In this document: piece after piece, positions 1 to 64,000 of the stretch
How the letters are laid out: every line of letters begins with the position of its first letter
How positions within the stretch are numbered: the first letter of the stretch is position 1
Assembly: GCA_976226885.1 (NCBI GenBank)
Contig: OZ320319.1
Coordinates: 27,094,001 to 27,158,000 of the forward strand
Direction of reading: 5' to 3'
DNA: 64,000 nucleotides
From: Iphione sp. A-MEVVRFRX5
Lineage: Eukaryota
Program-made: the position numbers and the translations under genes
Notes under the pieces: generated by a model
The model's database searches: none
What the model was told of the DNA's origin: nothing
The model's input: only the letters and a program-made list of their open reading frames with translations

Positions 1-2196
1 TGTAGCCCCAACCCAGAGTGGAGCAGAACTTGTATTCTGCTCAAATTACATGTATTCAGATATGAATATTGTATTACTTTCAGCTAGGACAGTGTTTATG
101 ATGTGCAGCACAAAAACAGGTCTACATTTGTCTTAGACCTCAAATTGGTATTCAAGGTGTTCTTAAAATGGTGTATGTGGGGAGGTGGGGCGGCTGGGTG
201 GAAGAACCCCCTGTGAACCTCCTAAAGACCCTCTACATTTCCAAACTGTAAACAATGGTCTTCCTAGATCCGGATTTCTATTGTCTGCTAGAAATCTGTG
301 CAATGGTAAGCGTCCGGTACGGATGAGTGTCCGGATTGGCCAGAGGATAGTAAAATGTGGAACAGAGGTCTGGTATGGCCGGTTGCTTGCAATGAAGGCT
401 TCACTTATAGTGACAAAATTTAGTTCCCATCAACACTGAAGCATCCAGTATGGCCCAAAAGACTACGAAATCGGTATTATGAGTGGCCATTGTTTGCTTT
501 TGTCATGTATGAGATGTCTTTATTATAAGACTATGAATTGAGAGATGAGAGAACAAAGAGGGAAGAAACCACCATATGATACTCATGATTCCACTGTGTC
601 CAACAAAACTCGTGGATAGTGGGCTGAGATGGATGGGTTAACAGAGTCCGGTTAAATGAAGGGTGTGTGGTGCGCTGAGATATGTTAGGATGTCTTGTCA
701 GCAGTTGCCTTCTGCTCATCGCTCGGTTCCTCGTTTGTGCATTGAGATAAAGAATGTTTATATAGATTTAGTTACATAATACATGCATACAAATGTATGA
801 AGACAAGTATACATACAAAGGCAAACTAAGCATTATTCATCATGCCAGGTCCAGGGTTCCCTCTCTCTCACATGGTGTCCTGATATAAATCTTTGGCGGC
901 ACTAAATGATTAGCCATTACACAAAGCCGATAAACATGGACTTGTCGCCAGGGAGGCGCTGTCACCGGCGTCCGTATTTCATCCACTAGAGGATAGCACC
1001 GGACGGGGACACACATGCGTCATTGCCACTGGCAGATCGTTCGTTCTGTGACGTCGCTGTCTCCATCATGACAAACAAACGTCAGCCCGGAATGCCAAAC
1101 AAGAACACCACACCAAGCAAGCCTGGATCACAGTCACCGGACGCGAAGTAAGCAGGGAAAGAGCAGAAAAAAACACAAAAACTAAAAAATCCCAAGAACA
1201 GAATTAAAAAGGTCTGAAAGGTCAAGTGTACGCGTGCTTAGAAAACCTTCAGATTTCAACCCTCGATCTTTCCCCTCGCATTTCTTTTCCATTTTTGTGG
1301 TTTTGTGCAGTTTAAGACGGCTATGTTTATAAAAGCTGAGCTATCATTTCATGCAACCTTATTTTTCTTATATATACAAATCCATTCTCAGTTAGCAATG
1401 CCATTCCAAGAGATATTTTTCGTCGTTTGTGCAGCCCCGGGAATGTAGCACGTCACAACGTAGCCATCATGTCCATGCAATGTCAATACCTATATCCACT
1501 GACATGAAATATAGCTGATCCATTTTCAACTTAATCTGGATCAGATTATGAAGCCTTACCCTCATATCGTGTATGAAATTTGTATAGTGTACTTTTAGCC
1601 AAATAGTCGTCTGACTCGTTTTGATAGTTAAGAATAGAAAATACTGCCGTGGTCCGTGCGGAAAATGTATACATTACAGTAGACTCCGAATTCAGACACT
1701 CTTACTTCTTGTCAAACTTGTCCACATTAAAGGCATAATCATAGGTTATCCTTTTGGCGTTTAACATTATGGTGATAGCTTACAGAGATGCGAAAGGTGA
1801 GGTCAGTGGGAGTTATAATAAATTCATCATCACTATTGTTGATTTCCCTTGAAAGTAGCAGACGACATTGTCTTTCGGTAGGACTACGTGTTCTCTTTGG
1901 ATTATTGCTACTTGGGCCTATTTGAAAAATATGTCTGTTCCGATAACCTGACTGACCATCTTTTCGTACCAGTGACACTTCTTATTCATTACTGTTTTGT
2001 TAATTTCTTGATTCTAAAGCAATACACCATTATATTCCTAAACTACAAACTTTTACATGATGATAGTTTCATTAAAATCAAAGCAGGAGGAGCGATATTG
2101 TCATATACATTTGATGCTTTCAGTACCAATAAACATTGAAAAAAGGAAAAAGTCACACCCATCTACCAACCCTACTTTTGCTACTGGAAACACAGC

Positions 2197-2200
2197 ATAT
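2197..2200. repeat. 4-bp target-site duplication ATAT (partner at 9843-9846)
   Basis: cagcATAT|TGTAGG at the left junction and AATTACA|ATATtg at the right junction. Confidence 0.9.
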
Positions 2201-2250
2201 TGTAGGGTATGGGAGGCGGTGCTGCTAAGCCTCCCATACAGGGTTGAGAT

Positions 2251-2878
2251 CGTTGGCAGTGCCACCAACCTTTTAGTATGGGAGTGTGCCTCCTGGGCCA
2301 CAGGATTGGTGGTGCCGCCAAGGTTTATGCACTGTGCTGTACTTGATGAACTCTGGGTGTGCTATTTATAGCCTGTAAGTAGGGCATGAGTGCTATTTAT
2401 AGCTGGTAGGCAGGGATCGCTGGCGGTGACGCCAACCTTTTAGTATAGGAGTGTGCCTCCTGGGCCACAGGGTTGGCGGTGTCGCCAAGGTTTATGCACT
2501 GTGCTGTACTTGATGAACTCTGGGTGTGCTATTTATAGCCTGTAAGTAGGGCATGAGTGCTATTTATAGCTGGTAGGCAGGGATCGCTGGCGGTGACGCC
2601 AACCTTTTAGTATAGGAGTGTGCCTCCTGGGCCACAGGGTTGGCGGTGTCGCCAAGGTTTATGCACTGTGCTGTACTTGATGAACTCTGGGTGTGCTATT
2701 TATAGCCTGTAAGTAGGGCATGAGTGCTATTTATAGCTGGTAGGCAGGGATCGCTGGCGGTGACGCCAACCTTTTAGTATAGGAGTGCGCCTCCTGGGCC
2801 ACAGGGTTGGCGGTGTCGCCAAGGTTTATGCACTGTGCTGTACTTGATGAACTCTGGGTGTGCTATTTATAGCCTGTA
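2251..2878 (+). repeat. 167-bp tandem array in U3 of the 5' LTR (about 3.8 units)
   Basis: CCAACCTTTTAGTAT recurs at 2265, 2432, 2599 and 2766 (period 167). Confidence 0.95.
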
Positions 2879-2959
2879 TGTAGGTCACATGTAGCAAAGG
2901 GGTTCCAAAAAAAATTACTGTGTTGCATGTTGGAGATGATCATGTGACTGACTGCTGCC

Positions 2960-2990
2960 TATATATAAGGGGCCCTGTGTGGCCAATAAA
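2960..2990 (+). promoter_or_regulatory. LTR TATA box (TATATATAA 2960-2968) and poly(A) signal (AATAAA 2985-2990); copies in the 3' LTR at +6600
   Basis: Canonical motifs directly downstream of the U3 tandem array in both LTRs. Confidence 0.7.
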
Positions 2991-3243
2991 CCAGTCTGCA
3001 CTTGGATTACGTTGTGGCTGTTGTCTCTTCAGGGAATGCTAGGAACACATACCCACTTGGATTTACCTTAGGGTTAGCCTATTGGAGTAGCGTATTGGAT
3101 TAACACATGAGGATTACTCAGCCAGGGAATTAACTACCATAGGAGGATTTACCAAGTGGAAATAACAACACACATACGACACTTGGGGATATTACTTTAT
3201 TCCAAGGAGTAACTCAAAGGAGATATAAATACGCAAATTACAC

Positions 3244-3261
3244 TGGTGTCAGAAGTGGGAT
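3244..3261 (+). promoter_or_regulatory. Primer-binding site complementary to tRNA-Leu 3' end
   Basis: TGGTGTCAGAAGTGGGAT begins 1 nt after the LTR. It is the reverse complement of ...ATCCCACTTCTGACACCA, the 3' end of metazoan tRNA-Leu(CAA) as I recall it. Confidence 0.9.
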
Positions 3262-3273
3262 TCCCCAGACAAG

Positions 3274-4125
3274 ATGGCTACAGCTTATGTCTCTGTGGAC
3301 GATGAAGTGCAGATTCGTGTCACCAGCCCGGCACCTGACACAGAAGAGGAGGAGCACTTTGAGATTGCTCCAGAAGAGCCGCTCAAGATCAACACTTTGA
3401 AGCCAGAGCGGTTTGACGGTAAGACTGTTGATTGGGACAGCTGGATCAGTCAGTTTGCGGAGTGGGCAACCGCTTGCAAGTGGGGGGAGGACACAAAATG
3501 CTCTGCATTGACCTTGTCCCTGACAGGGACAGCCCGCATGTATTATGGGGATCTCCCTGCCGAGGAAAAGAGGGATTATGCTAGCAGGGTGGCTGCCCTT
3601 GAGCGAAGATTTGGCAGAAGGAGGGATCGAGTTGTGGCAATGCAGAAACTATCAGGCATGAGACGTCAGAAAGACGAGGATGTGAGGGACTTGGCCGATC
3701 GGGTTAGGAGGCTGGTACGCACAGCATACCCCGACGTGACGGGGGAAACTAGGGAATTGGCAGCTGTTGCGGCATTCCAGAGGGCCCTAGCAGACTCCCT
3801 CCACTTGAAGTGCCTTGAAGCCAAGTGTACAACATTGGATAACGCTGTCCAGGTAGTGGAGACCCAGGAACGTTTTCGGGCAAAGGCAATTAACACCGTA
3901 CAGCAGGCTCCTATCCAGACCCCTATCGCCTCAACCCCAGCTGGGTGGAAAAAGGAGATGGAGGAACTCATAGCTCAGGAATTGCGCAACCTGAGAGAGG
4001 AAGCTAAGACACAAGAAGAAGGAAAGCCTCAGAGGCCCCGGTTCACTGGATGCTACCAGTGTGGACAACATGGCCACTTTAAGCGGGATTGTCCCCAACT
4101 ACCTACATCAGGAAACGCCAACTAG
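3274..4125 (+). CDS. gag: Retrotransposon Gag (283 aa), capsid-like region plus CCHC zinc knuckle
   Basis: ATG 12 nt after the PBS. Gypsy-type motif PERFDGKTVDWDSWISQF...W...K...L...LTGTA. CYQCGQHGHFKRDC at 4051-4092. Confidence 0.93.
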   Translation: MATAYVSVDDEVQIRVTSPAPDTEEEEHFEIAPEEPLKINTLKPERFDGKTVDWDSWISQFAEWATACKWGEDTKCSALTLSLTGTARMYYGDLPAEEKRDYASRVAALERRFGRRRDRVVAMQKLSGMRRQKDEDVRDLADRVRRLVRTAYPDVTGETRELAAVAAFQRALADSLHLKCLEAKCTTLDNAVQVVETQERFRAKAINTVQQAPIQTPIASTPAGWKKEMEELIAQELRNLREEAKTQEEGKPQRPRFTGCYQCGQHGHFKRDCPQLPTSGNAN

Positions 4126-4212
4126 CTGGCCCAGTAGGCCCGGGGGAGCATGGCTGATCCAGTCCCCCCGGGGTGCATAAGGGAGCAAGGCTGGGGGCCA
4201 TGCTTAGGTAAG

Positions 4213-5069
4213 CATAAGGGGTGGCAACTATATACTTCTGGTGGATACGGGGGTAGGAGTTTCCATTGTTTACCCTGGGGTAGTTCTTGGCCTTGAAGGT
4301 AAAAGGGGACAGACCTGGATTAATGGGGCGGGTGGACAGGTAATCCCCATGCTAGAAACAGAGGTCCTAGGGATAGAAAGTAGTAGAGAGACAGTTTTTC
4401 TCACCCTTTCCTGATAGCTCAGACTGGAGAAGAGGGTATCTTGGGGAATGATTTCTTAAATCATCATCAGGCAGTCATAGACCTGGCACAAGGGAGGGTT
4501 CGCTTTGATGGTGAGTCAGGGGCGCAGCAGCGTCCTGGGAAAGTAACCGCTCTACGTGGAGCCCATGACGTGTCCCTTTCCATGGGAGTGGGGCGGGGGC
4601 CACTGTCTTACTGACCAATCCTGAGGGTGCCTTGCCTCTAATAGAGGGGTTGGATGAGAAGTGGATGAAACAAGGGATCTTTGGGCTGTTAGCTCAGACA
4701 GTGGGGCAGCCTGACGTGGTACAATCCGAGATTTATTTGCTGGGCCCCCATCCCATTAAGCAGCCCCCATAGAGGGCCCTAACCGCCCCTGGGGTGGGAG
4801 TAACAGGGGCTAGTGGGGGAAATAAGGGTCTTGGGGGTGACCCAGGAGAGTGGGAGGTAGTCAGGCGGCTCGATGATGAGCGTTTGATGATACAGCGGAC
4901 GCAAAAGGCGAAGCTGAAGGTGGTTCATAGGAACCGGCTACGACGTTGCCAGGGAGACGATCTTCCTCGGTGGATTTTGACACTAAGGAAGAAGATGGTG
5001 GCGTCGCGGGAGAACGGAGAGGTCAAAACGAAGACTTCGGGCGTGGGGGGAACGGATCCCCCGGAGTAG
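4213..5069 (+). pseudogene. pol: Decayed, internally deleted pol: aspartic protease relic, first residues of RT, integrase C-terminal tail
   Basis: LLVDTGVGVSIV (DTG at 4244-4252), with stops at 4412-4417. GILGNDFL (4435-4458) lies in another frame. HPIKQPP*RAL (4749-4781) resembles the start of RT. KGL...WEVVRRLDD..MIQ....K.KVVHRNRLRRCQG...P.W resembles the GPY/F tail of Gypsy integrases. No YxDD, RNase H or DDE core is visible. Confidence 0.85.
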
Positions 5070-6094
5070 CCGGAGTCAGGAAGAATTGGGGGTATAAGCA
5101 CCCAGGTGGCACTCAAAAAGTTCATGGAAGGTGGTGGAACACCTGGAGCGTGTAGCGTTCAAAAGTTCCAGTAGGACATGACGGACGTCCTGAGGATCAT
5201 CAGTATCCAAAACGAGTCCGTGTTGGGGTAGACTCCCTGTAAGCATCCAAAAAGTTCTGGGAGGCAAAAACGAGGAGAGCCTGGAGCTGCCAGAAGCTTA
5301 GAATGCTCCTCGGAAGGAGAGAGTAGACATCCTGGGGGCCATGTGGGCCCTGAAAAGGTCTAGGAGGAGGGCGGACATCCTGGGACGCTTAAAAAGGTCT
5401 GGAGTGGGAGGATGAACATCCCAGAGTGCACAAAAGAGCTTATGGAATGCACAGGGCTATTGGAGAGGGCCCGGAGTTAGACGCGGAAAGCTCAAAACGA
5501 TCTCCAGAGGGGTCGATAGGTAGGCCCCTGAGAGGAGCAACCGAGAGGGCGACTAGGACGCGAACAGGCTGTTCCATGAAAAGTTTGATCCCCCCTTACC
5601 ACCAAGGGGTGGGAGAGAAACAAGACTTCACACCGTCGCCGCACGGAACGCTATTCAAACTGCTGGTCATCCCCGCTGGGGGAACACTTGGGCCAGGATG
5701 TAACCCATGGCTTCTGAAAGACAAGAGGCCCATCGGGGGCGTGGTGAGGAAGAGTAGCACTACACATGGATGACAACCCCAGGAGGGGGAGGGGTAGCTA
5801 TTGGCTGGCTGAATGACTGACTGAACCAAGCTGCCGTCCATTTCCTCTAGGAGAAGGCGAAGACCAAGATGCTGTCCATTTCCTCTGGGGGACGCCAGCT
5901 GCTCGGCTGCCAGAACAAGGTAGACAACAGTGAGATCCTCAGGGAGGAAGAGGCCATGCTGGGTTAGTGAGGTGAGGTAGGGAGGAAGAGCCATGATGGG
6001 TTCGACCTGTCTTCACCAACGGCGAGTCAACGACTGACGGCGGGCCACGCCCCCCCACTGACTTATATAGCATCACGACTGGGGAGGAAATGCG

Positions 6095-6935
6095 TGGCGG
6101 ACCCGCCGACGAACAAAAATTAAAGCGCAATGCCTGTCCCGACCCAGGAGAATGTTGGCGACCCCGCCACCGAAGAAATTCTACGACGCAATAAAAAGAA
6201 GGGGTGGCGACCCCGCCATCGAGGTAATTACGTCAGGAGTGGCGGCTCCGCCACTGACATTGAAGGGGAACGACACGTCGTGGGGATCGTCCACGACAGA
6301 GGTGTGGCGGCCCCGCCAACGATCCTTGCCAAAGAAACTAAGACGAACTGAGTGGCGACCCCGCCACTAAGAGAGGTTGCAAGGCAACTACGTCGCAAAA
6401 ATAACATTCAATTACCAGAGCGTTCATCGTGTTGAGCTTGGCGGAACCGCCAACAACAATGGTCAGACTGGTGGCGCCGCCACCGTTGGATACCGGAAGC
6501 GGGCAACCAAACCATCCGGTTTGCCTCGTTTTCAGATAGCGTGAATTGTGAACATGTGTAAGACCCGGAATGTCGGCCCCAAAGTGAGAGAAAATATAGT
6601 TTTTGGAACGAAATAACCAGGAAACACTAGGAGAGGGAGACAAGGAGGAACCAGGGATTCGCAGAGTGACGGTTGAGCCCGGGAATAGCGAAAACACTTC
6701 GCCAGCGCACGCCAAGACCCGATCGATAGCGGCACCGCCAGCATTGTACACTCTCTGGTAAGAAACCGATTTTGATAAGGGTAGTCGATCTTCCCCTAAA
6801 CTGGTAGCGGAACCACTAGCACCCCTAACACAGCAAGTATTACCCCTTGGGATTGGCGGCACCGCCGGCATCAGTCAAGAGGGGGCCCGCTACGTAGTAC
6901 GCATACCCGGGGAGGCATTGTTGGTGGTACCGCCG
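6095..6935. repeat. Cluster of about 12 spaced palindromes T(G/A)G(C/T)G-N4-C(G/A)C(C/T)(A/G) with unique spacers
   Basis: Copies start at 6095, 6156, 6205, 6240, 6305, 6353, 6439, 6469, 6727, 6805, 6854 and 6922. Confidence 0.85.
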
Positions 6936-6964
6936 ACATAGTGGATAGCAGCCCTGCCACAGAA

Positions 6965-8389
6965 ATGCCGAGGGAGCCGGTCGACCAACCAGAACGCCTG
7001 CCCCGAGTGGCAAAGGAAGGAAGGCCAGCTGGTACTGAACTCTGTGAACTGTGTACTGTGCCCCGCCCTTTCTTTCCGGGCGCGTCTATGAAGCGCCACA
7101 TAGATGACTACCACAAGGGCAAGAGGAGGAGGCATATGAGGTGTCTCTTCTGCCCCAGCATCCTGTCCCATGAGCAATCATGGATCGGACACATCAGGAA
7201 ATATCACGCATGGGTGGTGGAGATGGGGCTCACCGACAAGCCTTACCGTCGGCTCTTTGATGCTACGCCGACGGGGGAGGTGGTGGCCCCTGATGACGAG
7301 CTTACGGAAATAGTTATGGCGGCCCGGAAGAAGCGCCAAGCTGGGTGGGCATTGAGCAGGGAGGAAGCAGAGCACATGCTTGCCAACAGTACTCACCGTA
7401 CACCCCCACCTGTACCGATGCGGCGATGTGTGGAGGCACTGGCCCCGGTGGCTGCCGCCCTCCCGGGTGGGGGCCAACTGGACCGCCCCCAACTACCTGT
7501 CGTGGACCCAGCTGTTCTTCACGACATGCAGCACCAATGTGAGCCCCAACCTGGTCCATCTGGAGTGGGAGGGGACCCCCTCCTCAGCCAAGCAGCTGCA
7601 ACGCCAGGGGGTGGCCGGTCCCCAGGCGCATTGGTGCCAGTGACAGGGGCCCTCTCACCCGCCCGGAACCTTTTGTCTCCTTGGAGATCAGAAGATGACT
7701 TAGCCACAGGCGCCATGGAGGTGGGGCCACCAGAGAAGAGTACGGGACTGACTTGGTTGCCTGACGGACATCTGGCCCGTCTGGCCTGCCACCTCCTGAC
7801 TTCTGCCCAGGTTGAGCCTGCCCTGGGCCACCTACGGAACATTTTGGATGGGGTTGTTCACCCACATGTTCCAGTGATGCGGGAGGTTCCCCAACCGATG
7901 AAGATACGGCTTCCGCCTTGTCTCACATGGCCACCACAGTCCTGGAGGAAGATGTCCCCTTCCCAGCGTCTCATGGCTTGTACCGCCCTTGCCTGGGTGG
8001 TGCAGATGGCCGAAGGAGGAGAAAATGACAAGGCACTCCTGGGCCCCCTGCTCACACCTCTGCGTCGCCGTCCGGTTTTGCTGCTTCCGGGACTGGACAT
8101 CCCCAGCGAGAAGGAGTGGGGAAACCCAGACAACCTCCTCCGGTCCAATAATAAGGTGCTGGAAATGGCAGAGGGGTTCCTTAAGGAGCAACGAGGGCGT
8201 TCGCCCCCATTAAACTCCCGGTGGGCGGAGGAGACTCAGGCTATTCGGGATGAGTACCAGGCTCAACATCTGACCTTGGCAGACCTGTGCAACAACGCTG
8301 CACCCTCACAGTACCTCTTCCATCTAGACGACATATGGGGGGATGAGCTGGAGGAAGAGGGGCCAGATGAACAGGAGGCCGCGGAGTAA
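6965..8389 (+). CDS. Accessory ORF of the LTR element (474 aa from first ATG): two N-terminal C2H2 zinc fingers and an unknown C-terminal domain
   Basis: Long uninterrupted ORF; the track starts it at GTG 6941, the first ATG is 6965. Motifs CELC-x14-HIDDYH and CLFC-x12-HIRKYH, a Pro/Gly-rich linker and an acidic tail. No signal peptide or TM segment visible. Confidence 0.85.
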   Translation: MPREPVDQPERLPRVAKEGRPAGTELCELCTVPRPFFPGASMKRHIDDYHKGKRRRHMRCLFCPSILSHEQSWIGHIRKYHAWVVEMGLTDKPYRRLFDATPTGEVVAPDDELTEIVMAARKKRQAGWALSREEAEHMLANSTHRTPPPVPMRRCVEALAPVAAALPGGGQLDRPQLPVVDPAVLHDMQHQCEPQPGPSGVGGDPLLSQAAATPGGGRSPGALVPVTGALSPARNLLSPWRSEDDLATGAMEVGPPEKSTGLTWLPDGHLARLACHLLTSAQVEPALGHLRNILDGVVHPHVPVMREVPQPMKIRLPPCLTWPPQSWRKMSPSQRLMACTALAWVVQMAEGGENDKALLGPLLTPLRRRPVLLLPGLDIPSEKEWGNPDNLLRSNNKVLEMAEGFLKEQRGRSPPLNSRWAEETQAIRDEYQAQHLTLADLCNNAAPSQYLFHLDDIWGDELEEEGPDEQEAAE

Positions 8390-8954
8390 AGTCATTGAAC
8401 TACACTGTTGCTGAGGACAGTTGCAATATTAGGAACATTATACTGCTGAAGATGTTATGCGAGATTCTAGACCAAGGGACCAATTACATGTGTGAGGTAA
8501 GGAAGGCTCCTGATGTTGGAGCAGAGCCGGAAAGCACAAGCGTGTAGATTCAGGAAATTGCATTCACTGCTATTCGTTGTAATTAAAGAAAACACAAAGG
8601 GGGCCATACCCCACAAAAAGAGTTACTTAAGATTGTGCATGGATGTTCCAGGAAGAAGAGATAAGTAAGGGGGATCCTACCCCCACAAAAAGAAAAAGTT
8701 TTGTTTGGTGGTTGCCATATGTACCCCATATTGGGGCGAGCCGGGGACGTTACTCAAAAAAAAGGGGGAGACCCTCCCTCCAAAAAGAGAAGTAGAGGAG
8801 TGTTTTTTTTTGTTTAGGGACTGTTGTACTGTTGTTACCTGAAAGAAGATATTTACCCCAGAGAGCAAGCCTGACTGCCAGCTAGAAGTGGTAAGTAGCT
8901 ACCTTACTCAAATATTACTCGCTTCCAAAGTTCCCCCCCTGGACATGTGGATTT

Positions 8955-8967
8955 AAAGGGGGGAGAG
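8955..8967 (+). promoter_or_regulatory. Polypurine tract
   Basis: AAAGGGGGGAGAG directly abuts the TG of the 3' LTR. Confidence 0.92.
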
Positions 8968-9842
8968 TGTAGGGTATGGGAGGCGGTGCTGCTAAGCCTC
9001 CCATACAGGGTTGAGATCGTTGGCGGTGCCACCAACCTTTTAGTATGGGAGTGTGCCTCCTGGGCCACAGGATTGGTGGTGCCGCCAAGGTTTATGCACT
9101 GTGCTGTACTTGATGAACTCTGGGTGTGCTATTTACAGCCTGTAAGTAGGGCATGAGTGCTATTTATAGCTGGTAGGCAGGGATCGCTGGCGGTGACGCC
9201 AACCTTTTAGTATAGGAGTGTGCCTCCTGGGCCACAGGGTTGGCGGTGTCGCCAAGGTTTATGCACTGTGCTGTACTTGATGAACTCTGGGTGTGCTATT
9301 TATAGCCTGTAAGTAGGGCATGAGTGCTATTTATAGCTGGTAGGCAGGGATCGCTGGCGGTGACGCCAACCTTTTAGTATAGGAGTGCGCCTCCTGGGCC
9401 ACAGGGTTGGCGGTGTCGCCAAGGTTTATGCACTGTGCTGTACTTGATGAACTCTGGGTGTGCTATTTATAGCCTGTATGTAGGTCACATGTAGCAAAGG
9501 GGTTCCAAAAAAAATTACTGTGTTGCATGTTGGAGATGATCATGTGACTGACTGCTGCCTATATATAAGGGGCCCTGTGTGGCCAATAAACCAGTCTGCA
9601 CTTGGATTACGTTGTGGCTGTTGTCTCTTCAGGGAATGCTAGGAACACATACCCACTTGGATTTACCTTAGGGTTAGCCTATTGGAGTAGCGTATTGGAT
9701 TAACACATGAGGATTACTCAGCCAGGGAATTAACTACCATAGGAGGATTTACCAAGTGGAAATAACAACACACATACGACACTTGGGGATATTACTTTAT
9801 TCCAAGGAGTAACTCAAAGGAGATATAAATACGCAAATTACA
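8968..9842 (+). repeat. 3' LTR (875 bp), with about 2.8 units of the 167-bp repeat (9018-9478)
   Basis: Repeat anchor at 9032, 9199 and 9366. 9121-9842 matches 2521-3242 apart from one base. Confidence 0.96.
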
Positions 9843-9863
9843 ATATTGATATATTTTGCCTAA

Positions 9864-10160
9864 GGCTATGTTCATATGCATCCTGACAAAAAATTTGTCC
9901 CTGTATGTGGACACGGAGTAAACCCCCTGCAGAGATGGTTGTTAATAGCTTTTATGATGTATTTTACTATAGGCTCCTATGGAATGCTCATCCGGATGCA
10001 GAGAAAATCCATCCACGACGTTTCGACATCCGCGTCCACATACAGACATGGAAAAATCAGCCTATATGTAAATATGTACATCAGTAAGACAGGGCTGGTA
10101 GAGAATCTGCACCCGTGTCCAGACTCAGAACTTCAAAATCGGTATGCAGGTGAACACAGC
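9864..10160. mobile_element. PIF/Harbinger-like MITE (degenerate)
   Basis: TAA|GGCTATGTTCATATGCATCC ... GGTATGCAGGTGAACACAGC imperfect TIRs. The interior resembles the reverse complement of 14520-14587. Confidence 0.55.
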
Positions 10161-12355
10161 TATCAGCTACTTGACTACTAGTATCAGCTACTTGACCAAA
10201 GATAATACGGTGACAGTGAAGCAGAAATCTGAAATTTTTATTTCGTATCAAAAATTACAATTTATCAATGAAAAAACGTGTAAAACAATCTCAGATATTC
10301 CAGTACAATATAACTAATCAAAAATCCTTTTCTGTTGATGGGGAAGTGATCAAAGCCTGTTCGTACATTTGACAATGTACAAATACTACTCTGTGAGAGG
10401 GATTGTGAATAGGTATATACATATGACCATACATTTACATAACTACATAAAAACAATGTGACGGTCATGATTCTAATACAGTCATGTGCAAGGGTGCCAC
10501 TCAAATGTCATCTGAGGGGATTGGTTACACGAGTCATGTGACAAAATATCATAATGTCATTGGTTATGGAATGTTTTCATTGACAGATATCATGACAGTA
10601 AAACATGTTGTCCTATCATGTGGCGATGTGTCAATTGACCCTTTGCTTTCTTACTTTAGTAGCAAAACTATGACATTGAATTAACAAGACATTCACTATT
10701 AAAACACTATATTTTGAGATACTTAGATGTCTATTTTCTGCTTATCATGATAAAATGATCAAAAAAACATCATCACTGAGGTTTCAAAATTGTGTTAAAG
10801 AATATAGAAGAAATGTCATAGTTTTTACATTTTCTGTTAACATATACCAAAACTAATGATATCCGATGGGTCTATTCCTGCGTTGCATACCTGCTGTCCT
10901 TCATCTATCAGGTCTAACTCATACACAATTTCGGCTTATTGACTCAATGTTATCATACATTTTGGTCAAATTGTTATTCTATTTGCCTGTTCAGTATTCA
11001 TACAAGTGCGATATACACTTGGTATGCATGACTTCCTGTTGCACCTAAACCTTATGTACAATTGTGACTTTTTTATTGAAAAGTCTACATACTTGATAAT
11101 AGATTTTATTGTATATATCAGAATTATGATAAAGAAATAGGTGAGATTAGTTTAAGATCAAGTAAGTTATATTCTCAAAAGAATGTAAGGTAACTCCCCT
11201 GTTATCCCTGATTTGTCACTTCTATAGTATCTTTGAAAAAAAAACCAACTTTAGAGAGGATTTAAATTTTCTTTGTGAATATTTTTCTTTCTTAATTGCT
11301 TGATAAATGAAGTAGAGATAAAAGATTTAATTTTCATAGGTTAAATACACATAAAATCAGCGTTGAAAATACTTTGCTTGACCTAGAAACAGAAGTGTTG
11401 CATATTATGTACTGCATGCTGGGCTACTACTGGTTTGGTATTTGTGTCTGTGTTTTGGTAGGTTTGGATTGGCAGGTTTTTGGATTGGGACAGTTTTCAA
11501 TTCCCACTCTCAATTATTTGTGTTTTTCGCATGTTTGCTGGGAAATTTGGTTAATACAAGGGTTGATACAAGGTTTCATGTTAGTTCCTTTGGTATTTCA
11601 GTGATTTGTGCTCCATGATGTTAAATCATGCTACATAGATAAACGGGCATGTGGAAATTAAGCATTACGCTGGGATTTCAGGTGTGTATATCTGGTGGGT
11701 GTAATTTTGCTGTATCAATAATGGGATCCACATTTTCCTTGGGACATCATTCAAAGAAATACAAAATCTGGTGTCAGAGCAACAACACGGAATTACATGC
11801 ACATAGAATCCGAATCTTAGGCTTGTTACATATATAATAATATTTCTATGTGTTATAGCGATCACATACCTCCAGTGCATAAGATGACATTTTATAGACG
11901 GGGAACAGCATGGGATCAATAGACACAGAGAAACGGTTGGCCTCAATGGCAAACCACAGGAAATTCCCTTGACCTATCAGCCATGTTGTGATATCATATT
12001 TAGGTCTACTTTCCTCCGGACTTTGCAAGCACAGTCATCCATACCATACCGTAGAATTCAAATTAAATATATATTTAGCTTTCGTTTGAAGGTGTGAACT
12101 AAAGCCACATTTCCACATTGTTTATATTAACCACCAAACATTAATATGTGCACACATATACATACAAGGACATCGGCACCATCTTTCACCTACACGTACA
12201 GCATAGGCTATATATTTGGATTATGTAATCTAAAGATTTATATAGTTTATATCCCTATTATGTGAAAAGCATTGAAATAGTATGGTGGAATAGCATATAA
12301 TACATGCAGAGCACACATATACGAGCACATAGGAGGCCGAGTGCTGTACAATATA

Positions 12356-12870
12356 CAGAGGAACCTCGCTTACCGGAGCCCCAACAATCAGATTTTCACA
12401 TTAACTGCAACAAATTTAAATTACCAAGTGTTTTTTCTGTATAAAATGTACTATTTAACTGGATATTTGTTTTTCATAACCGGAGTGTATTTAACTACAT
12501 TCTTATATGCTTTACTATAGGAAAAAGACATACTAACCGGAATAGGAGCAAGATGATTACATAAGAGTGACAAGCAGACCAGACCCTCCTAAAAGAAGAG
12601 ACAACATAGCTCAGGGCGACTAGCATAGGTTCAAAGTCAAATACAGATGTGCGAGATGATTGCATAAGAGCAACAAGCAGGCCAGACCCTCCTAAAGCAA
12701 GACACAACATAGCACAGAGAACAAAGAAATGATACATTCTCCCTGAAATTTGCTGTTTTTTGTCACTTTCTCCTTGAAATTTACTGTTTTTTGGCACTTT
12801 CTCCATGGAATTTGCCTCAATCTCCATGAATTGGGCCATTTTTCCCTGCCAGGAGATGCATGAGTCGCTT
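12356..12870. mobile_element. Tc1/mariner(pogo)-like non-autonomous repeat; related copy at about 26565-27000; right end uncertain
   Basis: TA|CAGAGGAACCTCGCTTACCGGAG vs CAGTTGAACCTCGCCTACCGGAG. Both copies share a downstream block (ccagaccctcctaaaagaagagacaacatagc vs ccaggacctcctaaaagtagaaacaacacagc). Confidence 0.5.
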
Positions 12871-13319
12871 TTTCGCATTATGGATTATTCGCCATCTGTA
12901 CAAAATATTGATTTCCCTTGGTGCTCCAGAAAGCAAGGTTTGACTGTACCTATGTAAGAATTCCGCCCTATAATGCCAATCCTTTGTACACGCTTTTTGT
13001 GATGAAAATCACATTTGATCCTCTTTACACAAGTATTGTTACAAATACTGTGTGGTTATATGTGTGCATGTGCAGTAATAACTTTAGAAAGATAAAGACT
13101 ACGGAATAAATGTTCATGCACGTTAACATCAACACACAAATATGCACACAAACCTAACCTCAGAAACACATATACCTGCTTATGGCAGCACAGAAATATA
13201 CATAAACACAAACACCCACAAAATACAACCGCCGATACCTAACCACTTGAAGGCAGACACAAACAGCAACAAAAAACATATACGAGGACTCACACACAAA
13301 AATACAAACACGCAAATGC

Positions 13320-13570
13320 ACCGATCGCCACCAGTCTTTCCAGAACCTTTGGGAACGGTGGCGTCAAGGGCAGAGGGATCGGGGAGAGAGGACCGGCGCC
13401 CGTCCAGACGTCCTGACCGGCCCCTCCAGGGCTGTGATGGCTGGGCGGCTGACCCCGAGCACCCTGGAGTATACACGGGGCGTGCGTGGAGGCGACCGCT
13501 GGCTCCACTCATCCACAACATCCGTCTGACGGACCGCCCGAACGCCGCCGGCACACCGACGTCACAAAAT
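13320..13570. promoter_or_regulatory. GC/CpG-rich non-coding island, candidate enhancer
   Basis: Abrupt GC-rich block in AT-rich context, no convincing ORF. Contains GGCGCC next to CAGAC, and GGCGTCAAG. Confidence 0.35.
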
Positions 13571-14305
13571 CATACAACCCCCAAGGGAAAGTTTAGGTGG
13601 GAGGGAGGGGGGAGGCGGGGGCAGCGGGAGATAGCATTAAAAGAAGGTGGGAGGGGGCAGAGGATGTTAGAGAAGTGAAGAAAGATGGGTTGAGAGAGGA
13701 CGGAGGAAAGAGACAGAGAAAGAGAAGGAAAACGATCATACTCAAGGGACGAAGGCAGACAGATGCAGGTCTACCACAGAACAAAACCACTTATGCCATA
13801 AGGCGGGGTTTACATGTACCTGATGCAATGTCCATGAACTGAATATCTAGGAATTAGGAAGTCACTCCTTCTTCATCGGTTTTCGTCTGCCCGAGGGCAG
13901 CCAAAGGTGCCCTGTTCTCTGGAACTAACTTATGCCCATATGTGTGTGAACAGAACACTAAGGCAATGTTCAAATGCATCTGTATATTTTCGAAACGGAT
14001 AAGGATCTGTGGACGGATTTCATCCACCCATAGGATTATTACTAAAGTATTTACATGCATCCGTTTCAAAATGGCTCTGGCTCTGTATCCGTTTTCAAAT
14101 CCGTCAGTGACGATTTTTTATAGGTACCCATTTCTTTCCCACAGGAAACAATAGTGTAGAGACATCTTGTATCAGCAGGAGGTAGCATGCATGAATATGG
14201 ACCCGTAAAAGTTTATTTCCTATGGATGCTACTGAACACGGCCCTATGGGGGGCATGAGCGGGACAGTGATCAGTCATAGATGGGTTTCCCACAAATGGA
14301 TGTAA

Positions 14306-14587
14306 GGCGGTGTTCACATACAGCCGTATTTTTCTGTTCTGCATACACACACGAGGTCGGATATTTAACCAGCCTGGTCTTATCATAATACCCATTCACA
14401 GCCGTGTGCATATGTCAAACTGTCTAGGATGGGTTTTGTCCACATCTGGACACGGATTCCCATAGAATGCAATGTTAAAGACACACGCTACCCATATGAA
14501 ACCGATTTACAGCCTCCTCTGCAGGGGTTTTTGTCTGCATCTGTGTATGGGTGTGGATTTGCTGTCAGGCTGCATGTGAACAGCCCC
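14306..14587. mobile_element. PIF/Harbinger-like MITE (282 bp)
   Basis: TIRs GGCGGTGTTCACATACAGCC / GGCTGCATGTGAACAGCCCC, with TAA on both sides (14303-14305, 14588-14590). Confidence 0.8.
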
Positions 14588-16284
14588 TAAGAATACAGTA
14601 GATTTAAACAATGTCTAGAAAAATTATAGAACACACCAACACAACACCGGAGTATGATTCTTAGTAGGCTTTAATGAAATTCCCAACGTTTCGGCTAGTG
14701 TGCCTTCTTCAGATTTAAACAATGGCAAATTCAGCCTGGCATCTCAAGTCATTAAAGTCAGGCAGCCTCGTCCAAATACATCGCACAGTAACAAATCAGG
14801 CCTAATGAAAAAAAAAAACATTTTTGGTAACCTGACCGACCTCCTTTTGGTCCCAGTGAAAGATTTACTATTGCGTATCTTTAGAATGAATAATGATAAA
14901 ACTCAACACAGTGTTTTGTTCCTTAGACCATTGGCTTCCATACAATATATGTTTGATTAAAATGTAAGCAGGAAAGCGGTATTGCCATATACATTGGTAT
15001 GTTCACTATCCATTTACAATGAGAAAAAAAAGGAAAATTAAAAAAGCACCACCGTACTGACCCTTAATTTTATCAACATGTTCCAGGAAACACAGGTATT
15101 TTTTCCTGGGGGGGCATGAAGCATGAATATTGGTGCATAGAAACTCCACCTAAACCAAATGGCTCCATCGCCAATTCACATTAATGATCAACTTATGCCA
15201 TAACTGATTTGACTGTTGGTTGATTCATCCGTTCTCTGCCTCCCCTTGTGGAACTAATGGATTATGGGTCTCCATCTCTGTGTCCGATATGATGTAAATT
15301 AGGGGCATTTGGGGCTTTGAAAATTGACTCGCTTTGAGTTATACTGCATACTTTGCAGTTATTTGTAAAAATTGTTTTTCATTCAAATTTGTACAGTATG
15401 TAGGGTGCACATCGTACATGTTTGTTGAGCAAGGCGCATGAGCTTAAGCATAATATTCTTGCCCACACCACCCACCATACGCTCACATCAATATTGAGAG
15501 AAAGCAACCTTGAAATAACTGTTCATAATGGAGTGGGATATATTAAGATGTTGTGGTTTATTTTGAATTAAGAAAAAATCTGTGACAAAGGAGGAAAGCG
15601 TGGTGAAGCCTATTAGAAGGTGTTTTACTCAGTCTCAACTGAATGTCCTTATACATTTATGGCCTGAAGTAACTTACAGATGACAGATTCGTAAAGGCGA
15701 GTACCCCACTGTAAGATAAACTAAATTCATATAATTTTATATAATGAATGTTTTAATGAATGCTGGCGTGTGTGAAAAATGGTTGCATGCTCCACTCCTT
15801 GTACGTTCCTAAAGCGTTCACCGTCATCAAACAGCTCTTCTGATTGCATTTCCGCACGTAGAATATTGCTATTGTTGACGGAGCTTTCCATCGCTTCGCA
15901 TAGCCTAAGAAATAGCGCCTTTGCACCACCAACAAATACAAGATTATGTATAGAATTACCAGTGAATAAAAAGATTAAATTATGATGATTAATTACGGTG
16001 TCATTGTCAGGATTAGAGGGAAGCACTGTCACTGAGACTAATCTCAAATCTACAAGACAGTGTATAGTTCCCATATGTTTCAGACGTTACGTTCAAAGTG
16101 GCCTTTCTAGAGAGGAATAAGTTCTCTTCACTTGTAGACAACGTGAAACTGAGCAACTGAGCACCTTTACATCAGGGCTAACTGCCAGCTGACTTCATAA
16201 AATGATGGCAGGACAGGCTTCCCTCTCTCTGCATGATCGAACAAAGTTACATGTATTTTAATATCGAAGGTTTCCTTTTCACAG

Positions 16285-16404
16285 TACTACCAGACATGGC
16301 ATTTGTTGACAGTCGTTGCTATTGGAAGCTAAACATCAAAGAAGTAGCTGAGTATACCCCCTATGTATCTATCACTCGATCCTTTCGGGAGCTTGTAGAA
16401 ATAT
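16285..16404 (+). CDS. Candidate isolated 120-nt coding exon (xLPDMAFVDSRCYWKLNIKEVAEYTPYVSITRSFRELVEI), gene unknown
   Basis: tttccttttcacAG acceptor, open frame, GTAAGG donor, phase 1-1. Partner exons not established. Confidence 0.35.
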
Positions 16405-17539
16405 GTAAGGTTGTGATGCCCATATATAGACTAATTCTCATGTAAATGTACATGTAATGTAAATGCATGCATATTCCTTGTCTATACTTTTCGGCATAAT
16501 TTCATGTGTTCATGTGTAGTGTGTTTACAAGTCCACAATGCCATAAAACGTTGATGCTGTGTTTTTCATGTGCATATCAATTAAAAGTAATGGAAAAACA
16601 TAGATCCTTGTTTCAATCAAATGGATCTTTGAAAGCACACATTTATAAAACATACATACACTACCATGAAAAGTGAGACTTGTCTGAATCTGAAAACAGG
16701 CTACACGGAATGTGCTTCTTGTGCACAAGGAGACACTCCTGGTATTAACCATATTAAAAAAAATATGTCCCAAAACTATCACTATCACACTATCAGGTTT
16801 GTAAAAATAGGTGTTGAAGGAAGTAAAGCCTAAGGCCCAGTTGCCGTATGTGCATGTACATGTATGCATGTGTGTGTGTTACATGTGCATTGCCTTCTAT
16901 GGAGGACTGTCCCGGACCCTCACAAACAGGAATGTCTTTTATGCTTGTTTTGGGATATGTTGCATGACTGCTTAAGGTAAGAATGTATGTGGACATATAT
17001 ATGCTAGATAATGCGAAAAGGCTACAAATCTTTAAAGTTGAAGTCCTAAAATGGCAAACTTGTTGGTGTAAATGGTGTAATTTGAAAAATCAAGCTGATT
17101 TCACATATACTTATGAATATAGTCCTTACATACAAAGGTACCTGGTCCTAATATGACATCTACAGGGACTGTTTTTTTTTCGGGAAGGGAAAGATGCATA
17201 CACCAATGTATGCACACACTGGACTCATGGAAATACATGTGGTCAAGTATCACTGAAAATCCCAGTATGCATGCACCCTGCTCACTCCCATGCTCTCTGT
17301 ATTCATGGAAACATGGCTTCAGGCATCCGTGCGATGATGATAAATATACAGACCATGTACCCAACCTTTTAAAGCATAGCATTTGTTATCAAATGATAGT
17401 GCAGATGACTTCGGAGATACCGTCATATCACTAGAATTACTAATGACTGATTAAATGTACTCACAGTGTTACTACCGGATCCATCAGGAAAAATAAATTT
17501 CATAGTTAGTGGTCAGGGGAAGCGTATAAACGTAAGGAT

Positions 17540-17770
17540 AGTCAACCAATCAGCGGCGGTAAAGCAGCAGGAGGAATGCTGGAATGTTTCATAGAAGCAA
17601 CATCTTCAATCTGGTGCACGAAGACAAGTTGCATACTGACCGGAAGTGGCCACTGCGTCGTGATACCCGATACAACGATGAGGGCGTTCGCCGTAGAATG
17701 ACGCCACCGTCTCGGGAAACTCCCCTGTATAAACAGCGCCAAAATGTCAGAAATTCGGCGGCCATTTTCT
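17540..17770. promoter_or_regulatory. Promoter-like CpG island; possible minus-strand first exon 17765-17641
   Basis: CCAAT 17546-17550, CCGGAAGT 17640-17647, and minus-strand AAAATGGCCGCC (YY1-like, with in-context ATG at 17765). Confidence 0.4.
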
Positions 17771-20700
17771 CTCCAACCGTCCAAGGGATTAACTCATCCG
17801 CCGATAAGGAAATACGGTCTACTAAAGTGGCCTTTATGAGCCGCTCTGGTATAAGTTTTCCCGCGCGAGTCCAATGAACTGGAAGTTAGATAAGAGGTCC
17901 ACACTGCCTGTAATACTATATAGTAGGTAAACATGTAGTCATAACACCGAGTAATTAGTAGGGCAAAACAAATGCATCTCTTTGCCTACAGATGTTAACA
18001 AAGACACTTCTCGGTCAATTAGTAGCCCAATTCCCACCGGTGTTAATGGAGTATGTTTTGTCCCTTAGTTGTGTCTATGCATGTTGTTCATCAAGAGAGA
18101 GGGTAGAGATAGAGGATGGGTAGGAGAAGGAAGAGGAGAGAGGTACGTTGGAGAAGAACGCAGAGGGGCTGCCGGCTCCCTTTCATTCGATCCTATGTTT
18201 GAGTGTGATATCCTCATGGCACAGACACAAAGAATATGCGAACCAAATTTGAAGAGCCTAGCTTTATTTCCACCCCACCTTCCTTTACAGGCGGGGGCGG
18301 GGGGGGGACCCAGGCATTCTGGTCATTATGAGGAGTCGAAACTGTCAAACTTCTTAATGTATTAAGGGGAATATAAAGCACATGAAATAAATATGTTCTG
18401 GTCCGCAGTTAGGCATAAAAAAGTGTGTTTCCAGTAACAAGCTAAAAATATAATGAGTCGGTCAGTAGGTGGTATTTTTTTTATTTTTCTTTTTTTCCAA
18501 TGTTAATTACCTCCCAAAGTAACAAATGCATATGGTAAGATAAGTTCTACTGCCTAGATTTTACTGAAATATATATCAAAAGAAAGTTAATAATATGAGC
18601 AACAAACTGGTATATAGTATATGTCTCTATCAGCTTCCATTCCAATCATATCCACAAAACAACAAAAAAAATAGAAATTTCCATTAATTGGTACTAAAAT
18701 CAGAGTCGGTCTGGTAACCGGAAACACAGATATTTTTAGTTTAGGCCTTAGGAGCAGCTTTCCCTAGGTTCTCCATAGACCTGTACCTGATTTTAGGGGA
18801 ACGTCATATTTAGGTTATGTAAGTCCTTGTATAACAAAATGTGTAAAATTGTGTCCAAAATGCACTATTGCTCTATCTGTTAATATGCTGAAACAAATAT
18901 TTTGTATGTGGTATAGAGTGAACCCAGAGTCTGAGGTCATAAAGTCCAGGTCTGCACGCATCTGTTGGACGAAGGCCTAGATATGCACCATTTTATAACA
19001 ATACTTTTTCACCGAAAGAGTCACTTGGCTACCGTTTCAGGGTCCGCAAGTAAACACACCGCTGGAATATGGATGCACTGAATGTTTTCAAATTTCATCC
19101 ATAAAACTGGCATCTGTTATATATACTTGCAGGTGCGTGGATTTGAAGTAAAAATTTGGAGTTTCCTTTATTTGATTCGTCAGCTGAATAATTTCACAAC
19201 ATTGTCTCTTTGCATTCAGTAAACCTCTGTCATATAAATGAAAGATGAGCATCAAGTTTGTGGCGTAGATACATGTTCGTATGCATGCTATAAAATATTC
19301 AAGGAATATTCTGATGTTTTTGCACGAACAGGGGATCAAGCTACCCTGGTATTCTGATTAGGCATTGGTTTTGTTTTCCATTATGTTTGGCGCTCTTCTG
19401 GCTCATGTCACCTGTCTGAAATGGAGAGGAGGCAAGAACCTCATCACAAGAAGAATTTCCTGACAAGAGTTGAGGTGCACAGTACAAAAGAACGATGGCA
19501 TTGTCCGTGTATTTTAAATAACAATATTCTATGATTATCGGAGTGTTCATTTCTGGTTATCCTCTGTTTCTGCATTACGATGTAATAAAGTCATCCATAC
19601 TGTGAAAACAATTTTTCGTTCCAAACCAGTACAAAATGCCAAAATAGTTGAAGAAGTAATGTTACTATTGTAGTGTGTTCATCTAGAATAAAGTTACAGC
19701 CTGAGGAATTCTCTCACACGTCCTTTTTTGTTCAAGAAGGGAGGTTCACACAGGTACCAGGGTCAAGACAAAATACACCTTTTGTTCAGGTTTCCCTGCT
19801 CTTTTATCAAAAAAATACTACCATACTAGTATGTAACATGAACTACCAATCAGGTATGAGCTTTCACGGTTCAAGATGTATTGTATAATGAACTGAAATC
19901 TGGAAGACAGAACCTTTCTCATTTGGCTCCATTAAAAGAGAACCTGAAATGAGAGAATGACCACGGCGGTCAGAACATCTTGAGACAAAAAATAACGATT
20001 GTGACATGATTTAGAGACTCAAATACACTAAGATAAATATCAGTCGGTGAAGTTGCTTTTACTGTAATTTTTCCCTTTTATATCTGTCAGTTCGAATACC
20101 CTTCAGTTAGGGCTGGTTTCCTAACGTGTATGCATGTGCATGCTTCAAATGTGCATTGCATGTTCATCAACTAGAACAACGACACATACACATGATTGGG
20201 GGGGGGGGGTCGACAGTAGCATTTGTGGTCTTTTGTGTTAACTACATGTATTTCTGGTAGTTTAACACCTTTTCCAGCAGATTCCTGCTTCACATTTATT
20301 TCTTTGCCTTTTTTTCCTTTATCTAAACCAATTAGTGCTAAATTTGAAAAGAAATATACCCACTAGCAGGGAATTTGGCAAACAAAAGCCTGCAATGATG
20401 CGCATATAGTTATCTCGGTTAGTCAGCCAGATCCTCTAGCCCAGTTCCTGCTGGTCTCCTATAATGGTCTCTTCATGCATGCCTTAGTCTGCATATTATG
20501 TCAGTGAATCACTTTGTACCTGTTAGTCTCTTTGGTTTTATATATTTCGGTAGCCCCCGCCAAGCTCCACCACCTCTTGGTTCGTAGTTACCGGCAAAGG
20601 AAATCAATGGACAAATTATGTGCGTTAATTTACTAGTCTATAGCTGTCCATGTGCAACTCCGTCCGTCAAGTAGATGTAGCCTTATAATGCTCCTGGGGA

Positions 20701-21049
20701 AAGGCAATCGCCTTTCCTATTGCTTGCAATGTAGATCCGGGGAGTGGACTGAAGGCCCTTTACCCCGTAGAACCATGCCTCCCCCCCAATTCACCTGTTC
20801 TAGTCCCACCCTTCTCCCTATTCCTTCTCAATCCGCGTTTGCTTTGCCAATACATCTTTCTTTTTCTTTCCCCCTACCAGACTCTACCTCGCCTTACACC
20901 TGGGTCTGTCAGCCTGTCATTCAGTCTGTCAGTCCATTAGTGTGCTGTTTAATTTGTTACCAACGCACGACTCTTACTTTCAGTCTCTGTATCCTCCATA
21001 CGGGGCATTCATTCACAATGTATGGATCGAGTTCGCTATCGACTAAACT

Positions 21050-21400
21050 GCCACTAGTTCCGGCCCCACCGCCGCCACCGCTGACCAACTCCTCCAGAGT
21101 GCGCGTTGCACCCTCCTGACGCTCTCCAGCGCCCCCTACCGGGCCAGCGGGCTGTCGGCGTGAGCGATAATAGGGCCACTGTTGTCTGCGGCCGCCGACT
21201 GACTGGCGGCGGCGGTCGCGCCTGCGTCTCCGGGCAAAAACGGATATTTACAAAGCGAGTGACCCCCTAATGTAGGATGCTAACCCTGCTGCCAGGCCTG
21301 AGACATCCCCTCTGGCTCCTGGCGGCCGTCATGGTGGCGCGGGCTGGGCGCCGGGCGCTCCAGCTCACAGATACTCCCATCTCCACCCTTGCCATTCCAT
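21050..21400. promoter_or_regulatory. GC/CpG-rich non-coding island, candidate enhancer
   Basis: GC-rich block with GCGATAA (GATA-like), GTCTG, GCCG runs and ATATTTAC (Fox-like). Confidence 0.35.
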
Positions 21401-34800: not shown

Positions 34801-37800
34801 TTTCGAATTTTGGGCCTCCGCCTTTTTCTCTTCCTGTACGACCACTGTGTCATCAGCCTCTCCGGAAACCCATACAACCTCCAATAGAAAGTGTGGTTTT
34901 CTGATATCGTATAATCAATGTCTGTGTTGCATGTTGTGACAGCCTATCTGAGCGACATCAGAAGGTACTCTCAGTAATTTCTTCTTTTTTTTCAGAAGAG
35001 CTCGATGTACACACGCACATACACTCATACAAATACATGACACCCGAAACTTGTGGATATTAAATCGAATTAGAAATGTTGGCACGAAATATTATAATAA
35101 ATGTTATCGGTTTGTTCCAAAAACACTGGAAGTTCACGTCGGAATCATCGACGTGAACTTCCACAAACGAATCAAAACAATAAATATATGTGCATGTATA
35201 TGTGCATGTGTATTATCAGTTTAAGAAATCTTTTGTTGGGACGCCCACGCCGATTGACTCCCTTTTTGGTCACCTGACCACATCCGGGGCCTATTGAACC
35301 AGATTCCTCGTGGTTGCTCCCATGCAGCCAGACCACTATGACTTGCACCTATTCCCCTCAACTCAAGGCAACAAATACACAGCTGACGGTAGGGAACCGG
35401 CAGAACTGTAAAAAGATGGCATTAATCTGTGTGTATTACAAATTCAAGGATAATCGAATAGAGATGATCTTTTATCAGGTTGTGAGATCGTATAGCAGTC
35501 AACTGTCAACTGAGTCTGGATATGTTCTTCAAAGCCCACAAATATGTGGGTCATGAGGGAGTGCAGGAGCTATTTTCTATATGATGCTTAGATGATGTGC
35601 AGAGGTGTGTACTTTGACGACCGATGATAGTACATTGTATGTTATTATAGTGCGGGCATGTTGGAAACAAATATACGCCGTGCAACAAGTAGAGTACATT
35701 TACATAATTTTCTAAGCAGTGAACAGTGAAATCTTTATCAGATATAGTTGGATGACTTGGTTAGGTTTCGTTTGAGTAAACGTTCTCTGACTTGTATTCC
35801 CTATTATCATGCCTATCTTTATAACAATCCTTTGTGTTTTGTTCGCACTAAATATCACCACAATCATCGTCAATAAATCAAAATGAAAGAACACGAACTC
35901 ATGAGGTGCACCAGCGAATATCACAGACAACTTGAACGATGTATTTTCTCACCAGTCAAATGGGCATAATTTAATTCAGCAAATACGTTGAATTTTGTTT
36001 CGACAGGTCAGACACCATAAATACATATTTATGATATTTGCTCTCCCCCTCAGGAGAATCTCGCCATGGATGGCCTAACGTTTTGCTACTGTTAGTTGCT
36101 CAGATCGACTCAGGATCTGCTCTGCACCATTTAGGTCAGCAGCATACCGCCGCTGCTGCTCCTCCCACGAGTCACTCACGTCTTATGTACATGTGAAACA
36201 ACACAAAAACGTCCTCTTTGTGTTTGTAGTCTTCCGCCCCGAAACCAGGCGGGCCGGTATGTTGACCAGTTCGAAGGAGTGTTGGTGGTAAGATGGCATC
36301 CCCAGTGTACACACGATCAGAGTCCGTAAAGGATTTTGGAGTTCCATGCACTGGTGTTTTGCTATAGGTTTTATTTGAGGAGAATGTTAATGTGGATTCA
36401 TTGATATGAAAGACTCAATAGAATCACTCTATTAAGAGTTCAACAGCGTCCATGTAATAAAGTGTGTTCCTAGGTGATCTAGTATAGGAGCAAATAAAAA
36501 CCGTGGTTCTCCTGTTCCCAAAGATACATGTATTATTTATTTATTTCACTCCAACTAACAGGTCTCACCACTTAAAATATAAGAACCTCGCTATAGAAGC
36601 AGAGGGGTCCTGGGGTTGTTTCTACTACTATCGGTACTCCAAAACTATAGACGGGGGCCAAACCTCAAATGAATTGTGTGCAAATATACATTGGTACATG
36701 CATGTACGTACAGCACATGCGAACCCGCACACACGTGCGCGTAGTTTTACCAATGCAGACATGATGTACCTATTTCGCGACAAAGATTGTAGAGAAAAAA
36801 ATCATATTTGTACTCCTTTTGTTCCCTCACTATCATATCAAATCAAATCTTTTAGTGAGAAACGATATCACTCACTGGGTTCTTTTCAATCTCGACTCTT
36901 ATATGAACATCACGGAAAGATACTCTGAGAAATTGAATATCACTGTCCTTATTGGGCTTCATATAATTTCAATCCGTACTACATTGTTGTCACCAGTTTT
37001 CTGAACTCGAATAGAGCGTATTCACCCTGTAGAGCTCTTTATATTGGCCGGATGTCCACTTGGTCTAGCCTTGGTCAAGAATATATTGCTCTCTACTTAA
37101 GATATTGATATTGACATTTGAAGGACACGGGGACACTAGTGGGACTTTATTTAGTGTTTACAAGATATGTTTGTCCATGTTCACGAACGTAACAGGACGA
37201 TTCTCGGGGAAGGAAAATCTATAGATATCATGCGTTCTTTTTTTTGTCCAAAGTATCTGTTTTCAAACGTATCCTTTGTTGGTCTGCGAAGCGTACAGTC
37301 CGGAGGATCGTTTTAGGTCAACCTCTAATTGGAGTACCCCTCGGTCAATCATTTACCTGAGATTATTAAAATGTCAGAGTAGTTTGTACAGGGAAACCCA
37401 TGCAGCACACAATAATCTAAAGATCCTGCAACATCAGATTGTCTGCAAAGAATAATACTATACACAATATGAGAATGCTGATATACTTATGACAATAGAT
37501 TAATTAATACTACGCCGGCTATAGACAAGCATTTGGGGCTGCTGGTTTTTCATCATTTATCCCATGAACTGCGCTACAAGGGCAGGCAACTGCCAGCACT
37601 GCCAACCTATTCGAGTGTCCATTTCGCAACACTGAAAAGGAACAACACCAATATTTCATACACCTTCGGATGAAACTGACAGATAAATACTGTTGAGCTG
37701 GAGCAAAGATGCATGATCGGTCCATTGATTTCAGAAGGGTTTTCCTTTAGCAGATGGTGCCACGGTGTGTCATTTAAAAGGTGCCCTGTTTGTACATTGA

Positions 37801-38539
37801 CTCCCTGTTGACTGGAAAGTATAACATACATGTACTAGGCATCCTGGCAGATTCCAAGTACATGTACCTCAGTACCAATGTCAATGTTCACTGTCCGCAA
37901 TCGGTTTGCACTCGCTATGCATGCTGTCCTGTCAAGTGTTCAGTGCCATACACCATTTATACCCTCAATACCGAATGCCTTGAGAAATGCATTGTCATTT
38001 GCCTTCGAATACAAGGGTCCACCTATAGCGCTGGATTGCCCTTTTTTGTAATAATTATAACTGACGCAAGTTTTGGAATAGCTCCGTATTCTGTCGAGAA
38101 AATGTGTGTACAGACACACCCGATCGCTTTGGTTAACCTACGGCTGGGTTGACATGCTGTATCTTTGGATTCTGCTACAAACATCTAAATATTTCACAAG
38201 ATGCATTGTCCTGTGCCCATACGTGTTACCACTCAGGAATAACTTATGTTACCTACGGTTGCGCATAGGCAGAGTATCTGAATACAATGTACATGAACAT
38301 GTATATCCCAGTGAGGATATCGTCCAGTTTCTGTACGCACGAAGATCATCGGATACATTTTACCACCTGTAGCTGGGTATAGAATTCCGTTCAACGTTCT
38401 ACCACCCTTAAATTAGGTCATCATACCGGAATCGCTCGGTGAGTATATACCGCCACAGTATCTGTGTGAACTGTTCGTATAAACAAGTGCGTTTACAACC
38501 CCAAGTACCTTTCAAAGTACGCCTCCAGTATGTTGAGTA

Positions 38540-39252
38540 CTACCAGGCCCTTATGCCTTGATGCACCTGCGACTGGACGTAGCCTGGGTGCTGCTGCATG
38601 GGAGGCAGCGAGTTCATATTGGTGCTATAGGCGGGCGTGGAAGCCGAGTATGCAGCAAAGGGGTTCACATTGTAGGGACCGTTGTAGGTGTTGGCCATGC
38701 AAGGTTTGCCGTCCCTCACTAACACGGGCACGGCCACCCGGCGAGGGGGCTGCAGCTGGGACAGCTCCAGCGTTTTGTCCTGGCGCTGCCGCTTCATCTT
38801 GTAGCGCCTATTCTGGAACCAGATCTTCACCTGAGTCGATGTGAGTTTCAGCATGGTAGCCAGCTGCTCACGCTCGGGCGCCGACAGGTAGCGCTGCTGC
38901 TTGAAACGCCGCTCCAGTTCATACACCTGCGCCTGCGAGAATAGTACGCGCGGCTTCCGCTTGGTGCGCTGCCGCAGCAGGTGGCATTCCGTCTCGCTAT
39001 CATCTCCCCTACTGCCCCCCTTGTTACTGCTACTGCCGTGGTTGTTGTTGCTGCCACTGTTATTACTGCTGGTGCTACTGTTGTTACTGTTACTACTGCT
39101 GCCCCCGGTGGTCGAGGTATGCTTGTTGGACCCACTAGATAGGTTGTTGTGACCGGTGCTGTTGGAGAGCGATGTCGCCGAAGGAGAACTGTGGTGGTTG
39201 GTGTAACCCGACGTACTTCCAGGCACTTTGTCTAGTTCCGCACAGGAAGGTT
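38540..39252 (-). CDS. NK4: NK4/tinman (Nkx2-3/2-5/2-6 class) homeobox gene, coding exon 2: homeodomain, NK2-SD, GIRAW
   Basis: Homeodomain [60 protein letters not shown] (38962-38783) with NK2-class Tyr54. NK2-specific domain [17 protein letters not shown] and C-terminal GIRAW*. Acceptor ttgttctttgtcttcAG at 39254-39253, phase 1. Confidence 0.97.
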
Positions 39253-41149
39253 CTGAAGACAAAGAACAAAAACTTGATATAATAACATATTTCATTATTG
39301 ACAATAGAGACCCAGGAAAAAGCGATTTAATTACATGATTTTATATGTGCGTGTGCATGTGCATGCGTGTGCGTGTGTGTGAACGCGCGCGTGCCTTTGT
39401 GTGCAAGACGTGTAGGAGGAAACCTATCCCGCACAAACAGGAGGAGGCGAAACACAGAATTCTTGACGCCTCGTACTAAAAATTTGTGCAGCTGCAATTC
39501 GACAAATGCCAAGTGACTAATCGTACAATATATCGCGTAATAATCCATGCTCGTATTTTATCTGTCACATGTATGTATTCAGATTGGTGGGCTTGATAGA
39601 CTCCGCATGTCTTCCGTCTATATGGTTTTTGCATATTCCCACGGTACATTCTGAGTGATACATTTTGCATATATATCACAACACTCTTTTTTATACCTTG
39701 TTACATATATATACACACTAAATGAGCATACCACATATGCTCTATTCAGTGTGAAGGAGTAACGCTCCTGCGCACCTAAAAAAGACATACATCTGTTCGT
39801 ACACATACTGTGATGTGCATGACAGGTACAAGAAAAGAAACATTATGGTAAAGATATGGGAGAAGCACAGGTTTTACGAGTGGGTGATATTGCAATATTT
39901 TCTACAAACGTACAAGAAGATTATTTAATCGACGCATGGATAAAGCACACATGCACATGTCCTGATTATGTATACCCTCCGTTCTGCCCTAAACTGTCCA
40001 CATTTCAGACATGCCTGCCTAGGAAAAGGTAATTTTGCCATTTTGTGACCAAATGTGAATGGATTTTACTTTTTTCAGTGAAAATTGCATGAGTTTTGCC
40101 ATTTACGGCCTAATTTTCATTCAATTTCTCATTTTCATGGGCTGAATTAACATGAATTTTGCCGTTTATCGGCCCATCCTTGTCTTTTGTGTGATATTCA
40201 CACTACCACACCTCGTTTGAAGTAGTTTTGCTTCTCTGCCACAGCTCTAGTTTTTTGACACGTTGTCCGCTGGACGGTGTCATGCGAAAATAGATGTCCT
40301 GCATGAATATAGGGTACATTTCTATGGAATTCACATCTGTTCTGAGCTCATGCAACTGTCCACTATTGGGACGCATCCATACTACACGGAGGGACGTCCT
40401 ACTGTACACGTATATATGTATATGTGTGCACTTCTATCTCTAGCTATCCGTTCCTTCAAAAGCAAAGGTGGACAATTGCATAACAGCACGATGCGTACAA
40501 TAAATGTATGTACACATGAAAGCATTCTACGGCCATGTATACACATATATCTATAGGCATATGTTCCACTGAGCATAAATGCAATGTATATACTTTGGAC
40601 TATCTATACAAATGAAAACAGTTCAAATCACAGTTTCTTACGATATCTAATGCGACAGTATCTTCAGGAACATGCGTATGATTCTAATCTTTAGGACCTT
40701 GGTTTCGCATATGTACTATTCCGTGTGTTTTTTGTGTGCTTGACCCAAATATATTCCTATTCAATGACCGATCCTTCTACCTGTGGATATTTTTCTTTCA
40801 ATGTCTATTTTTCCGATAGTTAATTGTCAGTTGATAAACAAACATTTTTTGTGTTAAGAACTATGAGGAAAATTGTGTTTACACATCCATGTTATTTCCC
40901 ATGTTTCTTTTGGTTAAAACCTGTGATGATGAATGAGAAGAAGACGTCAGGAAAAAAGTTAAAGGTATACGAAAATTACAGAACTGTCTATGTCCACAAG
41001 AATAGGACTAACTTGTCATAAAATACTCATCTTATTATGAGGTAACAATGTTATTGATTGCTTTATCATACGACACAGACGATGGATATCGTCTTGATAA
41101 CGGAGCTACCGTCAAACCCTAGCCTCTCTCCCTATACGTGGTAGTTTTT

Positions 41150-41830
41150 TTCCTGGCCGGCGGACGCAGGCTCCGGAGCCCGGCCACATCAGCTGGGAAC
41201 TCGCCGTACCCGGAGCCGGGCCCGCGGAGGGAGGACGGCCGTGTCAGGCGGCCGTAGCGCTTAGCGGCGGGCGCTGTTTGCCCAACTATTAGCGGCTGTT
41301 TGCCGAGTCCTGCTTCAATTTACCTGTTATGAATAGGCAAAGACAAGGAGCCGCTGAGAGTGAGTTAATCCGATATGGGTGATAAACTGCCCCCATCCAC
41401 CCCTCTCGGCCCTCAGCTCGAACCTAGGGCCATCCCCAGGCCCTCCTGCCCGCCAGCCGCACGGGGCGGCCTCCCAGCCGGAGCAAACAGATCAGTGTCA
41501 ATGGCAATAGAGAAATAATCCATAATAATCTTTTGTTTTGGGCGGCAACTCAAGCACGTGCAAATTAGCCACCGCTTTATCGCGCATAATTTGACGGCTA
41601 TCAGGTTCTCGTCCCAATCGATTACGCCGCTCGTCGCCAGAGGGCCCGCGTCAATGGCGGAGGGCGGACTAATGGGCGATAATAGGGCGGGACCGGAAGG
41701 CAGCGCGTCTCGCGCTCGTCCGCCGCTGAAAAGCCGCGTTTTTCGGCCGTCTCGGCAGCCCTCTTGTGTTGACTCGCTGACAACACACATCAACGGCGCG
41801 AAACATCATCCCCCCCGCCTTGTTTTGGAC
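41150..41830. promoter_or_regulatory. Intronic GC-rich island, candidate NK4 enhancer
   Basis: TGTTTGC at 41275 and 41297, TTAATCC 41365, TGATAA 41380, CACGTG 41555, TTTATC 41576, CGATAA 41677, in a CpG-dense block. Confidence 0.5.
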
Positions 41831-43774
41831 CAATAGATGTTGGTAAGCGCATGCGCACAGGGTAGTGGGAAGATGGCGGAATTCTGGAAGAAGGAATTTA
41901 AACTGAAATCAAAGGAGCGATGATTCTCTGTTGACCCGAGTGTGAATTGATATACGTTCATTGTGAGTACTGTACTTTCATGCTGAGGGTTGATTGGAAT
42001 AGAGAAGCTTCACTGTCGCTCGTTTACACAAATAGGCCCTGATTATTGACTGCAGACACTTTTCCCCTGCGCAAACGTTCATTTTTGTCTGTCACTTGTA
42101 TCTATTTTAAATCTGCAATTTGTCTAACCTTCCACATTCCCCTTGTCTACGTGTATTTCCATTTTTGCCAACCCCTTTTCCTGCCTCAATTTTCTCTTCC
42201 CATTTGTATAACTCGTGTACACGTTTAATCCCGCTGTGGACGCGTCATGTGCAAGTACATGTGCTCTTTCACCCTTCCCTAAACAGTGAGGTTCTCGTCT
42301 TCTGTTTATAATTCTAATTAATTCTCCTCGCCCATATTTTTCATTTATCATTTTTTCATGTCGTCTGCCTAAATTTCCTGGGCGGCGATACTTTTCAGAA
42401 GCATTCTCGTGTGTCGCCTGTGCTATATACCTTCCCGATGCTTTCTCCTATCCTGTCCAAGCCCCTATTACAACATAACTACCCATCTCCATGACCGCAC
42501 CTGTGCACGCGGGTCTTCCATGAAAGCAGTTCATGGCTCTTTGATTACACGGAATGAAGAGCTGCCGATGTAGATTAGATTCTTGACACCAACCAACGAC
42601 TAGAGAGGGAAATACATCTGAACCAAGTACAAGCGGTATTTCTTCATAATTTGCTTCTGTTACTGATTGTGGGACAAACCTGCCAGAAAAGCAGGTTGAC
42701 AATAGTACTAACCTAAAAGAAACAATACATTTAGTTGGACGCGCAATGCTTGGAGCTTGGACTGATTTGTTTCGATGACAGCTTTCATATCTCATTTCCC
42801 TAAATAGCAGCAACTTACACTTCTATTACATACGTATACTTAAACAGGGATCCGAAGTCCCGATGAACCAACAACATCAATTTTCATTAGAAAAAGTAAG
42901 AAAACATTCGTGCTAGTCAGACAGGTAGTGAATGTGACATAGATTTGAAGCGGTGTTATTTTCAAACTGTCTCCCCTACGTGGACGGGGTCCGTATCACT
43001 TGTCTACACCAACCAAGTTACCCCCTGGATGTAAGTTTTGCTAAGAGTGAGTGACCTTCCTGGTATCTACCAACAATTTGGGAGGAAAACGGGTAAGGCT
43101 GGCTTTCCATGCATATGGAAATTACCTCCAGTGTCCAGACTGCATAGTGCAGAAAATAATGGTCTCATGCACAGAGTTTAACAAAGGGTCACCCATGTAT
43201 CAGTGTGTCCATGTCCATGCTCTGTGTCCGGAGGTGCAAAAGGAACCTGGGCAGTAAATTTCTCCAGATTCCAGACTACGGACACCCACACAGACAGAGA
43301 GATACAGAGAGACAGAGAGAGAGTATGTATGTGTGTATGTATTGTATGTATATATATGTATGGAGGGTGAGGCATATGTGTGGAAATTGTGCAGTTTTTC
43401 ATGGAGGTTGGGGCATATCGGTGGAAATTGTGCAGTTTTTAGGCAAATAATATGCAAATTATAGATTACTTCACAACATCTATCATGTGATAGACAGTGT
43501 CTACCCAGCTGAAAAAGCCCTATTTTCAGTACACATGAAAGCACCTATTCGGAGAGTCTGGAAAATTGGCCGAATTTCTGGATGGGCTATGCTGTGCAGA
43601 AAATTTTCTGGATGCATGGAAAGCTGGCTTAACTGTGCTTGTGGGATGCCCGAAAAGAATCTGAAGTGCATGTACCATAATTTTATATTTAATCTACCCC
43701 TGCCACCTCTCTCCCTCTGTGCTCGTATCATCCCCCTGAGTACATTATAGCATGCCCTCTGACAAAATGTGATC

Positions 43775-43845
43775 AGGGCGGGGTAAGGGTTCGAACCCAG
43801 TTCTGACTATTTCTTCAGCACTCGCATCCATTCGGCCACAGAGGC
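43775..43845 (-). mobile_element. tRNA-derived SINE head or tRNA pseudogene relic
   Basis: Minus-strand A box TGGCCGAATGG (43838-43828) and B box GGGTTCGAACCC (43798-43787). No intact cloverleaf. Confidence 0.5.
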
Positions 43846-46800
43846 TGCACAAAGGTTAAACCATAATTTTTTCATTCATTCAAGTGTGGAAAGGTATAAC
43901 TATTGTTGGAGTTTTAATGAAACATTAAATTATGTTATCACTTTAATTAATGTGGGATGAGAAACCCCCCTCCCCTCTTTTCTTTTACTTTTCGATTGGG
44001 TCAGCAAATCGCACAGTTGTGGATTGTTCAGTTATGATTGTGAGTATGAATGCCAGTTCGTTGACCACCTAATCCCTTTCTCCCTCTCTCTCTCTCTATG
44101 AACCATCTTCATTGGTCAGCAAATCGCACATTTGCGGATCGTTCAGTTGTGTTTATGGGTGTGAACACCACCATGGCTGTCGCCTCGTGGACCTAATCCT
44201 ATTGACTGAATCTGCACATCGTTCAGTTGTGAAGACGGGAAGTTTAAACCAGTTGAAGTCCTTGTATACCGGCTCACACTCAATAAGTTACTTGTAACCT
44301 CGTACATTATTTCGTGTAATCGCTGGTACTTGTACTTTAACTAATACAAATATACCTATAGACACACACGTCAATACAAAAGTAACATTGATGCGAAGCC
44401 TAAAAACACCAAATTTCACGGAGTCATTCACTAAAAAAACCAAATTTCATGGAAACTAGACTGCAAATGTGTGGAAATGTGTTCTTTTTTGTATGAAATA
44501 CATGTATCTATAATATTCTTTCAACTCCACTTTCCCTATACTGCTGTGGAAAACATGGCTGTGTTGCCATGGAAAATGGCATTTTTTGTGGGGGAAAAAT
44601 ATGACAACATGTTTGTGAAAACATGTCACACACCCCATGTGTGCATGGAAACATTCATGTATATTAATGTATTAAAAGCACATTGAAAGCATGCTTACAC
44701 GTCCATAAAAACAGGTGTGAATGGAAATCTAGCCTAAGAGAAACATTCCTATAAACAAAGAGAAGTATCAAAAATCACCGTTTCGAAGTTTCCTCACTAT
44801 ATAATGCTTTTCATGGACACCAGTTCAAAGGTTTGTCTCATAGGTTCAAGAATGATTAAGAATCTTTACCTAATCAGCCCCACCGCTATTACTCACAATG
44901 GACATACATGTATATGTACGCCAGATTGAAATCTTGAGGGTCATTTAGTTTAGATGGTGCTAGAAACGCAAATTGCACAATTCAGTGCAGATATGGAATT
45001 CATGAAAGTGGCTGCGAGGTCCCGTGCAATAGCTTACAGTACATCCAAGGTATGGGTATGGGCTAATTGTCACGTATAACCAGTTATAATATTATCAACA
45101 ATTTAATAACATGACAAGAGATAACGTTTCATTCAACCAAATATTCGCAGTTTTGCACGACTTCCCTTTCAGATAGATATTATCTTCATATAGAACATAC
45201 GCATATCTAAAGAAATTTGCTCAGTGTTCGTCGTTAGATAGAATAATCATAATATATGATGCAGCACTGAGTCTTGTTTATGGGTGTCGCAATCATTTTC
45301 AGGAGAAAATCCGCTTTGTGTTAGAGTTTTTATCCTGAGTCACTATTGCATATACTCAGCAGTTCTCTCAATGTTCTCATGCTTACGACTGAATGCTCTG
45401 CGAAAGTTCAGCTATGGTTTCGGTTATATGACCAATTTTATGGCCAATCATCTGGATGACTGCATGTATAAAGAAGACTGTCAAGAGGAAATGTGAAAAG
45501 AAAGAAAGCGGTCATAGCACAATGTCTTATGTAAAATATGTACCTGCGGCTCCATACATGCACCTCCCAAAAAATTCAGAACTACGTATGATTTTAATCA
45601 AAATCCAAATGAAATTTTTGTAAATCATGAATTGTGGAGCTCAAGTATTAAGAGGATGCACTGTTACTATATCTAGTACTAACTGTAGTTTAATATTATA
45701 ATTTTCAAACAAAAACTCAAGTATTTCTATGAGTAATAATACAAAAATACAATTTACTAAGAATCCCTCATTAAAGTTGGATACACATGTACGTCTATTC
45801 TACAGGTTTATATTTGGTGGGAATGTACTCTTTGAAATGTGTCATTCTATCCATTGGCTAGGACTGATGCATGCTACAGCTTAAAGAATAAAAGGAGTAA
45901 ATCATGATGTGTATGGAATGAAACCAATGTGAAAATAACTTCTTTAATTGTGATGCATTGATCTGACACTAAATTTCTATTGAAGGCGCATTATGCAACA
46001 TCATCTGTCCCTCGGCATTGAATGAATGTAGCTCTCTGTCACCTGGAGTCTAAATTATTTCCATACAAAACGAAATATTACTAAAGAAAAACATTTCACT
46101 GTATAACTTTGAGAGAACACCTGGCTGGCCTTTAATATACACTCATCCTCATGGAGCGCGCCTTTACATGCCCCCATGGGGTCAACAATAAGATATGGAG
46201 ATGTATTTTGTGAACTTGCATTTAACTATATCTACAGGTGATGCTCATATAATTTTCCGGTTAGACAGAGGCAACTAGGGACAACAAGGGAGGGAAATAG
46301 GGGGACCTAGAAGATTAGAAAGAAAGGGGGAGAGGGTAAACAGGCAACAGACACTGTGAAAAGGTTACCTCAGGAGAGCAAGGAAGGAACATTTTATGAT
46401 GATAATTCATCCTTGGCACAGTTTTTTGGATAATATGGACATATGTTTTTGTTAATACGGATATTTTTAATGCACAATTAAAAACACTCAGGACAGTTTT
46501 CCTCCTGAGGGAATGATTTGAATAATGAACACCAAAGGATTAAGTCAGAGCTGTTTGTGTAGCTCTGCATTAGGGCCAGTTTCCTTACATGCATTGACAT
46601 CCGTGTGTTTTTTATTGTTTGGATGTATTTTTCATGGAAACACTGATTTCAGTGAGGGGTGCCCATTGGTTGTTTGTGCATTGAGGTGTGTTGTGCATCC
46701 GAGGTCCATTAATGGTTCCCAATAATTTAACACAAACGGACACCAAACAGACAGCAGTATACAGGAGATAGCCTTTGAATCAGGTGAAAGTCTATCATAG

Positions 46801-48067
46801 ATGTATGATAGATGTTTTTATACTTTTTGCAGTGAAATTCTATGATAGGTGTATGACAGATGTATGAAAAATGATATTTTCATACTTTTTCCAGTGACAT
46901 TCCCCAGTTTTATATACTTTTTCCAGTAAAATTCACCAGTTTTCATTCTTTTTCCAGTGATATTAACCAGTTTTTGTACGTTTACCAGGAGCATTGACTA
47001 GCTATAAGTAATAACACAGCCAAAATGCATTTTCAGTTGACACACGAATCCATGAGCCTGAGTTAAGGTAAAACGTATGTAAAATGTGTGGTAACGCACA
47101 TGGACCGCAAACGCAAGTGAACAGACCTCAGCGCATGTAAGGAATCCGGCCCTTATACATTTAGGGAAACGTTAATTAATGTATTTTGTATACAAGACTC
47201 CATCGCTTAGCAAGATAAATCTAAACATACATGTAATACGAAAATAAGTGTACAACTGTTCTCAGAAAACATAAAGATCATAACGAAAACTTAACCATTT
47301 CGATAGTATCCACCTCAAGAACCCCCCAGAAAATAACCCGAAAAGTCAAAGTTCCTGACACTTCATGTATGGAGAACCAAACAGGTGGTTGCTGTTTAAA
47401 ATTTGAGAGCGCAGATGACAATCCAAACATTTTCGATCAGGCCCGCTTCTGCGGATTTTTATTACCGAGTCACCGTTATACATGCACTTAAATCATTAGA
47501 TCCATAATTGATTGCACTTTAAGTGGTGGTACCAGTCTACGCAAACACAAGACCCTGGGGTCAATTTTTAGTCGCAGACCATGGCCAAACCAGATACATG
47601 TACCTCCCCAGCGCAAACGTCCCAGACATATAGGTTCATACAACTATAATCTCTCGGGTAATGTATTAATATGTGGATGTTATACTACACCAAAAGGCTT
47701 ACCGAACACTGGCAAACACACGCATGTCTGGGAAAATACCAATACAATACGAGAACGATTCATCAAAACCTTTTGGAAGACAAAACAAATTTTTCGTGGG
47801 TCTTTTATTAACGTCTTGCACAAGTGATTTATTGCTATTGTTCAGTCAAAGTTAGAGTCTAATTATTTATGCATATATAGACACTCTTATATGATTAGCA
47901 TAATACATATAGATGGGACAATATGGGTTGGATGTTTATCAAATTCTATAATTTGTATAGGGATGTATACAAAAATCCCGGGTGAATACGTTTTATCTGC
48001 AGAATTCTTACCCGAAAATTAACTCTAGCGTATGATTCAGAATATTTTGGAACTCAAACTAAATTTA

Positions 48068-48378
48068 GGGGCTGTTCACATGTATCCATAGGAAATATCT
48101 GTCTATGGGACCATAGATGTAGGCACCCCCTGTAGTTTCCGTATTTCAATTGCTCGCATATGTAAACCAGATGTCTCTGTGCTATTGTTTTCTATGGAAA
48201 ATGGATCTGTAGCTCTACTGAAACCATCTAAGGTGGATTTGTTACCTACATCTATGGATCCGTACCCTTAGGAAAATACAGGTGCGGCTACATGTGAATG
48301 CATTAATTGATCCATATAGAACAGATATCTATCGATCCTGAGACATAGAAAAATATGGATATACATGTGAACCAGCCC
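48068..48378. mobile_element. PIF/Harbinger-like MITE, same TIR family as 14306-14587
   Basis: TTA|GGGGCTGTTCACATGTATCC ... GGATATACATGTGAACCAGCCC|TAA. Confidence 0.75.
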
Positions 48379-51300
48379 TAACCCAGTGAAGTTCTACTAA
48401 CCTTTGGGAGATATGATTGATTTTATCATATATATCATAAACATAGGTCTATATATTTTATAGCTCAGCCATTCACGTGTCTCATAGACCAATTGCTGAA
48501 CTCTGTGGGAATTTTTACCATAGAGTCTAGTTTGTCCTGTATCCAACTATGAGCCCTCTTGTATTCAAAATACGAAGTAAGTCCTAGGTGAAAGGTTATT
48601 TTATTTGTTTGTATATGTCACTATAGCGTGACATAAGGTGACTACATTTATCACATGGCTGAGGTTTTCATCTTTTCTTGCACGGTTTTCAGGATCTGAT
48701 CCATCTTTTACCCGTGCTTAAGCTGTCAACTGTTCCCCTCAAAGTAGGGCATCAGATGGTTATAGTATGGATTTCACATTTATGCTCCGTCCCATAATAT
48801 ATATAGACCGACGCTGAGGTATACATGTATATCGAAATGTAAATAATAGTCATCCTGTACAAACTGAAAATAACCTTTGTGCATTACATGTATGCAGAAG
48901 TATATATACGTCCCTGTGTATGTGTAATGTACAAACCTATAGGTGTAGACGTATATATACATACGTATTTAAATATCAATATTAACTCAGGGGACAATAT
49001 GCAAATGCAAGTATTATAAAAAAAATTCTTTCTGTTGTAAATTAATAGTTATTGGAATTAAGCTTATCACCAGTAATACTCCCCTCTTAAAAAAACAACG
49101 AAGGAAACAATGACAGAACCCAGACGAACACCGTAGGACTTCCCACGCGGATAGACCTTGAACCTTGAGCTGGTGGACGAACTGCATGGTAAACACTGAC
49201 ATTAGACTGATGACGGCCACCGATCTGACAGTTGGTCGGCAGGTTTCCGGGGAAAGTTTAGTGTGAGAAGATCGACAGCGGTGGGATGCGTAATCCACTT
49301 AGCGGACGTCGAACCCCCCTCCCTCCTTGTCTCTATCCCTTCTCTCTTATCCCCTCCCACGGCACTTTGCCCTCCCGCAATCTGCCTTGATTATTCGTTT
49401 TCTTCACTTAATCAGGACTAATTTTCCTTCATCCTGTCTTTTGTTCTTTCCTCTTCTCGCCCTTGTTTCCATTATCTTAGCCATGCAGTCACTCACATGA
49501 TGATTACTTTACTATCATTTTCCTATATCGATCCTTTCCGCTCTTCCCCCTGTTTCCATTTATGCCCATCTTAGAAAATAAACCTTTAGTCCTACACTGT
49601 CATTATTTATCCCGCCAGCCTTCACTCACTTTTATATCATCACGCCCTAAAGTTCTCAGTTTTTTTTTTGTTTTTGTTTTCCGGCGGGGGGGGGGGGGTG
49701 GCCGTTCCCAGCCTCAACTATGCCCCTTTCTTTCCCTCCGGTCCTCCCAATCCGTCCCTTTGTCTACCTGTCTTTCATTCCTGCCTCCTAGGTATGTTTT
49801 CCTGAAATTTCTCCAGTCGAATACTTGCACTCTGGGACCAACATCTCACATGCGTATGGCTCCACCGTTTTTAGCATCCTTATACTTTTTCTATTGTTCT
49901 CTTCCTTTCTATTAAACCCTTCTCTCTGCCCATCCCTGCCCTGCTCTCACCTTGGCACCTCCAATTTCTATGCACCGATCTCTATTCCTGACTCCTGTCT
50001 CTCCTTCACTGCTGTACTTCTCCATCTTCCGCAACCTCCACTCTCACCTCCCCTTATGTTAACCCCCCCCCCCGCACCACCACCACCACCACCACTGTCA
50101 GAGAGTCCGTTCCACCTCTCCATCCCCCCCCCCACTCGCCTATGTCTGCGTTGGGCCACGTTATCAGCACGCTGATAACAACGAGAGTGGATTGGTCACG
50201 GATGATTACCTCTGTCAGGGGTCTGCTTCCCGCCGAATCGGTTAACGTGCCACTGCTAATGCCACCTAGGGAGCGTGCTGCGAACTGGCAACTGCCCTAT
50301 CTACTCACATCACCTTTTTGGCGTGTTGGTGTCAAAACGTGTGATGAGATATAGGGGAAAGGCACTGAAAACTCACCAAAGTAGAGGTGATCGAGTAGGG
50401 TAGGAGGACGTATCTCTGTGTGGTATTGTGTTGGTTAATTTGCATACTACTGACATGCCTTCTTCTTCCGGGTCGGTAATTATACATGGATTTCATTTAG
50501 AATGTCCTCCGTCAATGCAATTAAAATATGCGAAATGGTCTTTCTTTATCTCTGTTGTCCTTCTCCTGAAATTCGTCGCTAATCTTGTCAGTCTCAGTTC
50601 ATTGCACGTCTGCTAGAAGGGGGGAAAGAGCGGGAAACAAACGCACCTCCAGACAAATGCAGGCTTGGAGAAGCATCATTGAGGGAGTATGCGGGAAAAG
50701 GGATGACCGCAGCCGACCGGAGTCGACCTCAGGGCATAGCAAACGCTGAGACAACGCAATAACGCACGTATGGAAACCAGCCCTGTATCTCTGTCTATGC
50801 CCCTCTTTCTCTCCCATTCTTTTTATTCCGTATGCATCAGATGTGTATGGGATTACTTCTTATATCCATGTTTATATCGTTTAACCACTTTCGAGCAGTG
50901 CGAATATCATAGTCCATGAAACGATACAAGAAAAATACATTTCTAAATGAAGCTCTTCCCCATCGCCTGCGTATCTTTCGAAGGGAGAGTTGAACTAATT
51001 TACACATACATGCATCTATATATGTATCTTTATTCGTGTCTTTGAAAGGTATTTTTTCTGGTTGTCCATTCTCCTCTCGTTTGTTTCGCTTCTTTTATCT
51101 TGTCCTTCTTATTCTTTCTGTGTGGTCTTTAGAATTTATTTGCCCTTCTCCTCACCTAATCTGCTTACTTCCGTTGTTAGCAGTACATCATTTCCTCACT
51201 ATTTATATAATTTTCTTTTGATTTCGTATTCGGTTTCTGTTTGTCTGAAGTTCAGTTGATTGGGTGCCTCTATTCTGTGCCCCGCGAAGTACTACGTTGA

Positions 51301-51979
51301 CAAAAAACGTGTAACCGTTGGGATTCTGGGTGTGTACTACATGTATATAGGTGTAAGTACTGTGTACTGCATGTACAGACCATATTTAAATAGATGCTCC
51401 TACGTGAAATTGTCTAGACATTCCAGAGAGAGTACTTAGAAGTACAGCGAAATCCAAAGGTCGATATACAGAATATAAACACAGAGACAAAAAGAACATT
51501 AACGAGAGGCAATTTTTCTACAATTTAAAAAAAACGTGACTGGATTTTGACGCTCTTATTCAAAAGCAAACATACATACTCGTTCTTAATCCACAGCCTT
51601 ATATACACATTTCGAATGTACACCACAAAATGTTCCATTCAGATACACATAAATGTATAAATATGCACTACGAGTGAGAGCAAACATGCACGTGTTTATA
51701 ATATGTACATGAGCACATGGCATGAATGCATGAACACGACTACAAGCACGTATATGAAAACTAGCCTACATGCCTGTATCTTCATCGTTCTCCATCTGCG
51801 TCTCTCCTCTCTCGTAAATGCGTCTTTGTTTAATTTTGATGATTCCCTGTGTGTATCTCCCGAACCTGTCCCTATTTTTTCTTTTTCCGTCTTTCACTTT
51901 CTTTTCGCTCTTTGTCGTTCCTACTTCCCCTTTTCCAGTTTCTGTTTGCTATAGAACATGTCCCCTCCTATACTGTCTC

Positions 51980-51982
<3 letters not shown>

Positions 51983-52056
<74 letters not shown>
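51983..52056. repeat. (TC)37 microsatellite
   Basis: Direct reading. Confidence 0.97.
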
Positions 52057-52060
<4 letters not shown>

Positions 52061-53666
52061 TATAAACCATTTCTTTCCCGCGCTTGTAAACACAACGTCC
52101 TTCACCAAGTGCGATCCGAGGTGGCTTTGATCCCTTTAGGGCGGCCATCCTTGATAGGATCATCTCTTGATCCCGCCAAAACGGGGTGACCTCAAAGTAA
52201 GTGCACTTAAGAGGATTTCTGTTGGGACAGTTACAGTTGCCATAGTGATGTGTGGAGGAGGATCCCCCTTGACCCCCTACCCCCTGGAGGTATATAGGCC
52301 CAGCAGGAGGGGGGTAAAATACCGTAGAATGTACAAGGTACATGTACAACCGCCTGGCGGTAGGCTGGCGTTGCCGGCCCAGGTGGTCCCTCTCCTCCCG
52401 GAGGCCCCGTCGGGCTCTCGTGGGTGCAAACACCCGCTCCGACATATATACAAGTACATATATATATATCCATGTATATATTCCCTGGAATATACGTAGG
52501 TTCACAAGCACTGGAAACACATAGGAGGGAAAGGATTCAACTACAGAGAGGTTATCAAATACATATACATGTATTCAAAAGAGCGACAGCATTTTCTCGC
52601 TTTGATCTCAATTGTTATGGTGAAATTTATGCTGATCCAAGAATTTTGACTCGTTTAAGTTTGCTTGCTACAGTGGTTCTTCGATGTTCGTCAAAGAACG
52701 TAGTTATTGCACAAAACGGAGAACTTCTCCGCTTAAATAGACTATTGAAACCCTCATAGAGTAAGTAATCTCACCAATCATTATATGGCTCTATGTGTCA
52801 CGTAAACTAGAGCTAATATACGTGTACATTGTATATGCAAACTAACGTTTAACCAAGACATAAATTTATAGGTACTTTTTGTCTAAAAGTAAATGTGTGG
52901 ACCGCCTTTTTTGATCCAAAGGAGTGAATTGTAATCGAGCAAATACAATGTGCGATAACCTGATCTAACTGGGATGTCAAATAGCTCACCTTATGATATC
53001 GTTACTCTAATACTATACAGACGAAAAAGCCAAATGCGCCGAGAGGTCTTCGTTATAAGCAGTGGTTTGATATCTTATATCCCACAGGGATATCGAAATG
53101 GGAGGAGGCTCTGCTGGTAAATCACACTGCATCAACAAATAGCTCTGCCAACGAATGCTAGCCTTTCCACGAAATGTAGATATTACAGATCAAATGAACA
53201 TACAATGTATTTTCATTCTGTGTGCAGCATTTGGAGACCGAACAAATAATTAAACGAAGAGTGGAAGGAGCAGAAAAGGTGAAAAAGGTATTATTCATAC
53301 AAGTATATGAAGGAAGGAAAAGAGGAGACAGACAGACAGGGACACGGAGAGAAGGATGGGGCACAAGGGAACAGAGAAATGAATGAAGTGTATCAGCGGT
53401 TCATTTTGGCGAGATTTTTAGAACAGATTTTTTCCTGTATTTCTTAGGAGGGTTCACACTGCGTCTCATTGCCCTTTGACATGCGAAAATGTCCCATCAA
53501 AATCACCATGTAAAAGAATTGATCGAACTCTAGGTTTTACTTGTCAATTTTTCATCATTAGAATTAATCCAAAAACGAAATGAATATCTCCCCCTCCCCT
53601 TAGACACTAGTAAATGTGCTGCTTTGTATTGTGTTGTAGGATTAGGTAATAAGGAAACAGTCTTAC

Positions 53667-54477
53667 TTTTGTCTAGGTTGCTGAGGTCTTCCCTCGTCGG
53701 TGCATGGCCTGCTTGTGTAGGTGCAGGCGGTGCTAAGGGGCTGCTGTTGGCGAGTCCGGCGGGAGGAGAGGGAGGACCGCCCGGTAGAGAGAGCCCGAAC
53801 TCGGCGCCTAGCCGGGCCAGGGTGCTGGCCGTCAAGTCGCTGTACGGGCTGTAGGCAGGTGGGGGCGGCACGGTTCCGGGGCCACCTCCCCCGGCGCTTC
53901 CACCCCCGGTCGTGGCTCCCGGCCCGCCGGTCGTTGCCCCAGGTCCGCCCGGTCCGGAGGTGCCAGGGTGGTGCATGAGGGACCCCGTACTACCATACTC
54001 ACAGGAGGACACGGCTGAACTGACACTGGAGATGCTCTCCTGGATCTGTTGGAGCATTGAAGATGACTGACTGATCCCTGGCAGTCCGGGAACCATGGAG
54101 GACGAGTCTGCAGCCATTGTCATGGAGTGGTGGTGGTGGTGAGGTGCTCCTGTGAGGTGGTGCGTGCCCAGGTGAGGATGGTGGTGGTGGTGATGCCCAT
54201 GGTGGTGGTGGTGATGGTAGCCCGACCCTCCACCGCCGGCGTGCGCGCCGCCTCCTGCTGCCGCCGCCGTCGCGCCCGCCGCAGCCGCCGCCGCTGCAGC
54301 CGCCGCCGTCGCTCCCTGGTAGCTCATTGCTCCCTGCTGGAAATCCAAAGCACAGTTGGCCTGGTCAGTAAGGTTGAGGATGTTCTTGACGGAGAAAGGG
54401 GTTGGCAGCGCGCCGCCGCCGCTTACAGAAGCCAGCAACGACGCCGAGTCTGTCTCCATACCCCCGAGCACATACAT
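53667..54477 (-). CDS. NK4: NK4/tinman homeobox gene, coding exon 1: TN/eh1 domain, poly-Ala, poly-His and Gly/Pro-rich tracts
   Basis: TN motif TPFSVKNILNL (54402-54370). Donor GACAAAA|GTAAGA at 53667/53666. 811 nt gives phase 1, matching exon 2, for a 507-aa protein. The start could instead be the second Met (54459). Confidence 0.92.
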
Positions 54478-54699
54478 ACAGCAGGCGAGTCACTGGCTCA
54501 CACAATGATACGGCTCGCCCAAATCACCCCAATCCTCCTCTCAGATTGTCCCCAGTTCTCCTCAAACCTGCTGACAAGGCGCCTTCGAAAAGGTCCGAAG
54601 ACCCTGGAATCTACCCCTGTAGTAATCTCCTCGTTTCTAAAGACAATAAGATCCTCCGCCACAGGTCTCTCCTGTCTGTGTCGGTTATTGGAAATGGTT

Positions 54700-54860
54700 C
54701 AGACCAAGCTCTCGGTGTGGTTGGGGAACGGACAAAAGTAACAGGGCCGGCGCCTGGCCCGTGTTACTGGTCTATATGAGTGCAAGGTCCGTTCTCTTGC
54801 CTCCCCGCGTCCGACTGTCTGTCCGTGTGTCTGTGTCTGTGTTGGTCTGGTGAGTGAGAG
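54700..54860 (-). promoter_or_regulatory. Probable proximal promoter region of NK4
   Basis: GC-rich block about 250-350 bp upstream of the ATG, with weak TATA-like CATATAG (54778-54772) and GGCGCC. TSS not determinable. Confidence 0.3.
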
Positions 54861-57800
54861 GGCTGGCGGAAGAAAACTAGGATGAGGGAGTGTTGGAGGT
54901 CGGAGAAGTACAACTGGGAGCGCAAGTCCGGTCCACGACGCGTGCTGATAGTGTGGGAGGGATGGCAGGAGAGGAGAGGAGTGAGAGAGAAAGAGATAGA
55001 GAGTATACGCGGATGTCAGGCTGGCCGGTCAAAGTGTGCGACTCGTCAGGTCGACCTGTCTTCTACGACTGAAGCCTGGATGGATGGATGGGAGGGTGCG
55101 TTGGTAGATGGCTGGGTGCATGGGCGTCCTAGCTGCCCTACCCTCCCGCCCTCCCTCCCAGTTCTCCCCACGTGCGTCTGTATGCGTGCGCGTTCGTGGG
55201 TGTGTGCTGTCTGCGTCGGCGCGAAATTACTGGATGATTCAGCTAATTTGTATATGCATATGCTTTATGTATGTGTGCATGTATGTGCGTTCTACCGCAC
55301 ACACTACTACTCATTCCCTTCTCGCTGGTATAGACGCGTCTCAATGTGCGTACATACAAGTATGTATAATGGACATGTGTTCATGATTATCCCACCCTAA
55401 TTGGTTGTTTTGTGATTATGAGTGAGACCATTTGGTAGATGAAAAAGTGTTTTACATGTGGGTGTGTATGTGTAGTGAGTGGTTTAGAAATGAGCGAGTT
55501 TTTTCTGTGGAACTATAGGTATAATTATGTTGGCGTTGGGTACATAGCGCTAGAGCATTTGGTGCGTTGTTCGGTCGCATGCCATGGTTGGATATGTATA
55601 AATGTATATATGTGTGTGTGTGGATAGGTGGGAGGAGTGCTCTGACGATCTTTCAGCAGAGCCCTGGAGAACTCTGCACACAGTTTGGTCGGGCGGGCCA
55701 CTAGGCGGTGACGGTGACATCGGCGGGAACGACAGCGTGGCAGCGACGCCAGTGTGGATTGGCAGCAGGTCAGCGTGAGAGGTGCTGCAAGGAGCTGCGA
55801 AGAGGAGTCAGACAGGGAAGGGGATGGTGGGACGGCAGGAATGAACTGAACGACAAGGGGTTGGAGGGGGTGCCAGATGCTGACATGGAAGGAAGGCAAG
55901 GGATATATGCATTCATGTACATGCATATGGAAGGAAAATGGAAGAGAAAAAAAGCGAGAAAGCAATGCTACAGGCAGATGGACAGCACAGATATAAAGAT
56001 AGAAAAGTGCGTGCAAAGATAGGAGGAGATGAGATAAATGAATGAAGGATTTGTGTTAATGTAGCGGGGGAGGAAGTTGGCTCGGCGGCGTTTGCTAGGC
56101 GGACAGTGAGGGGTCTGTGGCGGGTGTTTACAGCAGGGTCGCCACTCTGGCTGCGGCCTTCTACCTCAGGCATCGCGCCAGTCCCGCTGGTTTGGCTCTT
56201 CTCCTCCAGTCTCCTCCTCCTCCTCCTCCTTGATTCTCTTCCCCTCCTCCTCGTCCACAGCTGCTGTCGTCCCCTTAACGTACACACGATACACCAACCC
56301 ACAGCCCCCCCCCCCTTCCCGCGCCACGGAAACACAGATTCAAGATCAACTCTCTCTCCCTCTCTCCCTGTCTTTCTCTCTCCCTCTAAAATTCTCGAAT
56401 CCACATCCCTGAACCCATTCTTTCGTTACTCTAAGCAAACAAAAGTGCCACAGACTTCATGCATTCATAGTTTCTTAGAAAACACTGAAAGACGTAAGCA
56501 AACGCCTTAATTTTCCTGAAGAGATGCTAATTGAAATCCTACTTTGGCATTTCTTCTTGCCTTTGTCAATCAACCACGTGGTCGGCTCATACACCTCTTG
56601 TAATTCTACTTCAGCATCGCGCAAGGTTTCACAAAATTGTCATTCGATTTCATTCAGTTCGCTACACCTCATTTTTGAAATATAATTCATAATGACTGTT
56701 CCTAATGAAATGTTAACAGATTGGGCTCCCTAGCTCTTTATGACGTTTGGAGTCAGAAACATTTGATATATTACTTCTTCAGTGCCTACAATAACTTACT
56801 CGTAGAGATGGCGGGGGGGGGGTTGCCTTAGAGGTCGTCTGCATTTTGTAAGCCCATTTTGTTTAAAAGTTGTCTGCCTTTTGTAACTTTTGTCTTTATA
56901 CGAAGTGACGGATCCATGGGGGACATCGTGCAAGAACAACTGGCGACGGCTACCGTCACCGCGGTAATCAATTACCCCTTTCAGGAGGGAGGGGGTGGAA
57001 TGAGGGGTTATTGTTTTAGTAGGACGGCCACGTGAAGTCGTCACAGTGTCTCCAGACAACTTGCACCATGGCCGGCAACAGTGATCCTGACTTGCACTAA
57101 CATCAACTAGCACCATACACGAACTCCTCCCGTCCCATCTTGAATATATCCTCCTCAGAACTGTTATCTCACAGGTGTTCTTTTAGATTCACTTCAAACA
57201 CTATGAAATATAGCGAGAGATATATGGTGGGCTGAAACTGAAGATGGCGAAGGCTCACTTTTGGGGATTGGCAAAAGTTACCTATGATATAAGTTGAGTG
57301 TGAATGTGTGATAGTGCGAGTTGGTTTATTGCCCAAACTACAAGGTGCAAGATAACTATACAAAGCCATTTCTTTTCCCTTGGGGGGCAATATTTCGGTG
57401 TTTCATATCCAGGTAGATGTATATGTTAATAAACGTAGGTCCTGGGACAATGAGCACCATAACCAATTCGCGACATAACCAATTCACGCCAACACCAACT
57501 CACTCCTCTGCGCCCGAAGACGCATAAAATCTTAGATGTCTGTAGAATTCGGAATATTTCATCTTAGACTGATAAATTTGCAGTAGGCATTATAATTGTT
57601 CTTCGCATCCTAAAATAACGACAATTTGTCATGCAGAAGTTGAATTATGTTGGCCTAAAGTTAGCAGGGTGTGATCCGGTGCAACAGCCCGCTTCGGCGA
57701 TGACGCGAACCGGCGATGGCTCAAGACGGCTATGGTGCGAGATAGTTTTCGCGCAAATTACCACTCTTTTGAAATATTTCACTTCTTCTGGCGAAAATGT

Positions 57801-58191
57801 TTACATATATATAGTATCCCTTGAAAGTAACAATTCATTTTGAGAACGTACATCATTCATGTGAAAGTCAAACGTTGACAGCTTTGCGTCTGTCGTACAC
57901 ATCATAGAATTTAAATTAGTTTGTTACATAACCACAACTCGCTGCATTGTTGATAAGGATAAAGTGAAATTCCACTTTTAACAATTCTGAAGTTTAACAT
58001 GAAACAAGCCTTCACCTGAAATGTGCGGGCCCTTTTATGACATGTGTCACCGTAGCACTACTAAACACAATTAAAAAAAAGAAGTTACTGGGAACTATAT
58101 ACACAATTATATTTCGTGTATATACATGTATGTGCAAGGAAGGACGTTATTCATGTGATTAGAACTTGAATGTAATGTTTATATACAAGAA

Positions 58192-58195
<4 letters not shown>

Positions 58196-58259
<64 letters not shown>
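58196..58259. repeat. (AG)n microsatellite
   Basis: Direct reading. Confidence 0.97.
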
Positions 58260-58262
<3 letters not shown>

Positions 58263-61200
58263 AGGGAGAGAGGAAGAAAGAGTTTCAGCGTGGTGTTTGG
58301 GGTTGGTGTTTCTTATGGGAGCAGCTCGAGTCACGCTCACGGATCTGGCCAATACTAGTCAGCTGCTCCACATTTCGACCTCTTGTGGTCAGCCCCACTT
58401 ATAACCGGGAGAAGTACAGTAATCTATTGGTGTATATGACTCTACATGCCATGCACCCTGTCCTCCCGCGATCCTTCCCCCCCCCCCCCCACACACCTCG
58501 CCTCCCACCACTATAGTCCTCCTTACAGGAGTTCATTGTCTCCTCGCCGACCGCGGTCGTCGGCGATCGACGCCGGCCGCCGTCGTTGACATGAGCCAGA
58601 GACGCCGCCGCCGCCGGAAGCGGGATCCCGCTGGCGCCAGGGTCCCACCGGGAGTTTCCCGGGGGCTGGCATGTGAAGGGTCTCTATAGAGAGCGGTATA
58701 TAGAGGAATCGATAGGTCAAACGAAGCAACCTGGGAGGCTGGACAATGGGGGAAGATGAGTAGTAATGAGAAACGATATTGCTGTTGTAGGTGGTGGGAA
58801 GGCTAGGGATGTCAGGAAAAATCCAAACGGACAAGAGGTACCGAGAGTGCGATATTGGGTATTATGCTGTGGAGCATTAAAGTGTCCCGTACAAATGTAT
58901 TGCCTGTCAGGAAACGGGGAAGTGTATAGAGTATTGGATGTAAAAGTGGTGTGTACTAGAGAGTTAGAGAGGATGCATGAATCGGCTTGGCGCATGTTTG
59001 GTAAAATTCTATTGAGGCTAGGCATGGGGGATCTATAGAATCGCCTGGATATATGTTTGATTTGGTGAGGTAATCTCTTTACATCAGTCACTGTTGATAC
59101 TAAAGAGGCGTACTTTTCCCACAAACTGTGTGAATGATAACGTTACATTTACAAACCCAAATGAATGCAGGGAATGTAGTGGGTTTTTTTTGTTTGTGTT
59201 GCACATGCAATTTCCCACCGTTTCCTATCATTTCTTGCGATATCAAATTTACTGTCATTTCCCTGCAGCTTTTACATAAGTTATTGTGTGAATGTAGCGC
59301 TTGTATGTACTTCATGTGTTTTTGTAAACAAAAACAATAAAAGCTAGCCACAACTTTGGAAACTTTGTATTTTGGTATGAAAATGTGATTTAAGTGAACC
59401 ATAATTTTAGAAACTGTGAGGGTTTCATGCTAGTACATATAATCGGAAAATCAGGTAGATTTTTAGATGATGTCCACCCTCCACACATACACATAGGTAG
59501 CCTACTTCTAACCTTACCTTCCATATCCTACTTACTGATTTGCATGCGTTTATGTGAAGTGGACACTCACCTCTGGGCACCCATTTTCAGTCCCAAACAC
59601 TAATTTTACTGGACATGCAGTGGACAATATGACCAAGCTCGAAGTAGTGAGGTGGCGAGGAGCAAGGTAACAGTGTTTGGCACATCCAAACTACCCACAT
59701 CTGGGGAAGGTGGGAGGGACAGGCCAGGGGGAGGGATGAGCTGTCTCTCAGATTATAGTAGAGAAGGTGAAAGGGACACCATTTCCAGGTTTGACCCCGC
59801 TACTGTATCTAAAGTATCTGAAGTTAGGTGAGAGAAAGGGAGAAGGGGTAGCTCAGCCACAGCGGATACCCCTTCTATGGACACTTTTAGTAAAGTCCTC
59901 AACAATGTCCGCTGTAGAGAGGTTCTTTTTCCATCAGCTACACAGTCCAATTAATCATAGCAGTTGCATGCATGACATTGGCACATACATTGTATTGCTT
60001 TCTGTGTGATCTATAGGAACAGTGAAATTAGAGTTTAATTCTTGGAATAATGGAAAAGAGGTTTGTGATTAGGTGTAAGAAACATGAATATGAGACTTGC
60101 ATTTAGGCTGAATATGTATGTACACATATCTGTATTTAGGTATAGATATATGTATACATCTGGTGTGATAAAAACAGCAATCTTAATGGGGATAGTTATG
60201 AATCTATGACTTCATTTTGAATGGAAGAGAAAAGGGCACTGTACGGGAGACCAGGCTAGTTGCAACATTTTTTGCCTCGTACTTAGTTGTCTTTACATTT
60301 GAGGATAGCCTAGAATTTTGCAGCCATGAAAACATAAGGCGATAATGACATTAATTACTGGAGCCATGTAAGTCTTAAAACATTTCACTGCTACCTGAGA
60401 AATCATACTCTGATTCATAAAAATAAAACTGTGTGGATCAATCTTGTGCCTGGGGTTGGTTAGCACACTTGGTAGAAATGCTAGTACAACATCTAAGGAT
60501 GTCTTCCGTTATATATTCAATGTTGTTACAGTGTTACTTTGGTTTATAGTATGCATTTTTCTAGTAGTTCTGGTTTCTAGTAGTGTAACCATTTGAAGGA
60601 ATCAAAGAGTACATTCTTCCTCCCACCAGAGTTTCGACTTCCAAGCCCATGACAACTTTTATATGGCTGTACAAAGAGCCGTGTTTCCGGGGTATGGAGC
60701 CCTTCGATGTTCATTAAATCGTCACCATATTAGAGATTAATGGAAGCACTGGGTATACACCTGGTAGCAACTAGCAATTTTTGGCTGCATGTGGAAACTC
60801 ATAATTAAGATAGGAAACCATTTTATCACGTATATAGAAGATGTTAAGTAATTATTGTCAACTTATGAAATGTAACAAACTTACATTATAATTGGATTTT
60901 TCATTGTAAATTTATGACAGCATAGAAAATGCTACTGAAAATTTGTGCAACAGTGGCAAAGACAGAAGATAAAATGGAAAGCTACAGTAACTCCACTGTG
61001 GAAAAAGAATTAGAGAAGTGTTCCAGTCTACCCCTGTCACCAATGGTCCTGGTCTCCCTGTGCATACATGTAGACATGTACATTTTTTCCCACCAACATT
61101 TTAGATACCGGGCAGACTCTGTATACCTCTTACTTTCCTGTTAGTATAGTTTGTAAGAAAGAAAATTTCTGTGTGACTGGTGCTTTCTAAATGCATACAC

Positions 61201-62822
61201 CATCAAACCTCATTGTCCATATGCATCTATCTATACCTTTTTTCTTGTGCAAACGAAACAGAGTACTCCGTCATAGCATATGTAACATGCGGTATACATA
61301 CGTACACATCTCTTCACACCCCTAAGGGCTGGTTTCCATACCTTGCATTGTGTTTCCAGGCTTCTTCGTTGATATTGTGTAGCTTGTGCTTTTCTAATAC
61401 ACCATTTTTACAGCAGGCTTTTCATTACTGCACTGCATTAGTGTGTTTGTGTTTGCATTGTGCTTGCATTGTTTGTTTTCAGACAATGCTTGTAATTTTA
61501 ATGTAAATGCATGCCAATGCATGAGTGAAATATGAAAAAAATGGAAGAAGGCTAGACTATGATTGAACATATGTTAGATCATGTAAAAATATCTGATTTA
61601 CACATCACTTGCATGAAAGCATTTATAATTATCAAATTTGCTGCTAGTCAGATATTTTCTTGCATGCCATTGTTTCAGTTTTTACACTTCAATTTTGCTG
61701 CTGATCAGACCTGTTGGGGGCAAATTTGCCAGTAATTTGGTTTTACTTGTGAGATTTATTAGCTAGTCACACATTCTCCTGTCAAATAACACCGTGAAAC
61801 ACCAGGAAATGGTGGTAAATGGGCAGAAATGCAACACACCACAAGCGCAATCAGAGAACACTCCCACTGCATGTATGTATGTTCCGAGTTGTTGACCATG
61901 CAACGCACACTCAATACACATGTATGCACATGGAAACTGACCCTTAATCATACGAAACATCATTAAAATTGCATATAACAAATTTTAATTTATCATTGGT
62001 TGGTTATATGTTTAGTGATTATACCTACATATATTTAGCATGTATTCTTTCATTGTACTTGTTGTCATGTAATTCGAGAGGATTAAGGGGATAAATTATA
62101 ATCCTGTGTTCATTATGACATGGATTCTCCACAAGACATCATATGTCAGAGATACGATCGTCAGGGACTTGATCTGCCGACCTTCTTCACACATAAGCGC
62201 TCTCACTGGGCGAAAGGAGATGCATACAAGTCTAAACGGTCTGCCCGACACCAACATATTCTCAAACCAACACACTCTACACATGCAATCACGCATGCAC
62301 AAATACACCTTAGTTCCTGTCCACCGTTACCCCTCAACTCCCGCGGAAGAGAGAGAGAGAGTGTGAGTCAGGGGGAGAGGAAGATGAGGAGAAGGAACAT
62401 GGCCTGAAGGGGAGAGGGTACAGCTTGGTTCCATGTTTAGTCTCCCCAATCTCACCTCTCGTCCTCACGGCGCCCATACAGTCTGTGCTCAATGCCCAGT
62501 CCTCACCATACTGGTGATGGGTGTGTGTTAGGGGGGGGGGGGGGTTGAGGTGGTAGTGGCAGACAATAGGTGGCGGGTCGGGTGGGGGTGGGTGATCTCC
62601 TAACACTACATACATACAGGGTGATTATCTGAATGAAGAAGTTTGGTAGAACTACAGACCTATATTTGTCCGTGAAGAACTTATTGCTCTATAGCCAATG
62701 TCAGGTATAGGTATCAGGGCGCCACACATTGCAAGGAGAATAGGAGGGGGAAACAGAGAGACAAAAAGACAGAAAGAGATAGAGACAGAGAGAGGAAAGG
62801 TGAGAGGGTGAGAATGGCACGA

Positions 62823-62826
<4 letters not shown>

Positions 62827-62876
<50 letters not shown>
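62827..62876. repeat. (AG)n microsatellite
   Basis: Direct reading. Confidence 0.97.
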
Positions 62877-62885
<9 letters not shown>

Positions 62886-64000
62886 AGGCGGAAGAGAGGG
62901 TGGGGAGGGAGTTGGTAGGGGACGATCGACATGATCCAGCCTCTGTATCGTACCTGCCACCGACCATCTCTCCTCTTCCTTGCCCCCTCTATCACCAGCC
63001 GTCAGACCTGGTACGGATGGGAATCAATCCCAAACGACCTGGATTTTTCTGACTTTTTTTTCTCCTCCATCTCCGGCCAATATCAGTGCCAAGTGTAGGT
63101 GAGTGGGTCCCCATGCTCAGAGACTGGGCTGTAATAGCCATTAGGTGTCTACAAGACCAGTCACTCCAAATGTCAATTTTGATAAACATATCTGCCAGCA
63201 AACAGTGTGCGGAAACCACTCCCTCCGCACTCGGGGAAGAGGTTGATGTGCTTGAGTCCCCTCCTCGGGAATGATACCCCTACAGGAGATTCGAGAGGTA
63301 CAACCAATGTCACCTAAGGCAACTCTCAGAACTACTCAGGGGGCACCGTTAAGTATGCCATATTTAACCATAATGGGAAAGTGTGTATTCTTTTTTTTGC
63401 TGAGTTCAAGTACTAGTGGGGGCAAGCTATTCTCATGGGTACATGCAGTTGAGACATTTTGTACTTAACGACTAACATTTTAAACATTTTGCCCGAGTCA
63501 AAAAAGCACACATGGCCTAGACATATTTCATTATTTGAACTTTGCGAGTGCAATCAATATGACGTAGAAAGACATGCATACTTATTAGAGATAAGCTTTT
63601 CTTCGATTACAGTATAATTTAAAACGTAAACTACACTAAAAGAAGGTCCTTGTACTATAAGGAACAATTAAAATGTCAAAAACTAACCGTGTGTGTTTTG
63701 GGCCTTGCTTATTCCAACTCCAAATTGAAAACACGGTGAATTCATGAACCCATGGTGTGTATATACAGTGATAATCAGATTAGCAAAAATATGCTTATGC
63801 ATGGACAGACATGCCAACACATGCACATGGACACCCAGCCTTAGATTCACTTTAATTATAGTGATAAAATTATTACATTCAATAATATTGACTGTACAGT
63901 GAAGACAGACAGGGACTGGACAATCGTGGTCTCTTTTGTGGTTTGGTCGCCCCGGCCTACATTTGCGTAATATTACGTAGTAACCTTTCGTCTAGCCTCA

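What the first reader, a model, noticed from the sequence alone, without database searches (positions are those of the whole stretch)
2201..9842. Young non-autonomous retroelement that keeps gag and an accessory ORF but has discarded pol
Seen: the LTRs differ by only two visible substitutions in 875 bp plus one repeat unit, and the TSD, PBS and PPT are perfect. Yet the pol relic has several stops, a frameshift and heavily diverged motifs, while gag (283 aa) and the zinc-finger ORF are fully open. Inference: pol decay long predates this insertion, so the lineage has replicated using a helper's enzymes while selection kept its own Gag and accessory protein. This resembles a satellite or parasite of an autonomous Gypsy family.
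Basis: partly seen in the sequence, partly recalled or inferred. Interest (0 to 1): 0.8.

Follow-up and report, generated by a model that had tools for sequence, protein, structure and literature searches.

The report
Gag-keeping, pol-deleted Gypsy retrotransposon copy
This is a very recently inserted Gypsy-type jumping gene in an invertebrate genome that still has its capsid gene and an extra zinc-finger gene but has lost its copying enzymes, so it must have been moved by a relative's enzymes; elements of this kind are already known.

Summary
Window 2201-9842 is a complete LTR retrotransposon. Its LTRs are 1042 and 875 bp and differ by 2 substitutions plus one exact 167-bp repeat unit. It has a 4-bp TSD (ATAT), a 20-nt tRNA-Leu(CAA) PBS and a PPT. 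gag (283 aa, CCHC knuckle) and a 474-482-codon ORF with two C2H2-like fingers are open.

Pol is mostly deleted rather than diverged. What remains is a protease and RT N-terminal relic with 2 stops, 2 frameshifts and an 83-codon gap, joined to about 90 codons of integrase tail.

LTR divergence predicts about 0.6 substitutions in the relic since insertion, so the lesions predate the insertion. The copy was therefore mobilised in trans at least once.

Gag is 83% identical to an autonomous-looking relative (metagenome contigs L001-L003) although synonymous sites are saturated. That relative shares the PBS, the LTR end and a 36-nt R block.

ORF3 is an orphan. It is preceded by a 395-nt ATG-free leader and an array of TGGCG-N4-CGCCA palindromes that recur only in the LTR repeats.

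Copy number, shared lesions and a helper in the same genome could not be tested. Verdict: a new member of a known kind (TR-GAG-like non-autonomous LTR element), of moderate interest.

The parts
2197..2200 (+). Left target-site duplication, ATAT
   Evidence: Identical 4 nt at 9843-9846 directly outside the LTR ends
2201..3242 (+). 5' LTR, 1042 bp, TGTA...TACA termini. U3 holds 3.8 tandem units of 167 bp (2248-2884). TATA at 2960, AATAAA at 2985.
2970..3005 (+). 36-nt block (downstream of the TATA box, poly(A) signal, presumed R) identical in the relatives L001-L003
   Evidence: Alignment A2. gag synonymous sites between the same two families are saturated.
3244..3263 (+). Primer-binding site complementary to the 3' end of tRNA-Leu(CAA), 20 nt, one nucleotide after the LTR
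   Evidence: Sequence. Matches the tRNA-Leu(CAA) probe and gene sequences in PMC7997516 and PMC10359600. The first 18 nt are conserved in L001-L003, where position 19 differs.
3274..4125 (+). gag ORF, 283 aa, with a CCHC zinc knuckle at aa 260-273 (4051-4092)
   Evidence: 83% aa identity to P0001. pN 0.113 against pS 0.82.
4193..4775 (+). Pol relic: protease (DTG, GILGNDF) and the first ~35 codons of RT. It spans three reading frames and carries 2 stops (4205, 4770), 2 frameshifts and an 83-codon gap.
   Evidence: tblastn with the intact pol fragment of L001. L001 PR matches Pfam RVP and gag-asp_proteas.
4773..5069 (+). Integrase C-terminal tail, the only remnant of IN. It is in the same frame as the RT N-terminus, directly after the large deletion.
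   Evidence: Weak Pfam Integrase_p58_C match, E 0.001, below the curated cut-off, at 4851-4943. The motif reading is from my own knowledge of Gypsy integrases.
5070..6940 (+). Non-coding spacer with no codon-position signal. It contains short direct repeats and an array of TGGCG-N4-CGCCA palindromes at 6095-6482.
6156..6482 (.). Seven exact TGGYGN4CRCCA palindromes. The other 13 in the 64-kb window all lie in the LTR 167-bp units.
   Evidence: 20 matches against 0.29 expected by chance, none outside the element
6571..6964 (+). ATG-free leader before the ORF3 start. TATA-like AAATATAG at 6593; acceptor-like site ending at 6535.
   Evidence: 395-nt gap, 5.7 ATGs expected. It is the third-longest ATG-free gap in the window. 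Splice-like signals. Use of these signals is untested.
6965..8389 (+). ORF3, 474 aa from the first ATG (frame open from 6800). Two C2H2-like fingers (7043-7114, 7142-7207), basic clusters, Pro-rich middle, acidic C-terminus, no TM segment.
   Evidence: Only a generic C2H2 similarity among 1.84 billion representatives. No Pfam or PDB match.
8955..8967 (+). Polypurine tract AAAGGGGGGAGAG abutting the 3' LTR
8968..9842 (+). 3' LTR, 875 bp, with 2.8 units of 167 bp
9843..9846 (+). Right target-site duplication, ATAT

Best explanation
This is an internally deleted, non-autonomous Ty3/Gypsy-type LTR retrotransposon in a lophotrochozoan genome, inserted very recently.

Shown: all cis signals are intact. 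These are the TATA box, AATAAA and R in the LTR, the tRNA-Leu(CAA) PBS, the PPT, the TG..CA ends and a 4-bp TSD. It has an open gag with a CCHC knuckle. It has no RT, RNase H or integrase core and only a broken protease. Its pol lesions are too many to be younger than the insertion.

Inferred: its RNA is transcribed from the 5' LTR. It is packaged by its own Gag, a helper's Gag, or both. It is then reverse-transcribed and integrated by PR/RT/IN supplied in trans by an autonomous relative that uses the same PBS, R and LTR ends.

Inferred, weaker: ORF3 is expressed from a subgenomic RNA, made either from an internal promoter near 6593 or by splicing. The AUG-free leader fits this. ORF3 would encode a nuclear nucleic-acid-binding accessory protein that the lineage has kept.
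For: - LTR anatomy and near-identity.
- PBS identity.
- gag domain.
- Map of the relic against an intact relative.
- No RT, RNase H or IN remnant in any stop-free piece of 4773-6938 apart from the IN tail.
- Lesions against age: 0.64 substitutions expected in the relic since insertion, P(>=4) = 0.004. At the relic's lesion density, gag plus ORF3 would carry about 16 lesions, P(0) = 8e-8.
- Gag pN 0.113 against relic pN 0.334 at equal, saturated pS.
- ORF3 has codon-position GC (0.70/0.49/0.63) like gag, while the spacer is flat. No Markov simulation of 2000 reached 482 codons.
- ATG-free 395-nt leader.
- The element-specific palindrome is shared by U3 and the region upstream of ORF3.
- A related family has the same PBS, LTR end and R.
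Against: - Only one copy could be examined. No collection that I could scan holds the host genome. Shared lesions, copy number and a resident helper are therefore untested.
- With the upper 95% bound on the LTR rate, P(>=4 events) rises to 0.20. That figure does not require the events to be disabling.
- The large deletion alone could have arisen in the last replication cycle.
- ORF3 has no homologues, so selection on it rests only on the contrast with the relic. If ORF3 was acquired recently, that contrast says nothing.
- Both AlphaFold models were uninformative.
Confidence: 0.7

Rival explanations
1. This is an ordinary dead copy of an autonomous family. It inserted as an intact or nearly intact element and then acquired private lesions in place, or its LTRs look young only because of gene conversion or assembly collapse.
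For: Only one copy was seen. The two LTRs differ in repeat-unit number, which shows some post-insertion or replication-associated rearrangement. With the upper bound of the LTR rate, four events in the relic are not impossible (P = 0.20).
Against: Two stops, two frameshifts and two deletions lie within about 600 bp. In contrast, 2271 bp of gag plus ORF3 carry no lesion (P = 8e-8 at equal density). Only about 4% of substitutions create stops. The TSD and all cis signals are perfect. The LTRs are not identical, which argues against simple assembly collapse.
Confidence: 0.08
2. This is a transducing chimera. The 3.3-kb segment with ORF3 is a host C2H2 gene, or other foreign DNA, captured when pol was deleted. 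On this view ORF3 is cargo and not an element function kept by selection.
For: ORF3 is an orphan whose only similarity is to generic host-type C2H2 fingers. Its GC3 is within the range of the host exons in the window. Capture of extra ORFs by LTR elements is documented (PMC5408684).
Against: The region upstream of ORF3 carries the same palindromic motif as the LTR U3 repeats, and that motif occurs nowhere else in 64 kb. The ATG-free leader suggests an expression arrangement fitted to the element. No nested terminal repeats bound the segment. The IN tail lies upstream of it, as expected if ORF3 sat downstream of pol in the parent.
Confidence: 0.17
3. This is a one-step recombinant. An old, decayed copy's transcript was co-packaged with an active element's RNA, and template switching produced this mosaic in a single cycle. 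No self-sustaining non-autonomous lineage would then exist.
For: The RT N-terminus and the IN tail are joined in frame, as expected for a template-switch deletion. There is no evidence of further copies.
Against: This still requires trans-mobilisation of a pol-defective RNA, so it differs from the main explanation only in lineage depth. Gag is far better conserved than the adjacent relic, which is unexpected if both came from the same decayed parent.
Confidence: 0.05

Closest known systems
TR-GAG elements of plants (terminal-repeat retrotransposons with GAG domain; PMC4350172)
   Same: Non-autonomous LTR retrotransposons that keep LTRs, PBS, PPT and an open gag but no pol. They are presumed to be mobilised by autonomous partners.
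   Different: TR-GAGs are shorter than 4 kb, are found in plants and carry a single ORF. This element is 7.6 kb, is in a lophotrochozoan animal, retains a visible PR/RT/IN relic and carries a second long ORF plus a 1.9-kb motif-rich spacer.
LARD/TRIM, and deletion derivatives such as mouse IAP I-delta-1 and ETn/MusD (from my own knowledge, not checked here)
   Same: Internally deleted or non-coding LTR elements that transpose using a relative's proteins. They can be the most active members of a family.
   Different: LARD, TRIM and ETn encode nothing. IAP I-delta-1 keeps a gag-pol fusion and part of pol. Here gag is complete and separate, pol enzymes are entirely lacking, and an extra ORF is kept.
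Accessory third ORFs of Ty3/Gypsy elements: Cer1 CERV (PMC10309623), bdelloid rotifer ORF3s (PMC5408684), errantivirus env
   Same: A lineage-specific ORF lies downstream of pol. CERV likewise has no homologues outside its host group and is made from a subgenomic (spliced) mRNA.
   Different: There is no sequence similarity to any of them. ORF3 has no TM segment, so it is not Env-like. It has C2H2-like fingers. Its expression and function are untested.
Arrays of factor-binding sites inside retroelements: Su(Hw) sites of Drosophila gypsy, and the foamy-virus Tas response elements in the LTR and internal promoter (from my own knowledge)
   Same: A short motif is repeated many times within the element. 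As in the foamy-virus layout, it lies both in U3 and just upstream of the accessory gene.
   Different: No binding protein is known here. The motif (TGGCG-N4-CGCCA) is different. The resemblance is one of layout only.

Membership tests
LTR retrotransposon (structural definition) | Two direct LTRs with TG..CA ends flanked by a short target-site duplication | tested here: met
   LTRs at 2201-3242 and 8968-9842, termini TGTA...TACA, TSD ATAT
LTR retrotransposon (structural definition) | tRNA primer-binding site next to the 5' LTR and a polypurine tract next to the 3' LTR | tested here: met
   20-nt match to the tRNA-Leu(CAA) 3' end. PPT at 8955-8967. The host's own tRNA was not available.
Ty3/Gypsy (Metaviridae) | Pol domain order PR-RT-RH-IN | tested here: inconclusive
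   The relic order is PR, RT N-terminus, IN C-terminal tail. This is compatible with Gypsy, BEL or retroviruses and not with Copia. The RT, RNase H and IN cores are absent, so the order cannot be fully read.
Ty3/Gypsy (Metaviridae) | RT phylogeny places the element inside Gypsy | not testable with these tools
   The window has no RT. The relative L001 has only about 70 aa of RT. Its PR matches RVP and gag-asp_proteas rather than the BEL/Pao peptidase. The RT N-terminal motif looks Gypsy-like from my own knowledge.
Ty3/Gypsy (Metaviridae) | Gag with a CCHC nucleocapsid knuckle | tested here: met
   Pfam zf-CCHC at E 4e-6, above the cut-off. PDB retroviral NC matches.
Non-autonomous LTR element (TR-GAG-like) | Lacks functional PR, RT, RNase H and IN while the cis signals are intact | tested here: met
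Non-autonomous LTR element (TR-GAG-like) | Open gag under constraint | tested here: met
   283-aa ORF. pN 0.113 against pS 0.82 versus L001. Relic pN 0.334. The constraint cannot be dated to the non-autonomous phase alone.
Non-autonomous LTR element (TR-GAG-like) | Multiple copies sharing the same deletion, i.e. a propagating lineage | not testable with these tools
   The host genome is absent from every searchable collection.
Non-autonomous LTR element (TR-GAG-like) | An autonomous partner with matching PBS and LTR ends in the same genome | tested here: inconclusive
   L001-L003 share the PBS, the LTR end AATTACA and the 36-nt R block, and have an intact PR and RT start. However, they are 72% identical in DNA, lack the palindrome and come from metagenome samples of unknown host.
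Errantivirus-like (env-bearing Gypsy) | The third ORF encodes a membrane glycoprotein with a TM anchor | tested here: not met
   Maximum 19-residue Kyte-Doolittle mean is 0.86, so there is no TM segment. No Pfam hit.

The most novel reading that the evidence does not exclude
ORF3 may be an element-encoded regulator. It has two zinc fingers, basic clusters and an acidic tail. It could bind the TGGCG-N4-CGCCA palindromes, as DNA sites or as RNA hairpins, that the element carries both in its U3 repeats and just upstream of ORF3. That would make a two-promoter, self-activating circuit like foamy-virus Tas, or an RNA-export or packaging device like Cer1 CERV. A pol-less parasite would have kept this circuit, together with Gag, to out-compete its helper.
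Probability: 0.15. Interest if true: 0.7.

Novelty: new member of a known kind. Interest (0 to 1): 0.4.

Why it matters
Non-autonomous LTR elements that keep gag are well described in plants but little described in invertebrate animals. A fresh insertion whose pol was already dead gives direct single-locus evidence of trans-mobilisation. It also shows which parts a parasite of a retrotransposon retains: the cis signals, Gag and possibly a regulator. If ORF3 and its palindrome array prove to be a protein and target pair, it would be a simple model for accessory-gene function in Metaviridae. Otherwise it is a routine repeat annotation.

Tried and rejected
- Searches for further copies or relatives all came back empty. 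I tried gag profile scans of metagenome, viral and prokaryote-genome collections, an ORF3 scan of viral contigs, and exact R-block and LTR-end/PBS patterns.
- The cluster look-up of the partial pol products of L001-L003 found nothing.
- ORF3 has no homologue in the 5.8-billion-protein index. The exhaustive representative search gave one generic C2H2 hit. Pfam, PHROGs and PDB gave nothing.
- The AlphaFold models of ORF3 (pLDDT 38) and Gag (pLDDT 42) were too poor for fold searches, so none was run.
- An empty-site comparison with the orthologous locus of a related species (L004) was abandoned, because only the homeobox exon and one 94-nt block align.
- RNA folding of the palindrome array and of one LTR unit gave only modest z-scores (-2.8 and -1.5). 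An RNA-structure role is neither supported nor excluded.
- Troyka was rejected: it has CG..CG ends and a 3-bp TSD.
- Env was rejected: ORF3 has no TM segment.
- The NFI-site idea was rejected because the spacing is N6 between TGGC and GCCA, not N5 (from my own knowledge).
- A literature search for the metagenome sample identifiers found nothing useful.
- The window is not human. Its NK4 homeobox exon is closest to lophotrochozoan genes. The two NK4 exons were not joined, and only exon 2 was searched, by reference.


Full report
**1. What is in the sequence**

Window 2201-9842 is a structurally complete LTR retrotransposon of 7642 bp.

- The 5' LTR (2201-3242, 1042 bp) and the 3' LTR (8968-9842, 875 bp) have TGTA...TACA ends.
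- The U3 part consists of tandem 167-bp units, 3.8 units in the 5' LTR and 2.8 in the 3' LTR.
- After removing one unit, the LTRs differ at exactly two positions.
- The extra unit is a perfect duplicate of its neighbour.
- The element is flanked by ATAT on both sides.
- One nucleotide after the 5' LTR lies TGGTGTCAGAAGTGGGATTC. This is identical over 20 nt to the reverse complement of the 3' end of tRNA-Leu(CAA), as printed in PMC7997516 and PMC10359600. Those are mammalian sequences. No tRNA-Leu gene lies in the window.
- The purine run AAAGGGGGGAGAG abuts the 3' LTR.
- The LTR carries a TATA box at 2960 and AATAAA at 2985.
- No other copy or pol-like sequence lies in the 64-kb window.

**2. 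Coding content**

gag (3274-4125) is an open 283-codon ORF with a CCHC knuckle. Pfam zf-CCHC scores E 4e-6, and there are PDB retroviral nucleocapsid matches.

I mapped the region after gag with the intact pol fragment of a relative, L001 (see section 4).

- Residues 6-71 align in one frame (4193-4390) and contain a TAG at 4205.
- Residues 71-138 align in a second frame (4390-4593).
- Residues 145-168 align in a third frame (4620-4688).
- Residues 169-251 are missing.
- Residues 252-286, the first RT residues, align at 4671-4775 and contain a TAG at 4770.
- The protease motifs (VDTGVGVS, GILGNDF) are still readable.
- Right after the RT N-terminus, in the same frame, comes a 98-codon stop-free stretch. 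Its residues 27-57 give a weak match to the Ty3-type integrase C-terminal domain, at E 0.001 and below Pfam's cut-off.
- No other stop-free piece of 45 residues or more between 4773 and 6938 matches any Pfam family.

Pol is therefore not 'heavily diverged'. Its RT core, RNase H and integrase core are deleted, and the protease remnant carries two stops, two frameshifts and an 83-codon gap.

**3. Timing of the pol lesions**

LTR divergence is 2/875, or about 0.0011 per site per copy. Over the 557 aligned bp of the relic this predicts 0.64 substitutions of any kind since insertion, so P(>=4 events) = 0.004. With the upper 95% bound of the LTR rate it is 0.20. Neither figure yet requires the events to be disabling.

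Only about 4% of substitutions in these ORFs create stops. At the relic's density of point lesions, gag plus ORF3 (2271 bp) should carry about 16 lesions. They carry none, P = 8e-8.

This internal contrast argues against an old element whose LTRs were homogenised by gene conversion. It also shows that pol was already dead when this copy was made. It follows that reverse transcription and integration, which left a clean 4-bp TSD, were performed by enzymes supplied in trans. This step is an inference, but a strong one.

Whether the defect has been carried through many cycles, as a lineage, cannot be decided from one copy.

**4. A relative**

The gag search of the 5.8-billion-protein index returned a single protein, P0001, at 81-83% identity. 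It is encoded on three about 99% identical contigs from three ENA metagenome assemblies, L001-L003.

- In these contigs gag is followed by an open pol whose protease matches RVP, gag-asp_proteas and Asp_protease_2, and which continues into RT.
- The contigs share several features with the window element: the TATA region, a 36-nt identical block covering AATAAA and the presumed R (window 2970-3005), the LTR end AATTACA, the one-nucleotide spacer, the first 18 nt of the PBS and the gag start.
- They are only 72% identical in DNA.
- They have a different U3 and lack the palindromic motif.
- Between the two gag genes, synonymous sites are saturated (pS 0.82) while pN is 0.113. In the pol relic pS is the same (0.815) but pN is 0.334. 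The difference in non-synonymous change has Fisher p = 1e-18.

Because gag is normally the least conserved retroelement gene (my own knowledge), this inversion indicates constraint on Gag and relaxation on the relic. The relative shows what an autonomous cousin looks like. It is not shown to be the helper, and its host is unknown.

**5. ORF3 and its surroundings**

The frame is open from 6800 to 8389. The first ATG is at 6965, giving 474 aa.

- Codon-position GC (0.70/0.49/0.63) resembles gag (0.59/0.46/0.56), whereas the 1.9-kb spacer is flat.
- None of 2000 first-order Markov simulations of the region's own composition reached 482 open codons.
- The protein has two C2H2-like fingers (aa 27-50 and 60-81) and basic clusters (KRRR, RKKR).
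- It has 11% proline, a net charge of -11 in the last 30 residues, and no TM segment.
- It has no homologue, with two minor exceptions: one generic multi-finger protein at E 2.7e-5 aligned to the finger pair only, and chance-level CTCF finger matches.

Two features tie ORF3 to the element. First, the 395 nt before its ATG contain no ATG, against 5.7 expected. This is the longest such gap in the element and the third-longest in the window. A TATA-like AAATATAG lies at 6593 and an acceptor-like site ends at 6535. Second, the palindrome TGGYG-N4-CRCCA occurs 20 times in the window against 0.29 expected. All 20 are inside the element: 13 in the LTR 167-bp units and 7 at 6156-6482 upstream of ORF3.

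RNA folding of these regions is only modestly better than shuffles. Function and expression of ORF3 remain untested. The regulator idea is given as the novel case.

**6. Host and context**

The window carries an NK4/Nkx2-5-type homeobox gene on the minus strand. Its homeodomain exon is at 38540-39304. The closest named relatives are from Lingula and molluscs. The host is therefore a lophotrochozoan and not human.

The orthologous locus of a related species (L004) aligns only in the exon and in one 94-nt block, so no empty-site test was possible.

**7. Comparison with what is known**

[quoted passage not shown] It differs in host, size, the visible pol relic and the extra ORF.

Extra ORFs downstream of pol are known in Gypsy elements, for example Cer1 CERV (PMC10309623) and the rotifer ORF3s (PMC5408684). 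None is similar in sequence. Troyka and env-bearing errantiviruses are excluded.

I file it as a new member of a known kind.

**8. Limits**

Copy number, shared lesions, a resident helper, insertion polymorphism and ORF3 expression could not be tested, because the host genome is in none of the searchable collections. Both structure predictions were uninformative.

The lesions are described only by position.

Noticed in passing
window 38540-39304 (-) and 53530-54477 (-): NK4/Nkx2-5-type homeobox gene. One exon holds the homeodomain and NK2-SD. An upstream His/Ala-rich ORF carries a TN-like FSVKNILNL motif. Closest named relatives are Lingula and gastropods, which places the host in Lophotrochozoa. 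The exons were not joined.
   Followed up: partly
window 41483-41576; L004:3475-3562: A 94-nt non-coding block is 85% identical to the orthologous NK4 locus of a related species, while the surrounding intergenic DNA does not align. It is a candidate conserved regulatory element upstream of the homeodomain exon.
   Followed up: no
window 2970-3005; L001-L003: A 36-nt stretch (downstream of the TATA box, AATAAA, presumed R) is 100% identical between two retroelement families whose gag synonymous sites are saturated. This implies very strong constraint on this cis region.
   Followed up: partly
window 8596-8790: Three PPT-like A/G runs, each followed by a C-run (for example AAAGGGGGCCATACCCC), lie upstream of the true PPT between ORF3 and the 3' LTR. 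Their meaning is unknown.
   Followed up: no
window 52355-52445 (+): ARAGORN calls a 91-nt tRNA-Arg(CCT) next to a (TC)37 microsatellite (51983-52056), inside the NK4 intron region. It could be an intron-bearing tRNA gene or a tRNA-derived repeat.
   Followed up: no
window 12737-12815, 43360-43440, 46877-46988: Short tandem arrays with periods of 31 and 41 nt. They are possibly parts of other dispersed repeats.
   Followed up: no
window 5825-5892 and 5330-5420: Short direct repeats inside the element's non-coding spacer (30-nt pair ACCAAG.TGC.GTCCATTTCCTCT.GG.GA; repeated GGACATCCTGGG...AAAAGGTCT). They suggest the spacer grew by local duplication.
   Followed up: no

Follow-up and report, generated by a model that had tools for sequence, protein, structure and literature searches.

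Arrayed dyads shared by the LTRs and a zinc-finger gene of a Ty3/Gypsy retrotransposon in Iphione sp.: a candidate self-regulatory module

The element and its internal module

The window, i.e., the whole stretch of 64,000 nucleotides of Iphione sp. A-MEVVRFRX5 that was analyzed, contains at 2201-9842 a young LTR retrotransposon of the Ty3/Gypsy type from which most of pol is gone. A first-pass annotation had noticed a palindromic motif, here called the dyad, both in the LTRs and upstream of the zinc-finger ORF of this element and had read it as a possible self-regulatory circuit. The element is composed as follows:

2197-2200 (plus strand): target-site duplication of 4 bp, ATAT, found in the flanking sequence; second copy at 9843-9846
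2201-3242 (plus strand): 5' LTR with TG...CA ends, its U3 made of 3.8 copies of a 167-bp unit, from LTR comparison
2254-2821 (no strand assigned): eight dyad sites in the 5' U3 from a pattern scan, a pair in each unit
2960-2990 (plus strand): LTR TATA box at 2960 and AATAAA at 2985
3244-3261 (plus strand): primer-binding site, identical in sequence in other copies
3274-4125 (plus strand): intact gag with a CCHC knuckle (PF00098, E 4e-6)
4126-5924 (plus strand): decayed pol remnant, the start of the protease fused to the integrase tail
5924-5928 (minus strand): deletion point from comparison with copy L064, about 1.3 kb gone including the antisense accessory ORF of pol-bearing copies
6030-6069 (minus strand): predicted antisense core promoter, TATA at 6069-6062 and initiator-like TCAGT near 6035
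6095-6482 (no strand assigned): left array of eight dyad sites with unrelated spacers
6493-6529 (no strand assigned): conserved central core with two inverted boxes, which we take to be ETS-like
6727-6935 (no strand assigned): right array with four clear dyad sites, the ATG following 29 nt after the last of them
6965-8389 (plus strand): accessory gene of 474 aa with two C2H2 fingers, Cys27-His81
8955-8967 (plus strand): polypurine tract
8968-9842 (plus strand): 3' LTR of 2.8 units with six dyad sites (9021-9421)

The two LTRs differ at 2 of 875 aligned bases, the 5' LTR being longer by one 167-bp unit, and each LTR has an additional degenerate dyad site at its start (2214, 8981). In the 5' U3 seven CTAWWWWTAG boxes, presumably MEF2-like, alternate with the dyad sites, and the primer-binding site is assumed to be the complement of the 3' end of tRNA-Leu. 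LTRs with TG...CA ends, a target-site duplication, a primer-binding site and a polypurine tract are all present, as is typical for Ty3/Gypsy elements, and gag and the Ty3/Gypsy order protease-RT-RNase H-integrase were found in the related copies L064 and L078. The window copy is devoid of RT, RNase H and most of integrase, and positions 3707 to 5035 of L064 have no counterpart in it. The named relatives of pol are 57-64% identical and mostly from animals, some of them labelled 412-like or K02A2.6-like. The host genome of 1.18 Gb contains hundreds of relatives of the element, with at least 150 matches in each of the protein searches. A donor-like box, GGTAAG[T/G], is located at window position 8880-8900 and at the corresponding place in several families; 9 of 26 family representatives have one no more than 200 nt from the polypurine tract, and no clear intron accompanies it.

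Where pol is present, the internal array is flanked by two accessory genes in divergent orientation, with the two-finger C2H2 gene on one side and a conserved gene in antisense on the other, an arrangement that goes beyond the first-pass annotation; neither gene had a known homologue in the searches run. The antisense ORF (for example L064:3931-4764, minus strand, and 31 other loci; about 190-280 codons) was found in 32 of the 37 loci examined and is lost from the window copy. Upstream of it lie a likely splice acceptor and a long poly-T tract, and it encodes a protein with conserved ends and a middle part rich in Ser, Pro and Asp that received no name from Pfam or solved-structure searches. 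A minus-strand TATA with an initiator-like pattern is present in 24/26 family representatives, and the antisense transcript, as predicted, would head towards pol. The pattern of the central core has 259 matches in the genome and none for the control, it occurs in all 26 representatives, and it is likely to be the TATA-less promoter of the zinc-finger gene. Downstream of this core 2-7 dyad sites are found, and in every one of the 26 representatives a site lies 2-81 nt (median 14) before the ATG of the finger gene, while 23 of the 26 finger ORFs contain no site.

The 474-aa protein consists of the two fingers, a helical extension to about residue 150, a variable linker, a conserved orphan domain at about 258-460, and an acidic tail. 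The tail is acidic and Trp-containing in many families and absent in several classes. All eight zinc ligands are invariant in 38 aligned rows. Finger 2 fits Cys-x2-Cys-x12-His-x3-5-His exactly and is modeled with a beta-beta-alpha fold, finger 1 departs from this pattern by a Cys-His interval of at least 14 residues instead of 12 and by a Pro at -1, and the finger domain contains basic stretches. An AlphaFold2 model of the N-terminal part reached a pLDDT of 82.5. The finger profile weakly matches the Miz-1 fingers (E 0.005), and an equally weak vimentin match covers the helical part; in the Atlas the N-terminal part fell to unnamed clusters and minor C2H2 families. For the C-terminal domain no usable Atlas match was obtained, and the Pfam and solved-structure searches left it without a name. 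The finger ORF is under purifying selection: pN was below pS in 15 of 15 pairs, and dN/dS was 0.05-0.14 in ten pairs, 0.37 in one and saturated in four. Outside the host genome a full HMMER scan of 1.84 billion representatives returned no finger protein at E 0.001, and none was found by word-index searches, which covered near lengths only, or in metagenome and viral contigs; these libraries contain few eukaryotic transposon proteins, so that absence elsewhere is not implied.

The dyad and its classes across families

The motif is best described as a 6-2-6 dyad, TGGYGG-NN-CCRCCA. The first-pass annotation had described it as TGGYG-N4-CRCCA and had seen 6-bp arms with a 2-nt centre in several copies; the 6-2-6 form fits the motif better overall. 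Exact matches to TGGYG-N4-CRCCA number 20 in the window against 0.29 expected, a count reached by none of 100 shuffles, and every one is within the element, 13 in the LTRs and seven in 6156-6482. With one mismatch allowed there are 30 matches, three of which lie outside the element compared with 5.67 expected window-wide, in agreement with the remark that the motif had not been noticed elsewhere. All 14 LTR positions named earlier are real, 13 as exact matches and 2254 with one mismatch, and the roughly twelve internal copies claimed for 6095-6935 were counted as twelve clear sites, at 6095, 6156, 6205, 6240, 6305, 6353, 6439 and 6469 (overlapping a second at 6472) on the left and at 6727, 6805, 6854 and 6922 on the right, with a degenerate site at 6946. 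The array had been said to end 30 nt before the ATG, which is off by one nucleotide for the last clear site. It had also been argued that internal centres ending in C indicate the opposite orientation; this does not hold because that C is base 6 of the right half-site and says little on orientation.

The genome-wide scan that had been proposed as a check places the motif above background, the perfect dyad occurring 283 times compared with 19 times for the reversed control. On contig C1, 28 of the 35 listed places with a perfect dyad adjoin element matches in a by-eye comparison. Ten unassigned places on contigs C1 and C2 were followed up; five are LTR copies and five matched nothing. Single perfect dyads away from element matches (L146, L149, L150, L145, L152) are about as many as the reversed control predicts. 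In view of the counts in the window and genome-wide a chance origin of the motif was rejected. NFI, whose site spacing we take to be one base shorter than that of the element dyad, was set aside as the binder on spacing, and a known RNA family was rejected as there was no Rfam match.

Of the 85 stretches that entered the comparison across families, 77 contain an intact finger pair, and from 71 a U3 could be recovered; they form 26 families at 85% identity. For each family all 4096 half-sites were searched in the internal region alone, with the U3 left unused; the motif of L143 is an exception that was set by hand after viewing. The internal-array matrices reached a mean of 0.88 of the maximum on the U3 of their own class compared with 0.35 +/- 0.06 when permuted, so that the motif is seen to change jointly in LTR and internal array. 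None of 20,000 permutations of the 26 families equaled the match, a figure that is not a clean probability due to kinship among the families. Seven motif blocks were obtained, i.e., TGGCGG, YCGTGG, TTGYGA, TTGGGK, CTGYGG, TCGTGT and a spacerless GGGCCC, an eighth class came from a new lineage in the blind test described below, and all eight, which the first-pass annotation had not described, coexist in one genome. The TCGTGT class matches its own U3 more poorly (0.60-0.74). A shorter dyad on GGGCCC that has no spacer is found in L143, L144 and L172, implying a dimer geometry that would differ from that of the other classes. Base 4 of the half-site, a CpG position, is often C and often T in every TGGCGG and YCGTGG family, which may reflect CpG decay or methylation tolerance.

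Left array, right array, U3 and the helix class of finger 2 are concordant in 69 of 71 elements by a helix-class rule that was fitted on these same data, and both misses are near ties. After removal of the sites, the internal spacers aligned with the U3 no better than shuffles in 7/7 families, and the idea that the internal array descends from a decayed LTR or was copied from a tandem repeat was rejected because the spacers share nothing with the LTR; the internal sites are therefore not duplicated LTR copies. The right arrays of five TGGCGG families align with one another at background level or close to it in nine of ten pairs, and each of them has nevertheless kept 3-5 sites. As the first-pass annotation had suggested, half-sites are kept while spacers diverge: in 18 overlapping pairs the arms are conserved to 77%, the centres to 61% and the spacers to 63%, although in the two closest pairs the arms were kept no better than the spacers. 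Part of the agreement between array, gene and U3 is explained by shared descent since the three are physically linked.

In the integrase grouping, for which 26 of 33 rows had an integrase, L143 and L144 group with the TGGCGG backbone, while their finger gene is distant and their motif different. Within a backbone (e.g., L064, L068, L070, L071) the integrases are about 99% identical and the finger genes are saturated at silent sites. From this contrast it appears that old finger alleles of one specificity were kept and shuffled onto one pol, for which escape from small-RNA silencing may be one reason. Ten copies of three classes have LTR stretches that are 99-100% identical, and several classes have therefore moved recently in one host.

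Finger residues, bases and a blind test

According to the part of the source available, a C2H2 finger contacts its triplet in antiparallel orientation, the 5' base through helix position +6, the middle base through +3 and the 3' base through -1; the residues for G are Arg, Lys and His, those for C are Asp and Glu, and T is recognized by Glu (PMC12264921). In the register assumed for the comparison, bases 0-2 belong to finger 2 and bases 3-5 to finger 1. His at position -1 of finger 2 goes with G at base 2 in 153 of 166 half-sites. With Asp or Glu at this position the choice between C and T depends on +2: Asp/Glu with Gln goes with C at base 2 (275/316) and Asp/Glu with Tyr with T (183/210). 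The invariant Arg at +6 of finger 1 corresponds to the invariant G3 (771/794). Contrary to the C2H2 code, Arg, Asn or His at +6 of finger 2 goes with C at the flank, and, given the longer Cys-His interval and the Pro at -1 of finger 1, no canonical reader exists for the invariant G5.

When 153 columns were ranked for base 2, +2 took the top place and -1 the fifth, and for base 1 the top place went to +3; as predictors of base 2 the non-helix columns Pro33, Thr31 and His57 are about equal to the helix residues. On a tree built without the helix columns the four residue-base rules have 1, 2, 3 and 1 independent contrasts, none of them opposed, which are too few for the rules to reach significance.

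The rules were fixed beforehand and then applied to 20 further loci. Two of these had no intact finger pair, five belonged to known families and behaved as expected, and 13 formed a new lineage with 63% identity or less to the known families. All 13 internal regions of this lineage carry a 6-2-6 dyad array with T1, G3 and G5, and, with up to three mismatches allowed, three or more such sites were found in each of the 12 recovered U3s. As Asp predicts, base 2 is a pyrimidine; of the three subfamilies, one contradicted the predicted choice between C and T and two agreed with it weakly (55-65%). A rule linking +1 to base 6 was rejected after it failed in all three subfamilies. Thus, the layout is predictive, and the fine residue-base code is so only partly. 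The co-variation of the motif with finger residues, which the first-pass annotation had proposed as a check, fits at finger-2 -1 and finger-1 +6 and does not fit at finger-2 +6, and the finer rules partly failed the blind test.

A candidate feedback switch, its alternatives and known systems

The dyads are likely bound as DNA by the protein of the element itself, judging from the comparison across families, and, if they are, the net effect is likely to be activation or anti-silencing rather than repression. As a whole, the reading in which the dyads are binding sites for a lineage-specific feedback switch that activates the promoters of the element has somewhat better than an even chance of being right. 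One protein copy would sit on each half-site in antiparallel orientation, with finger 2 on bases 1-2 and finger 1 on bases 3-5, and two copies would cover one dyad. Host factors at the central core would give a low level of zinc-finger message, and the finger protein would then raise the output of its own promoter as well as that of the divergent antisense gene and of the LTR. Activation is suggested because sites lie upstream of both TATA boxes and because many families have an acidic, Trp-containing tail; the sites directly before the ATG may damp the finger gene at high protein level. Copies without pol such as that in the window, in which gag, arrays and finger gene are intact, would both obey and supply the switch. 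The comparative evidence supports the self-regulatory interpretation of the first-pass annotation as a prediction from sequence, and the host-factor and RNA-hairpin alternatives that it had named are weakened.

A protein that binds the same dyads could also repress, turning the LTR off, limiting its own synthesis and conferring immunity within a class in the style of a temperate-phage repressor acting on divergent promoters. The evidence for binding applies equally to such a repressor, the sites between core and ATG with one close to the ATG in 26/26 representatives are placed as it would require, and the module is swapped between pol backbones; most U3 sites, however, are far upstream of the TATA box and multiplied by tandem repeats, which is enhancer-like, the acidic tail is present in many families, and the analogues described are activators in the portions of the sources consulted (PMC517496, PMC5735166). 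Repression is the main rival and is considered unlikely. It is improbable that host transcription factors bind the dyads, a different one per lineage, and that the finger gene has another role. Host-type boxes do occur in the same regions (CTAWWWWTAG in U3 and the presumed ETS-like core), and physical linkage could yield an association of residues and bases, but about eight factors sharing the 6-2-6 geometry with fixed G3 and G5 would be needed, and the perfect dyad is rare outside the family, as the comparison with the reversed control indicates.

RNA hairpins or duplexes acting in packaging, dimerisation or translational control at the ATG, perhaps as protein-bound RNA, are a very improbable basis for the dyads. 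The region 6090-6965 folds better than shuffles (z -3.2), as would any palindrome-rich stretch, G-U outnumbers A-C at two outer arm positions (20 to 6 and 13 to 5), and a site lies close to the start codon. Against this, 223 sites contain 208 one-sided and 11 compensatory changes, arm position 4 shows 29 A-C and 32 other mismatches compared with 24 G-U, and pairing in the flanks is not above shuffled (92 vs. 85, 93 vs. 90 and 50 vs. 61); moreover, the U3 sites of the 5' LTR are upstream of the TATA box, and the classes are specific in sequence beyond pairing alone. Highly improbable is a role of the bound protein on the cDNA in nuclear entry, integration or protection of the new copy, in place of transcription: the sites are dense at both cDNA ends and the finger domain has basic stretches, but sites are most densely arrayed inside the element, between promoter-like sequences, and 23/26 finger ORFs are free of sites.

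Beyond the single element, it is an evenly balanced possibility that the radiation of these LTR retrotransposons possesses a family of dimeric two-finger factors with at least eight orthogonal specificities, in which every factor travels between pol backbones as part of a module that also comprises the operators, the divergent promoter and the antisense partner. To our knowledge, LTR retrotransposons are generally thought to borrow host transcription factors. DNA-binding activators made by the element itself are known from complex retroviruses and plant DNA transposons. In lambdoid phages the immunity regions combine a DNA-binding gene, palindromic operators and divergent promoters with modular exchange and several specificities; this is an analogy alone, as the proteins are unrelated and act by repression there, while the direction of control here is only predicted.

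The foamy-virus protein Tas/Bel1 binds response elements in the internal and the LTR promoter and activates both, according to the accessible parts of the reports (PMC517496, PMC4929722, PMC13220597). As in foamy viruses, the accessory gene lies between pol and the 3' LTR and one response element is common to the LTR and the internal promoter, here as read from sequence. In contrast, the element described here is a Ty3/Gypsy element with no env-like Pfam match and no Tas homologue, it combines C2H2 fingers with arrayed palindromes and eight specificity classes in one genome, and its internal promoter is apparently divergent and shared with the antisense gene. VANC of the VANDAL elements in Arabidopsis is an anti-silencing system with family-specific motifs dense in non-coding regions, as far as the consulted part of the source describes it (PMC5735166). 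It likewise involves a family-specific protein encoded by the element and a short arrayed motif that is rare elsewhere, and between families the transposition enzyme changes more slowly than protein and target do. In contrast to the class I element in the window, which has no VANC-domain Pfam match and combines palindromes and unrelated spacers with a putative residue-base finger code, VANDAL is described in the same part as a DNA transposon with DUF1985/DUF287 and a non-palindromic 9-mer in tandem repeats of the same orientation. By analogy, the best reading is that the system in the window would work like Tas and evolve like VANC while being a member of neither.

The Spm TnpA proteins were described as transposon-encoded, sequence-specific activators on dense motif clusters of cognate families; in the sections available they belong to DNA transposons and are helix-turn-helix proteins derived from transposase, and the word 'retrotransposon' is absent from the main text (bioRxiv 10.64898/2026.08.24.746577). 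The plant elements Grande, RIRE2 and Retand possess extra conserved ORFs in sense or antisense, some with their own promoter, for which a regulatory role was proposed, with the roles of the extra ORFs of plant LTR retrotransposons called undetermined (PMC7264820). In bdelloids the ORF3 types are env-like, esterase or exonuclease in the excerpt consulted (PMC5408684). These ORFs share with the finger gene the conserved position between pol and the 3' LTR; in contrast to it, none is tied to a cognate binding site in the parts available (PMC7264820, PMC5408684), and no sequence match between them and the accessory genes was found. A literature search in which subscription papers and repeat-database entries were thinly covered found no LTR retrotransposon with a cognate DNA-binding regulator, and the accessible parts of two further papers contained nothing on one (PMC13524379, PMC12477816).

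If the proposed switch is real, a retrotransposon contains a genetic switch of the kind known from temperate phages and foamy viruses, retrovirus-like regulatory complexity arose without env in a Gypsy family, and the extra ORFs of retrotransposons have a first concrete target. It would also provide a natural series in which to follow a zinc finger changing in step with some twenty sites, and with eight natural pairs of protein and site the claim is open to a direct test. Solo LTRs with dyad sites could bring nearby host genes under the control of the element.

Elsewhere in the window, a tRNA-Arg(CCT) gene unrelated to the element is predicted at 52355-52445, and two short 31-bp tandem arrays that are alike in make-up are located at 12737-12815 and 46877-46988.

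Follow-up and report, generated by a model that had tools for sequence, protein, structure and literature searches.

It is common to find extra open reading frames (ORFs) between pol and the 3′ LTR, most of them lacking an explanation, and the question raised by the present locus is what such a frame does when it stays open beside a ruined pol. In the window, the whole 64-kb stretch of DNA that was analysed, we found a 7.6-kb Gypsy-type LTR element with an intact gag and an intact third frame, ORF3, from which most of pol is gone. A preliminary description of this stretch had taken ORF3 for a nuclear regulatory accessory protein; the anatomy of the protein (two fingers, two basic clusters and an acidic tail) fits that proposal, and a palindrome recurring in the element supplies a concrete candidate target. 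The element comprises the following parts:

2197..2200, strand not applicable: 5′ target-site duplication, ATAT
2201..3242, plus strand: 5′ LTR with TG...CA ends and a 167-bp tandem unit in U3
3244..3261, plus strand: primer-binding site (PBS), which we take to be tRNA-Leu-like
3274..4125, plus strand: intact gag, 283 aa, with one CCHC knuckle (Pfam zf-CCHC, E 4e-6)
4126..5069, plus strand: pol remnant, consisting of a broken protease-like stretch, a short stub like the N-terminus of reverse transcriptase (RT) and an integrase C-terminal tail
6965..8389, plus strand: ORF3, 474 aa, ATG to TAA, candidate self-encoded transcription regulator
8955..8967, plus strand: polypurine tract (PPT)
8968..9842, plus strand: 3′ LTR with TG...CA ends, shorter by one 167-bp unit
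9843..9846, strand not applicable: 3′ target-site duplication, ATAT

TG...CA ends and a target-site duplication of 4–6 bp characterise LTR elements in the available text of PMC12440569, and the present element has TG...CA LTRs, a target duplication, a PBS, a PPT and a CCHC gag, as Ty3/Gypsy elements (Metaviridae) do; its membership is assigned by anatomy rather than by an RT tree, since this copy has lost the RT core, and searches of the library and of GTDB found no named relative. Beyond the one 167-bp tandem unit, the two LTRs differ at 2 of 875 bp, and this near-identity points to a recent insertion. Gag contains a weak DUF1759 match (Pfam, E 0.012) and found a single relative, 81% identical (P0002, an ENA record), in the library search, with no longer relative in that search and none in GTDB genomes. 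A splice-donor consensus, AGGTAAG, lies at 4206, shortly past the gag stop, and a spliced route to ORF3 from this donor is possible.

The preliminary description called pol decayed, and what is left is indeed riddled with stops (15–19 per frame), but most of the gene is missing outright: ~0.95 kb remains between gag and the integrase tail, and the RT core, RNase H and the integrase core are gone. The surviving pieces follow the order protease-like, RT-stub-like and integrase tail, the first two recognised by eye with no Pfam match for either, and the tail by a match to Integrase_p58_C (PF22938, E 0.0014) under the curated cut-off. Since complete RT, RNase H and integrase are not present, the element is non-autonomous, and because its LTRs are nearly identical, the damage to pol is older than the present insertion. 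Past the integrase tail, the spacer at 5100–5600 is non-coding DNA with short degenerate purine-rich repeats.

ORF3 follows the integrase tail at a distance of ~1.9 kb, beyond an array of palindromes, and is a true coding sequence. Its frame is free of stops already from 6800, and a stop-free frame of 474 codons arose in none of 1,000 dinucleotide shuffles of 6800–8389 (maximum 374); the base-by-codon-position bias has a p value of 6e-11 in ORF3, 5e-5 in gag and 0.78 in the non-coding spacer. Given that pol was wrecked before the insertion while gag and ORF3 stayed open, it is plausible that ORF3 has been kept under selection. The 474-aa frame, the two C2H2 motifs and the KGKRRRH linker reported in the preliminary description are all present, as are its low-complexity middle and the C-terminal motif that it quoted, and the protein divides as follows:

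7043..7207, plus strand: tandem C2H2-type fingers, aa 27–81, with the basic linker KGKRRRH
7400..7744, plus strand: P/G/A/S-rich linker, aa 146–260, 48% P/G/A/S
7745..8299, plus strand: orphan C-terminal region, aa 261–445, with no family or homologue in the searches given below
8300..8386, plus strand: acidic-aromatic tail, aa 446–474, net charge −11, putatively activation-domain-like

Finger 1 reads C27-x2-C30-x14-H45-x4-H50 and finger 2 reads C60-x2-C63-x12-H76-x4-H81, joined by KGKRRRHMR, a tandem arrangement that conforms to the C-x2-C...H-x3-5-H pattern of classical C2H2 DNA-binding proteins. The spacing of finger 1, with 14 residues, is atypical, as are the recognition residues at −1/+3/+6, which are P/S/R in finger 1 and H/S/G in finger 2, and the Pfam finger matches lay under the cut-off (zf-C2H2_12, E 0.044; zf-C2H2_4, E 0.18). 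The orphan region is probably helical; AlphaFold2 run without an alignment gave unusable models, with a mean pLDDT of 38.3 for the whole of ORF3 and 38.7 for aa 262–445. The last 30 residues form the most acidic window of the protein, and the tail is rich in aromatics and leucine.

ORF3 resembles the env genes of errantiviruses and other Metaviridae in position, between pol and the 3′ LTR, and in that respect only. A simple hydropathy window scan, which is not a trained signal-peptide or membrane-segment predictor, found no hydrophobic segment in ORF3 (best 19-residue Kyte–Doolittle mean 0.86; N-terminus 0.02), and having neither a signal peptide nor a membrane segment, ORF3 is not env. The earlier statement that no env hallmarks are visible therefore holds for these two features but not for the furin-type string, as an R-x-K/R-R sequence does occur, RKKR at aa 121–124. 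With the signal peptide missing, a second nuclear localisation signal is a likelier reading of this basic cluster than a furin site. The accompanying premise that extra ORFs at this position are usually env-like was overstated, as most env-position ORFs are without clear homology or an assigned function, notably in plants, according to the available text of PMC10309623.

Searches for relatives of ORF3 returned very little. Run over 1.84 billion representatives, phmmer gave a single hit, to a tandem C2H2 protein of generic type (E 2.2e-5, aligned over aa 24–84 only), and no host-gene homologue, and a word-index search yielded 0 of 8,000 candidates. The ESM Atlas gave weak generic zinc-finger leads under the recognition threshold for the whole of ORF3 and no usable match for aa 260–460; Pfam gave no match for the whole of ORF3, PHROGs returned 0 of 3 queries, PDB sequences offered nothing better than E 0.28, and no copy was found in GTDB genomes or elsewhere in the 64-kb window. 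A link to TatD-bearing mollusc elements, also considered, found no support in a literature search of the library.

A candidate target for the fingers, absent from the preliminary description, is the palindrome TGGCGG-NN-CCGCCA, which forms two arrays in the element:

2214..2821: U3 palindrome array lying ahead of the LTR TATA box, with 7 copies at ≤1 mismatch and 9 at ≤3
6095..6959: internal palindrome array, 10 copies at ≤1 mismatch and 13 non-overlapping at ≤3

With at most one mismatch, the 5′ LTR has 7 copies of the palindrome and 6051–6964 has 10, and there is none in gag-pol, 5101–6050, ORF3, the 3′ UTR or 56,358 bp of host flank; not one appeared in any of 200 shuffles of each array region, the long host flank being shuffled 3 times only. 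When up to 3 mismatches are allowed, 7 palindromes are counted in the 3′ LTR. TGGCGG-NN-CCGCCA was also the top exact spaced palindrome when 5071–6964 was scanned without reference to any motif, and half-site pairs were concentrated at a spacer of 2 (19 pairs), with none at 1, 3, 4, 6 or 7, two at 0, three at 5 and one each at 8–10; 26 of the 27 exact half-sites in the element lie within listed palindromes. Inverted repeats of constant spacing are the hallmark of proteins that bind DNA as dimers.

Site statistics were taken over 18 palindromes, 5 from the 5′ LTR and 13 internal, leaving out 4 tandem 5′ LTR copies, the 7 in the 3′ LTR, one overlapping internal match, three 3-mismatch matches in pol/ORF3 and 12 host matches at 2–3 mismatches; the column conservation of the palindrome is partly circular, as the sites were chosen by consensus. 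The spacer letters of the internal sites vary, and the identity of their flanks is 0.30 against a background of 0.29, so the internal array is not a recent duplicate of itself or of the LTR: the motif has been kept, not simply duplicated. In U3, the 167-bp units (2248–2880 and 9015–9480) contain two palindromes each, and minus-strand TATAAATA strings are present in every unit. The 5′ LTR is one such copy ahead of the 3′ LTR, so either the number of palindromes changes fast or the assembly differs. The only host match at 2 mismatches, at 55738, lies ~1.2 kb upstream of the first exon of a homeobox gene and is probably due to chance, with shuffles averaging 0.67 such matches.

Both arrays lie beside promoter-like signals:

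2962..2996, plus strand: putative LTR core promoter, with TATATAAG at 2962, AATAAA at 2985 and an Inr-like CCAGTC with its A at 2993
6032..6069, minus strand: TATATAAG (6069) and Inr TCAGTC (6037), pointing away from the array, a consensus match
6871..6876, plus strand: Inr consensus TCAGTC, a consensus match only, with the ORF3 start as the next ATG downstream

Every LTR palindrome lies upstream of the TATATAAG at 2962. The internal array is flanked on its left by the minus-strand TATA and Inr, a candidate antisense promoter by consensus, and near its right end by the plus-strand Inr (6871), downstream of which sit two palindromes; the TATA-to-Inr distance is 34 bp in the antisense pair and 31 bp in the LTR. 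With the motifs masked, the CpG observed/expected ratio of the internal array is 0.99, compared with 0.49 across the remaining internal DNA of the element (Poisson p 1.5e-5), an excess expected of a promoter spared from methylation; the ratio of the LTR is 0.39. Each TGGCGG half-site contains a CpG, and 9 of the 23 departures from the consensus are CpG transitions. Judged from base composition and motif matches, the internal array, CpG-island-like in character, may act as an internal promoter or an enhancer, and as a promoter it may be bidirectional and give antisense RNA. The antisense frame behind the TATA at 6069 and the Inr at 6037 (5596–5994, minus strand) has a 38-bp-spaced duplication, and a minus-strand AATAAA stands at 4737. 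As a fourth gene this antisense ORF (5994 to 5596, 132 aa) was rejected: its length was reached in 77 of 1,000 shuffles, its periodicity gave p 0.31 and Pfam found no match.

Taking these observations together, and by analogy with known systems, we tentatively favour, at a little under an even chance, the reading that ORF3 is the element's own sequence-specific activator, expressed from an internal promoter and acting at the palindromes in U3 and in the internal array. The internal array would serve as a promoter with a start near the Inr at 6873 and yield the ORF3 mRNA, whose protein product would move into the nucleus, where two copies would occupy the two TGGCGG half-sites as a dimer and the acidic tail would recruit the transcription machinery. 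ORF3 would then raise the output of its own promoter and activate the LTR. The resulting full-length RNA would be packaged by the Gag of the element and copied by the Pol of an autonomous relative. Such a circuit would explain why gag and ORF3 were retained in a lineage without pol, and it is favoured by the position of ORF3, an intact frame whose product combines two fingers, basic clusters and a tail that is acidic and aromatic, immediately downstream of a palindrome array.

Several points speak against the activator: the canonical C2H2 code makes the finger residues no clear reader of TGGCGG, the spacing of finger 1 is atypical, LTRs commonly amplify sites for host factors, and the sole TATA at the array is antisense, the sense side offering an Inr match only. 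The first of these also favours the main, though unlikely, alternative, in which a dimeric host transcription factor reads the palindromes and drives both the LTR and the internal promoter, while ORF3 has another role such as protein–protein defence evasion or tethering of the integration complex. Also in its favour, by raw count, a Mad-type GRCGNC overlaps 10 of the 18 sites and an E2F-type motif 5, whereas NFI and Sp motifs overlap none of the 18 and Brinker 2. The Smad 5GC motif, as given in the available text of PMC7810915, matches 3 of the 18 palindromes, with GGCGCC in one and GTCTG in none. The full fixed-spacer palindrome is explained by none of the handful of host motifs tried, and no copy of it within one mismatch occurs in 56 kb of flanking host DNA, a developmental homeobox locus among it, both of which argue against a host factor. 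A smaller probability goes to ORF3 binding the arrays as an anti-silencing factor that keeps the family unmethylated, like VANC, or as a self-limiting repressor. Motif copy is high inside the element and low elsewhere, as VANC requires in the available text of PMC6719617, the CpG in each half-site, the CpG transitions and the escape of the internal array from CpG loss all suit protection from methylation, and the two palindromes past the sense Inr stand where a bound protein could repress. However, the acidic-aromatic tail suggests activation, the CpG-poor state of the array-bearing LTR implies that protection is not general, and an active promoter alone could account for the CpG island.

The palindromes could also act as RNA hairpins, with ORF3 as a Rev- or CERV-like factor for RNA export or packaging, a prospect to which we give a slim chance. 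It has a Gypsy precedent in CERV of Cer1, which is needed for genomic RNA export in the available text of PMC10309623; full-length RNA would include the internal array and the 3′ U3, and two sites form local hairpins in a fold model of 6085–6385. Yet the folding z score reaches only −1.94 and is equalled by 3 of 100 shuffles, pairing does not carry on reliably into the flanks (Watson–Crick at 7, 9 and 3 of the 18 sites at positions −1, −2 and −3), Rfam gave 0 matches, and a hairpin would not need a fixed loop length. Finally, we consider it very improbable that ORF3 is a captured host gene, a neutral passenger of one lineage or a divergent env. In its favour, ORF3 was observed in one copy only, and transduced ORFs are limited to single or few copies in the available text of PMC11963269; in addition, the missing host homologue is weak evidence, because the libraries are poor in relatives even of gag (one match). 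Against a passenger stand that same missing homologue among 1.84 billion representatives, the intact frame next to a wrecked pol, and an upstream array that shares its motif with the LTR, while env is excluded by the lack of a signal peptide and a membrane segment.

Known systems offer parallels to the activator reading, each with limits. In the available text of PMC7390438, foamy virus Tas is expressed from an internal promoter, binds both there and in U3, and carries a C-terminal acidic activation domain. The present element is like foamy Tas/Bel1 in having a regulator gene 3′ of the structural genes, a candidate internal promoter, candidate targets in U3 and internally, and an acidic tail; by contrast, it is Gypsy-type rather than a retrovirus, has no env and uses a C2H2 pair, and with no similarity to Tas detected in Pfam, PDB or library searches the likeness is one of working only. 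Moreover, the LTR and internal-promoter sites of Tas share little sequence (PMC7390438, available text), whereas one palindrome occurs in both places here. VANC21 and VANC6 of Arabidopsis VANDAL elements act via a short motif enriched in their own element (PMC6719617, as available), and the present element likewise pairs an accessory protein of its own with a short motif that is abundant within it and scarce outside; VANDALs, however, are plant DNA transposons with a tandem motif and demethylation as the output, whereas the palindrome here has a spacer and belongs to an LTR element. The ORFs of Retand (TRP28) and maize Grande likewise occupy the interval from pol to the 3′ LTR, are frequently accompanied by repeat arrays, have been proposed as nuclear regulators, and are in some cases carried by non-autonomous elements (PMC11963269, as available). 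Those ORFs are mostly antisense with TRP28 (PF04195), in contrast to ORF3, which is sense, C2H2-bearing, animal and paired with a motif common to U3, and the word zinc is absent from the available text of that paper. CERV of the Caenorhabditis elegans Gypsy element Cer1 is a nuclear accessory protein with a basic nuclear localisation signal and a possible zinc finger (PMC10309623, as available), comparable to ORF3 in being the accessory product of a Gypsy element in an animal and in having a basic cluster; it differs in acting in RNA export and in a possible finger of C4 type, and it showed no similarity to ORF3 in the library searches. ORF3 belongs to a known category, the accessory ORF of a Gypsy-type element, here joined by a candidate palindromic operator.

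A broader claim, possible but one that we lean against, is that an animal Gypsy lineage independently evolved the control of complex retroviruses, with a C2H2 transactivator, an internal promoter, a shared palindromic operator and a positive-feedback switch kept by pol-less derivatives. Library searches of the open literature turned up no C2H2 transactivator encoded by an LTR retrotransposon, though Repbase, supplements or subscription journals may already list the family.

The host is an animal, and the element lies ~29 kb downstream of an NK-class homeobox gene with two exons on the minus strand (53530–54489 and 38540–39340), whose homeodomain has Nkx2.5 as its best match (E 5.5e-29) and which is probably NK4/tinman-like. 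ARAGORN called a tRNA-Arg(CCT)-like sequence in the intron of this gene (52355–52445, plus strand), possibly a SINE or a pseudogene, and related short degenerate repeat families occupy the host flank at 12548–12717 and 26810–27037. An insertion at this distance from an NK-class gene could supply a developmental locus with an inducible enhancer array. With a candidate protein and a candidate operator within one 7.6-kb element, the two form a directly testable pair, which, if the activator reading is true, would be compact and orthogonal. Self-regulation of the Tas/Tax type would then extend beyond complex retroviruses, and whole families could come under the control, in trans, of non-autonomous elements.
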